Positions 1-64,000 of a stretch of DNA of 64,000 nucleotides are shown one piece after another (the first letter of the stretch is position 1; each line of letters opens with the position of its first letter). The stretch covers positions 896,001 to 960,000 of the forward strand of contig JAXGPA010000001.1 of assembly GCA_040767195.1 (NCBI GenBank), written 5' to 3'. The stretch comes from Syntrophales bacterium. GTDB lineage: Bacteria; Desulfobacterota; Syntrophia; Syntrophales; UBA6807. Position numbers and translations under genes: made by a program. Below the pieces are notes generated by a model that saw only the letters and a program-made list of their open reading frames with translations, searched no databases and was not told the DNA's origin.

Positions 1-611
1 CGGGCCACGTCGGTTTCCCAGACGTCCTGATCGACGTAGAACTTGGCCACGCTCCGGGAAAGGGCGAAGTCCCCCCCGATGGGCTGACGGATCCGCTTCC
101 CGTACAGGGCCCGGGTGAGATTGTACACGATGTTGTTGGTGATGGTCCCGTCATACTTGTGGCGCACATAGACGGGGGCCACGAAATCATACCCCCCCTG
201 CATGACGGGGTCGATGAGATATTTCACCCAGTCGGGGGTAATGCTCCGCAGATCCGAGTCCACAACGGCGCAGGCCTTCACCTGGAGGCGGGCCGCCGCC
301 TCGAAAACGGAACGAAGGGCCGTGCCCTTCCCACCGGGTCCCCGGTAGATGGAAACGATTTTTTCCTGCCAGGGCTTGATCTGGAATTCCTTGGCCACCT
401 CCCGGGTGTCGTCGGTGGACCCGCCGTCGGCGACGACGATGACGCTTCGCCTGTCCTTGAAGTGCCTGGCCAGACCGTGGCTGACCTTCTGAATCACGTG
501 CTCGATGGTTTTTTCATTGTTGAAAGAGGGAATCCCCACGAGAATGTCCGCCTGCTCGATTTCCTCCAGCCGCTTTCCCGTGTATCCTCTCAGGGCGGTG
601 TTGTAATGCAT
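1..611 (-). CDS. GT2-family glycosyltransferase, glucosylglycerate/mannosylglycerate synthase-like (3' end outside window)
   Basis: Manual translation from ATG at 611: MHYNTALRGYTGKRLEEIEQADILVGIPSFNNEKTI...VADGGSTDDT...GKGTALR...VVDSDLRSITPDW...RHKYDGTITN...RQPIGGDF; DxD motif; not in the ORF track because it runs off the edge. Confidence 0.8.
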   Translation of the reverse strand, partial: MHYNTALRGYTGKRLEEIEQADILVGIPSFNNEKTIEHVIQKVSHGLARHFKDRRSVIVVADGGSTDDTREVAKEFQIKPWQEKIVSIYRGPGGKGTALRSVFEAAARLQVKACAVVDSDLRSITPDWVKYLIDPVMQGGYDFVAPVYVRHKYDGTITNNIVYNLTRALYGKRIRQPIGGDFALSRSVAKFYVDQDVWETDVA

Positions 612-752
612 GGCGTTTCCTCTCGATTTTTTACAATTTACCTTATCATATCGGCCAAAGGGTAACAACCTCGACGGCGCCGGGGCAGCCGCGAACCGTC
701 GGTATCCCTGCATGACAAAAGGATGAAAAAGGAAAAACAAGAGAAAAGAACG

Positions 753-796
753 GCTTCACGGGATCTTCATCTTTCTGTCACACCTTTGTAACATAA
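753..796 (+). promoter_or_regulatory. Pho box (PhoB operator), four 11-bp tandem repeats
   Basis: GCTTCAC / TCTTCAT / CTGTCAC / TTGTAAC at exact 11-bp period (TCA/TAA cores at 756, 767, 778, 789), ~60 bp upstream of pstS; resembles the CTGTCAT consensus. Confidence 0.7.
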
Positions 797-856
797 AAAC
801 CGTAGGATGCCTTCCAGGATGACATGAAAGGAAAAAATCGACCGAGGAGGTCCCAA

Positions 857-1675
857 ATGAAAAAAAGCAGATTCATCCAGACCCTGGTCGCCGTGACCGT
901 CCTTTGCTTCGGCACGACGGCATTCGCGGCGACCCAGGTCGTCGTCAACGGGTCGACCACCGTGCTTCCCGTAGCCCAGGCGGCGGCGGAAGCGTACATG
1001 AAAAGCCGCAGCGACGTGAGCATCTCCATCTCCGGCGGCGGTTCGGGAAACGGCATCAAGGCCCTCATCGACGGCACGACGGACATCGCCAACTCGTCCC
1101 GCTTTCTCAAGGACAAGGAAGTCCAGTCGGCCATGGAAAAAGGCGCCTACCCCGTCCCCTTCCGGATCGCCATGGACGCCATCGTCCCCATCGTCCACCC
1201 CCGTAACCCCGTCAAGGACCTCACCATCGAGCAGCTGAGCCTCATTTACCAGGGAAAGATCAGGAACTGGAAGGAAGTGGGCGGGGAAGACCTCCAGATT
1301 GTCATCGTGTCCCGGGACACCAGTTCCGGCACCTACGAGGTCTGGGAGGAAAAGGTCCTTCACAAGGCCAAGGTGAGCCCCCGGGCCCAGCTCCAGGCCT
1401 CGAACGGCGCCGTCTCCCAGGCCGTTTCCAAGAACCGCTACGCCATCGGTTACATCGGCTTCGGATACCTGAACAAGGACGTGAAGGCCCTGCAGGTGAA
1501 CGGCATCGAAGCGACCATGGAATCGTCCCTCGCCGGCGTCTACCCCGTCTCCCGTCCCCTCTTCATGTTCACCCGAGGATGGCCCACCGGTGCCGTGTCC
1601 GATTTCATGAACTACATCCTGAGTCCCAAGGGCCAGGAAATCGTCAAGAAGGAAGGGTACATCCCCCTTTACTAA
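857..1675 (+). CDS. pstS: Phosphate ABC transporter substrate-binding protein
   Basis: Signal peptide; GSTTV, GGGSGNG, SRDTSSGT motifs; GAGGAGG RBS; first gene of the pst operon. Confidence 0.95.
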   Translation: MKKSRFIQTLVAVTVLCFGTTAFAATQVVVNGSTTVLPVAQAAAEAYMKSRSDVSISISGGGSGNGIKALIDGTTDIANSSRFLKDKEVQSAMEKGAYPVPFRIAMDAIVPIVHPRNPVKDLTIEQLSLIYQGKIRNWKEVGGEDLQIVIVSRDTSSGTYEVWEEKVLHKAKVSPRAQLQASNGAVSQAVSKNRYAIGYIGFGYLNKDVKALQVNGIEATMESSLAGVYPVSRPLFMFTRGWPTGAVSDFMNYILSPKGQEIVKKEGYIPLY

Positions 1676-1679
1676 ACCT

Positions 1680-1755
1680 CCCGGGCTTCATGCCTCGGGT
1701 TTTTCAGAAAAGCATCATTTTGCGGAACCGGAGGCGGTTGAAAAATACCGCCTCC
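1680..1755 (+). terminator. Two intergenic stem-loops after pstS (partial terminator / mRNA stabiliser)
   Basis: cccgggc..gcctcggg followed by a T-run (1680-1704), and ggaggcggt-8nt-accgcctcc (1730-1755). Confidence 0.5.
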
Positions 1756-1796
1756 CGTCGTATTCTGATTGCTGAAAAAGCAGGCTGCCAAAGGCC

Positions 1797-2684
1797 ATGA
1801 CACGAACCCTGAAAGAAAAACTCATTAAACAGGTCTTTTTTCTCCTTGCCCTGGTCTCCGTCGTCGTTTTGGGGCTCATCGTCATCTTTCTCTTCATGGA
1901 AGGCCTTCCCATTTTCCTGGTAACGTCCCTGAAAGACTTCCTTTTCGGTGTCGAGTGGTATCCCACCTACGATCCCCCCGATTTCGGGATCGGGGCCCTC
2001 ATTGTCGGGTCCTTCGCCGTCACCCTCGGTGCCACTGTCATCGCCGTTCCCCTCGGCATTTTATCGGCCGTCTACATTTCCGAGATCGCCCCGGGGCCGG
2101 TCAAGGAGGTTTTCAAGCCCGTCGTCGAGCTTCTCGCCGGCCTCCCCTCGGTTGTCCTCGGCTTCTTCGGCATGGCCGTCATCGCCCCCTGGATGCAGGA
2201 AACCTTCGATCTGCCCACGGGACTCAACATCGCCAACGCTTCGCTTGTTCTCGCCTTCATGGCCATACCCACCATCTCGAGCATTTCCGAGGATGCCCTC
2301 TACGCCGTTCCCCAGGAATTCAAGGAGGCCTCCTACGCCCTCGGGGCGACGAAGTTCGAAACCATCACCCGGGTGATTGTCCCCGCGGCCCTCTCGGGTA
2401 TCTCCACGGCCGTCATTCTCGGCATGGCCCGGGCCATCGGGGAAACCATGGTGGTTCTCATGGTGGCGGGCGGCGCGGCCATGATCCCCGAAAGTATCTT
2501 CGATTCCGTCCGGCCCATGCCCGCAAGCATCGCCGCCGAAATGGGGGAAGCCCCCTTCCGGAGCGATCACTACCATGCCCTTTTCGCCACGGGAATCGTC
2601 CTGTTTTTCCTGACTCTGGGGTTCAATCTCATCGCCGACTACGTATCCAACAAATTCAAGGAAACGGGTTCCGCAACCTTATGA
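1797..2684 (+). CDS. pstC: Phosphate ABC transporter permease PstC
   Basis: [30 protein letters not shown] motifs; operon position. Confidence 0.95.
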
Positions 2685-3535
2685 AATGGCGATATCTGAA
2701 ACAGAACGTCTTCTTCCTCATGGTCCGCCTGTCGGCCCTGTCCATCGCCGTCGCCATCGGGGCCTTCCTTTTTTATATCTTCTACCACGGCGCCGGCGTC
2801 ATCAGCTGGAGCTTCCTCACCGAACCCCCGCGGGATGCCATGACGAAAGGTGGGATCATGCCGGCCATCCTGGGGACCTTCTACCTGACCCTGGGGGCCC
2901 TCATGATTGCCCTGCCCCTGGGGATCACGTCGGCCGTCTATCTCAGCGAGTATGCCAAACAGGGACCCGCGGTCCGGATCATCCGTATCGGCGTGAACTG
3001 CCTGGCCGGGGTTCCCTCCATCGTTTTCGGTCTTTTCGGCCTCGGGCTCTTCGTGGTGTTTCTGCAATTCGGGTCGTCCATCGCCTCCGGCGCCCTGACC
3101 CTCGGGTTTCTCATCCTGCCGACCATCATCGGGGCATCCGAGGAAGCCCTGAAAGCCGTTCCCAGAACATTCCGGGAGGCCTCCCTGGCGCTCGGCGTTT
3201 CCAAGTGGCAGACCATCTTCCGGATTGTTCTTCCCAGCGCCCTCCCGGGGATTCTCACCGGCTCGATCCTCGGTATTGGCCGGGCGGCGGGGGAGACGGC
3301 GCCCATCATGTTCACCGCCGCGGCCTTTTTCACGCCCCTTCTCCCCAAATCCATATTCGACCAGGTCATGGCCCTGCCTTACCACGTGTACGTCCTGGCG
3401 ACGGCGGGGACCCACATCGAGGAAACGCGGCCCATCCAGTACGGCACCATCGTCGTTCTCGTCGCCCTCGTCCTGGGGATCGATCTTGTCGCCATCATCA
3501 TCCGAAGCTGGATCCGAAAAAAGAAAAGGTGGTAA
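2681..3535 (+). CDS. pstA: Phosphate ABC transporter permease PstA
   Basis: Starts at the ATGA overlap with the pstC stop (MKWRYLK); [29 protein letters not shown]. Confidence 0.95.
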
Positions 3536-3537
3536 TC

Positions 3538-4302
3538 GTGCAGGACAATAACACCATCATCCAGTGCCAGAATGTAAATTTCTATTACGGAAACTTCCGG
3601 GCCCTGACGGATGTGACCATGGACTTTGAACAGAACCGGGTGACGGCCCTCATCGGCCCGTCGGGATGCGGGAAGTCCACCCTCCTGCGACTGCTCAACC
3701 GGATGAACGACCTCATCGACGGAACCCGGGTGGAAGGGCGTATCCTTTTCGAGGGAAGGGACATTTACGGGGACAAGGTCGACCCCGTGGAAGTCCGGAA
3801 ACGCATCGGCATGGTCTTTCAGAAGCCCAACCCCTTCCCCAAGTCCATTTTCAACAACATCACCTACGGTCCCCGTCTCGCGGGACTGCAGAGAAAAAGC
3901 GACCTGGAGGCCCTGGTGGAGCGGAGCCTGAAGCAGGCCTCCCTCTGGGAGGAGGCCAGGGACATTCTGGGCCAGTCCGCCATGATGCTCTCCGGTGGCC
4001 AGCAGCAGCGCCTGTGCATCGCCCGGGCGCTGGCCATGAAACCGGACATCCTCCTCATGGACGAGCCCACGTCCGCGCTGGATCCCATTTCCACCGCGAA
4101 AATAGAGGAATTGATTGACGAATTGAAAAAACAGTATACGATTATCATCGTTACCCACAACATGCAGCAGGCCGCCCGGGTCTCCGACAGTACCGGCTTC
4201 TTCTACCTGGGGAAACTCATCGAGTTCAATCCCACGGAGAAGCTCTTTACCAACCCCGATGAAAAGCAGACGGAAGACTACATCACGGGGCGTTTCGGCT
4301 GA
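3538..4302 (+). CDS. pstB: Phosphate ABC transporter ATP-binding protein
   Basis: [29 protein letters not shown]-terminal YITGRFG; GTG start at 3529 or 3538. Confidence 0.95.
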
Positions 4303-4343
4303 TCCGGAAAGGACGAGGACGGAAGGAAAGGAAAGGGAACACT

Positions 4344-5042
4344 ATGAAAGTCCACACCAGCTCCCAGTACGAACGTGATCTGAAGGACGTCAAGGAGAGT
4401 CTCGTCTATCTGGGCGCCCTCGTGGAAAAGGCCATCGACAAGGCCGTCAAGGCCCTCCTGGACCGGAATTCCGATCTCGCCCGGAACACCATCGCCGGCG
4501 ACCGGGTCATCGACCGCCTGGACGAGGAAATCGAGGAAAAATGCATCACCCTTCTCGCCCTTCGCCAGCCCATAGCCCGGGACCTCCGGTTCATAACCAC
4601 GGCCATCAAGATCAACGGACACCTGGAACGGATCGGCGACATGGCGGTGACCATCGCCAAGAGGGCCATCGCCCTGAACGAGGAACCCCAGCTGAAACCC
4701 TACATCGACCTGCCCCGGATGGCGGAAATCGCCGAGGGGATGATCCGGAACAGCCTGGACGCTCTGATCCAGGAGGACGTCACCCTGGCAAACCGGGTCC
4801 GGCGGGAGGACGACATCATCGACAAGCTGAACGAGCAGATTTTCCGGGAGCTTCTCACCTTCATCATGGAAGACCCCAAGACCACCCACCGGGCGCTCCT
4901 CATCATGCAGATCTCCAAGAACCTAGAGAGAATCTCCGATCACGCCAAGAGCATCGCCGACATGGTGGTTTTCCTGGTAACAGGCAGGAACGTTCGCCAC
5001 GAGTATCCCGGCGAACCCAACGGGGCGGCGTCCCGGGAGTGA
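4344..5042 (+). CDS. phoU: Phosphate signalling protein PhoU
   Basis: QPIARDLR and two LERIxD repeats. Confidence 0.95.
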   Translation: MKVHTSSQYERDLKDVKESLVYLGALVEKAIDKAVKALLDRNSDLARNTIAGDRVIDRLDEEIEEKCITLLALRQPIARDLRFITTAIKINGHLERIGDMAVTIAKRAIALNEEPQLKPYIDLPRMAEIAEGMIRNSLDALIQEDVTLANRVRREDDIIDKLNEQIFRELLTFIMEDPKTTHRALLIMQISKNLERISDHAKSIADMVVFLVTGRNVRHEYPGEPNGAASRE

Positions 5043-5064
5043 AAAAGGAAACCGGAAGGGAATC

Positions 5065-6852
5065 ATGAGGGGAAATCTTTTTTACAAGGTCCTGGCCACC
5101 TACATCATCATCGTCCTTACGGCCATGGCCGTGGTCGGCTACATGGGAAGCCGCCAGCTCCGGGAGCGGGTTCTGCGGGAAACAGAGGCCAACCTGAAAA
5201 CCTTCGCGGGCATGGTCGCCCTCATGGCCTCCAAGGAATCGATCAAAGAGAGGATCGCCGAGCTGACCGCCCTGTCGGAAGCCCGGATCACCCTCATCGA
5301 CGGCAACGGCGACGTTCTGGCCGATTCGGACGCCCCGAACGCCGAGATGGACAACCACCTGAACCGCCCGGAAATCCAGGAAGTCCGGGTCCGGGGAACG
5401 GGAACGGCCATTCGGTTCAGCCGGACGCTGGGCATGGACACCATGTATGTCGCCGTCCCTTTCCGAAAGGACGGGAAGATCACGGGATATCTCCGGTTGG
5501 CCCGGCCTCTCGAGGAAATCCGGAAGGCCATCGGTCATTTTTCCTTTCTCCTGTTCCAGTCCTTCCTTCTCGTGGGGGCCCTTTCCTTTCTCATCGCCTT
5601 TCTTTTCACCTCCCGGCTCGTCACACCCATCCAGGAGATGGAACGGTTCACAACGAGGCTCAAAGAAGGGGAACCCGCCGGAACCCTCCTCATCGACTCG
5701 CCCGACGAGGTGGGGCGGCTTGCCCGGAACATCAACGCCATGGTCCTGGAGCTCCAGGAAAGCGCCCGTGTGGCCGGCGAGGAAAAAAGCAAGCTTGAAG
5801 CCGCCTTCGCCAGTATGACCGACGGCGTTCTCGTCCTCGATGATGAAGGGCGCATCGAGGCGATGAACTCGGCCTTCAAGGCCATGCTCGACATCCGCCG
5901 GAGGGATATCCTGGGCAAGACGCCCATCGAGGCCATCCGGAACCTGGAGCTGCAGGAGGCCCTGGACCTCTTCAGAAAAACGGGGGCCCCGGTGACCCGC
6001 GAGATCAAAATTTCCGGCGGGGACCGGCTCATTCTCGACGTCACCATATCGGCGATCCAGGATCTTCCCCGGAACGAAGAAAAAACGATGATCGTCTTTC
6101 ACGATGTGACCCGCCTGAAAAAACTGGAGCGGATGCGGGTGGATTTCGTCGCCAACGTGACCCATGAAATCCGAACCCCCCTGACGGCGATCCTCGGGTT
6201 CATCGAAACCCTGAAGGAAGGCGCCCTGGACGACCGGGAAACGGCGGTCCGCTTCCTCGATGTCATCGCCCGGCACGCCCACCGGCTGAAAAGGCTGGTG
6301 GACGATCTCCTCGTCATCTCGGACATCGAGACGGGAGAAATGAGATTCAACATGGAAACCACCTCGGCGAAGGCCGTCCTGGAATCCCTTCTGCCCATCG
6401 TCGAACAGAAGGCCTCGGCGAAGAACATCGCCCTGGAGCGCCAGATCCCCCAAGACCTGCCTCCCATCCGGGCGGACCGGGACCGGCTTTGCCAGATTTT
6501 TCTGAATGTCCTCGACAACGCCGTAAAATTCACCCCCGAGGGGGGAAAGGTGCGGGTGAACGTCTACGCCGACGGGATGACCAATCTGAACGTAGACGTG
6601 GAAGACACGGGCCCGGGCATCCCGAAAGATGAAATCCCCCGCCTGGGCGAGCGTTTTTACCGGGTTGACAAGACACGGTCCCGGGAACTCGGCGGAACAG
6701 GCCTGGGACTTTCCATCGTGAAGCATCTCCTGAAAGCCCACGGTGGTGAAATGAAAATCGAAAGTTTTCGGGGCCGGGGAACGACGGTCACCCTGGCTTT
6801 TCCCGTCTCGGCGGCAGGCAGCGTCGTCAACCCAGAAAAAGACCTTTCCTGA
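5065..6852 (+). CDS. phoR: Sensor histidine kinase PhoR (TM, HAMP, PAS, HisKA, HATPase)
   Basis: DNHLNRPE, FVANVTHEIRTPLT H-box, ERFYRVDKTRSRELGGTGLGL. Confidence 0.9.
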   Translation: MRGNLFYKVLATYIIIVLTAMAVVGYMGSRQLRERVLRETEANLKTFAGMVALMASKESIKERIAELTALSEARITLIDGNGDVLADSDAPNAEMDNHLNRPEIQEVRVRGTGTAIRFSRTLGMDTMYVAVPFRKDGKITGYLRLARPLEEIRKAIGHFSFLLFQSFLLVGALSFLIAFLFTSRLVTPIQEMERFTTRLKEGEPAGTLLIDSPDEVGRLARNINAMVLELQESARVAGEEKSKLEAAFASMTDGVLVLDDEGRIEAMNSAFKAMLDIRRRDILGKTPIEAIRNLELQEALDLFRKTGAPVTREIKISGGDRLILDVTISAIQDLPRNEEKTMIVFHDVTRLKKLERMRVDFVANVTHEIRTPLTAILGFIETLKEGALDDRETAVRFLDVIARHAHRLKRLVDDLLVISDIETGEMRFNMETTSAKAVLESLLPIVEQKASAKNIALERQIPQDLPPIRADRDRLCQIFLNVLDNAVKFTPEGGKVRVNVYADGMTNLNVDVEDTGPGIPKDEIPRLGERFYRVDKTRSRELGGTGLGLSIVKHLLKAHGGEMKIESFRGRGTTVTLAFPVSAAGSVVNPEKDLS

Positions 6853-6864
6853 GGCGCGGAACAC

Positions 6865-7593
6865 ATGAAAAAACCATCCCAAAAAGCCCCCTTCGGCATC
6901 CTGATCGTGGATGACGAGAAAGACCTGGTCGATCTCGTGGCTTACAACCTGGAAAGGGAAGGTTACGCCGTCCTCAAGGCCTACGACGGCGAAGAAGCCC
7001 TCGACATCATCCGGTCCCGGAAGCCCGATCTCGTTCTTCTCGATCTCATGCTTCCAGGAATCCAGGGCCTGGAAATCTGCCGGATTGTCCGGAGCACCCC
7101 CGAAACGGCGGCTCTTCCCATCATCATGCTCACCGCCAGGGGCGAGGAGACGGACAAGGTCATCGGTCTCGAAATGGGTGCCGACGACTACGTCGCCAAG
7201 CCCTTCAGTGTCCGGGAACTCCTGGCCCGGGTGAGGGCGGTCCTTCGCCGTTACGACATGGCCCAGGAGAAGGAAAGGCCCAAAATGATCCGGCACGGAG
7301 AGCTCCACATCGACCACGACGCCCACGAGGTGACCTTGGGGGACCGGAAAATCACCTTGAGCCCCACGGAATTCCGCCTCCTGTGGTTTCTCGCCCGGAA
7401 CCCCGGGAGGGTCTTTACCCGTGAGATGCTTCTCGACCGCGTCTGGGGCGATGATACCTTCGTGGAACCGAGAACGGTGGACGTCCACGTCCGCAGGCTC
7501 CGCTCCCAGATCGAACCGGACCTGTCAGCCCCCCGCTTCGTCCTCACCGTCCGGGGCGTCGGCTACAAGTTCGCCGGGGCCGACGAGACCTGA
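6865..7593 (+). CDS. phoB: OmpR-family response regulator PhoB
   Basis: LLDLMLPG receiver, PIIMLTARGEE, RTVDVHVRRLR winged helix; follows phoR. Confidence 0.88.
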   Translation: MKKPSQKAPFGILIVDDEKDLVDLVAYNLEREGYAVLKAYDGEEALDIIRSRKPDLVLLDLMLPGIQGLEICRIVRSTPETAALPIIMLTARGEETDKVIGLEMGADDYVAKPFSVRELLARVRAVLRRYDMAQEKERPKMIRHGELHIDHDAHEVTLGDRKITLSPTEFRLLWFLARNPGRVFTREMLLDRVWGDDTFVEPRTVDVHVRRLRSQIEPDLSAPRFVLTVRGVGYKFAGADET

Positions 7594-7768
7594 AAACCCG
7601 ACCTTCCGGCCGCGAAAAACCTTTTACTGTTGTTGGATTCAAGCGTTTCGGATTCCGCCCCGTGACAGAAGACGGGCCAGAACCGTCGGCTGCGAGAGCA
7701 TGATGCCGGTCAGCAATCCTGCAAATACCGTTTCCCCATTTCCCGCGGCAGGGATTCATGAGTCGCCC

Positions 7769-8149
7769 TTATTTTTTTGAAAAATACTTTACCTGACGCA
7801 TACCCTCAAAATCCGAATCCTGGGTCCACAAGGTGGCGTTGAATTCCCGCGCCGTCGCGAGAATGATGGCATCCGCCATGGGAAGATCGTATTCCAGGCT
7901 CACTCTAGAAGCGGCGATTGCCAACGATGGGTTCAGATCCACAACCGAACCTTTCTGCATGGCGGCAACGGCCTGCAGTGCCTCATTCTCGCCGGATTCC
8001 CTGAGAATGACCTTGAAGACCTCGTATATCGTCACCGTCGGGACAACGAGCGCGTCCGAATCGCTGAGCGGGAGAAGGAAATGCCCGGCATTGGGTTCAT
8101 CGGCGAAGTATGCTAGCCAGCCGGAAGAATCGACAATATTCATATTCAT
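7769..8149 (-). CDS. vapC: VapC-family PIN-domain toxin
   Basis: VDSSGW...E, ADAIILATA, LWTQDSDF PIN motifs; overlaps the antitoxin stop. Confidence 0.88.
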   Translation of the reverse strand: MNMNIVDSSGWLAYFADEPNAGHFLLPLSDSDALVVPTVTIYEVFKVILRESGENEALQAVAAMQKGSVVDLNPSLAIAASRVSLEYDLPMADAIILATAREFNATLWTQDSDFEGMRQVKYFSKK

Positions 8150-8352
8150 ATTCGATCCTTCTCTCGCTTGAATTCCGTATCGATGCCCTTGAGAAATCCC
8201 CGGAGTTCCTTGATATCCTTTTCCGGTATCAATTCAATACGTCCCGCATATTCGATAACCTGCATTTTTTGACCTGGACGAAGATTCAATGCCTCCCGGA
8301 TGGTTTTAGGTATAACGACCTGATATTTCGGTGATACGGTTACCGTTTGCAT
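8146..8352 (-). CDS. vapB: AbrB/MazE/SpoVT-family antitoxin
   Basis: VSPKYQVVIPKTIREALNLRPG AbrB fold; 68 aa; directly upstream of the PIN toxin. Confidence 0.88.
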   Translation of the reverse strand: MQTVTVSPKYQVVIPKTIREALNLRPGQKMQVIEYAGRIELIPEKDIKELRGFLKGIDTEFKREKDRI

Positions 8353-8363
8353 ACAATACCTCC

Positions 8364-8411
8364 ATCGATAACTATTCGTATTACGATATTACAATCGATA
8401 GGTTTTGTCAA
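8364..8411 (-). promoter_or_regulatory. Sigma70 promoter and likely autoregulatory operator of vapBC
   Basis: Minus strand TTGACA-17-TATCGT; repeated TATCGAT and GTAATA elements around the -10. Confidence 0.55.
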
Positions 8412-8449
8412 TCACGCTGACTTCTTTTATGGGATTCTATCCGAAACGG

Positions 8450-9211
8450 TCAATCCTTTGCTCTCCCCACGGGGGCGATGTAGATGGTGAACTCCTCCTC
8501 CCCGTCCAGGCGAAGGAGACGGTCCATGGCGTCCTGGTCGTAGGCGGCCACGGCACAGGTTCCCGCGCCGATGGCCTCGCAGGCCAGGTAGAGGTTCTGG
8601 CAGACGTGGCCCGCGTCGAGAGCCAGGACCTTGTAGGAGGCCGCCCCGTAGCGCCACTCCATCCGGTAGGGGATGACCGTCCAGATGAAGGTCACCGCCG
8701 CCCGCCGGGGGTAGGGCTGGCCGTACAGGGCCTCCACGAGTTTCTGGCCGGCGTTTTCCTCCCGGAATTCCAGCAAAAGCTGGTGCTCCAGGGGCAGGAA
8801 GCGGTAGAAGGCCGGCTCCAGGCCGGCCACGTCGAGGACGCACAGGTAGGTCTCAAAGGCGTGGCGGCATCCCGCCGACGGCACGGTGCGGTAGGCGTGA
8901 CCGGCATCGAGGACCTGGCGGATGCCCTGTGTGGCCCACAGGAGAAAGGAGAGCTCGTCGAGGGTGAGAGGATCCTTTCTGTAAAGACGCCGGCTCTGCC
9001 TTCCCGCGATGGCCTGCGCAAGGTCGATGTTTCCGACTCCTTTCCAGGCACCGGGTTTCGGGAGACTCGCCGGGGTCGCCCTTTCTGGAAAGGGCTTTTC
9101 GACGGGAGGCGGGGGGAGGCCCCGGTTCTGGTCCGTCTTCCGGAAGTCCACCTTTTTCCGGACGCCGTCCTTGAGAAAGGACCGATACGTCTTTATGAGA
9201 TCTTTTTCCAT
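8450..9211 (-). CDS. SagB/ThcOx-family nitroreductase-like FMN dehydrogenase
   Basis: RQSRRLY, RTVPSAGCRH, WRYG...LDAGHVCQNLYL. Confidence 0.85.
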   Translation of the reverse strand: MEKDLIKTYRSFLKDGVRKKVDFRKTDQNRGLPPPPVEKPFPERATPASLPKPGAWKGVGNIDLAQAIAGRQSRRLYRKDPLTLDELSFLLWATQGIRQVLDAGHAYRTVPSAGCRHAFETYLCVLDVAGLEPAFYRFLPLEHQLLLEFREENAGQKLVEALYGQPYPRRAAVTFIWTVIPYRMEWRYGAASYKVLALDAGHVCQNLYLACEAIGAGTCAVAAYDQDAMDRLLRLDGEEEFTIYIAPVGRAKD

Positions 9212-9493
9212 GGTTCCTCCCTCCTGGTTTTCCGCAGCCGGTTTTTATGGTGTCTTCGGTAACATCCCTCCCGGGAATGGATCGCCGCCTGTCCATGACG
9301 GGTTGGTTCACTTTAGGACGCCCGGAGGAAGGTTGTCAATCCCTGCCGTTTTCCGCCGGGAAAAACACGGGGTGACAAATCCTCTTTTTTTCTGTAAAAA
9401 AAGCCCAAGGACTCCGGGATGTCCTTCCGGAGGATTCATTCAGGGGAAAGAATTGTGAGCACTCGGAACGTTTCCTCTCTTCAGGGAAAGAAC

Positions 9494-11686
9494 ATGGCCG
9501 GGAACGTCTTCGCCGGATTTCTCTCGGGCATCATGACCCTCATCGGGGGCATCTCCTACGCCGCCTTAATTTTTTCAGGGATTCTGTCAGGATACCTGGA
9601 AATCGGTATCGGAAGCGCTCTCATCAGCGCCACCATCATCGGCGGTCTCATGGCCTGGAGAAGCTCTTCCCCCATCGTCATCGCCGGTCCCGATGCCAAC
9701 ATATCGGCCATTCTGGCCCTGCTGACGGCTTCCATTCTCTCGAATCTCGCCGCCGACGCCCCCCGGGAGACCGTTTTCTCCACCGTGTGGGCGGTCATCG
9801 CCGCCAGCACCCTCGCCTGCGGCTTCTTTCTTTACATGGTCGGTCGTTTTCGCCTGGGACGATGGATCCGGTTCATCCCCTATCCCGTTGTGGGAGGGTT
9901 TCTCGCCGGCACGGGATGGCTGCTCATCCGGGGGGCTTTCAAGGTCATGAGCGGTGTTCCCCTGACCCTTTCGGATATTCCCGCGCTCCTTCAGAAAGAC
10001 GTCTTTCATCACTGGCTTCCCGGGGTTCTGTTCGCCCTCCTGCTACTGGCCGCCGTCTCGCGCTGGAAAAGTTTCCTCGTCATGCCCTCCCTGGTCATTG
10101 CAGCCATCGCCGCGACCCACGGGATTCTCTTCACCTCGGGCATACCCGTTGCGGAGGCCGCCCGGGAAGGCTGGCTTCTGTCGCCTCTTCCGTCGAACCT
10201 GTTCTTCCACACCTTTCAATCCCTCGATCCCGGGCGGATCGACATCGCCTTCAGCTTCCGTGACTCGGGAAACGTCATCGCCCTTCTGCTCATCGCGGCC
10301 ATCGTTATTCTCCTCAACTCGGCGAGCGTCGAAATCTCCACGGAAAAGGAAATGAACCTGGACCGGGAACTGAAAATGACGGGGCTTTCCAACGTGGCCG
10401 CCGCCCCCTTCGGCGGGATGGTGGGTTGCATCGCCCTCAGCCGGACGCTCATGAACTGGAGCGCCGGGGCCGACTCCCGCCTGTCCGGCATCGTGGCGGC
10501 CCTGACGTGCGGCATGATTCTCTTTGCCGGGGCGCCCCTTCTGTCCTTTCTGCCCCGGCCCGTTCTCGGGGGACTTCTTCTCTATATCGGCCTGGTCCTT
10601 TTTCTCGAGTGGGTGTACCGTGGATGGTACCGTTTCTCCCGGTTCGACTATTTCCTTGTCCTCGCCATCGTCGTCATCATCGCTTTCCGGGGCTTTCTTC
10701 CCGGCGTGGCCCTGGGGCTCGTGGTGGCCTGCCTGCTCTTCGCCTTCCACTACAGCCGCATCCCCATCATCAAGCACGAACTTTCCGGCGTGTCCTTCCG
10801 GAGCAACGTGGAACGGTCCCAGCACCAGCAGTCCCTTCTCAAGGAAAAAGGGAACAGCATGCACATCCTCCACCTCCAGGGATTCATTTTCTTCGGGTCT
10901 GCCTACCCGCTCCTCCTGGACCTGAAAGACCGGATGGAACGGACCGATCCCGCCCCCCTGAAATACCTGCTCATCGACTTCGGCAAGGTGAGTGGTCTCG
11001 ATTCCTCCTCCATTCACATCTTTTCCCGGATCCGTCAGGTGGCGGAAGAAAACGGCGTTCGGCTCATTTTTTCCCGTCTCAACCCCCGGAACGAGCATCT
11101 TCTCAAGTCGGCGGGCGGCATCGCCCCCGTCAGAAACGAAAAGGGGGGGGCTTCCATCCTCGTCTTTCCAGACCTCGATTACGCCATGGACTGGTGCGAA
11201 GAGGAGATCCTTCGGGAGGCCGGTGTCGAAACGGAAGAACCGGGCGCCACCCTGGAGGACCATTTCGAAGAACTCTTCGAGAAGAAAGGCCTGTGGGCCC
11301 ACTTCCGGACATACCTGGACAAGATGGACATGGAAAAGGGATCGGTCATCTTCCGCCAGGGGGAAGAGGCCGACGACATGATTTTCGTCGAATCGGGGGA
11401 GGTCACGGCCTTTCTGGAGTTGGATAACGGGGGACGGAAACGCCTGCGCACCATGGGGGCGGGCACGGTGGTGGGGGAAATGGGGCTCTATCTCGACACG
11501 CCCCGATCCGCCACGGTAGTCACCGAGAAGCCTGGCGTTCTCTACCGCCTGACCCTGAAAAATTTTCGAAAAATGGAACAGGAGAACAGCCCGCTGGCCG
11601 CCCTGGTCCACCAGTTCGTCATCCGCCTTCTCGCTCGCCGGCTCGCCCACGCCAACGTCGAGATCGAGCATCTGCTCCGGGAGTGA
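9494..11686 (+). CDS. SulP/SLC26 anion transporter with STAS and cyclic-nucleotide-binding domains
   Basis: RFIPYPVVGGFLAG, LQGFIFFGSA (STAS), VGEMGLY...PRSATV (cNMP); start could be GTG 9455. Confidence 0.88.
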   Translation: MAGNVFAGFLSGIMTLIGGISYAALIFSGILSGYLEIGIGSALISATIIGGLMAWRSSSPIVIAGPDANISAILALLTASILSNLAADAPRETVFSTVWAVIAASTLACGFFLYMVGRFRLGRWIRFIPYPVVGGFLAGTGWLLIRGAFKVMSGVPLTLSDIPALLQKDVFHHWLPGVLFALLLLAAVSRWKSFLVMPSLVIAAIAATHGILFTSGIPVAEAAREGWLLSPLPSNLFFHTFQSLDPGRIDIAFSFRDSGNVIALLLIAAIVILLNSASVEISTEKEMNLDRELKMTGLSNVAAAPFGGMVGCIALSRTLMNWSAGADSRLSGIVAALTCGMILFAGAPLLSFLPRPVLGGLLLYIGLVLFLEWVYRGWYRFSRFDYFLVLAIVVIIAFRGFLPGVALGLVVACLLFAFHYSRIPIIKHELSGVSFRSNVERSQHQQSLLKEKGNSMHILHLQGFIFFGSAYPLLLDLKDRMERTDPAPLKYLLIDFGKVSGLDSSSIHIFSRIRQVAEENGVRLIFSRLNPRNEHLLKSAGGIAPVRNEKGGASILVFPDLDYAMDWCEEEILREAGVETEEPGATLEDHFEELFEKKGLWAHFRTYLDKMDMEKGSVIFRQGEEADDMIFVESGEVTAFLELDNGGRKRLRTMGAGTVVGEMGLYLDTPRSATVVTEKPGVLYRLTLKNFRKMEQENSPLAALVHQFVIRLLARRLAHANVEIEHLLRE

Positions 11687-11907
11687 CCGCTACGGAAACC
11701 CCGCCTTTTCACCAGGAACCTCCCGGCTGATGCGTCCCTGGCCGCCTGACGTTCGTGAATCGCTGAAGACGGCTGCAAACAGGACGGCAAAACCTATCTT
11801 TTGCGGCAGGATTCGGCGCCTTGCGAAGAATCGCTTTTTAGGTTACTAATACGGGAAATTAACGAGATTGACTCGGCTTTTCACGAAACGGCCGAAGGAG
11901 GACAGGC

Positions 11908-12561
11908 ATGATGGATAGAAGGTTATTTTGCGCCGTTATCGTTTTTTTCATGGCATCGGCCGTTCTTGGCGGTTGCCAGACCACGTACTACGCCGTCTGG
12001 GAAAAATTAGGCAAGGAAAAGCGGCACCTTCTCCGCGACAACGTGGCGGCGGCAAGCGAAGAACAGAAGGAGGCCTCGGAAACATTCAAGGACGTTTTGA
12101 CCCGGATGAAGGAGATGTACGGGTTCCAGGGCGGGGACTTGGAAGAGGTGTACGAGAACCTCCGGGCCGACTACGAGGAAAGCGAGGAAAGAGCCAACGC
12201 CGTTCACAAGCGGGTCGCCATGGTGGAACAGATCGCGGCGGATCTTTTCCGGGAATGGCAGGGCGAAATCAACGAAATGAAAAGCCAGAAGCTCAAAAGC
12301 CAGAGCGCCCAGTCCCTGCGGGAGGCGAAAAGGCAGTATGCCAAGCTTCACGACACCATGGTTAAAGCCGAATCGAGAATGGACCCCGTTCTGGCGCAGC
12401 TGAAGGACAACGTTCTTTACCTGAAGCACAATCTGAACGCCCAGTCCATCGGAGCCCTGAAAAAGGAAGCGGGGAGCATCCAGGTCGAAATCGACAGGCT
12501 CATCAAGGATATGCAGGCTTCCATCGCGGAGGCGGACACCTTTCTGAAGACCTTTAAATAA
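11908..12561 (+). CDS. DUF2959-like coiled-coil lipoprotein
   Basis: Lipobox VLGGC; YYAVWEKLG..KR, LFREW, LYLKHNLNA. Confidence 0.75.
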   Translation: MMDRRLFCAVIVFFMASAVLGGCQTTYYAVWEKLGKEKRHLLRDNVAAASEEQKEASETFKDVLTRMKEMYGFQGGDLEEVYENLRADYEESEERANAVHKRVAMVEQIAADLFREWQGEINEMKSQKLKSQSAQSLREAKRQYAKLHDTMVKAESRMDPVLAQLKDNVLYLKHNLNAQSIGALKKEAGSIQVEIDRLIKDMQASIAEADTFLKTFK

Positions 12562-12564
12562 ATT

Positions 12565-13110
12565 ATGACACGTTTCATGGCCCTATACGCTGTCCTTCTG
12601 TTCCTGGCCTGCTCAACGGCGCCGGAACTTCCCGAACTGGTGACGGTTTCCCATGTGGACCTGCGGCAATACCTTGGAAAATGGTATGAAATCGCACGCC
12701 TGCCGGCGTGGTTTCAGAAAGGGTGCCTTCAATCCACGGCAACCTACGGTCTCGACGAATCCGGCCAAATCACCGTTCTGAATGAATGCCTGATGAAAGA
12801 CGGAACAAGAAAAAGCGCCTCCGGGCGCGCCTCCATTGTGGACCGTCAAAGCCAGGCGAAGCTCGAGGTTGTTTTCGACAACTGGTTCTCCCGGATATTT
12901 CCCGGCCTCGTCAAAGGGAAGTACTGGATCCTCTACGTCGATCCCGGTTATCGGAACGCCGTGGTGGGAACGCCGGACAGAAAATACCTGTGGTTTCTGT
13001 CCCGGAACCGGACGGTCGAGGACGCAACGTACGCGGAACTTGTCCGCTTCGCCGAAAGCAGGGGATTTGAGACGGATCGACTGATCCGGGCTGAGGAAGC
13101 GGGTATTTGA
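12565..13110 (+). CDS. blc: Bacterial lipocalin (Blc-like) lipoprotein
   Basis: Lipobox FLAC; YLGKWYEIARLP, YWIL, YLWFLSR. Confidence 0.85.
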   Translation: MTRFMALYAVLLFLACSTAPELPELVTVSHVDLRQYLGKWYEIARLPAWFQKGCLQSTATYGLDESGQITVLNECLMKDGTRKSASGRASIVDRQSQAKLEVVFDNWFSRIFPGLVKGKYWILYVDPGYRNAVVGTPDRKYLWFLSRNRTVEDATYAELVRFAESRGFETDRLIRAEEAGI

Positions 13111-13169
13111 GAACGCGCGAACGGGAAAAGACAGGGGCCCTGCAAGAAAAACAAAGGAGGTTCTGTTTA

Positions 13170-13742
13170 ATGCCTGAAAACACATGGCAGAAAAAAAATG
13201 GGGCGGTCTGCCTTCTCTTGCTGCTCCTTTTAACAATCGCCCCGCCGTCCGTTGCCCTGTCCGCAACGGCCCGGGAAATCGACGTCAGCGTGGACGTCAC
13301 CCTGGAGCGCTTTGAGAAAGAAGTGAACGGCGGCAAGGAATTCCTCGAAAGCGCCAAAGGGGTTCTCGTCTTCCCGAAGGTCGTCAAGGCGGGGTTCGGC
13401 GTAGGCGGGGAATACGGCGAGGGGGCCTTGCGGATCGGCGGGAAAACGGTGGACTATTACAACACCGTGTCCGCCTCCATCGGGTTCCAGCTCGGGGCAC
13501 AGGTCAAATCGATCATCCTGGTTTTCATGACCGACGAGTCGCTCCGCAAATTCAGGCTCAGCCCCGGCTGGGAAGTCGGCGTAGACGGGTCCGTCGCCCT
13601 GGTGAAAATCGGCGCCGGCGGGACCATCGACACGACGACGATCAAGGAACCCATCGTCGCCTTCGTGTTCGGCCAGAAGGGGCTCATGTACAACCTGACC
13701 CTGGAGGGATCGAAATTCACCAAGCTGGAAAAGAAGGAATAG
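13170..13742 (+). CDS. Ysc84/SYLF lipid-binding domain secreted protein
   Basis: AKGVLVFP.V.KAGFGVGGEYGEG, SIGFQLGAQ, LEGSKF; AGGAGG RBS before ATG 13170. Confidence 0.82.
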   Translation: MPENTWQKKNGAVCLLLLLLLTIAPPSVALSATAREIDVSVDVTLERFEKEVNGGKEFLESAKGVLVFPKVVKAGFGVGGEYGEGALRIGGKTVDYYNTVSASIGFQLGAQVKSIILVFMTDESLRKFRLSPGWEVGVDGSVALVKIGAGGTIDTTTIKEPIVAFVFGQKGLMYNLTLEGSKFTKLEKKE

Positions 13743-13758
13743 GGAAGAGAAGAGGGTG

Positions 13759-13794
13759 AGCCCGGGGATCCTCGGTAAACGGAAACCCCGGGCT
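13759..13794. terminator. Stem-loop between convergent genes
   Basis: agcccgggg ... ccccgggct inverted repeat. Confidence 0.5.
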
Positions 13795-13816
13795 TGAATT
13801 CACGGAAAGAGGCTGG

Positions 13817-14191
13817 TTACGCTTTCCACAAACCGTGGATGTTACAGTATTCCCGGGCCTGACCACCGGCCGCGGCGGAAGGGAAGACCGCTTCCGGGGC
13901 CTCGCCGGGCTTGAGAAACCGCCGGTAAACCGTTTCTCCGGTCACCATCTCGATCCACTCGATGTAGTGCTTTTCTTCCATGGGATGAGGGTCGCTTCCG
14001 ACCTTCACCTTCACGGCGTTTTCCGCTTTTTCCACAACCGGGACATGTTTCTCCTGGGCTGCGTCAACGGTGTTCTCCCTGAAAAGCCTCATGGGCTGAT
14101 TGCAGCAGACGAGCTCGCCCTTGCCGGCGTGAAGCATCTCGACAATATTGCCGCAGACATCGCATTTGTACACTTCAAGACGTTTCGTCAT
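13817..14191 (-). CDS. dfx: Desulfoferrodoxin (2Fe superoxide reductase)
   Basis: [11 protein letters not shown]...LVCC, EKHVP, HPM...[11 protein letters not shown]. Confidence 0.95.
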
Positions 14192-14203
14192 GAATGACCC
14201 CCC

Positions 14204-14689
14204 TCAACCCTTTCGGTATTTCTCCTTCATTTTGGACAGCAGGGAGAAATGCCTCCTTTCTTCATCAATCACGGCGTCAACGGCGGCGTGCTGATCCTTG
14301 GAAATGAAATTCTTGAGTTCATGATAGTACAAGATGGAATCGAGTTCCCGGCGGATGGCGAAATCCAGTGCCGAAGGCGTGTCCTTGACACCCGCCAGTT
14401 CCCTGTCCATCACCTCTTTTTTGAAGATGATGTTGTTGTCCGCGTAATTTTTCAAATAGGCGGCATACTCGCCGGGGAAACTCTCCGGAGGGTCCACCCG
14501 GTCGACCCCGGAAAGCATGCGGCTGTAAATGGCCTTGTGCTTGTCTTCCTCGACGGCCAGCTTGGCGAACATCTCCTTGGCGTCCTCTTCCGGCGCGATC
14601 TGTACGGCATATCGATAAAAATTCGCTCCGTTTTCCTCTATTCTCATAGCAATCTGGAGGACATCCCCCGCTTCGACCAGGACACTCAT
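14204..14689 (-). CDS. Ferritin/rubrerythrin-like diiron protein
   Basis: AMRIEENGANFY, EEDKH, E...Y, EERRH. Confidence 0.85.
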   Translation of the reverse strand: MSVLVEAGDVLQIAMRIEENGANFYRYAVQIAPEEDAKEMFAKLAVEEDKHKAIYSRMLSGVDRVDPPESFPGEYAAYLKNYADNNIIFKKEVMDRELAGVKDTPSALDFAIRRELDSILYYHELKNFISKDQHAAVDAVIDEERRHFSLLSKMKEKYRKG

Positions 14690-14737
14690 AAACGACCTCC
14701 TTCGTTCTTATTCTGCGCTTGGCGAATACGTGTTTAT

Positions 14738-14766
14738 TAATCTATGTCCCGTTACCGGGAATGTCA
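14738..14766 (-). promoter_or_regulatory. Sigma70 promoter for the rubrerythrin-like/dfx pair
   Basis: Minus strand TTGACA-17-TAGATT; spacer contains the inverted repeat TCCCG-GTAA-CGGGA. Confidence 0.6.
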
Positions 14767-14807
14767 ATGAAAAGCAAGGCAATTCGACGATTCACCCCCC
14801 CGGCTTT

Positions 14808-15329
14808 TTACCCGTTCCCCTCACCCCTGTACGTGGGAGCCCTTTTCGGTGATTTTCCTCCCTTGACCCGGTGATAGTGATCATAGGTCATGGGGTTTCC
14901 CCCGGCCAGCATTTTACCGGCCTCCACCAGCCCTATGAAAAGGGTGTGGGTGCCGCAGTCGAAGCGGCCGACGATTCTTCCCTCCATACAGGCAACGGCG
15001 TTGTCCAGAACGACGGGAGCTCCCGTCACCCCCCTTTCCCAGTGAACGCCCTCGAACTTGTCGAAATCACGGCCGCACCGGAACCCGAAATTTCCAATGA
15101 AGGCCATGGGCGTTTCCTCGGACAGGACGGAAACGGCGAACACCCCGTATTTTTCGAGATATTCGTGGGTCAGGTTTTTCTTGTTGATGCTCAAGGCGAC
15201 CTGGGGCGGTGTCGCGGTCACCTGGAACACGGCATTGGCCACCTGGCCGTTTCTTTTTTCCCCGTCACCGGCCGTGACCACGTAGAGGCCGTACGTGAGT
15301 TGATGCAGGGCTTTTGAATCCAGTTTCAT
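14808..15329 (-). CDS. Flavin reductase family protein (Hrb-like, without the rubredoxin domain)
   Basis: YGLYVVT, NGQVAN, FGFRCGRDFDKF, GTHTLFIG, MTY..YH..KGG..PK.APTY. Confidence 0.82.
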   Translation of the reverse strand: MKLDSKALHQLTYGLYVVTAGDGEKRNGQVANAVFQVTATPPQVALSINKKNLTHEYLEKYGVFAVSVLSEETPMAFIGNFGFRCGRDFDKFEGVHWERGVTGAPVVLDNAVACMEGRIVGRFDCGTHTLFIGLVEAGKMLAGGNPMTYDHYHRVKGGKSPKRAPTYRGEGNG

Positions 15330-15375
15330 GTTCCTCCCCCGGAACGGCCCGCAGACATTTCGGGTTCTTTGACCT

Positions 15376-15849
15376 TCAGCGACCCTCGTATCGGGTCCAG
15401 GTGTTGGAACGGGGCGGGAACACCACGGCCTGAAAGTCCCCCGCCACTTTCACCCGCGTCCGGGCCTCCATGAGAGAGTACCAGATGCCCAGGGGATATT
15501 TCCTGTTGTCAACGATGACGAACCCCTGGAGGGGCAGGATAAGAACGGAGGCCCTCTGGCGCATGTTTTCGACGATCTCCCCCAGTGTTTCGGGGGTGAA
15601 GTCCCGCTTCTTCCAGACATCCGTCACGAGGGTCCAGTCCTCGTTAATGCCGATGATCGCGTTGGGAAATTCATCCGGGCCGCTCGTGTAATAAACAAAG
15701 CCTGGCTTGACTTCGTGTTTTTCGAAGGCCTCCGTCACCTCGTCACTGGGCAGGATCTGGCCGTAGTTGGCGCTCAGGTAGCGCCCGTAGAGGAAAATTA
15801 ACGCCCCGACGATGACGCCCAGAAGGATGAAGAGAGAAAGGGGATCCAT
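15376..15849 (-). CDS. Hypothetical membrane-anchored protein
   Basis: N-terminal TM helix; AGGAGG RBS; coherent ORF. Confidence 0.6.
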   Translation of the reverse strand: MDPLSLFILLGVIVGALIFLYGRYLSANYGQILPSDEVTEAFEKHEVKPGFVYYTSGPDEFPNAIIGINEDWTLVTDVWKKRDFTPETLGEIVENMRQRASVLILPLQGFVIVDNRKYPLGIWYSLMEARTRVKVAGDFQAVVFPPRSNTWTRYEGR

Positions 15850-15992
15850 AAAGCCTCCTTCGTTTTTTTTTCCTTGTCCCATTGGACCGGGTTCCTCCCG
15901 CAGAATTTCCATCGACACTCATTAAAATACCGCCGGCGGCTTCACGAATCGCTGTTGAAAAGTGCGTTTTCCTGATTCGGAAACTCTTTTCA

Positions 15993-18968
15993 TCAGTTTT
16001 TCAAGGAAAACTCCACCCGGCTTTCCCGGACGCCGCTCTTTTCCTGGGGAACCAGTTCCCGGGGCTCCATGAGGAAAAGACGCTCTTTTTCCACCTGGCC
16101 GCCGGACAGAAGGAAATCCCTCACGTTGGCGGCCCGATCATAAGCCAGCTTTCGCAGGTCGCCGTCGGTTATCTCCAGGTGATCCAGAACCATCTTCTTC
16201 CGTTCCGCCTCGGAAAGCGCCTTTTCGTCGACCCCTTTCCGTTTTTCCGCCGGCACCGTTTCCCGGTAAACCGTCTTCAGGAACCGCTCATATTCCTCGG
16301 GTTCCACCCTCAAAATGCCGTCGGCAGGTGGTTTTCGTCCTTTTTCGGCCAGGTCTTTCACTTTTTCGGCCTTGATCCGGTCCTCCAGGCGGGCCTCCCG
16401 AAGGGCTCTCCCATCCTGTTCGGGATTCACGTGGCCGGTGATCTCGAGCTTTAAAAGGGGCCTGTCATAAAGGGCCCTGGCAAGCGTTTCGAGTTTTTTC
16501 CGGGCCTCCTCGTCCAGATCGGTCTCTCCCGGGAGAAACTCAACGTATCCCAGTTCCTCTCCGCCACCGAAAACCGCCCCCAGGAGGGCGAAGGGCGCCG
16601 TCACCGCCTTAACGATGAGATTTCCCAATACCTTCAGGATAATTCCGCCGATACTGAACTCAGGGTCGTCGGTCTGCCCGGAAAGGGGAATGTCGAGATC
16701 GATTTTTCCCTGGCGGTCCTTCAGAAGAGCAATGGCGAGCTTGATGGGAAGGCCGACGGCGTCGGGGCTTTCGACGGGGTCCCCGAGAGTGAACTGGTCG
16801 ATGAGGACGGCGTTTTTCGCATCCAGTTTGTTGTTCTCAATGTGATACTTGAGGTTGAGAAAAAGTTTTCCCTTGTCGATGGGATACCCCAGATATTTTC
16901 TGCCGTACGGGGTGAGCGGGCTCAGGTCGACATTCTGAAAGATCACCTTGAGGTCCACAAAGAGGTCTTCCCCCAGCGGATTGACCTGCCCTTCGATGAC
17001 AAGGGGAATGACCTTTTCGTAGGTGCCCTTGAGACGGACGTCGGCACGGCTTTTTTCGTCGGAGAAAAGCCCTTCCACCGTTCCTTCCATGTCATAGAGA
17101 TTTGCCGTGAACGCAGGGGAGACGTGAAGATCCGTAAAATCAATCCTTCCCTTGTCCAAGGTGACTTTGTCGATGGCCACGGTCTCGAAAAAGGGCTTTT
17201 TGACCGGTCCGGCGGCGGCCTCGGGCGTCTTTTCCTTCGCCGGCTTTCCCTCTGTCTTTTCCGGCCCGCTTTCGTCTCCCTTTTCTTTTACCACATCGAG
17301 AAGGTTGCTCGATTTGTCGGGCCTGATGACGATCCGGGCGTAAAAGTCGGATCCCATGACTTCCTGAATTTTCAAGATGTTAGGCTCCAGGCTCAGCTCC
17401 AGTCCTTCCACGAGGGCGGTCTGAAAACGAAGCAGTTCTTCTCCTTTCGTGGCCTCGGCGGAAGAATAATCCTTTGCCTTGATCGATCCGGCGAAGGCAA
17501 CCGCGGGCGGAGACGAACTTTCTTTCTTGACACCGACGGTTCCGTCCAAGGAAACGGACCCGCCTGTCACGAGGAGGTTCAGGTTTTCCAGCACGTATGG
17601 CTGGAAGGGATACAGGGCCATGTCCTCGACCAGGATTCTCGCCTGAAAATCGAGAGGGTCGACACCCAGGGTGCCGTCTGTCAAAAAGGTTCCCTTGTCA
17701 GGGTCACGAAAGGCGAGGGAGACCGTTCCCTTGTCCCCGGAACCTGTGGAAAGGTTTTCCGCTGCAAGTCGAAGGTCCAGAAGTTCGATGGTCGCCGGGG
17801 CCTCCAGGGACGCGTCTTCAAAGACCACCCGGTAGCCTTCCAGGTTCAGGGCGGCGAGGAGCACCCGGGGAACGGCCTTTTCGGCGTTCTCCGTCGGCGG
17901 CAAAGCGTTTTCGGTCCCCGTGGATTCACTCGCCTTCGGTTCCGGCATGGCGACGAGACGGCCCACATTGAGGGACCCGTCCTTGAGCCGCTTCAACAAA
18001 AGAGCTCCCCCGGAGGACGCCACCTCACCGATGGTGATCTGGCGTTTTGCGAGATCGGCATCGACGGCGCGGACGGCGAAGAGGGGAATCTCCACGAAGG
18101 GGCGGCCCGCCCCCGGTTCCAGGAGGCGGAGATCCGTCAGGGTGACCGCCAGGCCGGACAGGATCGCCCCGGGGGGCGTTTCCTCTCCCCGGTATTGGAA
18201 GCCGGTACTCATGTTTACCTTTCCCGTTTCCCAGGAAAAAGCGAGAATGTCCCGTACGTACGGGAAATACTTGCCCGGAAAGAGGTCCGCCAGCGTCACC
18301 GTCCCGTCCGAGGCAAGGGGGCTCATGGAAAACGTCCCTTCCCCTGTCACCGTTTCAGCGATCTCCGTCGTCACGGCAAGGGCGAATTCCGCCTTCGATC
18401 CCGGAACCGTCCGGAAATGCCTGACGTTCACGTCAATGGGGTGGAGGGTGGTCTCGAAGGACCCGGCGGGAACCCTGTCGGTGAATTGAACCTTACCCCC
18501 CAGGAGCGCGAAGCGGTCTACTTCCACGGGGAGGGGTTTCAATCCTTCTTCTTCTTTCGCAGTCCCGGCTTCTTTTTCAGGAGATGGGGGAAGGAGCGCC
18601 TGGAGATTCACTGTCCCGTCGGAAAAACGCTCCACCCTGGCAAAAGGTTCGACGACGGCGATTTCACGGATCACCAGGGCCCGCCTGATAAGCGACATGG
18701 ATTGAATGTTGCCGTAAACCCGCTTGAAGGAAAGGAGGACCGTTGAACCGTCTTCCTCCATGATCCTGAGTCCCTCCACAGCCATGGACAGGGCGAAAGG
18801 GTTGGTCACCACGTGATCCACGGTGACCTCCCGTTGGAGTGCTTGCTTCATTTCTTTCGTGAGAAGACTCTGGACGTGAATGGGCAGAAGGGCAAACCCG
18901 AAAAAGGCGTAGAGAGCGACAAGGAAAAGAATCACCCTGAGAAAGGTTCGCTTTGTTTCCTTCTTCAT
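15993..18968 (-). CDS. DUF748-domain (AsmA-like) envelope protein with OmpA-like C-terminus
   Basis: N-terminal TM, NPFALS repeats, KLAIALLKDRQGKIDLDIPLSG, C-terminal RVEFSL. Confidence 0.8.
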   Translation of the reverse strand: MKKETKRTFLRVILFLVALYAFFGFALLPIHVQSLLTKEMKQALQREVTVDHVVTNPFALSMAVEGLRIMEEDGSTVLLSFKRVYGNIQSMSLIRRALVIREIAVVEPFARVERFSDGTVNLQALLPPSPEKEAGTAKEEEGLKPLPVEVDRFALLGGKVQFTDRVPAGSFETTLHPIDVNVRHFRTVPGSKAEFALAVTTEIAETVTGEGTFSMSPLASDGTVTLADLFPGKYFPYVRDILAFSWETGKVNMSTGFQYRGEETPPGAILSGLAVTLTDLRLLEPGAGRPFVEIPLFAVRAVDADLAKRQITIGEVASSGGALLLKRLKDGSLNVGRLVAMPEPKASESTGTENALPPTENAEKAVPRVLLAALNLEGYRVVFEDASLEAPATIELLDLRLAAENLSTGSGDKGTVSLAFRDPDKGTFLTDGTLGVDPLDFQARILVEDMALYPFQPYVLENLNLLVTGGSVSLDGTVGVKKESSSPPAVAFAGSIKAKDYSSAEATKGEELLRFQTALVEGLELSLEPNILKIQEVMGSDFYARIVIRPDKSSNLLDVVKEKGDESGPEKTEGKPAKEKTPEAAAGPVKKPFFETVAIDKVTLDKGRIDFTDLHVSPAFTANLYDMEGTVEGLFSDEKSRADVRLKGTYEKVIPLVIEGQVNPLGEDLFVDLKVIFQNVDLSPLTPYGRKYLGYPIDKGKLFLNLKYHIENNKLDAKNAVLIDQFTLGDPVESPDAVGLPIKLAIALLKDRQGKIDLDIPLSGQTDDPEFSIGGIILKVLGNLIVKAVTAPFALLGAVFGGGEELGYVEFLPGETDLDEEARKKLETLARALYDRPLLKLEITGHVNPEQDGRALREARLEDRIKAEKVKDLAEKGRKPPADGILRVEPEEYERFLKTVYRETVPAEKRKGVDEKALSEAERKKMVLDHLEITDGDLRKLAYDRAANVRDFLLSGGQVEKERLFLMEPRELVPQEKSGVRESRVEFSLKN

Positions 18969-19189
18969 ATGCTCATCCCCCTTTCTCCGTTTCGGCCCAC
19001 CCGTTCTGACGGCAGGACGCCCGACGGCACCGCTTTCACCGGTCTGTCGATGGGAAACGTTCTCTGAACGAAACGGGTATTTCCCCCGGGGTTGTCGTTT
19101 CAAACCCCGGGGAAATACAGGGTCAGAATAGGAAAAAAACATCCCCCCTTCAAGGAAAAAAAGGAAAGGCTATTTTTTGTTATGTTATT

Positions 19190-20416
19190 TCAAAAGGATG
19201 AAGCCGAAGCCGTCCTGTCTGCGGCGCCGTTTGTCACCCGTCTCAACTGCCGCAGAGCCTGGCGGATCCGCTGCTCATTTTCCACGAGGGCGATCCGCAG
19301 ATAGCCTTCTCCCTCGGGACCGAAACCGATACCCGGCGACAGGACGACTTCGGCCTCTTCAATGAGACGCATGGAAAAATCCAGGGAGCCCATTTCCCGG
19401 AAGGGCTCGGGAATCCTCGCCCAGACGAACATGCTCGCCTTCGGTTTCTCCACCGGCCATCCCAGGGCGTTAAGCCCGTCACAGAGGACATCCCGTCTTT
19501 TTTCATAAACTTTCACCTGCTCTTCAATGAAGTCTTCGCAGTCCCTGAGAGCGACGATGGCGGCGATCTGGATGGCCTGGAAAAGCCCGTAATCATAATA
19601 TCCCTTTATCTTGCCAAGGGCTTCCACGATCTTTCCGTTGCCGACGCAGTACCCGACCCGCCATCCTGCCATGTTGTAGGATTTTGACAGGGTCCCGAAC
19701 TCCACGGCCACGTCCCGCGCCCCCGGGACCTGCAGAAGGCTCGGGGCGTCATAACCGTCAAAGGTCACCCGGCCGTAGGCAAAGTCGTGGACGATGACAA
19801 AGCGGTGCTTTTTCGCCAGCCGGACCGCTTCTTCAAAGAAGGGGAGGGAAACGGTCTTCGTCGTTGGATTGTGGGGATAATTGAGAAAGAGCGCCTTCGG
19901 AGCGGGACGGGCTTCACGGCAGAGGGTGTCCACCGTCCGCAGGAGGGTCTCGTCATCGTCGACGGGAACGGGAAGCACCGAGGCGCCGGCGATCACGGCG
20001 GAATAAATGTGAATGGGAAAGGCGGGCACGGGAACGATCACCGCATCCCCGGGACCGAGAAGTGCCAGAGACAGGTGGGAAACCCCTTCCTTGGACCCGA
20101 TGGTGCAGATGACCTCCTTCTCCGGAACGAGGGACACGCCATACTGCCTGTCGTAATACCGGGAAATCTCCCGGCGCAGGTTGTGGATTCCCGGAGCAAC
20201 GGAGTATCGGTGGTTCCGGGCGTCACGGACGACGGCGCAGAGTTTCTCCACCACCGGCCCGGGGGTCGGGTCGTTGGGGTTGCCCATGGCCAGGTCGATC
20301 ACGTCGATGCCCTGCCTTCGCTTTTCCTGCTTGATGCTGTTGAGCCGCCCGAAAAGATAGGGCGGCAGAAGATCCATGCGGTCCGCCAGCTTGATAAAAT
20401 CCTCTTTGCCTTCCAT
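19190..20416 (-). CDS. alaC: PLP-dependent aminotransferase, AlaC (glutamate-pyruvate aminotransferase) type
   Basis: LPPYLF, MGNP, TIGSKEG, PIHIY, GARDVAVEF.TLSKSYNMAGWR, KASM.VWA.IPEP...MGSL.F, SPGIGFG; recalled as closely resembling E. coli AlaC/YfdZ. Confidence 0.8.
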   Translation of the reverse strand: MEGKEDFIKLADRMDLLPPYLFGRLNSIKQEKRRQGIDVIDLAMGNPNDPTPGPVVEKLCAVVRDARNHRYSVAPGIHNLRREISRYYDRQYGVSLVPEKEVICTIGSKEGVSHLSLALLGPGDAVIVPVPAFPIHIYSAVIAGASVLPVPVDDDETLLRTVDTLCREARPAPKALFLNYPHNPTTKTVSLPFFEEAVRLAKKHRFVIVHDFAYGRVTFDGYDAPSLLQVPGARDVAVEFGTLSKSYNMAGWRVGYCVGNGKIVEALGKIKGYYDYGLFQAIQIAAIVALRDCEDFIEEQVKVYEKRRDVLCDGLNALGWPVEKPKASMFVWARIPEPFREMGSLDFSMRLIEEAEVVLSPGIGFGPEGEGYLRIALVENEQRIRQALRQLRRVTNGAADRTASASSF

Positions 20417-20453
20417 CGTTTTACATCCTCCATCAGAAAATAATCAGGCCAAT

Positions 20454-20486
20454 AAAAAAGCCATGAACGGCAAGGTCCACGGCCTT
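20454..20486 (-). terminator. Second intrinsic terminator-like hairpin in the alaC leader
   Basis: GGCCGUGGAC-cuugcc-GUUCAUGGCU followed by a U-run. Confidence 0.6.
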
Positions 20487-20491
20487 CGAAT

Positions 20492-20537
20492 AAAAAAAAG
20501 GCCATGGACGGTTCGATGATCGAATTGCCCATGGCCT
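20492..20537 (-). terminator. Attenuator terminator in the alaC leader
   Basis: AGGCCAUGG...(UUCGA-uca-UCGAA)...CCAUGGCC followed by U8. Confidence 0.8.
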
Positions 20538-20559
20538 GTGATGCTTTTATGTAAGGGAC

Positions 20560-20649
20560 TTACGGAAAAGCGCCACCCGCCATGGGCCCTGGAGCCCTGG
20601 CGGCCATAGCTGCGGCCATCCGGCTGGTCTTTTCCTCAAACACTCTCAA
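20560..20649 (-). CDS. Ala-rich leader peptide (29 aa) MRVFEEKTSRMAAAMAARAPGPMAGGAFP
   Basis: TTG start 7 nt after GAGG (alternative GTG at 20643); TAA at 20560-62; 8 Ala codons; overlaps the antiterminator stem. Confidence 0.75.
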   Translation of the reverse strand: MRVFEEKTSRMAAAMAARAPGPMAGGAFP

Positions 20650-20678
20650 TTTACATCCTCTGAATATTTTACCGCTTC

Positions 20679-20706
20679 AGAATACACGAGGCACCTTGTT
20701 TGTCAA
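20679..20706 (-). promoter_or_regulatory. Sigma70 promoter for the leader-alaC transcript
   Basis: Minus strand TTGACA-16-TATTCT, ~30 nt upstream of the leader start. Confidence 0.65.
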
Positions 20707-20948
20707 TCTTTTTTTCTTCCTCTGCTTCCCAGCTTCACGGTTGCCCCGGTCCCGTCTCCGCGCGGGACCTGTTAAGCGGTTCGCGAGACCCGTCCTCGAC
20801 CGGCTGAAAAGGCCGGCAAGCACGATGGCTGGAACGCATTGCGCTCTCTCCATGCCGATCGGGGCGTTGCGGTCATAAGGGCCTGTCCGTAACCGGACTT
20901 CACCGGGTTGAGTCGGGAAGGAAGCCGTACGGGTGGACGCCTTTTGCC

Positions 20949-21242
20949 TCACACTTTTTCAAGAACCGATTTGACCTTTTCCTCGATCCTACCCATTCCG
21001 CCTTTCCGGTAATCGGCGGTCAGGATCATGTACACGCGGTCACAGTCCTGCTCCAGCTCAGCGAAGCAGCGACGGACAAGGTCCATGACCTCTTCCGTGT
21101 CCCCCTCTATGACCGTGCTCATGGGGCCCACCTTGTGGGGCAGGGCGCTTTCCCGGATCAGCCGGACCACCCGGGCCACGTAGGGACTGACGCTTTCCCC
21201 TTTATCCATGGGGAAAATGGTGAGATTGACAAGGGTGCTCAT
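20949..21242 (-). CDS. MTH1187/YkoF-like thiamine-binding family protein
   Basis: IFPMDKGESVSPYVA, GPMSTVIEG, DYRKG...IEEKVKSV. Confidence 0.85.
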   Translation of the reverse strand: MSTLVNLTIFPMDKGESVSPYVARVVRLIRESALPHKVGPMSTVIEGDTEEVMDLVRRCFAELEQDCDRVYMILTADYRKGGMGRIEEKVKSVLEKV

Positions 21243-21439
21243 ATTCCCTCCCTACGGCTTTTTTATAAAAGAAACACAAACAATTCAAAGGGATGAATCA
21301 ATACGTCGGGATACTGCCCGTTACCGGAAAATCATGAAGCGTTGAAATGACGTCCGTTTTTATGGGATTGCCCCCATCCCTTTTTTCTGATACGTGAAAA
21401 AATACAAAATATCAAGGCGGGTTTCCGGACAGGACGGTC

Positions 21440-21916
21440 ATGCAGGTCAAGTACCCGGACAGGCAGCTTTCCCTCTTCAGAACCCGGATGATGGATGCCC
21501 TGAATCCGGACCACGAACTCGTCCGGGCCGCCCGGCGGATCGACTGGAAAGGTCTTCATGAATTTCTGCTGCCCTGCTACAGTTTGTCGGGCCGGATGGG
21601 CAAACCCATCCGGCTCATGGCGGGACTCTATTTTCTCAAACGCCGATATGACTGCTCCGACGCCGCCGCCCTGGAGGAGCTGCATGAGAATATATACTGG
21701 CAGCATTTCTGCGGATTCTCCTCTTTTCAGAAAGGCCCCCTCCTGGACGCCAAGGCCCTGGTCCGCTTTCGAAAAAGGCTTGGAACGGAACGGATGGCCC
21801 GTCTTGACGGGCTTTTCGAAAACACCTGGAAGGACCTCCCGGTGCCGAAAGGCACGGGGTTTCCACGGTTCCGGGCCCGCCCTTCCTTTCGCCGGAACAG
21901 GCGGCCTTCATCGTAA
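21440..21916 (+). pseudogene. IS5/IS1182-type transposase N-terminal fragment (DUF772), no DDE domain
   Basis: HELV...IDW, GR...PIRLMAGL..LK....SD, EN.YWQ.FCG, LVRFRKRLG; ends after 158 aa; no terminal inverted repeats seen. Confidence 0.75.
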
Positions 21917-21961
21917 AGAGTCTTATCAGGTTCCTGCGTTTCTTTCTTATGACCGGCTCCG

Positions 21962-23281
21962 GTGTCTCCCGTGAAAAGCACGAAGCGGAATTTGCGATAC
22001 GATCTGGCCGACCGGCCGCCTTTTTTCGATTCCCTGTCCCTGGGCTTTCAGTGGTTTTTCGTTCTCATCCCGGGGGTCATCATCATCGGGAATATCGTCG
22101 GCAGAATCGAATTCGCCGATTTCGCAAACCAGACCCTCTATCTTCAGAAGACCGCCTTCGTGTGTGCCATCGTCCTTCTCGTCCAGATTTACCGGGGACA
22201 CCGGCTGCCCATCATCGCCGGGCCCTCGACGATCCTTCTCGTGGGCATTCTTTCAAGCCAGGGTGCCGCCTTCGCCGACATCTACAGCGCCATCATCCTG
22301 GGGGGAGGCATCCTCTCCCTGGCCGGTGTCACCGGCTTGTTCGGACAGGTGCGGCGTTTTTTCACGTCCCGGATCATCGCTGTTGTCCTTCTTCTCATCG
22401 CTTTCACACTCTGCCCCACCATTCTCAACCTTTTCACCCACGGCGAGGGGACGGCGTCGCCCTTTGAGGGGATTCTTTTCGCCACGGGCCTCACCTTCGC
22501 CATGATTCTCCTGTACCGCCTGGCCGGAGACGCCTGGCGGTCCCACATCATCCTGGCAGGGACCCTGGCGGGGAGTCTTCTCTATTTCCTCTTTTTTCCG
22601 GCCGCCCTGACATCCGGCAACGGAGGGCAGCCCCTGTTCGCCCCCCTTTTCGAAAACCTCCATCTCGGCCTGTCCGTGGAACCGGGGCTTCTCCTGGCGT
22701 TTCTCATCTGTTTTTTCGCCCTGGCCATCAACGACCTGGGCTCCATCGAGTCCCTGAACGTTCTTCTCGCCCTGCCGGAGGGTTCCCGAAGGATCACCCG
22801 GGGCATCACCCTGACCGGCCTTGGAAACATCCTGGCGGGCTTTTTCGGCGTCATCGGGCCGGTCAATTATTCCATGAGTCCCGGCCTCATCCTGTCCACG
22901 GGAAGCGCCGCCCGCTTTCCTGTCGTCCTTTCCGGTCTGTTCCTTCTTATACTTGCCTTTTCCCCCGCCGTGATCGGGCTGGCCGGCCGGATTCCCTCGC
23001 CCGTCATCGGGGCTGTCATGCTCTACATCACCGGCTCCCAGATCGTGGCGGGGCTGCTCATCGTCTTTGAGTCCACGGCGACGCTGGACTTTCAGGAAGG
23101 ACTCATCATCGGGCTGCCCGTCCTCCTGGGGACCATGGTGGCCTTCGCGCCGCCGGAAGTGATCCAGGCGATTCCCTCATCGCTCCGTTCCATGCTGGGA
23201 AACGGTTTTGTCATCGGGGTGGGGTCCTCCCTTCTCCTGGAACATGTTATCCTGAAAAAAAGAAAGGGGGCGTCGTCATGA
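21962..23281 (+). CDS. NCS2-family purine/pyrimidine permease
   Basis: GHRLPIIAGP, many TM helices, ITRGITLTG..N..AG..G, IPSPVIG. Confidence 0.8.
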   Translation: MSPVKSTKRNLRYDLADRPPFFDSLSLGFQWFFVLIPGVIIIGNIVGRIEFADFANQTLYLQKTAFVCAIVLLVQIYRGHRLPIIAGPSTILLVGILSSQGAAFADIYSAIILGGGILSLAGVTGLFGQVRRFFTSRIIAVVLLLIAFTLCPTILNLFTHGEGTASPFEGILFATGLTFAMILLYRLAGDAWRSHIILAGTLAGSLLYFLFFPAALTSGNGGQPLFAPLFENLHLGLSVEPGLLLAFLICFFALAINDLGSIESLNVLLALPEGSRRITRGITLTGLGNILAGFFGVIGPVNYSMSPGLILSTGSAARFPVVLSGLFLLILAFSPAVIGLAGRIPSPVIGAVMLYITGSQIVAGLLIVFESTATLDFQEGLIIGLPVLLGTMVAFAPPEVIQAIPSSLRSMLGNGFVIGVGSSLLLEHVILKKRKGASS

Positions 23282-24306
23282 AAGCCATGGTACTGACCCG
23301 CATGGTCGACCTGGAAAAAGAGCCGGCGCCCCTTTCGCCGGCAGAAGTCCCCGTCCCGGAGCCGGGGCTGGGCGAGATTCTCCTCAAGGTGTCCCGGTGC
23401 GGCGTGTGCCACACCGAACTGGATGAAATCGAGGGCCGGACGCCGCCGCCCAGACTGCCCGTCATCCCCGGTCACCAGGTGGTCGGCCGTGTCGTCAAGA
23501 AGGGAAAGGACGCCCGCCGTTACCAGGAAGGGGACCGGCTCGGCGTAGGATGGATTTACGACGCCTGCGGACAGTGTTCCTTCTGCCGCGAGGGGCGGGA
23601 AAACCTCTGCGCTGCCTTCCGGGCCACGGGACGGGACGTCGACGGCGGTTACGGGCAGTATATGACCGTGCCGGAAAACCACGCCCACCCCATCCCGGGG
23701 GTCTTTTCCGATTCCGAGGCGGCCCCCCTTCTGTGCGCCGGGGCCATCGGTTACCGGTCCCTGGCCCTGTCGGGCCTTCGGGACGGGCAGAACCTCGGGC
23801 TCACGGGATTCGGCGCCTCGGCCCACCTGGTCCTTCGCCTGGCCCGGGAAACCCATCCCCGGTCTTCTGTTTTCGTTTTCGCCCGAAGCGAAAAGGAAAG
23901 GGATTTCGCCCGGGAGCTCGGGGCCGCCTGGGCAGGGGACACGGCGGACACGGCACCGGAGAAGCTGCACGCCGTCATCGACACGACCCCGGCCTGGAAG
24001 CCCGTGGTGGAAGCCTTGAGAAATCTCGAACGGGGCGGGCGGCTCGTCATCAACGCCATCCGGAAGGATGACCGGGACCGGGAGGAACTTCTCCGGGTGG
24101 ACTACCCGGAACACCTGTGGATGGAAAAGGAAATCAAGAGTGTCGCCAATGTGACAGGAGAAGATATCGCCGCGTTCCTGGCGCTGGCGGCGGAAATCCC
24201 CATTCGGCCCACGGTGGAGGAGTTCGACCTGGAGCGGGCCAACGAAGCCCTGGGGGAGTTGAAGAACCGGAAAATCCGGGGCGCCAAGGTTCTCAAGATT
24301 CCCTGA
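23278..24306 (+). CDS. Zinc-dependent alcohol dehydrogenase family protein
   Basis: CGVCHTELD, GHQVVG, CxxCxxC structural Zn site, APLLCAGAIGYR, GFGASAH. Confidence 0.9.
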   Translation: MKAMVLTRMVDLEKEPAPLSPAEVPVPEPGLGEILLKVSRCGVCHTELDEIEGRTPPPRLPVIPGHQVVGRVVKKGKDARRYQEGDRLGVGWIYDACGQCSFCREGRENLCAAFRATGRDVDGGYGQYMTVPENHAHPIPGVFSDSEAAPLLCAGAIGYRSLALSGLRDGQNLGLTGFGASAHLVLRLARETHPRSSVFVFARSEKERDFARELGAAWAGDTADTAPEKLHAVIDTTPAWKPVVEALRNLERGGRLVINAIRKDDRDREELLRVDYPEHLWMEKEIKSVANVTGEDIAAFLALAAEIPIRPTVEEFDLERANEALGELKNRKIRGAKVLKIP

Positions 24307-24482
24307 AAGATCAGTTTTTTACAAGTCTTTAAAGAATCTTTTTTGCGTTTTTATGTATGACTTTGTCAAAGAGGGCCGCAAGGCGGGCGTGTGAATCGAG
24401 AGGAATGAACCGCGTGGACCGCCGCCTCGCGGTGCAGGAAAGGGGAGGAAGCGCCGCACATGGAGGGTGTTTCCCGAAGCCG

Positions 24483-26090
24483 TCAGCGTTTCCCGATGTG
24501 GAGAATGCCCTTGGTGATATTGCACAGGTGATCGTTCAGCCGGCCGATGTAGGTGAGGATATCGGAGAAGACGAGCCCCGATTCGTTCATGCAGACCCCC
24601 TCCTCGAGGCGCTTGAAGTGGTTCATCTTGTACTGCACGATGAGTTCGTCGATTTCCTTCTCGATCATGAGGGTGATGCTCGCTGACTTGTGGTCATCGC
24701 TTCGAAGGGCTTTTTGCGTGAAATTCATGAGGGTCTGGGTCTTGTCGAATATCCGGGCGAGTTCCGCCTGCGCCGTGGCGGAAAAACTGAGATTTTCCTC
24801 ATAAAGACGCTGGGACAGCCTGGAGATGTCCTGGCAGTAATCCCCAACCCGCTCCAAATCGTTCACGCTGTGGATCAGGGCGGGAACGATGCGCCGTTTC
24901 TGGTCCGGCAGCTCCCCTTTCGTGATCTCCACCAGATAGGCCGTAATGTCCCGCTGCATCTCATCCACCGACTGCTCGTCGATGGAGATCTCGTTTTTCA
25001 GCTTGTGATTGTACTGGGCGATGCACTGCCTGGCCTTTTCGAGCATTTCCTGGTCGATGGCGAGCATGACCGAGAGCTGGCGGATGACCGCCTTGATGGC
25101 CAGTTCCGGCGTTGCCAGCAGGTTTTTGTCCAGATACTTCGTTTCTTTCTTTTCGTAATCCTCCCCGGGAACGATTTTCGCCAGGGCCTTCAGGAAAAGA
25201 GGTACGAAAGGCAGGAAGATCATCGTGTTGATGAGGTTGAAAGCGGTGTGAAAGTTGGCGATCTGCCGGGAAAGGTCCCCCGAAAGGTCCGGCAGATAGT
25301 GAAGGTATAAAGGGACCATGGGCAGGGCCACCGCCGTTCCCAGGACGTTGAACATGGCGTGGCCGAAGGCCAGCCGGCGGCTGGCGAGCTTGCCGCCGGT
25401 GCTGGCGATGAGCGCCGTGATGCAGGTCCCTATGTTGTCCCCCAAAACCAGGAACATGGAGGCCTTCAGGTCCAGGAGACCCGCCGAGGCAAGGGCGATG
25501 ACCATCCCGATGGTCGTGCTGCTGCTTTGAAGAAGCATGGTCACGAAAATGCCCGTGACGATACCCAGGATGGGGTATGTTCCGAACCGCAAGAAGAGGT
25601 CAAGAAGCTCTTCGTTTCCTGCCAGGGGCTTCACCGCCGCCGTCATGATGTTGAGACCGAGAAAGAGCATGCCGAACCCGAGAAGGGCCCGACCCTTGTT
25701 CTGGTGTTTCGATTTCCGGGCGAAAAAGAAAACGAAGGAGCCGACGAAGACAAAAAAGAGCGCCGACTTGGTCAGCTTGAAGGCAATGAGCTGGGCGGTG
25801 ATGGTCGTTCCGATGTTGGCCCCGAAGACAACGGGCAGGGCTGCCGCCAGGGTGATCAGGCCCGCGTTGATGAAACCGATGAGAAGGACGGACGTGGCGC
25901 TGGAACTCTGGACGATGGAAGTGAACCCGGCGCCGACGAGCATGGACATGACGCGGTTCGTGGTGATCTTGTCGATGAGGTTCTTGAGAAGCCCCAGGGA
26001 GAGTTTCTGAAGGGAATCGCTGAGGAGGTAGATTCCGTAAATGAAAAGGCCGAGTCCACCTAGGATGTTGAAAATGATGTTTAAATCCAT
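24483..26090 (-). CDS. Na+/phosphate cotransporter (NptA/YjbB type) with C-terminal PhoU domains
   Basis: QSSSATS and QSSSTT repeats, GANIGTT, GDNIGTC, DLERVGDY. Confidence 0.9.
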   Translation of the reverse strand: MDLNIIFNILGGLGLFIYGIYLLSDSLQKLSLGLLKNLIDKITTNRVMSMLVGAGFTSIVQSSSATSVLLIGFINAGLITLAAALPVVFGANIGTTITAQLIAFKLTKSALFFVFVGSFVFFFARKSKHQNKGRALLGFGMLFLGLNIMTAAVKPLAGNEELLDLFLRFGTYPILGIVTGIFVTMLLQSSSTTIGMVIALASAGLLDLKASMFLVLGDNIGTCITALIASTGGKLASRRLAFGHAMFNVLGTAVALPMVPLYLHYLPDLSGDLSRQIANFHTAFNLINTMIFLPFVPLFLKALAKIVPGEDYEKKETKYLDKNLLATPELAIKAVIRQLSVMLAIDQEMLEKARQCIAQYNHKLKNEISIDEQSVDEMQRDITAYLVEITKGELPDQKRRIVPALIHSVNDLERVGDYCQDISRLSQRLYEENLSFSATAQAELARIFDKTQTLMNFTQKALRSDDHKSASITLMIEKEIDELIVQYKMNHFKRLEEGVCMNESGLVFSDILTYIGRLNDHLCNITKGILHIGKR

Positions 26091-26558
26091 GAAAACAACC
26101 TGTGTGGTCTACCTTTGCGTCCGTTGCGGTTTATGGTAACAGGCACGCGGTGTTTTTCACGGGCAAATTACAATGATTGCCGCTTTTGTCAAGTATTTTC
26201 CTTATTACACATAGAATTCAATCAGTTAAATTCAAAACGTCCTCTCCCGGGAACCGAGGGGACATGGCGCTTCATTTTTCAGAATGTAACGGCATGAACA
26301 AGAATTTGGCCGGACGGACCCTGTCAGAACACCTGTTGAATGGATGCCCGTGAAAGTCCGAGACATTCAGTTCGCCTCACGCATTCAAACCGGGGATGGA
26401 AGCGGTCTTGTCATTCCCGGGCGGCGAAGGTCCGGCTGATTGCACTATAAAAAATGGCAGAACTCTCATTTTGAGTGTGGTACATTTTTTATTGTTAAGG
26501 TAATTTAAGTCAATGCATCGCAACTTTTAATCAATAAGAAGCAGAAGAAAGTCAAATC

Positions 26559-27158
26559 ATGATAGAGAAATTAAGGATACATGCAACACAGGCATTCACT
26601 GTTTTATTATTTTTAATCCTTTTGTTTACAAGCAGTGCCTGGGAAGAGAAAAGCCCTGTTGTCACAATAATTTTATTCTTTCTGGGGGCTGTTCTTGTCG
26701 GCATTGCTTCCATGGGACGTTTATGGTGCTCCATTTATATTGCAGGGTATAAAACGGACAGATTAATCAAAGAAGGCCCCTATTCCATATGTAGAAATCC
26801 TTTATACTTTTTCAGTTTTATAGGCGCTTTGGGGGTCGGTATGGCTACCGAGTCATTCCTGATCCCTTTTCTTATCATGATAACATTTACAATCTATTAC
26901 CCCATGGTCATTAAAAGCGAAGAATCTGAAATGCTAAAAAAACACGGCAAGGAGTATGAAGCCTATCTCGGCCTGGTCCCATCTTTTTTCCCCCATATAT
27001 CGAAGCTGAAAGAACCTGACAGCTACATTACAAAACCGATAATCTTTAGAAAACATATATTCAGCGCTCTGTGGTTTGTGTGGCTGCTTGGTATCCTGGA
27101 GCTCATCGAAGGATTTCACGAATTACATGTTCTGCCCGTAATATTCCGTATTTATTAG
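26559..27158 (+). CDS. Isoprenylcysteine carboxylmethyltransferase/PEMT-family membrane protein (AT-rich)
   Basis: GPYSICRNPLY, EE..M...G.EY..Y...VP.F.P; visibly much more AT-rich than the flanks. Confidence 0.82.
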   Translation: MIEKLRIHATQAFTVLLFLILLFTSSAWEEKSPVVTIILFFLGAVLVGIASMGRLWCSIYIAGYKTDRLIKEGPYSICRNPLYFFSFIGALGVGMATESFLIPFLIMITFTIYYPMVIKSEESEMLKKHGKEYEAYLGLVPSFFPHISKLKEPDSYITKPIIFRKHIFSALWFVWLLGILELIEGFHELHVLPVIFRIY

Positions 27159-27300
27159 CAATATCCAGGTTTGCCTGCCCTATCTCCATGTCGGGCTTGT
27201 TTAGCGAAAGGAAGTCCATGTTTTATATAGATGATTTTCATCCATGTTTTGCAACTTCCGCCTTTTTACGCTAACGTAGTGAAAAACTTTCAGGATTGAC

Positions 27301-28767
27301 ATGGGCGCCCGATTTTCAGTCATCATCGTCGCGGGACTTCTCGCCTCTCAACTCATTGGAACCCTGCAGGTTTTTATCTCGAACCGCGCCATTGTCCGCT
27401 CCATGTCGGCCCTTCATGACCGGGGGCTCCTCACGGTCCCAAACCAAACCCTTTTCGCGGGTCTCCAGGAACCGGGACCCGCTTTTTTCGGCGGGTTGTT
27501 CTTCACCTTCACCATCGGGGCCGCCCTCACCGTCTCGACCCTCGCTCTCACACAGGCCGTCCGCCCGGTCAGGGGAATCTCCCGGCATTTTCTCTGCGGG
27601 GGCTTTTTTCTTCTGTTGACATTCTGTCTTTTCGGGGTCAATAAAAACGGCTTCAATCCCGTCGGTTCGGCCTATTTCATCGTTTTACCCGTGTTGACGG
27701 CAGTTCTGGCGAGGCTTCTTCTCACCACGGAAGACCCGCCACGGTCTCCCTGGAATATTCTCGCCCCGGCGGCTTTTTTTCTATTTACGCTTCCTTTTCT
27801 CGCGTCGGCGGCGGGGCCGGATTTTTTCCACCAGGTCCGTGACCGGTGGCTGCTCGCCCACCCCTGGGGCAGGGCAATCAACGACGCCTATTACCGCTGC
27901 ACCCTTCACGCGGCCGAATCGGTCAAGTCATTCGATCAGAAGCTCATACGGACATACCGTTTCGATGGGAACCGGGAGGGAAAGGACGCTTTTCTTCTGC
28001 GAAGGACCTTGAACGGAAAAGACGTCTTTTCCCTGTCCGCTTCGGAGGTGGATCTCGTCGTCCATGCCGAGGGCGATGTCCTTTACCTCGGCGTCCCGGG
28101 AAAACGGGTCCTCGCAACAGACATTGCGGCGTTCCTGGCGGGCGGCCCGGCCTGGCTCGAGCGGTTTTCCGACCGAGCGGACCGGTGGAAATTCTTTCGA
28201 CGGGCCACTTTTTTCGCCATGGTCCTTCTTTACCCGGCGATCCTGTTCTTTCTTGTCTACGCCATCGTTTGCCCCATGCTGCCGGCCCGTTTGGGACCTC
28301 GGCAGCGTCCTCTCATCGCCTCCGGGATTTCCTTTGTCCTTATCACCGGCGGGGCCTTCCTTCTGACCCCCGGGCGCGAAGCCCCGGTCCCCCTCGAGGA
28401 GATTCCCGCCATGCTTAAATCGGAAAGGACTGAAAGGCAGGCCCGGGCACTCCGGACCCTTTGCGGTCACGGCAGCGATGTCAGTTCCTTTCCCACGCTG
28501 AAGGAAAGCCCTTCCCCCGCCGTCCGGTACTGGTTTGCCCGGTGCCTCGAGAAAAGTCCTTCGGCAGAGGCGACGGGCCTGCTCCTGGGTCTCATGGAAG
28601 ACAGCCAGGTCACGGTGGCCACGACGGCCATGGAGGTCCTGGCAAGGCGGAAGGACCGGGCCGCGATCCCGGCCATTCTCGATAAACTCGCGGGATCCCG
28701 CCACTGGTACGTTCAGTGGTACGCCTACCGCGCGTTGAGGAGGCTTGGATGGTGTCAGTCCGGATAA
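27301..28767 (+). CDS. Multi-pass membrane protein with C-terminal HEAT repeats
   Basis: Several TM segments; SPAVRYW, DSQVTVATTAMEVL, HWYVQWYAYRAL. Confidence 0.65.
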   Translation: MGARFSVIIVAGLLASQLIGTLQVFISNRAIVRSMSALHDRGLLTVPNQTLFAGLQEPGPAFFGGLFFTFTIGAALTVSTLALTQAVRPVRGISRHFLCGGFFLLLTFCLFGVNKNGFNPVGSAYFIVLPVLTAVLARLLLTTEDPPRSPWNILAPAAFFLFTLPFLASAAGPDFFHQVRDRWLLAHPWGRAINDAYYRCTLHAAESVKSFDQKLIRTYRFDGNREGKDAFLLRRTLNGKDVFSLSASEVDLVVHAEGDVLYLGVPGKRVLATDIAAFLAGGPAWLERFSDRADRWKFFRRATFFAMVLLYPAILFFLVYAIVCPMLPARLGPRQRPLIASGISFVLITGGAFLLTPGREAPVPLEEIPAMLKSERTERQARALRTLCGHGSDVSSFPTLKESPSPAVRYWFARCLEKSPSAEATGLLLGLMEDSQVTVATTAMEVLARRKDRAAIPAILDKLAGSRHWYVQWYAYRALRRLGWCQSG

Positions 28768-29402
28768 CGGGAAAAACGGTGCTTCTCGCCCTGGCCGCCG
28801 TCGTGGTCCTGGAATCGTCGGGGGCTCTTCTTCTTCGCGCCCTGAAGACGCCGCCCCTTCCCACGGTGGGGATCTTTCGCCTCCTGGAAGCGATTGCCTT
28901 TCTTTACCTTCTGAGAAGCCAGGGGGGTCTGGCTGCTACCGTGGGCATCAGCGGGCAGTCTCTTCTTCGCGACGCGGGACGGGGCCTCCTGTGGTCCGCC
29001 GGATTCGGGCTTGTCGTTTTGGCCATCTCTTCTCTCGTTTTCCTTGCCAGAGGACGCCTCGTCGATCTTCTGCCCTTCGCCCACCCCTCGCCGCTTTCTC
29101 TTCTGCCTGTTCTCCTGGCCGTCGGGGCATTCATCAGCCCCGTGGCGGAAGAGCTTTTCTTCCGCGGGATCCTCTTCGGATACCTCCGCCGCTGGGGCTT
29201 CCTCCCGGCTCTTGTCCTTTCCACCGCTCTTTTCGCCTTCATCCACCCGCCTGGGCAGGGATTTCCCGTTACCCAGGTCATCGGGGGCGTTCTTTTTGCC
29301 ACAGCTTATGAGGTGGAAAAATCCCTGGTGGTGCCCATGGTCATTCACGGACTGGGCAATGGCGCCATTTTTTTGCTTTCCTACTATCCCGAACTCTTTT
29401 GA
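28749..29402 (+). CDS. CPBP-family intramembrane glutamic endopeptidase (CAAX protease/Abi)
   Basis: PVAEELFFRG, FAFIH, HGLGN. Confidence 0.88.
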   Translation: MVSVRITGKTVLLALAAVVVLESSGALLLRALKTPPLPTVGIFRLLEAIAFLYLLRSQGGLAATVGISGQSLLRDAGRGLLWSAGFGLVVLAISSLVFLARGRLVDLLPFAHPSPLSLLPVLLAVGAFISPVAEELFFRGILFGYLRRWGFLPALVLSTALFAFIHPPGQGFPVTQVIGGVLFATAYEVEKSLVVPMVIHGLGNGAIFLLSYYPELF

Positions 29403-29511
29403 GCCAGGGGCGCCGCGGGACGACATCCTGTAAAAGCAGCCGGAGGGACCGCCGGATGACTTGGAGAGACGATCCCACGCCGGGATTCTCGTCCAAACAG
29501 GGTCGTTTTTT

Positions 29512-31185
29512 TCAGGACTCCCGGCGGGCTTGAGGGGACAGGAGCCTTCGAGCGAGGCGATGGGCGGCCCGTTCCTTCGGACCATCAAGAAACCGGCGGT
29601 TTTCACGCACCGCCTGTCCCGCCTCTTCGAGAAAATAGGCCAGGCATTCCCTTTCTTCCAACGTCTCTTCGCCCCGGGCCTTTTCCCCGGACATTCGGGC
29701 CAGCATGGCCAGGATCCCGAAAAGGTGGAGGCTCAAAGAGGTCACCCGGCGAAGGAAATACTCCTTTTCCCCTACCTTCCTCCCGTATAAGGCCAGGCCG
29801 AAGAGAAGCCGGCGGCGGATCATGCCGGCAAGACAGCGGGCCCTCCGGACCGCCCGCCGGGGGACACCCGCGGGGACCGCCATGTCCCAGGGACGGGGAT
29901 GAAGGGATTTCAGCCACGCCCCGAGAAAAAACCGCCACCGCTTCATCCCCTTCAGGGCCTGAAACTCTTTTCCGAGCCGTCCGAGGGCATAAAGGGCGGG
30001 ATAGATGGAGTGGATTTCCGTCGTCCCCTCGAAGATGGTGGTCACCCGGAAATCCCGCATGCGCTTTTCGTAGGGCTGGGTGGCGATGAACCCCGACCCC
30101 CCGGCGACCTGGAGGGCGTCGTAGACGGCATCCCACGCCCGGGTTGTCCCGTAGAGCTTGCAGTGGGAGGTTTCGATGACCGGATCGGCCCTTCGCTCCC
30201 CTTCCAGGAGGGGAACGGCCAGATCCGTCATGGCCTCCATGACCGATTCATGGATCCGGCACCGGATGATCTTCTCCTGGACCAGCTCAAAATTACCGAT
30301 GGGAACGCCGAACTGGACCCGTGAGGCGGCCCGGGCGGTCATGTCCTTCACCGATTGCCCGGTGACGCCCCGTGAGGCGGCGATGAGGCCGAGCCGGCCG
30401 TAGTTCAGAACGTTCATGGCGATGGCGAATCCCTCTCCCGGTTCTCCAATCCGGTTTTCCACGGGAACCCGGACATTCTCGAACCTGATCATGGCGGTGG
30501 AGCTGGTCTTGAGGCCCATCTTGGGCATGTCTTTCCCGATCCGGACGCCCTCCCAGGCCGTTTCCACGATGAAGGCCCCCAGGGACCCCGGCCGGGCCGG
30601 GTCCAACTGGGCGAAGACGGTGAGGCCGCCGGCGTAGTTGGCGTTGGTGATGTAGGTCTTGACACCGTTCAGGACATAATGGGTGCCGTCCGCCGAGAGT
30701 TCCGCCTTCGTTTCGATATGACGGGCATCGGACCCGACATTCGGTTCCGTCAAGGCATAGGAAAAAATCATCTCCCCCCGGGCCGCCGGCGGGAGGTACT
30801 TCCGCTTCTGCTCCTCCGTCCCGTAGAGATCGACGGCCTTCACGCCGATGAAAAGATGGGCGAGAAAAACGAGGGCCGCCGACATGTCGGCGGCGGAGAC
30901 CGCCTCCACGACCCGCAGGAGATCCCGAAGCCCGATACCCGCCCCGCCATGAGATTCGGGTATGGACATGCCGAAAAGTCCCGCCTCGCCCATGGCCCGG
31001 AGCATCTCCGGGGGGATGCGGCCCGTCTCTTCCAAGGCCTGGGGCGGCCAGGTCTTCAGGAGATCTTCGAACCGGTCCAGGAATACCCGGACCTTCCCGT
31101 CTTTCACCGGCCGGTCTTGACGGAGAAGCACCCTTTCGTCGAGGACACCCCGGTACAGTTTTTCCATGAACCCGTCGTTTTCCAT
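29512..31185 (-). CDS. Acyl-CoA dehydrogenase (VLCAD-like)
   Basis: YALTEPNVGSDA, LNGVKTYITN, KMGLKTSST, R.QFG.PI, RDFRVTTIFEGTTEI. Confidence 0.92.
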   Translation of the reverse strand: MENDGFMEKLYRGVLDERVLLRQDRPVKDGKVRVFLDRFEDLLKTWPPQALEETGRIPPEMLRAMGEAGLFGMSIPESHGGAGIGLRDLLRVVEAVSAADMSAALVFLAHLFIGVKAVDLYGTEEQKRKYLPPAARGEMIFSYALTEPNVGSDARHIETKAELSADGTHYVLNGVKTYITNANYAGGLTVFAQLDPARPGSLGAFIVETAWEGVRIGKDMPKMGLKTSSTAMIRFENVRVPVENRIGEPGEGFAIAMNVLNYGRLGLIAASRGVTGQSVKDMTARAASRVQFGVPIGNFELVQEKIIRCRIHESVMEAMTDLAVPLLEGERRADPVIETSHCKLYGTTRAWDAVYDALQVAGGSGFIATQPYEKRMRDFRVTTIFEGTTEIHSIYPALYALGRLGKEFQALKGMKRWRFFLGAWLKSLHPRPWDMAVPAGVPRRAVRRARCLAGMIRRRLLFGLALYGRKVGEKEYFLRRVTSLSLHLFGILAMLARMSGEKARGEETLEERECLAYFLEEAGQAVRENRRFLDGPKERAAHRLARRLLSPQARRES

Positions 31186-31223
31186 TACCCGACTCCTTTT
31201 TTTTCAGACCGTTTCGCCGGCGT

Positions 31224-31835
31224 TCACTCGGCCAGTTTCGGGAGAGCCTTTATCTTTCCGGGGAAAAGACGGTAATACCAGCCCGGCCGGTTTTCACCGT
31301 AGAAAGCCGCCACCCGGTCCCACAAGCCTTCCGGCGGGGTCACCGCCTGAAGGGACAGCGCCATGATCCGTTCATCGCCAAGACAGGCTTCCAGAATCCA
31401 CCCGTCCGATTCCGCCCCATCGTAAGAGTCCGTGACGGACATGCCGTTGGCCATGAACGTGTCGGCCACGGTTTCGGCCACCGACCGGTTCGGCGACGAG
31501 GGGGAAGCGATGTTGGCGAGGATACGGCCGATGGCGGCCTGGGCAAAGACGGGGGGCGTGAAGGCGCACTGCAGTCCTCGGATCATGTGCCGGAAACCGG
31601 ACCGGTCCAGGTTGGGCACGCGGGACTCGTAATAAAGATAGAGCCGCCCCGCAACGGCCCAGTAAAGACTTTTCCGGCCCTGGTAGACGATGGGGAGCCC
31701 GCGTTCTTCCGCCCGGTCGGTGAGATTTTGAAAGAGAGGCGCCAGTTCCTCTTCCCCCCGCCGGATGAGCTCGCCGGCCAGAAGGTACCAGAAGGGGGCG
31801 TCCTGAACATGGGGAAAGGGATTACGTTCACTCAT
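31224..31835 (-). CDS. Hypothetical protein
   Basis: ATG at 31835 (MSERNPFPH) overlapping the upstream gene end; operon-like packing. Confidence 0.6.
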   Translation of the reverse strand: MSERNPFPHVQDAPFWYLLAGELIRRGEEELAPLFQNLTDRAEERGLPIVYQGRKSLYWAVAGRLYLYYESRVPNLDRSGFRHMIRGLQCAFTPPVFAQAAIGRILANIASPSSPNRSVAETVADTFMANGMSVTDSYDGAESDGWILEACLGDERIMALSLQAVTPPEGLWDRVAAFYGENRPGWYYRLFPGKIKALPKLAE

Positions 31836-32115
31836 TTTTTTTAAAAAGATCCTCCATTTTTTTCCGGGCCGCGCCTCCGGTGGTCGCCCCCGTCGTCGAA
31901 TCTTCCCGGTAGACGAAATAATCGCAGAAATTGCTCCGCTCCTTGTCCAGAACCCGCTCCGCCTGGGGCTCCCGGCACTGGTTGTAGGCCCCGGGGTCGT
32001 AAAACCGGCAGTTGAGACAGACATGGAGGTCCCACCCGCAGAAGGGACAGGTTTCCCGGCGGGTGACTTTCCGGTCCAGGGTCAACGTTTTTCCACAATG
32101 GAAACATTTCTTCAT
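31828..32115 (-). CDS. Small Cys-rich (zinc-finger-like) conserved protein
   Basis: CxxC, CPFC, CLNCRFYD, C, NFCDYF. Confidence 0.75.
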   Translation of the reverse strand: MKKCFHCGKTLTLDRKVTRRETCPFCGWDLHVCLNCRFYDPGAYNQCREPQAERVLDKERSNFCDYFVYREDSTTGATTGGAARKKMEDLFKKNE

Positions 32116-32125
32116 TCCCAAGTCC

Positions 32126-33100
32126 TCACACGGCCCCGGCGATGAGATAGCCGATGGCGAGACCCATGCACGACAGGCGGTGCACCGTGATGACCGCCCG
32201 GTTTACCGGGACCATCTCCCGGGGGCTTTCATACACCCTTTTCGAGAGTTTCCAGGACTGCCACGCCAGGGGAACACCCGCCAGTCCTAAAAGGGCCCCC
32301 GGTGAGGCCGCCCCGAACAGGGCCGCCAGAACGATGACCCCGAAAGCCCCCAGATACCCGGCACCGTAAAGAGAGACCGCCCGCTTCGCTCCCAGGCGGA
32401 CCACGAGGGTGTTTTTACCGGCCTTGCGGTCCATTTCGAGATCGGGAATTTCATTGGCCACGATCATGGACCACATGAGCAGGCCCGGTGCCAGGGAGAT
32501 GAGGAAGGGTTCCAGGGCAATGGACCTGGTCTGGACATAAAAGGCCCCGAGAACGATGACGGGACCGAAATTGATCAGATGCCCCAATTCTCCCAGGCCG
32601 CGGTAGCCGTATCGTACGGGCGGGGCCGAATAGAAAATCGAGGAAAACATGCCGATGCCGGCAAAAACAAGCACACCCGCTCCGACCGCAAAGGCCAGGT
32701 AGAGGGCGATGCCCGCCGTGCACACGAAAAAAGCGGCCGCCACCGCAAAAACGGCCCGATGACCCAGTTCGCCGCCGGTCAGGACACCGCTTCCCCCGCT
32801 GTACGGGTTTACGCTTTGCGCCGCCACGGGATCGACGGCACGACTGTGATCGAACACGTCGTCGATCATGTTGATCCCCAGATGGTTCAGGGAAACACCC
32901 AAAAGAACAAGAAAAAAGTGCCCGGCGTGAAAGACCCCCGCGTTCTGCCAGGCCATCACACCGCCCAGGAGCGCGGGAAGAACGCTCGTGGGGACGAAAT
33001 GAAGGCGCATCACCCGGATCCAGGGTGAAGACCCGTGACGACGCATCCGGTCGCCCCCGTCACCGGAGGACATCCCGCGGGATGGCACGGCTTTCCTCAC
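32126..33100 (-). CDS. UbiA/MenA-family prenyltransferase
   Basis: NMIDDVFD, YSGGSGVL, YSAPPVRYGYRGLGE, NEIPDLEMDRKAGKNTL; start may be 33046. Confidence 0.85.
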   Translation of the reverse strand: MRKAVPSRGMSSGDGGDRMRRHGSSPWIRVMRLHFVPTSVLPALLGGVMAWQNAGVFHAGHFFLVLLGVSLNHLGINMIDDVFDHSRAVDPVAAQSVNPYSGGSGVLTGGELGHRAVFAVAAAFFVCTAGIALYLAFAVGAGVLVFAGIGMFSSIFYSAPPVRYGYRGLGELGHLINFGPVIVLGAFYVQTRSIALEPFLISLAPGLLMWSMIVANEIPDLEMDRKAGKNTLVVRLGAKRAVSLYGAGYLGAFGVIVLAALFGAASPGALLGLAGVPLAWQSWKLSKRVYESPREMVPVNRAVITVHRLSCMGLAIGYLIAGAV

Positions 33101-33618
33101 AGGGCCTTGAGAAGCGTCGACCAGCGATTCACGTGGCCTTCCTCGTCATGGAGATTCTTTTCCACGACGGCCCGGCTCCCGTCGTCCCAGGGAATGTCCC
33201 GGAGAAGCTCCCCGTAGTGTTTCACCGCCAGGGTCTCCACCCAGACGGCCGTCTTCAGCATGGCCTTCCTTCCCAGGAGCCGGGAAAAAAACCCGAAAAA
33301 GAAGCCGACGATCCAGTACATCCATCGGAACTTGTCCGGCTTCCAGCCGTACTCGTAAAGCTTTTCCTGAAAATCCTGGTAGTGGGTCATCTCGTTGGCC
33401 ATGGCCGCGATGAGCTGCCGGTTCATTTCCGAGCGCTCCGCCGTAATCTGGAACTTGTAGATGTTCTGCGCCATGAGTTCCAGTGTGTGCAGCGTCCTGA
33501 GACCCTTTTTGATTTTCCGGAGATCCTCCGGCGACGCGCCCGATCCAAGGAACTGAAAATCAGCCGCTACCCGTTCCGTCCGGATGATTTCTCTGCTTCC
33601 CTCACCGCTTTGTGTCAT
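33097..33618 (-). CDS. Coq7/demethoxyubiquinone hydroxylase-like ferritin-fold diiron protein
   Basis: LE..A..IY, ExxH (EMTH), VE..A..HY, DEEGH. Confidence 0.7.
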   Translation of the reverse strand: MTQSGEGSREIIRTERVAADFQFLGSGASPEDLRKIKKGLRTLHTLELMAQNIYKFQITAERSEMNRQLIAAMANEMTHYQDFQEKLYEYGWKPDKFRWMYWIVGFFFGFFSRLLGRKAMLKTAVWVETLAVKHYGELLRDIPWDDGSRAVVEKNLHDEEGHVNRWSTLLKAL

Positions 33619-33650
33619 CTCTCGCTCCTTTCCCAATCAGGCCGGCCGTG

Positions 33651-34985
33651 TCAGAACTGCCGCATGAGGGCATGGCAGGCGATGTGGACGGGGTCCCAGG
33701 CCCCGCCGAAAGGCGGGGAATAGGCGAGATCCATATAGGCGATTTCGTCGATCTTAAGACCCGACCACAGGGCCGCGGAGAGAAAATTGATCCGGCTCAC
33801 CGTCCCCCTCGATCCGACGGCCTGGGCGCCTAAAAACCTTCCCGTGGAGCGGTCGGCGATGAGTTTCAGATGAATCCTTTCTCCCCGGCTCATGGAACGG
33901 GCCGTGGGCGTTCCGGTCACTTTTTCGACAACCGGCGTGAATCCGCTCTGTTTCGCCTCCCCTTCGTCGAGACCCGTTGCGGCCACTTGGAGATCGAAAA
34001 CCTTGAAGGACTGGGCGCCGACGACCCCGGGAAAGAGGAGGGGCGTTCCCCCGATATTGGATCCGGCCACCCGGCCCTGCTTGTTGGCGATGTCCCCCAG
34101 GGGCAGGGACGTCCAGGACTGGCTGACCCGGTGAAAGACTTCGGCGCAGTCGCCGACGGCGTACACCCCTTCCCGGGAGGTTTCCTGGGAAAAGTTGACC
34201 CGCAGGGCTCTCGTTTCCCCGACGGCGAGACCGATGGTCTCCGCCAGGCGGGTCTCGGGCCTCACGCCCGTGGCCACGAGGAGGAGGTCCGTGTCGATTT
34301 CCCCCCGGTCGGTGACAACCCGAAGAGGCGACGAAACTCCTTTTTCGACGGCTTTCGGAGACGTTTCCGGGTGGCAGTGAACGCCGTGCTTCACGAGTTC
34401 TTCCTTGACCAAGGTGGCGTAGTCGGGGTCCCAGCGTCTCACGGGGAGTTTCGCCCGCTGAATGAGGGACGCTTCAACGCCGGCGGTCCGGAAGGCTTCC
34501 GCCATTTCCATGGCGATAAAACCGGCCCCGATGACGGCCGCTTTTTTCACTTTTCCGCTTCCGATGGCCTCCTTGATGGAAAGGGCATCGGGAAGCGTTT
34601 TCAAAACATGCACCCCGGGTAGGTCCAGCCCCGGAACGGGGGGCATCGTCACCGATGCGCCGGTGGCAAAAACGAGAATGTCATAGGGGATTCTTTCGCC
34701 CGTCCGAAGGCGAACTTCCCCTTTATTCTCGTCGACTTCTTCCGCCTCCGTGTTCAGGCGGACCCGAATCCCCGACTTTTCAAAGGCTTCCGGCGTCCTG
34801 GCAATCAGTTTCTTTTCGCTTGCGATTACATCACCGATGTAATAGGGCATCGGTCAGGTGGCATAGGATACATACGGCCCTTTTTCGAGAATGGTGACAT
34901 CGAGAGAGGGGTCCCGCCTTTTCGCCTCCGCCGCCGTGGAGGGGCCTCCGGCCCCGCCGCCGATGATGACAAGCCTTTTTCCCAT
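33651..34985 (-). CDS. CoA-disulfide reductase/NADH oxidase-family flavoprotein, predicted selenoprotein (Sec44)
   Basis: ATG 34985 gives MGKRLVIIGGGAGG...VSYAT-TGA-PMPYY, in frame with the 399-aa ORF; the TGA (34854-56) occupies the catalytic Cys position; C-terminal DLAYSPPF. Confidence 0.88.
34825..34843 (-). promoter_or_regulatory. SECIS-like hairpin
   Basis: AUUACAUC-GGU-GAUGUAAU; loop starts 18 nt after the UGA. Confidence 0.7.
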
Positions 34986-35004
34986 AATGTTCCTCCTCTA
35001 GCGA

Positions 35005-35865
35005 TCATCCCCCGGCTCGGGATGTACTTTTCTTCCCACTCCATTTCACAACCATGATCCCTGCGCCGGCAAAAATCATGACAAGGCAAAGAACCTGGCC
35101 GGCCGTGAACAAGCCGAAAAGAAAGCCCATCTGGATGTCCGGTTCCCTGAAAAACTCGATGAAAAACCGGACGGTTCCGTAACCCACCAGGTAGAGGGCC
35201 ACAAAAAAACCCTGGAAGACGTTTTTTCGACGGAAGCCCCACAGAACCGCAAAAAGGAAAAGTCCCTCGAAAAAGCCCTCGTAGAGCTGCGAGGGATGAC
35301 GAAGCTGCCCCGAGGGATCGGAAGGGAAGTACATGCCCCAAGGCACCGTGGTGATCCGTCCGTAAAGCTCCCCGTTAATGAAATTTCCGATGCGCCCGAA
35401 AGTATACCCCAGGGGGATGGCGGGGCACAGGAGATCGCCGAAGGCCCAGAAGCCGATCCCTCGCCGGCGGCAGAAGAAAAGGGACGCCGCCAGGACGCCG
35501 AGAAGCCCCCCATGATAGGACATGCCGCTGATGCCGGTGTATCGTATCGTTCCCGAAGACCATTCGAAGGGTAAAACGATTTCCAGGGGGTGTTGAAGAA
35601 AATAGGACGGCTGATAGAAGATGGCGTAACCGATTCGGGCCCCGATGAGAAGCCCGAGAATGGCCCAGACAAAGTAGTCCTGGATCAGTTCAACGGAAAA
35701 GGGCAGGCGTTCCGACCGGACCCGGTAACGAACGAGGGCATACGTGGTGAGAAAGGCCAGGAGGTACATGAGGCCGTAATACCGCAGCTGAAACGCCCCG
35801 AACTGGACAATGACGGGATCGATATGGGCCGGGAGATGCTGCCAGAAACGGATGAGCGATTCCAC
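35005..35865 (-). CDS. lgt: Prolipoprotein diacylglyceryl transferase
   Basis: RYYGLMY, GARIGY, GMSYHGG, GRIGNFINGELYGR, HPSQLYE, RFFIEFFREPD. Confidence 0.95.
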   Translation of the reverse strand: MESLIRFWQHLPAHIDPVIVQFGAFQLRYYGLMYLLAFLTTYALVRYRVRSERLPFSVELIQDYFVWAILGLLIGARIGYAIFYQPSYFLQHPLEIVLPFEWSSGTIRYTGISGMSYHGGLLGVLAASLFFCRRRGIGFWAFGDLLCPAIPLGYTFGRIGNFINGELYGRITTVPWGMYFPSDPSGQLRHPSQLYEGFFEGLFLFAVLWGFRRKNVFQGFFVALYLVGYGTVRFFIEFFREPDIQMGFLFGLFTAGQVLCLVMIFAGAGIMVVKWSGKKSTSRAGG

Positions 35866-35893
35866 GCCTCGGGCCTTTCTTTCCTGGAGGTTT

Positions 35894-35912
35894 CGCCGGC
35901 CGCCGGCCGGCG
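35894..35912 (-). promoter_or_regulatory. SECIS-like hairpin downstream of the fmdB-like UGA
   Basis: CGCCGGCC-GGC-GGCCGGCG; loop starts 21 nt after the UGA. Confidence 0.55.
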
Positions 35913-35919
35913 CTTCCGG

Positions 35920-36126
35920 TTATCCTCAGGTGGAACAGGAGGTGGCGGCGCAGGAGGTGCAGGACGATCCTCCCGAAGAAGTCTGCACACGAGGGGCTGA
36001 CATCTGCTTTTCCGCCTTTTTCTTCCCGCAGCCGGGACAGACCACATCCTCATCCCGGTCCTTCAGGGATCTCAGGGTTTCGAACCGGGTTTTGCAATGC
36101 TTGCAGCGATATTCGTAAATGGGCAC
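35920..36126 (-). CDS. FmdB-family zinc-ribbon protein, probable C-terminal selenocysteine (CSTUG)
   Basis: MPIYEYRCKHC...CPGCG; ends CTSC..CST-TGA-GGA-TAA. Confidence 0.8.
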
Positions 36127-36215
36127 GTCGGGACTCCTTCAATGATCATTTTCAAGGTTCAACAGGTTCGATGAACTCGTGAAAGCCTGAAAAAGTTCTT
36201 ATTGCGGCGGCTTCT

Positions 36216-37184
36216 TCAATCATAGGCCCGGCCCTTGAGGCGGTCTACATACAATTCCGACCCGTGAGCCGCCGTCGCCCCGTCGCCGCAGGCGGTGACG
36301 ACCTGGCGAAAAGCCTTCCGGACACAGTCGCCGCAGGCGAAAAGGCCTTCCGCCGACGTTTTCATGGCTTCGTCCACGATAATATAGCCATTCCCGTCGC
36401 ACTTGACAACCTCCCGCACGAAATCCGTATTGGGCACAAGGCCGATGAAAATAAAGACGCCGTCCACGGGAATAACGGTCTTGCGATCGGGATCGTTGAC
36501 ATCCCGGAGACGAAGGGATGACACGGCTTCCTCCCCGATGATCTCCTCCACCACGGAATTCCAGGCGAAACGGATTTTTTCGTTGGCCAGGGAACGCTCC
36601 TGGAGAATTTCCGCCGCCCGGAGACGATCCCTCCGGTGGATGAGAGTCACCTCCCGGGCAAAGCGGGTGAGAAAGAGGGCTTCCTGAACGGCGGCGTCCC
36701 CGCCGCCCACGACGGCCACGGCCCGGTTCCGGAAAAAGGGCCCGTCGCAGGTGGCGCAGTAGGACACCCCGCGTCCGGTGAATGTTTTTTCGCCGGGGAC
36801 GCCCAGGTTCCGCCACACCGCACCGGTGGCCACGATAACCGACCAGGCCTCCCAGGTTTCCGACTCCCCGGTGACGGCCCATCGGGGCGGGCCTCCTCCC
36901 CGGGCCGGTGTGACCGAGAGGACCTGCTCGCTTTTGATCTCCACACCGAAGGACACGGCTTGTCCTTTCATCCGGTCGATAAGCTCGAAGCCGCCGATGT
37001 CCGGGATTCCCGGATAGTTTTCGATGATGTCGGTGACGGTGATCTGGCTCACCGTGGAACTGCCCTCCAGAAGAAGCGTCTTCATTCGGGACCGGCCGCA
37101 GTAAAGGCCCGCCGTCAAACCACCGGGACCGCCGCCTATGATGATCACGTCGTATATGTCCCCCGATTCAACGCTCTTTGTCAT
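36216..37184 (-). CDS. trxB: Thioredoxin-disulfide reductase
   Basis: GGGPGG, IENYPG, GVSYCATCDG, GGGDAA, HRRDRLRA. Confidence 0.95.
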   Translation of the reverse strand: MTKSVESGDIYDVIIIGGGPGGLTAGLYCGRSRMKTLLLEGSSTVSQITVTDIIENYPGIPDIGGFELIDRMKGQAVSFGVEIKSEQVLSVTPARGGGPPRWAVTGESETWEAWSVIVATGAVWRNLGVPGEKTFTGRGVSYCATCDGPFFRNRAVAVVGGGDAAVQEALFLTRFAREVTLIHRRDRLRAAEILQERSLANEKIRFAWNSVVEEIIGEEAVSSLRLRDVNDPDRKTVIPVDGVFIFIGLVPNTDFVREVVKCDGNGYIIVDEAMKTSAEGLFACGDCVRKAFRQVVTACGDGATAAHGSELYVDRLKGRAYD

Positions 37185-37308
37185 TTCAACCCCTCCTTCC
37201 CGCTTATCCTCATCCATCCCGCCATCCCCTGACGAACCGGTATATTTTTAAAAGTTCATTTTCGACGGCATCGTCAAAGGCTCCAGAGGCCAGGCGCCCC
37301 AATCCCCC

Positions 37309-38743
<1,435 letters not shown>

Positions 38744-38751
<8 letters not shown>

Positions 38752-39166
38752 CGCAGATCACCCGTCCCTTCCATCCCGTCCCGGTTCGGACGACATCCAG
38801 GCCGTGGTAGGTCACGGCCTTTATTTCCATCTCCATCCGGTGCCTTTGGGGATCGAAAAACTCGCCTCTCCCGGTCCCCGTGACCCGGTATTCCGCCAGG
38901 TCTTCTATTGTAAAATCCCGGAACAGCACGCCTTCGGCGGAGGCCCTGTAGAGAACCTCCCGGAGCAGGTTCACGAGAAGGTCGTCCCACGCGGTCCCGT
39001 CCACGGAAAACCGCCAGGTACGCTCCGGCCGGACGGCCTCGAGATCGGTCATGAGATCGAAGAGGGCGTGGACACCGTTTTGCAGAAGTTCCCCGGGGTC
39101 CGCCCCGAAAATCTCGATTCCCAGGTCGGCGGTGTGCTCGAAAAGACGGTACCTGGGGAAGTCCAA
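38744..39166 (-). CDS. Archease
   Basis: EHTADLG, EIKAVTYH, C-terminal DV; overlaps the rtcB start. Confidence 0.92.
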
Positions 39167-39169
39167 CGC

Positions 39170-41683
39170 TCATTCCTCCAAAAGATCGGCTTCCGGGGGC
39201 AGATCCTCTTCATTCATGATATCTGTCGTTATCTCAAGGTCTTCTCTGTCGTCTTCGGATCCACGCTCTACCCGGACCACGCCGACAATCGTCTCGTTTT
39301 CCGTGAGGTCCATGAGCTTGATGCCCTGCGTGCCCCGGTGGAGGAGGGAAATTTCGTTTACCCGGAGACGGATGATCTGCCCGCTGTTCGTCAGGAGAAT
39401 CACATCCTCGTCGCCCGTCACCTGGCGGACACCGGCGATGAGGCCCACCCGGGGAACGGTCTTCAGGTTGATGATCCCCCGGCCGCCCCTTCCCTGGCGC
39501 CGGTATTCGGAAACGTCCGTCTTCTTGCCGAATCCCTTCTCGGTGACCGTGAGGATGTCGTGCATGTCTCCCACCGTTTCCATGGCCACGACGAAGTCCT
39601 CTTTTTCCATGGTGATGCCGATGACGCCTCGCCCCGTCCGGCCTATGGGACGGACGTCCGTTTCCCGGAACCGGATGGCCTTCCCCTGCTTCGTTCCCAG
39701 CAGAATGTCCTGGGTCCCGTCGGTGAGCTTCACGGCGATGAGTTCGTCGTCCTCGTCGATGGTGATGGCAATGATGCCCGTGGATCGGGGATTGGAATAG
39801 GCGGCCAGGTCCGTTTTTTTGACGATACCCTTCCGGGTGCTGAAAAGGACGTATTTCCCGTCCTCGAAGTCGCGGACAGGCAAAATGGCAGCCACCCGCT
39901 CGTCCCGGACCAGCTCGATGAGATTGACAACGGCTTTTCCCCTGGCCATCCGCCCCGCCTGGGGGATCTGGTGAACCTTGAGCCAGTGGACCCTTCCCTT
40001 GCTCGTGAAGAAAAGGACGAAACTGTGCGTGGAAGCGACGAAAATCTTTTCGACGAAATCGTCTTCCCGGGTGATCATCCCCATCCTTCCCCTGCCGCCA
40101 CGATGCTGGCTCCGGTAAAGACTCACGGCGTTTCTCTTGATGTACCCCTGGTGCGAGACGGTGACCACCATGTCCTCTTCCACGATGAGGTCCTCCACGG
40201 TGATGTCGTCGCTTCCCGAAACGATTTCCGTTCTTCGGTCGTCTCCGTATCGTTTCTTGATGTCTTCCAACTCGCCGACAATGATATCCAGGATCTTGCC
40301 CGGGTCGGCCAGGATACCTTCCAGTTTTTCCACCAGCTGTTTCGTCTCGCCGTGTTCCTCCAGGATCTTGTCCCGTTCAAGGTTGGTGAGCCTCTGGAGC
40401 CGCATTTCCAGAATGGCCCGGGCCTGGACGACGGTGAGACCGAAACGGTTGCACAGGGCCGTCGACGCTTCCTGCGGGTTGGGCGATTTTTTGATCGTCT
40501 CGATGACCCGGTCGATGTTTTCCAGGGCGATCCTCAACCCTTCCAGGATGTGGAGGCGCTCTCTCGCCCGGCTCAATTCGAAAACGGTTCTCCGGGTGAC
40601 CACCTCTTTCCTGAAATCGACGAATCGTTCCAGGACCTCCTTCAGGTTCAGGGTCTTGGGCTGCCCCCGGTCGATGACCATCATGTTGATCCCGAAGGTG
40701 GCCTCCATCTGGGTGTGCTTGTAAAGCTGGTTCAGGATGACGCCGGCCACCTCGTCCTTTTTGAGGTCCATGACGATCCGCATGCCTTCACGGTCCGACT
40801 CGTCCCTGAGATCGGAAATGCCGCTTATTTTTTTCTCCTTGACGAGATCGGAGATGCGCTCCACCAGGGTGGCCTTGTTGACCATGTAGGGGAGTTCCGT
40901 GATGATGATGCTTTCCCGGTCGTTCCTCGAATTGCGCTCGATGAGGGACCGGGCGCGCATGCGGATGATGCCCCGCCCCGTCCGGTAGGCCGCGAGGATT
41001 CCCTCCCGCCCGTTGATGTACCCGGCCGTGGGAAAATCGGGCCCGTGTATGTGCGTCATGAGCTGTTCCACGGTGATCGCCGGGTCCCGGATGAGAGCCA
41101 TCGTGCCGTCCAGAACTTCCCGCAGGTTGTGAGGCGGGATGTTGGAGGCCACGCCGACGGCAATGCCTGCGCCGCCGTTCAGGAGAAGAAGGGGAATCCT
41201 GGCCGGAAGAATGGCCGGCTCCATGAGCGTGTTATCGTAATTCGGCGAAAAATTTACGGTTTCCTTGTCCAGGTCTTCCAGAAGTTCCTCGGCGATGCGG
41301 GCCATTCGTATTTCCGTGTACCGCATGGCCGCCGGCGGGTCGCCGTCAATGGAGCCGAAATTCCCCTGGCCGTCAACCAGGGGATAACGCATAGCGAAAT
41401 CCTGGGCCATGCGGACAATGGTGTCGTAGGCCGCCGAATCCCCGTGAGGATGGTACTTGCCGATGATGTCCCCGACAATGCGGGCTGATTTTTTGTAGGG
41501 CCTGTTCCACCGGTTTCCCAGTTCGTGCATGGCGTAGAGCACCCGGCGATGGACCGGCTTGAGCCCGTCCCGGACATCGGGGATGGCCCGGCCGACAATG
41601 ACGCTCATGGCGTAGTCCATGTAGGACTTCTTCATCTCGTCTTCAATGTCCACGGGAACGTTGCGCTGATAGGTCAATTCCAT
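39170..41683 (-). CDS. gyrA: DNA gyrase subunit A
   Basis: [23 protein letters not shown], GyrA-box QHRGGRG. Confidence 0.97.
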
Positions 41684-41777
41684 GGAAAGTCACTCCTGTT
41701 GAAATATCGGCCTCTGATGGGGTTCGTCATGTCGCCGACGGTCCGAAAAAAATCGCTTTCAGACTGTTTCGGGTTCT

Positions 41778-44204
<2,427 letters not shown>

Positions 44205-45296
44205 TTATTCCCTCAACGGCATGACCAGGGACTTGTAACTCTTGTCTTCTTTCCCGGAAATAACGCCCGGCCGGTCTCCCTCTCGTATGTCCCCCACGAC
44301 ATTCTCTTCGTCCACCCCTTCGACGGCGTCGATGAGGTAACGGACATTGTAAGTGACCGAAAATTCCCCGCCGTCATAATCGATGTCTATCTCCTCGTTC
44401 GCCTCCCCCACATCGGGATTCGTCGAGTGAAGTTCGAGCTTTCCAGGGCTCACTTTCAGTATGACCCCCGTGAAATCCTCATTGGAAACGACGTTCATCC
44501 GCTTGAGCGAAGCAATTATTATATCTCTTTTCAGGATAATTTTCATCCCCTCGTCAACGGGAAAAACCCTCTCGTAATCCGGATATTCGGCATTGATCAG
44601 ATGAATCCTGAGGTAACTTTTTTCATGGCGGAAAAAACAGGCCCTTTCGCGAATTCCCATTTCCAGGACCCCCTCGCGACCTTCCACGAAACGACGGACT
44701 TCCGCCACGGCCCTGCGGGGCATGATAACCCCATCTATGGCGACCCCTTCCGGCGCTTCCTTTTCGACCATGGACAGCCTGTTCCCATCGGTGGACACCA
44801 TGCGTATCCGACCATCCCGCGTGTGAAGAAAGGCGCCGCAGAGATAAGGCCTCAATTCGTCTGTTCCGATGGTGGCAAAGGTCTTTCGAATCATTCCCGA
44901 GAGCATCGATGATTCCAGCGCAAAGTCTGGTTCTTCCTCGACCAGCACGGTGGGGAACTGGTCCGCATCGAGTCCCGGCAGGCGATACATGACCTTTCCA
45001 CAGATCACGTCTACCCGGTTGTTCTCCGGTCTACGAATCACGACCTCCCGACCTTCCCCCTCTCGAACCATTTCGTATATTTTACGAGCATTTACAAGAA
45101 CAGTTCCCGCCGTTTCGACCTTAGCGGGATAGCTGGCAACCAGCCCGATTTCCCTGTCCGTCGCTGTGATCCGGATTTCATCATCCCCGGATTCCAGCAA
45201 AAGATTGTTCAAAATGTCCAGTCCGGCTTTTCCCACAATGGAGAGCGTCCGTTGAATCCCTTCAAGAAAAACATTTCTTTCCACAGTCAGTTCCAT
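44205..45296 (-). CDS. dnaN: DNA polymerase III beta sliding clamp
   Basis: ATDREIG, STDGNRL, YPDYERV, C-terminal VMPLR; follows dnaA. Confidence 0.95.
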   Translation of the reverse strand: MELTVERNVFLEGIQRTLSIVGKAGLDILNNLLLESGDDEIRITATDREIGLVASYPAKVETAGTVLVNARKIYEMVREGEGREVVIRRPENNRVDVICGKVMYRLPGLDADQFPTVLVEEEPDFALESSMLSGMIRKTFATIGTDELRPYLCGAFLHTRDGRIRMVSTDGNRLSMVEKEAPEGVAIDGVIMPRRAVAEVRRFVEGREGVLEMGIRERACFFRHEKSYLRIHLINAEYPDYERVFPVDEGMKIILKRDIIIASLKRMNVVSNEDFTGVILKVSPGKLELHSTNPDVGEANEEIDIDYDGGEFSVTYNVRYLIDAVEGVDEENVVGDIREGDRPGVISGKEDKSYKSLVMPLRE

Positions 45297-45304
45297 CGTT
45301 ATTC

Positions 45305-45420
45305 CTTCCCTTATATTTTATATTCTTTAAGTAGTATTTATAGGGCTTGGTAATCTGTGGATAGCCTGTTTTTTTCTTTTAATAACGGTTTCTTGTTCTC
45401 TTTGGCGTCTGTGGATGAAA
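45305..45420. other. Probable oriC unwinding region (DnaA boxes, trio-like repeats, AT-rich DUE)
   Basis: TGTGGATAG 45356-64 and TGTGGATGA 45410-18; minus strand reads box-GCCC-TATAAATACTAC-AT-rich tract. Confidence 0.7.
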
Positions 45421-46776
45421 TCAGGGGCGCCCCTTGAGGATTTCCTGGATGTCAGCGATAATTTTTTCCGTTTTCGGGTCGTTTTGTGACAGCTTCTGAA
45501 TTTTGCGAAAAGCGTAGATGACCGTGGAGTGATCCTTACCCCCGATACGGTTCCCGATGTCCGGAAAGGAAGCATCGGTAAGGGTTCTGGACAGGTACAT
45601 GGCGATCTGTCTCGGGACGGCCAGGTTCTTGCTTTTCTTTCGGGACTTGATATCGGGAATCTTAAGGCCGAAATAGTCGGCGGTGGCCTTGACGATCTCC
45701 TCGATGTCGTATGGCCGCCTTTCTTCCTGCTTGATCAGTTTTCTGAGGACGGAGTGGGCAAGTTCCATGTCGATTTCTTTGCCTGTCAGGGATGAGTAAG
45801 CCATGAGTCCCGTGAGAAAACCCTCCAGTTCCCGTATATTGGAGTCCGGAGCATGGGTCGCGATGTATCGGGAGACATTCTCCGGAAGGTGGAGATTGTT
45901 TTCCTGTGCCTTTTTTTCGATGATGGCGATCCGGGTTTCGATTTCGGGAGGCTGTATATCCGCAATGAGGCCCCATTCAAAGCGGGACCGCAGTCTTTCC
46001 TCGAGGTTCTGAATGTCCTTGGGAAAGCGGTCGCTGGTTACGACAATCTGCTTTCCCGAGTCATGGAGGGAGTTGAAGGTGTGGAAAAATTCCTCCTGGG
46101 TTCTTTCCTTGCCGGCAATGAACTGGATGTCGTCTATGAGGAGGGAGTCTATTTTCCTGTACTTATCTCGAAATTTCGTCATGCGGTCGTAGCGGATTGA
46201 GTAAATCAGCTCGTTCATGAATTCTTCCGCCGACAGGTACAGAACGGTTTTTTCGGGGTAGAGGTTCAGTGTCTGAAGACCAACAGCATTGAGAAGGTGT
46301 GTCTTTCCAAGCCCTACGCCGCCGTAAATAAAAAGGGGGTTGTATATCCTGGCCGGTTGCTTGGCTACGGCGACCGACGCCGCATGGGCGAACTGGTTGC
46401 AGGAACCGACAACGAACCGGTCGAAACTGTAATTGATGTTGAGACGGGGAGACAGTTTTTGACCGGAGGCGAACGACGGTACCCTGTCGTCTTTTTCCGT
46501 TTTTCGGGTTCGTTTAATTTCTCCCTGAGACTCTTGGGAGGCCCCAACGACAAGGCGGATTTCCACCTCCGTCCCCAGGGCCGTCGACAGGGCTTCCCGG
46601 ATACTCTGCAGGTAGTTTTCCTCGATCCAATCCCTGAAAAAACGATTTGGAACGGACAGTTCAATCGCCTTTCCACTCATTCCGAGAATCCGGATGGGCT
46701 GGATCCAGGTTTCAAAAAGCTGGATATTTATTTTGCCCCGCAGGGATTCCAGTGCTTTTTTCCAGGCCGATTCCAT
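45421..46776 (-). CDS. dnaA: Chromosomal replication initiator DnaA
   Basis: YNPLFIYGGVGLGKTHL, LLIDDIQF, RLRSRFEWGL, GGKDHSTVIYA. Confidence 0.98.
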   Translation of the reverse strand: MESAWKKALESLRGKINIQLFETWIQPIRILGMSGKAIELSVPNRFFRDWIEENYLQSIREALSTALGTEVEIRLVVGASQESQGEIKRTRKTEKDDRVPSFASGQKLSPRLNINYSFDRFVVGSCNQFAHAASVAVAKQPARIYNPLFIYGGVGLGKTHLLNAVGLQTLNLYPEKTVLYLSAEEFMNELIYSIRYDRMTKFRDKYRKIDSLLIDDIQFIAGKERTQEEFFHTFNSLHDSGKQIVVTSDRFPKDIQNLEERLRSRFEWGLIADIQPPEIETRIAIIEKKAQENNLHLPENVSRYIATHAPDSNIRELEGFLTGLMAYSSLTGKEIDMELAHSVLRKLIKQEERRPYDIEEIVKATADYFGLKIPDIKSRKKSKNLAVPRQIAMYLSRTLTDASFPDIGNRIGGKDHSTVIYAFRKIQKLSQNDPKTEKIIADIQEILKGRP

Positions 46777-46779
46777 GTT

Positions 46780-46811
46780 TTATTCACAGTTTTATCCACA
46801 ACTGTGGATCA
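46780..46811. promoter_or_regulatory. Three clustered DnaA boxes immediately upstream of dnaA
   Basis: TTATTCACA 46780-88, TTATCCACA 46792-800, TGTGGATCA 46803-11. Confidence 0.85.
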
Positions 46812-46823
46812 AATGGCATTGTT

Positions 46824-47681
46824 TTATTTTCCTTCCAGCATTTCATCAAGAAGACGCCGGAGGTCGTCATCATTGTGAAAGCGTATCTCGATCCGTCCCC
46901 CTTTGCGTTTTCCCGGCTTTATGCGGACGCGGGTCATGAGCTTTCTGGAGAGCGTCGTTTCCATATCGCTGATGTAGGGGTGAACCACGTTCTTTTTTTC
47001 GGGTGATTTTTTCTCTTTCTCAAATTTGCGGACCAGGGCTTCCGTCTGGCGTACGTTCAGGTTTTTGGAGAGAATTTCACGAAAAGCACGTGTCTGCTCC
47101 TTTTCCGAGGGAAGCACGAGAAGGGCCCGCCCGTGGCCGGCGGAGATCTCTTTTTTGACGAGGCCGTCCCGAATTGGGGCGGGGAGCTTGAGAAGCCTCA
47201 GGAAATTGGAGACGGTGGACCGATCTTTGCCGACCCGGGCGGCGATTTCTTCATGGGAAAGGTGGAACGTGTCGTGAAGGGTCCGATACCCCTGCGCTTC
47301 TTCTACCGGGTTCAGATCTTCTCTCTGAAGATTTTCTATCAGGGTGATCTCCGCCGTCTGTCGGTCATCCACGTCCCGGATTACCACGGGGACCGTTTTC
47401 AGACCCGCCGCCTGGGCGGCCCGCCACCGACGCTCACCGGCGATGATTTCGTAGCCCCGATTCTGCCGTCTCACCAGAATGGGCTGGAGAACGCCGGAAT
47501 CCCGAATCGACGAAGCCAGGCGGGCCTGCTCCTCCGCGTCGTAGTGCCTCCTGGGCTGAAAGCGGTTGGGCTTCAGGTCCTCAATGGCACACAAGTGAAA
47601 CTGGCCGCCCTTTTCCGTGTGATCCAGAAGGTCGGAAAAAATCGCCCCCAGACCGCGTCCAAGGGATTCCTTCTTCGCCAT
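46824..47681 (-). CDS. parB: Chromosome partitioning protein ParB/Spo0J
   Basis: LGRGLGA, NRFQPR, IIAGERRWRA, ENLQREDL, HTH. Confidence 0.95.
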   Translation of the reverse strand: MAKKESLGRGLGAIFSDLLDHTEKGGQFHLCAIEDLKPNRFQPRRHYDAEEQARLASSIRDSGVLQPILVRRQNRGYEIIAGERRWRAAQAAGLKTVPVVIRDVDDRQTAEITLIENLQREDLNPVEEAQGYRTLHDTFHLSHEEIAARVGKDRSTVSNFLRLLKLPAPIRDGLVKKEISAGHGRALLVLPSEKEQTRAFREILSKNLNVRQTEALVRKFEKEKKSPEKKNVVHPYISDMETTLSRKLMTRVRIKPGKRKGGRIEIRFHNDDDLRRLLDEMLEGK

Positions 47682-48455
47682 CTAAGCCCTCCCGTTGTTC
47701 AAGATTTCCCTGGCCAGTTCGAAATATGCCACGGCGCCGCGGGACGTGAGATCGTAAAGCAAAACAGGCAACCCATGGCTCGGGCTTTCGGAAAGACGGA
47801 CATTACGAGGGATTACCGTCTGAAAAACCTGTTTCCCGAAATATTTTCGAACTTCCTCTTCCACCCGATGGGAAAGGCGGTTTCTCGTATCGAACATGGT
47901 CAGAAGGATCCCGCCGATGGCCAGCTCCGGATTCAGGCGGCCCTGGACCAGTCGAACGGTGTTCATCAGCTGACTCAGCCCCTCCATGGCGAAGTACTCG
48001 CACTGGAGCGGGATGATGAGGAAATCGGAGGCCACGAGTGCGTTGATCGTGAGAAAGCCGAGGGACGGCGGGCAGTCGATGATAATGAAATCATATTCCT
48101 CCGAAAGCTGGGACAGGAGGCCCTTCATCCTGCGTTCCCGATCGGGCAGGCGGACGAATTCTACCTCTACGCCGATAAGGTCCTGGTTCGCGGGAACCAC
48201 GGAAAGGGCCGGCAGGGGGGAGGGATGAAGGGTATCCGAGAGTGGAATTTTACCGATCAGGGCCTGATAAAGGTTCTTTTTCTGTACCTGGGAGCGGTCG
48301 ATGCCCACGCCGCTGGACGTGTTGCCTTGCGGATCGCTGTCGATAAGGAGCGTCTTTTTTTCCGCGGCGGCGAGAGACGCGGCAAGATTGATCGCCGTGG
48401 TGGTTTTACCCACACCGCCCTTCTGGTTGGCAATCGCAAATATTTTTTTTCTCAT
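47682..48455 (-). CDS. parA: Chromosome partitioning ATPase ParA/Soj
   Basis: NQKGGVGKTT, DPQGN, DCPPSLG, QCEYFAMEG, IPRNVRLSESPSHG. Confidence 0.95.
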   Translation of the reverse strand: MRKKIFAIANQKGGVGKTTTAINLAASLAAAEKKTLLIDSDPQGNTSSGVGIDRSQVQKKNLYQALIGKIPLSDTLHPSPLPALSVVPANQDLIGVEVEFVRLPDRERRMKGLLSQLSEEYDFIIIDCPPSLGFLTINALVASDFLIIPLQCEYFAMEGLSQLMNTVRLVQGRLNPELAIGGILLTMFDTRNRLSHRVEEEVRKYFGKQVFQTVIPRNVRLSESPSHGLPVLLYDLTSRGAVAYFELAREILNNGRA

Positions 48456-48535
48456 ATTTTTCAGGATGTTGATCGTGACAGCCGGGATCACGAAAGGTAA
48501 GCGAAGATTAGCATAAAATATCTTTTTTTAGAAGA

Positions 48536-49291
48536 TCAAAGTTCAAGGTCCGGCTTCTCCCCTCCAGCCCCCCGGAAAACGAGAAGATGCCGTTCTTCCT
48601 GGGAAAAGGGAAGAGAAAGGGTGACCTGTCTCACCAGGGCAAGGTTTTTTTCGAAAACGGTTTTTTCGGCGTTTTCGATTTCTTCCCGGACCGATCGGCC
48701 CTTCATGGCGATAATGGCGCCCGTCTCCTTGACAAAGGAACTGGAACGCTCGAGGAAGCGGGCCAGGGGAAAGACCGCCCTGGAAACAACGACGTCAAAG
48801 GCGTTCCTGTGGATGCCCCGGGAAATCCAGTCTTCGATCCGGGCCTGCTCCGCCACGATTCCGTCAAGGCTGAAATGACGGATCATTTCCTTGAGAAAGG
48901 ACTGTTTTTTTCGGGAGGAGTCTACGAGAACGACGTAAGCGTCAGGTCTGACCATTTTCAGGGGAATTCCCGGGAGACCCGCCCCGGTCCCCATGTCGAG
49001 CAGGGCAAACGGCTTCCGGGGCAGAAGGGGGAGGACGGTCAGGGAATCGAGAAAATGGCGGACGGCGAGATCCCCTATCGTGTCCGCCGAGACAAGATTG
49101 ACCGATCGGTTCCAGAAGAGTATTTCCTGCCCGTAGCCACGGAGCATCTCCACGGTCTTTTTTTCCATGGTCAGACCTAGCGACGAGGCTCCCTCCATGA
49201 GGAGCGCCTCGAAGGAACGTTTCAAATCTTGACTTTCCGGCATGATCCCATTATGCACTTTTCTTACGCCGTCGTGAGCGTTTTCGTTCAT
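48536..49291 (-). CDS. rsmG: 16S rRNA m7G527 methyltransferase RsmG (GidB)
   Basis: WNRSVNL, HFLDSL, DMGTGAGLPG, VSRA; start may be 49243. Confidence 0.92.
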   Translation of the reverse strand: MNENAHDGVRKVHNGIMPESQDLKRSFEALLMEGASSLGLTMEKKTVEMLRGYGQEILFWNRSVNLVSADTIGDLAVRHFLDSLTVLPLLPRKPFALLDMGTGAGLPGIPLKMVRPDAYVVLVDSSRKKQSFLKEMIRHFSLDGIVAEQARIEDWISRGIHRNAFDVVVSRAVFPLARFLERSSSFVKETGAIIAMKGRSVREEIENAEKTVFEKNLALVRQVTLSLPFSQEERHLLVFRGAGGEKPDLEL

Positions 49292-49335
49292 TATCAGAAT
49301 AACGTTTTTTACAGACCCCCAGCGGGTTTATTACC

Positions 49336-50085
49336 ATGGTGAAGAATTCAAGGGCAAGGCTCGAAAACATCAGCATCGTTCTGAACAGGCCGAAGTACGG
49401 TGGGAATATCGGTTCCGCCGCCCGGTGCGCCATGAACATGGGCATCGAAAAACTCATCGTGGTGGGCCATCCGGAGCCCGACAGCGAAGCCATGAAACAG
49501 ATGGCCACCCATGTGGCGGCTCCCGTGGTGGACGGAATCCGCTATTTCGACGCCCTTTCGGAAGCCCTCGGGGCGTTTCGCTATGTTGTGGGAACGACGG
49601 CCCGGAGGGGACACTCGACCCTCCGGAGCGTCATGGTGGAGCCCCGGGAGATGGGGAGGACGGTGGCGGAACTCTCCATGAACAACGAAATCGCCCTTCT
49701 CTTCGGTCCCGAGGACCGGGGCCTGACGAACGAGGAGCTTCGGCACTGCCATCTCCTGGTTTCCATTCCCGCCTCCGATCGTTTTCGCTCCCTCAACCTC
49801 TCCCATGCCGTCATGATCCTCTGCTACGAGATCTTCAGCGCCTCATTGCCCCGATTGGCGTCCTTCACCCCCCGGCTCGCCACGTCGGGCGAACTGGAAG
49901 ACATGTACGCCCACCTGAAAGACACCCTCCTGGCGATCGATTTCATCCGGGAAGACAACCCGGAATACGGGATGATCGCCCTCCGCCGGTTTCTCTCCCG
50001 GGTCCGTCTTTATTCCAAGGATGTCAAGATCATCCGGGGCATCTGCCGGCAGCTCGGGTGGTTCGCCGGGAAACAAAAGTCTTGA
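49336..50085 (+). CDS. trmJ: TrmJ/LasT-family SPOUT RNA methyltransferase
   Basis: GNIGSAAR, GTTAR, FGPEDRGLTNEEL, SLNLSHAV. Confidence 0.88.
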   Translation: MVKNSRARLENISIVLNRPKYGGNIGSAARCAMNMGIEKLIVVGHPEPDSEAMKQMATHVAAPVVDGIRYFDALSEALGAFRYVVGTTARRGHSTLRSVMVEPREMGRTVAELSMNNEIALLFGPEDRGLTNEELRHCHLLVSIPASDRFRSLNLSHAVMILCYEIFSASLPRLASFTPRLATSGELEDMYAHLKDTLLAIDFIREDNPEYGMIALRRFLSRVRLYSKDVKIIRGICRQLGWFAGKQKS

Positions 50086-50160
50086 CATTCCCCCGGTGCG
50101 GCCATAATAAAGACAGTTTAAATAACAGGGTTTTTCCCTGATGACCGTTCAGGAGGTTTC

Positions 50161-51489
50161 ATGGACAAAGTCACCGCAGAGCAGGTATTGCGGACAGTCA
50201 AGGAAAAAAATATCCATTTCATCCAGTTCTGGTTTACCGATGTCCTGGGCATGCTGAAGAGCTTTTCCGTGTCGCCGTCGGAACTGGAAACGGCCCTCCA
50301 GGAAGGCATGGGGTTCGACGGATCCTCCATCGAGGGGTTTGCCAGGATCGAGGAAAGCGACATGATCGCCATGCCCGACCCCGCCACTTTCACCGTCATT
50401 CCCTGGCTGGATCAGAACGGGTCGGTCGCCCGGGTCTTCTGCGACATCGTCAATCCCGACCTGACCCCCTATGACGGGGACCCCCGGTACGCCCTCAAGA
50501 AAATGATCAAGCGGGCCGCGGACAAGGGATACACATTTTTCGTCGGTCCCGAGCTGGAGTATTTTTATTTCACGGGCAACCAGTCTCCGGAGATCCTGGA
50601 CCGGGGCGGCTACTTCGACATGTCTCCTTCCGACCTGGGCGGGGACATCCGCCGGGCCACGGTGAAAACGCTGCAGCAGATGGGAATCACCGTGGAATAC
50701 AGCCACCACGAGGTAGCCCAGAGCCAGCATGAAATCGACCTCCGGTACGGTGACGCCCTCAAGATGGCCGACACGGTCATGACCTCCCGCATCACCGTCA
50801 AGGAAATAGCCGGTAAATTTGGCATGTACGCCACCTTCATGCCGAAACCCATTCTGGGACAGAACGGGAGCGGCATGCACGTCCACCAGTCCCTTTTCCG
50901 GGGGGAAAACAACGCCATGTACGATCCCTCCGATGCCTTTCATCTTTCCGACATGGCGAAGCACTACATCGCCGGCCTCCTCAAGCACGCCCGGGAAATC
51001 ACCGCCGTGACGAGCCAGTGGGTCAATTCCTACAAGAGGCTCGTCCCGGGTTACGAGGCGCCGGTCTACATTTCTTGGGCCCGGCGGAACCGGTCCACCC
51101 TGGTCCGGGTACCCATGTACAAGCCGGGTAAGGAAAAGGCCACGAGAATCGAGTACCGGAGCCCGGACCCGTCGTGCAATCCCTACCTGACCTTCGCGGT
51201 CATGCTTGCCGCCGGCCTGGAGGGGATCGAGAAAAAATATCCCCTGCCGGCGCCGGTGGAAGAGGACATTTACACCATGCCGCCGGAAAAGCGGAAAAAG
51301 AAAAAGATTTACGACCTGCCTGGTAGCCTTGTCGAGGCCGTCCAGGAAGTGGAAAAAAGCCGGGTTGTCCGGGACGCCCTGGGAGAGCATATATTCAAGA
51401 AATTCATCGAGAACAAGCGGGTGGAATGGGATCTTTACCGGATGCACGTCTCCCGGTTTGAAATCGACAAATACCTTCCGATCCTGTGA
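50161..51489 (+). CDS. glnA: Glutamine synthetase type I
   Basis: FDGSSIEGF, GPELEY, HHEVA..QHEI, TFMPKP..G.NGSGMH, KRLVPGYEAP, RIEYRSPD. Confidence 0.9.
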   Translation: MDKVTAEQVLRTVKEKNIHFIQFWFTDVLGMLKSFSVSPSELETALQEGMGFDGSSIEGFARIEESDMIAMPDPATFTVIPWLDQNGSVARVFCDIVNPDLTPYDGDPRYALKKMIKRAADKGYTFFVGPELEYFYFTGNQSPEILDRGGYFDMSPSDLGGDIRRATVKTLQQMGITVEYSHHEVAQSQHEIDLRYGDALKMADTVMTSRITVKEIAGKFGMYATFMPKPILGQNGSGMHVHQSLFRGENNAMYDPSDAFHLSDMAKHYIAGLLKHAREITAVTSQWVNSYKRLVPGYEAPVYISWARRNRSTLVRVPMYKPGKEKATRIEYRSPDPSCNPYLTFAVMLAAGLEGIEKKYPLPAPVEEDIYTMPPEKRKKKKIYDLPGSLVEAVQEVEKSRVVRDALGEHIFKKFIENKRVEWDLYRMHVSRFEIDKYLPIL

Positions 51490-51520
51490 CATTGCCTGCT
51501 CAGGCGGGAAAGGAACCCAT

Positions 51521-52678
51521 ATGGAAACCCTGTTTACCTATACAGGCGCGAAAAAGATTGTTTTCGGGAGGGGGGCACTGGACCGCCTCCCCGAATTCAC
51601 GGCCGAACTGAACGGAAAAAAACCGCTTGTCGTCATGGACGGTTCCCTGGCCCGGTCGGGATTGTCGCGGCGGGTGTCCCTTCTTCTGGAGGGGGCGGGC
51701 GCCGCGCCGGTTCTTTATGATGCCATCGAGGGAGAGCCGGAACTGGAAAAGGCCGATGAAGGGGCCCGGATCGCCTTGGAGAACCGGTGCGATGTCGTGG
51801 TGGGAATCGGCGGCGGCAGCGCCATGGACGCGGCGAAGGCCATGGCGGCGGTGGCGGGAAATGGTGCCCGGGCGGTGGATTTTCTCGGGTTGAACCGTAT
51901 CCCGGGGCCCGGTCTTCCGACGGTCATGATTCCCACGACAGCGGGAACGGGCAGCGAGGTGACCTTCACCGCTGTCTTCATCCGGAAAGACCTGAAGAAA
52001 AAGGAAGGCATGAACAGCCCCTATCTCTATCCCCAGGTCGCCCTTCTCGATCCCCTGCTCACGCTGGGCCTTCCGTCCATGCCCACGGCGACGACAGGCA
52101 TGGACGCCCTGTGTCATGCCATCGAGTCCTACACGTCGGTGAACGCCAGTCCCATGAGTGCCCTCGTGTCCCTGGAAGCCATCCGGCTCATCGGCGCGAA
52201 CCTTCGGACGGCCGTTCACGACGGTGGCAACCTGGCCGCCCGGGAGGCCATGCTCCTGGGAAGCCTGTACGCCGGCCTCGGGCTGGCCAACGCCGGCGTG
52301 ACCGCCGTCCACTCCCTCTCCTATCCCCTGGGTGGCCGCTTCGGCGTCCCGCACGGCTTGGCCAACACGGTGCTCCTGCCCGCGGTCATGGAATACAACA
52401 TCCCCGGGGCCCTGGAAAAGTTCACCCGGGTTGCCGAAGCCCTGGGTGAAGAGACAAGCGGTCTGCCCCTGCGGGAGGCCGCCTGGCTCGCCGTGGAGGC
52501 CGTCTCGGGGCTCATCCGCGACTGTGCCGTTCCCATGGGGCTGGAAGGGTTGGGGGTCAAGGAAGAAGACTTCCCCTCGCTGGCGGAAGTCGCCATGACG
52601 GTGGCGCGACCCCTGGCGAACAATCCTTGTAAAGTGACAGCCAGGGATGCCGTCAACATTTACCGCCAGGCCTTTTGA
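51521..52678 (+). CDS. Iron-containing alcohol dehydrogenase family protein; probable Kdo 8-oxidase (KdnB role)
   Basis: GGGSAMD, PTTAGTGSE, DALCHAIES, HS...PHG; directly upstream of the kdnA-like gene. Confidence 0.75.
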   Translation: METLFTYTGAKKIVFGRGALDRLPEFTAELNGKKPLVVMDGSLARSGLSRRVSLLLEGAGAAPVLYDAIEGEPELEKADEGARIALENRCDVVVGIGGGSAMDAAKAMAAVAGNGARAVDFLGLNRIPGPGLPTVMIPTTAGTGSEVTFTAVFIRKDLKKKEGMNSPYLYPQVALLDPLLTLGLPSMPTATTGMDALCHAIESYTSVNASPMSALVSLEAIRLIGANLRTAVHDGGNLAAREAMLLGSLYAGLGLANAGVTAVHSLSYPLGGRFGVPHGLANTVLLPAVMEYNIPGALEKFTRVAEALGEETSGLPLREAAWLAVEAVSGLIRDCAVPMGLEGLGVKEEDFPSLAEVAMTVARPLANNPCKVTARDAVNIYRQAF

Positions 52679-52732
52679 GAGGATGATGACGAAGGCCTGA
52701 AAAGAAAGAAATGGGAAAGGGAAGGAAAGACC

Positions 52733-53935
52733 ATGCCGGGTTTTGAACTGATCGGTCAGGAAGAGAAGAAGGAAGTTCTCGACATTCTCGAAACGGGCAT
52801 CTGGATGCGCTACGGGTTCGACCAGGAAAGGAGGGGGGTCTTCAAGGTCAGGGAACTCGAGGAGGCTTTTTGCCGGTACCACGGCGTCTCTCACGCCCTG
52901 GGCGTCACCTCGGGCTCGGCGGCCCTGAAGGTGGCTCTCGAGGCCCTCGATGTGGGCCCGGGGGACGAGGTCATCGTTCCGGCCTTCACGTTCGTGGCCA
53001 CCTACGAGGCCGTTCTCGAAGTCGGGGCCATCCCCGTCATGGCCGATGTCGATGACTCGCTCAACCTGAGTTCCGAAGACATCCCGGCGAAAATAACGGA
53101 CCGGACGAAGGCGGTCATTCCCGTCCACATGTGCGGGGCCGGCGCCCGGATCGACGGAATCCTGGAAGCGGCCCGAAACCACGGGCTTCTCGTTCTTGAA
53201 GACAACGCCCAGAGTCTCGGCGGGGCCTTCCGGGGCCGGAAGCTCGGTACCTTCGGGGACATGGCCACCTTCAGCTTCGATTTCTACAAGACGATCACCA
53301 CCGGGGAGGGTGGCATGGTTCTCACGAATCGGAGAGACCTCTATGAACGGGCGGACGGTTATCACGACCACGGCCACGACCACAACCCGGCGGTGAGCCG
53401 TGCCCTGGAAGGACGTTCCATCCTGGGGTTCAACTACCGGATGAACGAGTTCCAGGGGGCCGTGGGTCTCGCCCAGTTCCGGAAACTCGACACCATTGTC
53501 TCCCGTCAGCGGGAGAACAAGGCGTTTCTCAAGGAGCGGCTGGGCGGGGTTTCCGGCGTCACCTTCCGGCACCTTCCCGATCCCGAAGGTGACACGGCCA
53601 CGTTTCTGGGCTTACATCTTCCCGACGGCCCGTCGGCGAAAGCCTTCCAGGCAGCCCTGAGGGAGGAAGGGATCGACTCGATCTATTACAAGGAAAATTT
53701 GTGGCATTACGCCCCGAACTGGGAGCACCTCATCGCCTGGTCAACGGCGAACTCGAAGAAGTTCCCCTTTATCAACACCCTGAACCCGAGGAAGGCGACC
53801 TATGATCGGGAGGCCATTCCCCACGCCGAGGCGCTTCTGGCGCGCACCCTTTTCATGGCCGTTCCCGTGATCCTGCCGGACGAGCGAAAGGACGCCCTGG
53901 CCCGGGGAATCGAGAAGGCGGCAAAAAAAGGATAG
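52733..53935 (+). CDS. kdnA: 8-amino-3,8-dideoxy-manno-octulosonate (Kdo8N) transaminase, DegT family
   Basis: MPGFEL.G.EEK.EV, VHMCG, SFD..KTIT.GEGG, DHGHDH, PDPEGD, WHY..NW; recalled as matching Shewanella KdnA. Confidence 0.75.
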   Translation: MPGFELIGQEEKKEVLDILETGIWMRYGFDQERRGVFKVRELEEAFCRYHGVSHALGVTSGSAALKVALEALDVGPGDEVIVPAFTFVATYEAVLEVGAIPVMADVDDSLNLSSEDIPAKITDRTKAVIPVHMCGAGARIDGILEAARNHGLLVLEDNAQSLGGAFRGRKLGTFGDMATFSFDFYKTITTGEGGMVLTNRRDLYERADGYHDHGHDHNPAVSRALEGRSILGFNYRMNEFQGAVGLAQFRKLDTIVSRQRENKAFLKERLGGVSGVTFRHLPDPEGDTATFLGLHLPDGPSAKAFQAALREEGIDSIYYKENLWHYAPNWEHLIAWSTANSKKFPFINTLNPRKATYDREAIPHAEALLARTLFMAVPVILPDERKDALARGIEKAAKKG

Positions 53936-53945
53936 GAGTCCGGTC

Positions 53946-54920
53946 ATGTTCATTGTCACCGGAGGGGCGGGGTTCATCGGAAGCGCCGTCGTCTGGCAGC
54001 TCAACCGCCAGGGGATCGACGACATCCTGGTGGTGGACCGGCTCGGCGAAACGGAGAAGTGGCGGAACCTGGTACCGCTCCGGTACCGGGATTATCTGCG
54101 CAAGGACCGGTTCCTCGCCCAGGTCGTGGAAGACCGCGTTCCTTTTGCCGTGGACGGGGTGATTCACATGGGGGCCTGTTCCGACACCACGGAACGGGAC
54201 GGGGACTACCTCATGGAGAACAACTTCCATTACAGCTGCCGGGTGGCCGAGTGGGCCGTGGCCAAGGGGATCCCCATGATCTACGCCAGCAGCGCCGCCA
54301 CTTACGGCGACGGTTCCCTGGGGTTTTCCGACGACGACGCCCTCTCTCCCCGTCTCAGGCCGCTCAATTTCTACGGCTATTCGAAGCAGCTCTTCGACCT
54401 GTGGGTCCTCCGGAAAGGGTGGGAGAAGAAGCTGGCCGGACTTCGGTTCTTCAATGTCTTCGGACCCAACGAGTACCACAAGGGGGACATGAGAAGCGTG
54501 GTCCTCAAGTCCTTCGAGCAGATCCAGGACGGGGGCCGTGTCCGCCTTTTCCGGTCCTACCGCTCCCCCTACGGTGACGGGGACCAGATGCGGGACTTCG
54601 TGTACGTCAAGGACGCCGTCGATGTGATCTGGTGGCTCGTGGAGCACCCGGAGGTCCGGGGAATCTTCAACGTGGGGACGGGACAGGCCCGGACCTGGAA
54701 CGATCTCGTCAGGGCCGTCTTCAAAGCCGCCGGAAAAGAGCCGGCAGTCGATTACGTGGAAATGCCCGAATCCCTCCGGGGCCAGTACCAGTATTTCACG
54801 GAAGCCCCCATGGAAAAGCTCGCCCGGGCGGGATACCCTCTTGCCTTCCGGTCCCTGGAGGAAGCCGTCGCCGATTACGTGACCGGTTACCTCATGACGG
54901 AAAACCCCCGCCTCAAATGA
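53946..54920 (+). CDS. hldD: ADP-L-glycero-D-manno-heptose 6-epimerase
   Basis: VTGGAGFIGS, HMGACSDTTE, YASSAATYG, PLNFYGYSK, GPNEYHKGDM, YQYFTEA. Confidence 0.93.
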   Translation: MFIVTGGAGFIGSAVVWQLNRQGIDDILVVDRLGETEKWRNLVPLRYRDYLRKDRFLAQVVEDRVPFAVDGVIHMGACSDTTERDGDYLMENNFHYSCRVAEWAVAKGIPMIYASSAATYGDGSLGFSDDDALSPRLRPLNFYGYSKQLFDLWVLRKGWEKKLAGLRFFNVFGPNEYHKGDMRSVVLKSFEQIQDGGRVRLFRSYRSPYGDGDQMRDFVYVKDAVDVIWWLVEHPEVRGIFNVGTGQARTWNDLVRAVFKAAGKEPAVDYVEMPESLRGQYQYFTEAPMEKLARAGYPLAFRSLEEAVADYVTGYLMTENPRLK

Positions 54921-54936
54921 CAACGGGGAGGTTTCA

Positions 54937-55686
54937 GTGAAAACCGTCTGTCTCATTCCGTGCCGGTATCATTCCACCCGTTTCGAGGGCAAGCCCCTGG
55001 CGGAGATTCTCGGGAAACCCATGGTCCGGCACGTCTATGAAAGGGTTCTCCGGGCCCGGGGCGTTTCTTTCGCCGCCGTGGTCACCGACGACGAACGGAT
55101 TGTCCGGGCCGTCCGGTCTTTCGGCGGAGAAGTGATCCTCACGGGAGGGCACCACCGGTCGGGCACGGACCGGCTGGCGGAAGCGGCGGAAATCCTCGCA
55201 CTGGATGAGGGGGACATCGTGGTGAACGTTCAGGGGGATCAGCCGACGGTCCATCCCCGGCAGGTGGAAGAGGTCGTCGCGCCCCTCGCGGCGGATCCGG
55301 CCCTTCCTTTTTCGACGCTCATCTATCCCATTCACGAGGACGAGGAAATTTTTCACCCCAACGTGGTAAAGGTCGTCTTCGACGGCAGGGGAAACGCCCT
55401 CTATTTTTCCCGGGCCCCCATTCCCTTCGTCCGAGACCGGAGGCGGAAGGGGCGGTATTTCAAGCACCACGGTATCTATGCCTACCGGAAAGCCTTCCTG
55501 GAGACGTTTTCGAAACTGCCCGAGAGTCCCCTGGAAAGCTTCGAATCCCTGGAACAGCTCCGGGCCCTGGAGAACGGGTACCCCCTTCGGGTCGTCGAAT
55601 CCGCCTTCGACTCCATCGAGGTGGACACGGCGGAGGACCTGAAGACCGTGGAAGCCTTTTTGATGAAGGAAGGAGACGGTCCATGA
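54937..55686 (+). CDS. kdsB: CMP-Kdo synthetase (3-deoxy-manno-octulosonate cytidylyltransferase)
   Basis: IPCRYHSTRFEGKPL, SGTDR, NVQGDQP, LYFSRAPIP, ESLEQLR. Confidence 0.93.
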   Translation: MKTVCLIPCRYHSTRFEGKPLAEILGKPMVRHVYERVLRARGVSFAAVVTDDERIVRAVRSFGGEVILTGGHHRSGTDRLAEAAEILALDEGDIVVNVQGDQPTVHPRQVEEVVAPLAADPALPFSTLIYPIHEDEEIFHPNVVKVVFDGRGNALYFSRAPIPFVRDRRRKGRYFKHHGIYAYRKAFLETFSKLPESPLESFESLEQLRALENGYPLRVVESAFDSIEVDTAEDLKTVEAFLMKEGDGP

Positions 55687-56444
55687 CATTTCCCATCATC
55701 GATTCCCACATTCACTGCGGCGTCCAGAACGTGGACCAGCCCTTCGAAATGATCCGGTCCTACCTCGTCCGGGGGGGCATCGACGGGGCCTGCCTCTACG
55801 CCCCGGTGGAAGATATTTACAACCGTTACGATTTTCATTTTCAGGACACGCCCCACTGGGTGGCCTGCCGGCAGCGGGCGAATGAATACGTCCTTCGCCT
55901 CCAGGAAACGGAAACGAACGTATACGCCTATTACTTCGTGTGGAACGACTTCCGGAAGGAGGAACTGGCGAAGGGGTATCGCGGGATCAAGTGGCACCGC
56001 CACTCCTATGAGCCGGAGTATCACTACGAGGACGAGAAATGCGAGGCCTTTCTCCAGGAAGTGTACCGTCTCGGCCTTCCCGTCGTGCTCGAGGAATCCT
56101 TTGAGAACACCCTCTATTTCATCGAACGGGTGGGCGGCCGGACCCCCGTGATCATCCCCCACATGGGGGGGCTGAACGGCGGGTTTACCAATCTCTTTCA
56201 CAGCGGTATCTGGGACAACGAGACGATTTTCGCCGACACGGCCCTGGCGGGGCGGGGGGAGATTGCCCGGTTCATCGAAAAATACGGTGTTGACCGGCTT
56301 CTGTTCGGAAGCGACTTTCCCTTCGGAATTCCCGGGGAGGAGCTGGCCAAGCTTCGGGGGCTGGGACTGACGACGGAAGGGTTTGAAAAGGTGGTATCGG
56401 CGAACATCCGCGAACTCGTCGGCGACAGGGGGGGAAAGTCATGA
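55683..56444 (+). CDS. Amidohydrolase-family (TIM-barrel) protein
   Basis: IDSHIH, GIKWH, IIPHMG, LFGSDFPF. Confidence 0.8.
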   Translation: MTFPIIDSHIHCGVQNVDQPFEMIRSYLVRGGIDGACLYAPVEDIYNRYDFHFQDTPHWVACRQRANEYVLRLQETETNVYAYYFVWNDFRKEELAKGYRGIKWHRHSYEPEYHYEDEKCEAFLQEVYRLGLPVVLEESFENTLYFIERVGGRTPVIIPHMGGLNGGFTNLFHSGIWDNETIFADTALAGRGEIARFIEKYGVDRLLFGSDFPFGIPGEELAKLRGLGLTTEGFEKVVSANIRELVGDRGGKS

Positions 56445-57085
56445 AAATCGCCGAAGGCCTTCATGGGTTTTTGTGGCAGAGCTCCATGGAGAACAACTGC
56501 AACACCTACCTCGTCCAGGGGAAAAAAACCGTTCTCGTCGATCCCGGCCACAGGCATCTCTTCAGCCATGTGGAGCAGGGTCTCCGGAGGCTGGGTCTTA
56601 CCGTCGAGGCAGTGGACCTTGTCGTGGTCACCCACGCCCACCCGGATCACCTGGAGGGGGTGTCGAAGTTTCCGAAAACCACGCTTTTCGCCATGAGCGA
56701 GGAGGACTGCCGGTTTCTTCAGTCCATGGCTTCAGGCCGCTACGCCCTTCCGGAACCTGACTTTTTCCTCCGGGAGGGAGATTTTGCCGTCGGGGACCTT
56801 TCCTTCCGGGTTTTTCTGACCCCCGGTCATTCCCCCGGATCGATCAGTCTTTATCTGGAGAACCTGAAGGCCCTGTTCACAGGCGACGTGGTCTTTTCCC
56901 AGGGAATCGGGAGGACCGATCTTCCCGGCGGCGCCGGGCGTGTTCTCCGGGACAGCATCGAAACGCTCAGGCGGCTTCCCATCGACTACCTTCTCCCCGG
57001 TCACGGAAACCCCCTCCAGGGCCGAGAGGCCGTTGAGAAGAATTTCCAGGTCATCGAGGAATACTGGTATCCCTATCTCCGCTGA
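56441..57085 (+). CDS. MBL-fold metallo-hydrolase
   Basis: THAHPDH, TPGHSPG, FTGD, PGHG. Confidence 0.88.
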   Translation: MKIAEGLHGFLWQSSMENNCNTYLVQGKKTVLVDPGHRHLFSHVEQGLRRLGLTVEAVDLVVVTHAHPDHLEGVSKFPKTTLFAMSEEDCRFLQSMASGRYALPEPDFFLREGDFAVGDLSFRVFLTPGHSPGSISLYLENLKALFTGDVVFSQGIGRTDLPGGAGRVLRDSIETLRRLPIDYLLPGHGNPLQGREAVEKNFQVIEEYWYPYLR

Positions 57086-57101
57086 CTCCCGTTTCCGCCC
57101 G

Positions 57102-57608
57102 TCACCCTTCAAGGCCCTTCCGAAAAGCGTTGCGTTCCTCTTCGACAAAAGACCGCAAAGCCTCATGAGATTCGACGTTCGGTGAAACGGCCGGACCGGT
57201 GATCTTCCGGGCGGCCAGGTCCGCCAGGACAGCCGCCGAAAGGGCCGCCTTCTTCTCTTCCACCCGTTCCCGATAGGCGGTGAGAGCCTTTTTCAGCCCC
57301 TCCGTGTTTTCTCCGCACAGGGACTCGAGGAGACCGAGGATCCGCTCGTTGTCTGCGCCGGGATCGATTCTCTCCATGAGTTCCTTTTTCAGAAGAAGAG
57401 ACGGCGTGACGCCGGGTGGAGGCGGAGAGGAAGAAAGTTCGGCCAGGAGGGCATCGGAAGACATGGCGCCGTCGAGGACCCGCTGGAGATGTCCCCGTAT
57501 CTTTCGGGACCACTCCTTCTCCCGGTGGGCCTTTTTTTCCGCCTCCGTGGGGAGAAGGTCCCGGGTCTTTTCCATGATGAGATCGAGGGTGCTTTTGATT
57601 TCCGCCAT
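57102..57608 (-). CDS. Hypothetical helical protein
   Basis: MAEIKSTLDLIMEKT start after a purine-rich RBS; coherent ORF. Confidence 0.65.
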   Translation of the reverse strand: MAEIKSTLDLIMEKTRDLLPTEAEKKAHREKEWSRKIRGHLQRVLDGAMSSDALLAELSSSPPPPGVTPSLLLKKELMERIDPGADNERILGLLESLCGENTEGLKKALTAYRERVEEKKAALSAAVLADLAARKITGPAVSPNVESHEALRSFVEEERNAFRKGLEG

Positions 57609-57866
57609 GTCTTCCCGTCTCCAAAGGGTATTCCGGGTGATCCTGTCACGGGACGCAGAATCTGTCAAGACGGGCGGCCTCTTGTCAGGAGCCCCGGGTT
57701 ACGCGGCCGTTCTCTTCACCATCCCGTCCGGCGCCTCCCGGGAAGCATTTCCCCACGGAGGATCTTTTTCGAAAATTCTCGGCAGGGGCTCTTGAGCGGC
57801 TTTTACGGGCCTCTCCGGGCGGGACAGGGAGGAGATGGGTGGCCGTCGGGCGGGAATTCGTACCGC

Positions 57867-58541
57867 TTACTTCAGGGGGGCCGTGAGGAGGTCTATCTGC
57901 CGCCTCACCTGTCGTGCCTTTTCCGGGTTCCCCCTTTCCCCGTAATAGGATTCCAGGGTTTCCAGGTAGACCAGGACGATCCGTTTCCAGCCCTCCCGGG
58001 AAGCCGCCTGAAAGGCTTGCTGCAGGGTGGCTTCATTCCATGTGCCGACTTTCAGGGCGACGGCGGAGGCGATGATCCGGGACAGGGGGTCGTTCATGGC
58101 CCCGATGGTTTCATTTATTCTTTCAACCCGTTTTTCCCGGAGAGCCTTCAGGAACTCCCGATAAACCCCGGGAAGGCGGGACGGGTCCGATTCGTCCAGG
58201 TTCCCCTGGAGAAATGACAGGTAGATTTCGTTTTCTTCCGTGTGAGATCGATTCGGCAGGAGGCAGTCCTCCCCGGAAACTTCTTGCAGGGAGGCCCTTC
58301 GAAGGGCGCAGCGGGTCAGAAGGACCCGGTCCAGAAGATCCAGGTCGCCGCTTTTCCTGAATTCGTCGATGGCCCTCTGGAAGTGAAAATCGGCTTTCCC
58401 GTCTTCTCCTTCCAGGTAATATTTCTTGTAGGATTCAAGAGCGTTGAACCCCTCAAGCTTCCAGTCCGGCACGGGCGGGGAGCCGCAGCCCGCGGCGAGA
58501 AACAGAAGCGCCAGGAGGCTTATAAGACCCGTCCGATTCAT
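57867..58541 (-). CDS. Lipoprotein (TPR-like) of the MCE operon
   Basis: Lipobox LAAGC; ATGA overlap with the mlaD-like stop. Confidence 0.7.
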   Translation of the reverse strand: MNRTGLISLLALLFLAAGCGSPPVPDWKLEGFNALESYKKYYLEGEDGKADFHFQRAIDEFRKSGDLDLLDRVLLTRCALRRASLQEVSGEDCLLPNRSHTEENEIYLSFLQGNLDESDPSRLPGVYREFLKALREKRVERINETIGAMNDPLSRIIASAVALKVGTWNEATLQQAFQAASREGWKRIVLVYLETLESYYGERGNPEKARQVRRQIDLLTAPLK

Positions 58542-59449
58542 GGGAGCCGGACCTCCTTTTCCTCCTTCAACGGGATGAGCCTTTCCACCCCCCGGAGGAC
58601 CTCGTTCACCGAGTCCACGGCGCGATCGATGTCCCTGCGAAGGACCTCCAGGTTATCCGTCGAACGGGTCATCTCCCCGGTCATCCGGGGGAGGTCCTCG
58701 ATCACGGCGTTCAGGGTTTTCAGCTTGTCCAGGATGTCCCGGAGAATGGACGACACGAGGGGAAGGATGCCTCCATCGGAGAAGAGGCCGTCTTTCGCTT
58801 CCCTGGTCATCCCGTCCACCTCTTTCGTTATCTTCGAGATGTTAAGCAGGATGTCCTCGGTGGAGGAGGCGAGAGCCGTCAGTTTCAGAAGGGTGTCGTT
58901 CACCGCCGTCACGGTGGCCTTTTCCCCGACCGCCATTTCGAGGAGGGTTTCCCTTTCGGCCAGGGTGGATGTTATCTTGACGATGTTGTCCGCTACCGTA
59001 CCCACTTTTTCGATGAGGGGCTGGACACGCTGAACGGCGTCGTTGATGCTGTCCACGGGAAAGACTTCGAGCATGCTTTCCGTGGAGAGGACAGGGCTTT
59101 CCAGGTTGCTGGTGTAAACGACGATTTTTGGTGTGCCGATGAGGGGCCGGTCGAGGATGAGAATGCTGTCCCCGTGGAGCCACTTGACGTGGCGCTCGGG
59201 GATCTTGACGGTGATGATGACGACGCCCTTTTCGTTCAACTCCAGGTCATAGACCTTGCCGATTTCGAAACCCGAAAAGACGACGGGCATGCCCTGGCTG
59301 AATCCCTCGCCCGACTTGGCGAAAAGTGTGAAGGTGTATACTTTTGAAAAATAATCTTTTTTCCAGGCGACGTATCCGATGAAAAGCACGATCAGGAGGA
59401 CGGTGGTGACGACAAAGAAGCCAACTTTCAGTTCAATGTTCTTCGCCAT
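58538..59449 (-). CDS. MCE/MlaD-family protein with long helical C-terminus
   Basis: ELKVGFFV TM, G...GMPVVFSGFEIGKV. Confidence 0.85.
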   Translation of the reverse strand: MAKNIELKVGFFVVTTVLLIVLFIGYVAWKKDYFSKVYTFTLFAKSGEGFSQGMPVVFSGFEIGKVYDLELNEKGVVIITVKIPERHVKWLHGDSILILDRPLIGTPKIVVYTSNLESPVLSTESMLEVFPVDSINDAVQRVQPLIEKVGTVADNIVKITSTLAERETLLEMAVGEKATVTAVNDTLLKLTALASSTEDILLNISKITKEVDGMTREAKDGLFSDGGILPLVSSILRDILDKLKTLNAVIEDLPRMTGEMTRSTDNLEVLRRDIDRAVDSVNEVLRGVERLIPLKEEKEVRLP

Positions 59450-59921
59450 GGCCCGCCCCGTATCGGTGTTTGTTCCATCGATAATCGAAAATATAACATG
59501 CCCTGTAGAAATCAAGCGTTTTTTTCAAAAGCCCGTCGAAAAAGGTGAAGTCGTGGACTGTCGGGACGAGTTCGAAGGGGCGGTCGATGAGAAGTTCGGC
59601 CTCCCTGAATCTCGTGGCCCGAAGAAGCATGGCGGCGAAACGCTCCTCTTCCAGGAGATCGGGATTGCGCAGGCCGCCGATCCGGCCCATGCCGAGGCGG
59701 TTCAGGGCCTCCGAGGCATCCCCCATGGCTTCCGCCGCCGGCAGGGATTCATGGTACTGGCGGATCAGGGCGATGTTCTGCCGGACGTCGAGGTTCGAAA
59801 TCAGCGGGTAGTCCAGCGAGATGATCCCCCCGTTGGGATGACGGGCCAGGAAGTCATCCCGATCCCGTTCGAGGATGTCCTGCTTGTCGAAGAAAATCAG
59901 ATGACGGACCGCGCTATTAAT
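59433..59921 (-). CDS. Degenerate ABC-ATPase-like (MlaF-like) protein lacking Walker A
   Basis: PLISNLDVRQNIAL, signature region LLEEERFAAMLLRA, Walker B-like LLIDRP; start uncertain. Confidence 0.6.
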   Translation of the reverse strand: MNSAVRHLIFFDKQDILERDRDDFLARHPNGGIISLDYPLISNLDVRQNIALIRQYHESLPAAEAMGDASEALNRLGMGRIGGLRNPDLLEEERFAAMLLRATRFREAELLIDRPFELVPTVHDFTFFDGLLKKTLDFYRACYIFDYRWNKHRYGAGHGEEH

Positions 59922-60685
59922 GAGATCACCTCGATGAATATGATGGCCAGGAAAACCCGGATCATGCCGTGAAGCACGGCGATGGGAATGCTCGTCAGCT
60001 GATAGGAGGCCCGCATCCCCGATATGACGGGAATGAGGGTGATAAAAAAGCCGAAGGTGGCGCATTTGAACAGAAGGATCAGTATGTCCGACAGATGAAT
60101 GGAATTCACCAGGAGATGGGAGTAGATATTGAGGCCCATGCCGAAAATGATCCGGGAGAAAAGACCCCCGCTGATCACGAGGACGGTGGAAAAAAGACCG
60201 GTGAGAAGAATGAGAGAAATCACACCGTTCATTATTCTCGGGAGAAACAGGTAATTGATCGGGTCGATTCGAAAGGCCCGGAGGGTGTCCAGTTCACGAT
60301 TCACCTTCATGACGGCGATTTCCGCGTTGATGGCGGACCCGGACCGAAGGGCGATGAGAAGAACGGTGACGAAGGGAGACAGTTCGTTGACGGCGAAGCC
60401 GATGAGGATATTCCCCAGGTACTGGGTCAGCCCGAAAGTCTTCAGCGTCTGGAGGACGATGCCCATGATGAGGGATCCCAGGATAATGGAAACGGTAATG
60501 AAAAGAGGGAGGATCTCAACGGAGGTAAAGTAAATCTGGCTGAGAAGGACGGAACGGGTGGCACTGTTGTAAGCCCTGGGGTGAAAAACATTCCACAGGA
60601 TCCGTCGGGAGAACGCGATGGTCTCGCCGACGGATCGCGAAAACTGAAGGGTCGTCTTACCGATCCGGGTGATCGTTGCGATCAT
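59897..60685 (-). CDS. MlaE-family ABC permease
   Basis: QIYFTSVE, ELSPFVT....LRSGSAINAEIAVMKVNRELDTL, FLPR. Confidence 0.88.
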   Translation of the reverse strand: MIATITRIGKTTLQFSRSVGETIAFSRRILWNVFHPRAYNSATRSVLLSQIYFTSVEILPLFITVSIILGSLIMGIVLQTLKTFGLTQYLGNILIGFAVNELSPFVTVLLIALRSGSAINAEIAVMKVNRELDTLRAFRIDPINYLFLPRIMNGVISLILLTGLFSTVLVISGGLFSRIIFGMGLNIYSHLLVNSIHLSDILILLFKCATFGFFITLIPVISGMRASYQLTSIPIAVLHGMIRVFLAIIFIEVISLIARSVI

Positions 60686-60970
60686 GGAGGCCTCTGGGCG
60701 ATTAAGGGTTCGGCACCCACCGGGCCTTTCGATCCCTGGCCGGCAGTGCAACGGTGCCGTTCTCTCTTATTCCTGTGTGCCGGTTTTTCTTCTTGATGTA
60801 TTTTAAATATGGCATAAAAAAACGATCCCTTCAACAGGCCGCTTGCGCCGCTTTGCATCTGGGTCACATAATGCTTATAATACGTCTTGAATTCCATTTT
60901 GAGTTGCGGTGATCCCCCCGAACCAGAGAACATGAAATCTTTCCTACTATGAAATGAAGGGAGAAAAAAC

Positions 60971-61777
60971 GTGAAAATAGTGCGCTTCCTCTCGAAGGAT
61001 CTCAAGGAATGTTACGGTGCGTGTCTGCCCGAAGATCCGGGACGGGCCCGGCTTCTCGAAGGGGATCTCTTCGGTTCCTATGCCGTGACGGACAAAACGG
61101 AAGAAATCGGGCGGTATCTTCCGCCTCTCGCGCCTGTTAATATTTTTGCCCTGGGGTTCAATTACGGGAAGCACGCAGAGGAAAGCGAGGTGTCCTATCC
61201 GGAAAATCCGGTGTTGTTCATCAAGGCGACAACCAGCCTCACCGGCCATGAAAGCCCCATTGTCCTTCCCAAGGCCGGTCCGGACGAGGTGGACTACGAA
61301 GCGGAACTCGCCATCGTGATTGGAAAGGCGGGGAAAAACATTCCCGTGGACAGGGCCCTCGATCACGTTTTCGGGTATACTTGCGCCAACGATGTGAGTT
61401 CCCGGGACTGGCAGTTTCACAGGCAGAAAAATCAGTGGACCCGCGGAAAGAGTTTCGACACCTTCTGTCCCCTCGGACCGTACCTGGTCACCCGGGACGC
61501 GCTGGAAAACCCGAACGATCTGCGGATCCGTTCCCTGCTGAACGGAGCCGTGATGCAGGATTCGAGAACGTCGGACATGTTTTTCACCGTTGAAGAAATC
61601 GTGAGCGACTTGAGCCAGTCCATGACCCTGGTGCCCGGGACGGTCATTCTGACGGGGACCCCGGAAGGGGTGGGTTTCGCCCGGGTTCCCCCGGTGTTTC
61701 TCCGGGCGGGCGATCGGATTACCGTTGAAATCGAGGGGCTGGGCGTTCTTTCCAACCCTGTTGTTATGGAAGACTGA
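60971..61777 (+). CDS. Fumarylacetoacetate hydrolase family protein
   Basis: GFNYGKH, PVLFIK, DYEAEL, ANDVSSRD, GKSFDTFCPLGP, ILTGTPEGVG. Confidence 0.92.
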   Translation: MKIVRFLSKDLKECYGACLPEDPGRARLLEGDLFGSYAVTDKTEEIGRYLPPLAPVNIFALGFNYGKHAEESEVSYPENPVLFIKATTSLTGHESPIVLPKAGPDEVDYEAELAIVIGKAGKNIPVDRALDHVFGYTCANDVSSRDWQFHRQKNQWTRGKSFDTFCPLGPYLVTRDALENPNDLRIRSLLNGAVMQDSRTSDMFFTVEEIVSDLSQSMTLVPGTVILTGTPEGVGFARVPPVFLRAGDRITVEIEGLGVLSNPVVMED

Positions 61778-61808
61778 AAAAAAGAAAAAAAGCACAGGAG
61801 GCACTTTC

Positions 61809-63248
61809 ATGAATGGAACACATCAAAGAAGAACCTTGAGAGGCGCTTTCGCCATCGTCACGGGAATTCTGCTCCTGTTCATGGTTCAGGGATATGGGAA
61901 CATTGCAGTGACCGGGTGGGCGTCGGTGACGCCGGACAGCTTCGCCGACCTGGCGGAAAAGCTGAAACCCGCCGTGGTGAACATCAGCACGTCGAAAACG
62001 GTCAGGTCCGGGGGGCTGCAAATGTTTCGGGAGCCCTTCGGCCAGGGCTCCCCCTTCGAGCAGTTTTTTGGGGATGACTTTTTCAGGCGTTTTTTCGGGG
62101 ACATCCCGGAAAGGCAGTTCGAGCAGAAAAGCCTCGGGTCGGGTTTTATCATCAGTGAGGACGGGTACATTTTCACGAACAACCACGTGGTGGAAAAGGC
62201 CGACGAGATCCTGGTGAAACTCTCCGACGAGAAGGAATACAAGGCAAAAGTCGTGGGAACGGACCAGAACATCGACATCGCCCTTCTCAAGATTGAACCG
62301 GATGGACGGCTCCCCGTGGTCACCCTGGGGGATTCGTCGAGACTTCGGGTGGGGGACTGGGTCGTCGCCATCGGGAACCCCTTCGGGCTCAATCAGACCG
62401 TGACGGCTGGGATCGTCAGCGCCAAGGGAAGGGTGATAGGCGCCGGTCCCTATGACGATTTCATTCAGACCGATGCCTCCATCAATCCCGGAAACAGCGG
62501 TGGCCCCCTCTTCAACCTGGCCGGGGAAGTGGTGGGAATCAACACGGCCATCGTCGCCCAGGGCCAGGGCATCGGGTTCGCCATTCCCGTTAACATGGCC
62601 AGGGACGTTCTGGACGATTTGAAGACCCGGGGGAAGGTGGTCCGGGGCTGGCTCGGGGTCTCCATTCAGGAAATCAGTGAAGACATAGCCAAAAACCTGA
62701 ATCTCAAATCCCGGGAGGGGGCCCTGGTGGCCGACGTGTTTGAGGGGGATCCGGCGGACAAGGCCGGCCTCAGGACGGGTGATGTGATTGTCCGTATTGA
62801 CGGGGAGAAAATCAAAGACACCCATGATCTCCTTCAGAAGATCGCCCGGATGCGGGTCGGCCAGAAAACGTCGGTCCAGGTTCTCCGAAACGGAAAGGAA
62901 ATGACGTTTTCCATAACCGTTTCCGAACGTCCCGATCAGGAAAGACTCATAGCCAGAGGAAAAACGAGTCAGTACCTGGGCATGACGGTCCAGGAAATAA
63001 CGCCTGAAATCGCCCGTCATTTCGGTCTCAAAGGCACCGAGGGCGTGGTCGTGAGCGCCGTGGAACCGGACAGCCCCGCCGGAAAGGCCGGGATCGAGGC
63101 GGAGGACGTCATCCTCCAGGTAAATCGGACAGGAATCAAAAACCTGCAGGATTACAATGAAGTCATGGGAAAAGCGGCGGATAAGGAAAGTGTCCTCCTT
63201 CTTATAAAGCGGGGCAGCGCCCAGTACTACGTGGTGGTGCGGAAGTAA
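61809..63248 (+). CDS. degP: DegP/DegQ (HtrA) serine protease with two PDZ domains
   Basis: GSGFII, TNNHVV, DIALLK, QTDASINPGNSGGP. Confidence 0.93.
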   Translation: MNGTHQRRTLRGAFAIVTGILLLFMVQGYGNIAVTGWASVTPDSFADLAEKLKPAVVNISTSKTVRSGGLQMFREPFGQGSPFEQFFGDDFFRRFFGDIPERQFEQKSLGSGFIISEDGYIFTNNHVVEKADEILVKLSDEKEYKAKVVGTDQNIDIALLKIEPDGRLPVVTLGDSSRLRVGDWVVAIGNPFGLNQTVTAGIVSAKGRVIGAGPYDDFIQTDASINPGNSGGPLFNLAGEVVGINTAIVAQGQGIGFAIPVNMARDVLDDLKTRGKVVRGWLGVSIQEISEDIAKNLNLKSREGALVADVFEGDPADKAGLRTGDVIVRIDGEKIKDTHDLLQKIARMRVGQKTSVQVLRNGKEMTFSITVSERPDQERLIARGKTSQYLGMTVQEITPEIARHFGLKGTEGVVVSAVEPDSPAGKAGIEAEDVILQVNRTGIKNLQDYNEVMGKAADKESVLLLIKRGSAQYYVVVRK

Positions 63249-63291
63249 GTCCTTGCCCGTGCCGGAACGCCGGAAGAAGGGAGAGGGGACC

Positions 63292-64000
63292 GTGTCCGCG
63301 GAAAGAACGGGAACCCGCAGCGCCCCGGGGGCCGCGAAGAAGCCGCCGTCGGCGTTCATCCGTTCTCTTTATCGTGTCCTGGCCAGGCATTACGGCGATC
63401 TTCGATGGTGGCCCGGAGAGACCCCCTTCGAGGTCGCCGTCGGGGCGATTCTCACCCAGAACACGAACTGGCGGAACGTGGAAAAGGCCATCGAAAACCT
63501 GAAAAAAGAGAACCTTCTCTCCCCCGCGGCCATCAAAGCGTCGGAAGACGGACGGCTGGAAAAGGCTCTGCGCCCGTCCGGCTTCTACCGTGTGAAGTCG
63601 AAGCGGCTTCGGGCCTTTGCGGACTACCTGGTCCGTTTCTGCGGAGGGACCATGGAGGGCCTCATGGCTGAAGGGGCCGGCGAAATTCGCGCGAAACTTC
63701 TCACGATCCACGGCATCGGCGAGGAAACGGCGGACAGCATCGTCCTTTACGGTCTCGGAAAACCCGTTTTCGTCGTCGACGCCTACACCCGGCGCATCCT
63801 GGAAAGGCACGGGATTTCGGAGGCCCGTGAATCTTATGGGGCCGTTCAGCGGCTTTTCGTCGAGGCCCTTCCGCAAAGCCCGGCGGTCTACAACCAGTGC
63901 CATGCCCTGCTGGTCCAGGTTGGAAAGGATTACTGCCGGAAGGAACCCCGTTGCGACAGCTGTCCTCTTTCCGGTATGAATTCCCCCCCTGGTGCGGGAG
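63292..64000 (+). CDS. Endonuclease III-related HhH-GPD protein (3' end outside window)
   Basis: Manual translation: WWPGETPFEVAVGAILTQNTNW, GIGEETADSI, FVVDAYTRR, C-terminal CRKEPRCDSCPL Fe-S motif. Confidence 0.85.
   Translation, partial: MSAERTGTRSAPGAAKKPPSAFIRSLYRVLARHYGDLRWWPGETPFEVAVGAILTQNTNWRNVEKAIENLKKENLLSPAAIKASEDGRLEKALRPSGFYRVKSKRLRAFADYLVRFCGGTMEGLMAEGAGEIRAKLLTIHGIGEETADSIVLYGLGKPVFVVDAYTRRILERHGISEARESYGAVQRLFVEALPQSPAVYNQCHALLVQVGKDYCRKEPRCDSCPLSGMNSPPGAG

Follow-up and report, generated by a model that had tools for sequence, protein, structure and literature searches.

A putative two-terminator alanine attenuator precedes an AlaC-like aminotransferase gene in a Syntrophales bacterium

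The DNA analyzed is a stretch of 64,000 nucleotides of a Syntrophales genome, hereafter referred to as the window. It includes a gene (19190–20416, minus strand) coding for a PLP-dependent class I/II aminotransferase of 408 amino acids, which its best family match and its position in a protein tree characterize as AlaC-like. The ribosome-binding site of this gene is located at 20426–20431, and all the leader features described below are likewise on the minus strand. A sigma70-type promoter, TTGACA-16 nt-TATTCT, which the initial annotation of the region had already pointed out, spans nucleotides 20679–20706 (TTGACA at 20706–20701, TATTCT at 20684–20679), and transcription is predicted to start at about 20673–20672. 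When the interval 20000–21500 was scanned for promoters, this was the sole promoter-like match, shuffled sequences giving 0.6 ± 0.8 matches. In nearly all orthologous loci, TTGAC is found at a comparable spacing upstream of the alanine codon run that is described next.

Between the promoter and the gene there is a short open reading frame (20560–20649) that ends with a TAA at 20560. Its composition is the one initially described: 29 codons when read from the TTG at 20649, eight of them for alanine (codons 12, 13, 14, 16, 17, 19, 24 and 27), with the four Ala codons all in use. The putative regulatory cluster, codons 12–19 (20593–20616), consists of six Ala codons, one Met codon and one Arg codon. 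The ribosome-binding site and the TTG start proposed at first are both present (GAGGA at 20660–20656, with an RBS-like motif also in orthologs), but a GTG at 20643, which yields an ORF of 27 codons, is the likelier start: it lies nine codons upstream of the run and thereby matches the ATG or GTG starts of the leaders L002, L114, L119, L122, L126 and L121. The choice between both starts leaves the attenuator model unaffected because the TTG and Met11 share the frame of the GTG. Short ORFs with at least five Ala codons in eight were rare in this genome, with two cases among the 477 upstream regions scanned; the second one precedes an ORF that is probably spurious.

Other readings of the same DNA were also considered. 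Stalling at poly-Pro or poly-Arg stretches in the other frames was rejected, as these frames are devoid of starts and are of mixed composition. A 30-codon ORF in the +1 frame of the window, with three Trp codons, was discarded as well; it is present in 1 of 27 leaders. ARAGORN detected in the genome assembly tRNA-Ala species with UGC and CGC anticodons, and none with GGC; GCC is the commonest regulatory codon.

With respect to the upstream neighbourhood, a gene for an MTH1187-family thiamine-binding protein (20949–21242, minus strand) lies directly upstream of the promoter, as it also does in the same-genus locus L002. The intervening 244 nucleotides (20707–20950) are a GC-rich intergenic stretch, present in a single copy in the genome and with no Rfam match; they are 83% alike in locus L191 and absent from L002. 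Further upstream, a truncated fragment of an IS5-family transposase is found at 21440–21916 (plus strand; 129 bits, below cut-off).

The leader RNA is made up of six near-repeats of one quasi-palindrome that can pair alternately. Segment 1 (20594–20603), which overlaps codons 16–19, is the 5′ arm of a protector hairpin, and segment 2 (20577–20587) is, according to pairing analysis and folding, the partner of either segment 1 or segment 3. The protector hairpin 1:2 (20603–20594/20587–20577) keeps 8–10 of its 10 pairs in 13/13 close orthologs, and in the same 13 the first antiterminator, 2:3, keeps 9/9 base pairs (20587–20579/20535–20527). The latter is a long hairpin of 20527–20587, recognized from the outset, with the stop codon of the leader ORF close to the apex. 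Hairpin 3:4 (20536–20527/20509–20500), followed by U8 at 20499–20492, is the first predicted terminator (20492–20536). It corresponds to the terminator that had been proposed, but it is not the sole one: segments 5 and 6 form a second terminator hairpin (20484–20475/20468–20459) with its own U run, the whole element spanning 20454–20484. For both terminators the evidence comes from folding, covariation and the U tract. A second antiterminator, 4:5 (20475–20509; 20509–20500/20484–20475), holds the first U tract inside its loop. Hence, the layout of four segments and one terminator that the initial annotation had assumed has to be replaced by one of six segments and two U-tailed hairpins, of which it had missed 1:2 (20603–20577), 4:5 and 5:6. 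In folding models, the set 1:2/3:4/5:6 would be the terminating state, and 2:3/4:5 would be the read-through state.

None of 200 shuffled sequences folded as well as the leader region (z = −3.5). A simple terminator scan flagged neither of the two terminators on the minus strand; such a scan allows only loops of 3–8 nt. Translational control of the aminotransferase gene was rejected as an alternative, its ribosome-binding site being outside every switch helix. Among the assembled RNA contigs of one study, one spans 20544–20666 and several span the gene, and none covers 20425–20543; ends, strand and level are unreadable from contigs.

We then turned to the distribution of this leader. The orthologous gene is patchy within the order, where 18 of 301 genomes have a match at E ≤ 1e-150. 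Among these 301 genomes, an upstream ORF (uORF) with an Ala run, followed by equal hairpins, was found in 17/17 orthologs belonging to the protein clade of the enzyme, which is the conservation that an Ala-rich regulatory uORF would be expected to display. The eighteenth match (L127, 51% identity) falls outside the clade and has no leader. Among named genomes, leaders also occur beyond the order, in Syntrophobacteraceae (Desulforhabdus sp. TSK), Desulfococcus, Desulfatitalea and Desulfosarcina cetonica; Desulfobacterales are among the carriers. In a protein tree of 119 rows, which leaves out L075 (bad start call) and the duplicates L118 and L116 (of L032 and L031, respectively), the leader is present in 28 of the 46 rows of the clade. 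No leader was found in the other 18, which are mostly from Desulfobulbales and Desulfobacteraceae and one of which had just 140 nt of flanking sequence.

A covariance model built from 27 leaders matched 3 of 79 further loci, two of them duplicates of training loci and the third being L064. As an out-of-sample set we used 401 genomes of the phylum. Seven of the eight top new loci of the clade fit the model (one duplicates L042) and the eighth, L203, did not match; seven weaker matches are left out of this count. In the other AlaC-like subfamily of the same set, no leader was found in any of 21 loci. A scan of metagenomes that relied on the motif alone returned 17 matches. Eleven of them have the full scaffold, all upstream of the gene for this aminotransferase, and five of these are new; the remaining six are chance matches with neither scaffold nor aminotransferase. 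The distinct leaders total about 39, and they are related and hence not independent.

Across the 27 leaders, Ala codons account for 132 of the 162 codons of the six-codon run (GCC 52, GCA 41, GCG 30, GCT 9). An in-frame start together with an RBS-like motif is found in the Ala frame of 23/27 leaders; of the remaining frames, one offers this combination in 1 leader and the other in none. Frame, start and codon identity are thus conserved while the flanking bases vary, and the uORF is the conserved unit of the leader. As for individual variants, in L003, L126, L182, L184 and L189 the stop codon comes directly after the Ala run, upstream of segment 2, and L121 carries a one-base deletion downstream of segment 1 and merely three Ala codons in the run.

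The helices of both states are conserved to different extents. For hairpins 3:4 and 5:6 together, pairing reaches 90%, both sides have changed in 12 of 20 pairs, and none of 500 shuffles scored as high. Helix 4:5 is 78% paired with a covariation score of 0.250, again not reached in 500 shuffles, although its further pair types do not exceed the shuffles and a mismatch is nearly constant at one position. Since the sequences are related, these shuffle counts overstate significance. In the 14 distant leaders the alignment of 1:2 and 2:3 is poor (3–7 pairs, with a register shift), but in place of 2:3 each of them can form a comparable long hairpin, with energies between −22.9 and −33.0 kcal/mol and with one compensated pair in L059 and L036. 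Graded by covariation, 3:4 and 5:6 are strong, 4:5 is moderate and 2:3 is weak. The covarying alternative stems to be expected of an attenuator are thereby found for 3:4, 5:6 and 4:5, and the antiterminator helices are retained in 27/27 leaders. At least six U in eight nucleotides follow 3:4 in 20/27 leaders, 5:6 in 23/27 and at least one of the two hairpins in 27/27.

To model the switch, the footprint of a ribosome was masked codon by codon and the RNA was refolded. The window leader is predicted to adopt the terminating state in the absence of a ribosome (1:2 0.94, 3:4 0.94, 5:6 0.84), and likewise with the A site at codons 10–13 or 20–30. Only with the A site at codons 14–19 do 2:3 plus 4:5 form (0.84–1.0), which gives a switch window of about six codons. 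Folding under this constraint is consistent with the early proposal that stalling on the Ala cluster would free the antiterminator. Masking of segment 1 gives −64.1 kcal/mol for the read-through fold vs −59.0 kcal/mol for the terminating one; without the mask, the values are −88.4 and −89.7 kcal/mol.

When the test was extended to all leaders, capture of segment 3 in a nascent RNA ending at that segment peaked on the Ala run, or at its end, in 27/27. This nascent-transcript test was used in place of an equilibrium test on the full-length RNA, in which the automatic assignment of 5:6 was wrong in several leaders. At full-length equilibrium, 3:4 opens at no codon in 12/27 leaders, and when the window leader is folded only as far as the first terminator, 2:3 reaches no more than 0.14–0.73. 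Read-through must for this reason depend on a 2:3 helix that forms early and then lasts, and we infer that the model needs 2:3 to be kinetically trapped. Among the codons of the switch window, 82 of 102 code for alanine, compared with 107 of 580 outside; this enrichment is in part circular, since GCC codons themselves make up segment 1 and the run was chosen by its Ala count.

Taken together, we consider it probable that the leader is a functional, ribosome-mediated attenuator that senses alanine by gauging charged tRNA-Ala and controls a single AlaC-like transaminase gene through a relay of two terminators. When alanine is short, a ribosome would stall on the Ala run and cover segment 1. Segment 2 would then capture segment 3 before segment 4 is synthesized, and segment 4, left free, would capture segment 5, so that both terminators would be disarmed in relay and the gene would be transcribed. 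When alanine is plentiful, the ribosome would run over segment 2, and 3:4 and then 5:6 would form, with termination near 20492 or near 20454, which would give transcripts of about 180 and 220 nt, respectively. If no ribosome is present, 1:2 would form and both terminators would form as well. The most likely role suggested by this model is to switch the gene on when alanine is scarce, a textbook mechanism applied to an unusual amino acid. The central proposal of the initial annotation, an Ala-codon attenuator ahead of an AlaC-type transaminase, is supported by the conserved uORF and stems, by the covariation of the stems and by an enzyme that differs from DapL (see below).

A different explanation would be that the attenuator acts as a general gauge of translation speed, either as in the whiB7 system or as a coupling sensor, the Ala codons being a by-product of a GC-rich segment 1. 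Segment 1 is indeed formed by GCC codons, and the whiB7 uORF, as described in the available text of PMC10274678, answers to many amino acids and antibiotics. However, the Ala codons reach upstream of segment 1 and their third positions are free, as the codon counts of the run given above indicate, and the switch window is only about six codons wide. Further contrary evidence comes from paralogous leaders. In 139 of 150 genomes belonging to the class, the covariance model also matched with its two-hairpin part at other sites. Among 24 of these that were inspected, one (L162) looks like chance and 23 have a uORF with a different codon cassette: Phe/Tyr/Trp codons upstream of DAHP synthase, Phe upstream of the periplasmic binding protein of an ABC transporter, Val upstream of ilvB and Trp upstream of a PF13557 protein. 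Wherever the pathway of the gene is known, the cassette fits it. In 19 of these paralogous leaders analyzed as a control, the cognate codons make up 68 of 125 codons inside the switch window and 65 of 368 outside, and Ala makes up 4 of the 125. The scaffold therefore does not require Ala codons, and we regard a general gauge as unlikely.

The interpretation of the leader as an alanine attenuator depends also on what the enzyme does. The gene is apparently transcribed alone and its orthologs usually stand alone, so the target of the leader would be the aminotransferase gene itself. The best of its 66 NCBIfam matches is to alanine transaminase PRK08175 (AlaC), with 528.1 bits against a cut-off of 647; the AlaC-type identity proposed at first thus stands as the best family assignment, but not as an activity. 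We infer that the enzyme makes alanine from this match and from the leader itself, and the score below the NCBIfam AlaC cut-off is the reason why we go no further. The closest solved structure is 2x5d (E = 2e-133). In the protein tree the enzyme groups with an AlaC that exceeds the cut-off (L098, 790 bits), apart from the DapL rows. A DapL identity, which would have spoken against the proposal, was rejected: the enzyme scores below the cut-off of the DapL models PRK09276/TIGR03540 (453.8 bits vs 507), and the genome carries a separate DapL paralog (contig C9, 44992–46164; 521.6 bits, above the DapL cut-off) that follows dapF. A DapL-type paralog, at 38–42%, is likewise present in six of six genomes checked among those with the ortholog.

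Alanine could nevertheless be sensed in order to control an enzyme that does not form it, whether its main substrate is another one or it acts on the aspartate/lysine side. The score below the AlaC cut-off would fit such an enzyme, and so would the 487, 486 and 454 bits obtained with models named LL-DAP aminotransferase. The same can be said of the other AlaC-like subfamily, which has a homoserine-dehydrogenase-like neighbour in 20 of 21 out-of-sample loci, as judged by eye from an N-terminal motif. Against this are the rank of AlaC among the 66 families, the grouping with an AlaC that exceeds the cut-off rather than with DapL and the dapF-linked DapL of the genome. In addition, the genome (98.8% complete) yielded no alanine dehydrogenase, and none of the 8 scanned among the 11 other class I/II aminotransferases gave an AlaA-type match. 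We consider this explanation quite unlikely and retain that of an alanine-forming enzyme. An alternative route to alanine is provided by an aspartate 4-decarboxylase (L173; contig C7, 22791–24563, minus strand) that scores above its cut-offs; no Ala leader and no match to the model were found at that locus. Members of the other AlaC-like subfamily (L205–L225, L098, L104 and L107) are located directly upstream of the homoserine-dehydrogenase-like ORFs, without a leader.

Joint sensing of alanine and methionine, or of alanine and arginine, as a selected function is in our view very unlikely. Met15 and Arg18 do lie within codons 14–19 of the window leader, and Arg accounts for 10 of the 102 switch-window codons of the 27 leaders. 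Met, in turn, accounts for 3 of these 102 and for 5 of the 162 codons of the run, so there is no conserved Met signal. The contribution of methionine that had been thought possible from the Met codons is thus not borne out, even though Met15 of the window is inside the switch codons. As for the Arg codon, it belongs to segment 1 in the close clade, whereas other leaders have Gly, Thr or Met in its place.

It is most improbable that the region is a T-box, a riboswitch or a protein-binding leader with a coincidental ORF, or else a pair of plain constitutive terminators, as its length and structure and the failure of the simple scan and of Rfam to call an attenuator might suggest: no Rfam family, T-box included, matched 19500–21500 at gathering score (five weak chance matches only), the bases after segment 2 vary in the alignment with no conserved T-box, and the conservation of the uORF and of the antiterminator helices in all 27 leaders is hard to reconcile with any of these.

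The window leader shows the features by which classical attenuators are known, namely a uORF with a start and a ribosome-binding site, a cluster of codons for a single amino acid with synonymous variation, mutually exclusive and conserved helices, codons placed so that a stalled ribosome would free the antiterminator, and a U-tract terminator ahead of the gene. The his attenuator has six segments, named A–F. Judged from sequence and pairing, the layout of the window leader appears closest to it: in both, a run of cognate codons lies in a short uORF, and there is an extra middle hairpin with the alternate pairings 2:3 and 4:5. In hisL of Salmonella and E. coli, this additional hairpin, which follows the protector hairpin and precedes the final terminator, has been proposed to lower basal read-through (PMC1183508). 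The window leader differs from hisL in that it reads alanine instead of histidine, has no sequence or Rfam similarity to it (no Rfam leader family, His_leader included, gave a covariance-model match at gathering score), carries a U tract of its own after the middle hairpin 3:4 in 20/27 leaders, is built from near-repeats of one quasi-palindrome and has one gene as its target. With trpL, leuL, thrL, pheL, ilvL and ivbL of E. coli it shares ribosome stalling on regulatory codons and the mutually exclusive terminator and antiterminator (PMC1183508). Alanine is not among the attenuator amino acids listed in that paper, and the word appears nowhere in it. The trp leader has four segments and one terminator, in contrast to the six segments and two U-tailed hairpins found here.

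The initial annotation stated that no alanine leader-peptide attenuator had been described. This has to be amended, since the mycobacterial whiB7 uORF has been published as an “Ala leader”: it is enriched in alanine, stalling on it leads to antitermination, and its feedback loop ends at the alanine aminotransferase gene aspC through the transcription factor WhiB7 (PMC10274678, available text). A preprint of 2025, in the part accessible, deals with the same system (10.1101/2025.10.10.681568). Both leaders have in common an Ala-enriched uORF, attenuation and a link to an alanine aminotransferase; the whiB7 uORF, as presented in the sections available, is longer, mixed in composition and indirect, acting via a regulator and with a different target gene, whereas in the window a short Ala run lies directly upstream of the enzyme gene (PMC10274678). 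Regarding the enzyme, AlaC (YfdZ) is a glutamate-pyruvate aminotransferase of alanine synthesis that is grouped with lysine aminotransferases (PMC9309667 and PMC4021124, available portions). E. coli alaC is activated by SgrR (PMC4021124), and no leader is known to control it. The subfamily of the window enzyme is mostly stand-alone. The accessible portions of PMC2965389 and PMC10272879 make no mention of alanine. The literature searched, with few subscription papers and no supplements, revealed no Ala leader that acts directly on an alanine transaminase gene. Tables of predicted attenuators in comparative surveys (Vitreschak 2004; Lopatovskaya, Seliverstov and Lyubetsky 2010) could bear on novelty.

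If the proposed mechanism is correct, alanine joins the amino acids that a leader peptide reads directly ahead of the gene for their biosynthesis; whiB7, the alanine case that we found in print, is indirect and broad. For an AlaC-like subfamily whose scores stay below annotation cut-offs, the leader also supplies a substrate that can be put to the test. It would further imply that classical attenuation, with a shared two-terminator layout, is in wide use among anaerobes of the Syntrophales type, which are genetically hard to study. Surprise is limited, however, since the mechanism as such is textbook. With less assurance than for the attenuator as such, we lean towards a broader reading that combines a dedicated, direct alanine attenuator on an alanine-forming enzyme with a modular scaffold shared across the lineage, on which a single stalled ribosome would disarm two functional terminators in relay. 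Re-use of this scaffold with different cassettes (Ala, Trp, Phe/Tyr/Trp, Phe, Val) would let the cassettes indicate the substrates of genes that lack an annotation, among them those of this transaminase subfamily and of the Phe-led ABC binding protein. A shared layout with codon cassettes, missing from Rfam, is what would make leader codons usable to annotate enzymes and transporters.

Several of these leaders were located individually, those of the genome of the window preceding genes for a DAHP synthase, a binding protein, two ilvB, trpE and a trpB-like gene. The DAHP synthase gene is preceded by a two-hairpin leader rich in Phe, Tyr and Trp codons (L159; contig C6, 48505–48800, minus strand), which is widespread in the order (L139, L140, L142, L144–L153, L155 and L156). 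A leader before one ilvB has a Val run and the two-hairpin scaffold (L160; contig C8, 17767–18000, minus strand), and an Ile-rich leader lies before the second ilvB (L196; contig C8, 15144–15400, minus strand). Leaders with three Trp codons precede trpE, with tandem U-tailed hairpins (L195; contig C6, 53576–53850, minus strand), and the gene for a TrpB-like enzyme (L194; contig C1, 620740–621037, plus strand). A scaffold leader with a Phe run is found before the gene for an ABC periplasmic binding protein (PF13458) both here (L158; contig C7, 139138–139400, minus strand) and in L138, L141, L143 and L157, which suggests that the binding protein belongs to a phenylalanine-regulated transporter. 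In another genome, a scaffold leader with three Trp codons (L154; G119, contig C21, 6335–6600, minus strand) precedes the gene for a PF13557 protein (MetA-pathway of phenol degradation), possibly a tryptophan-regulated uptake or outer-membrane protein.
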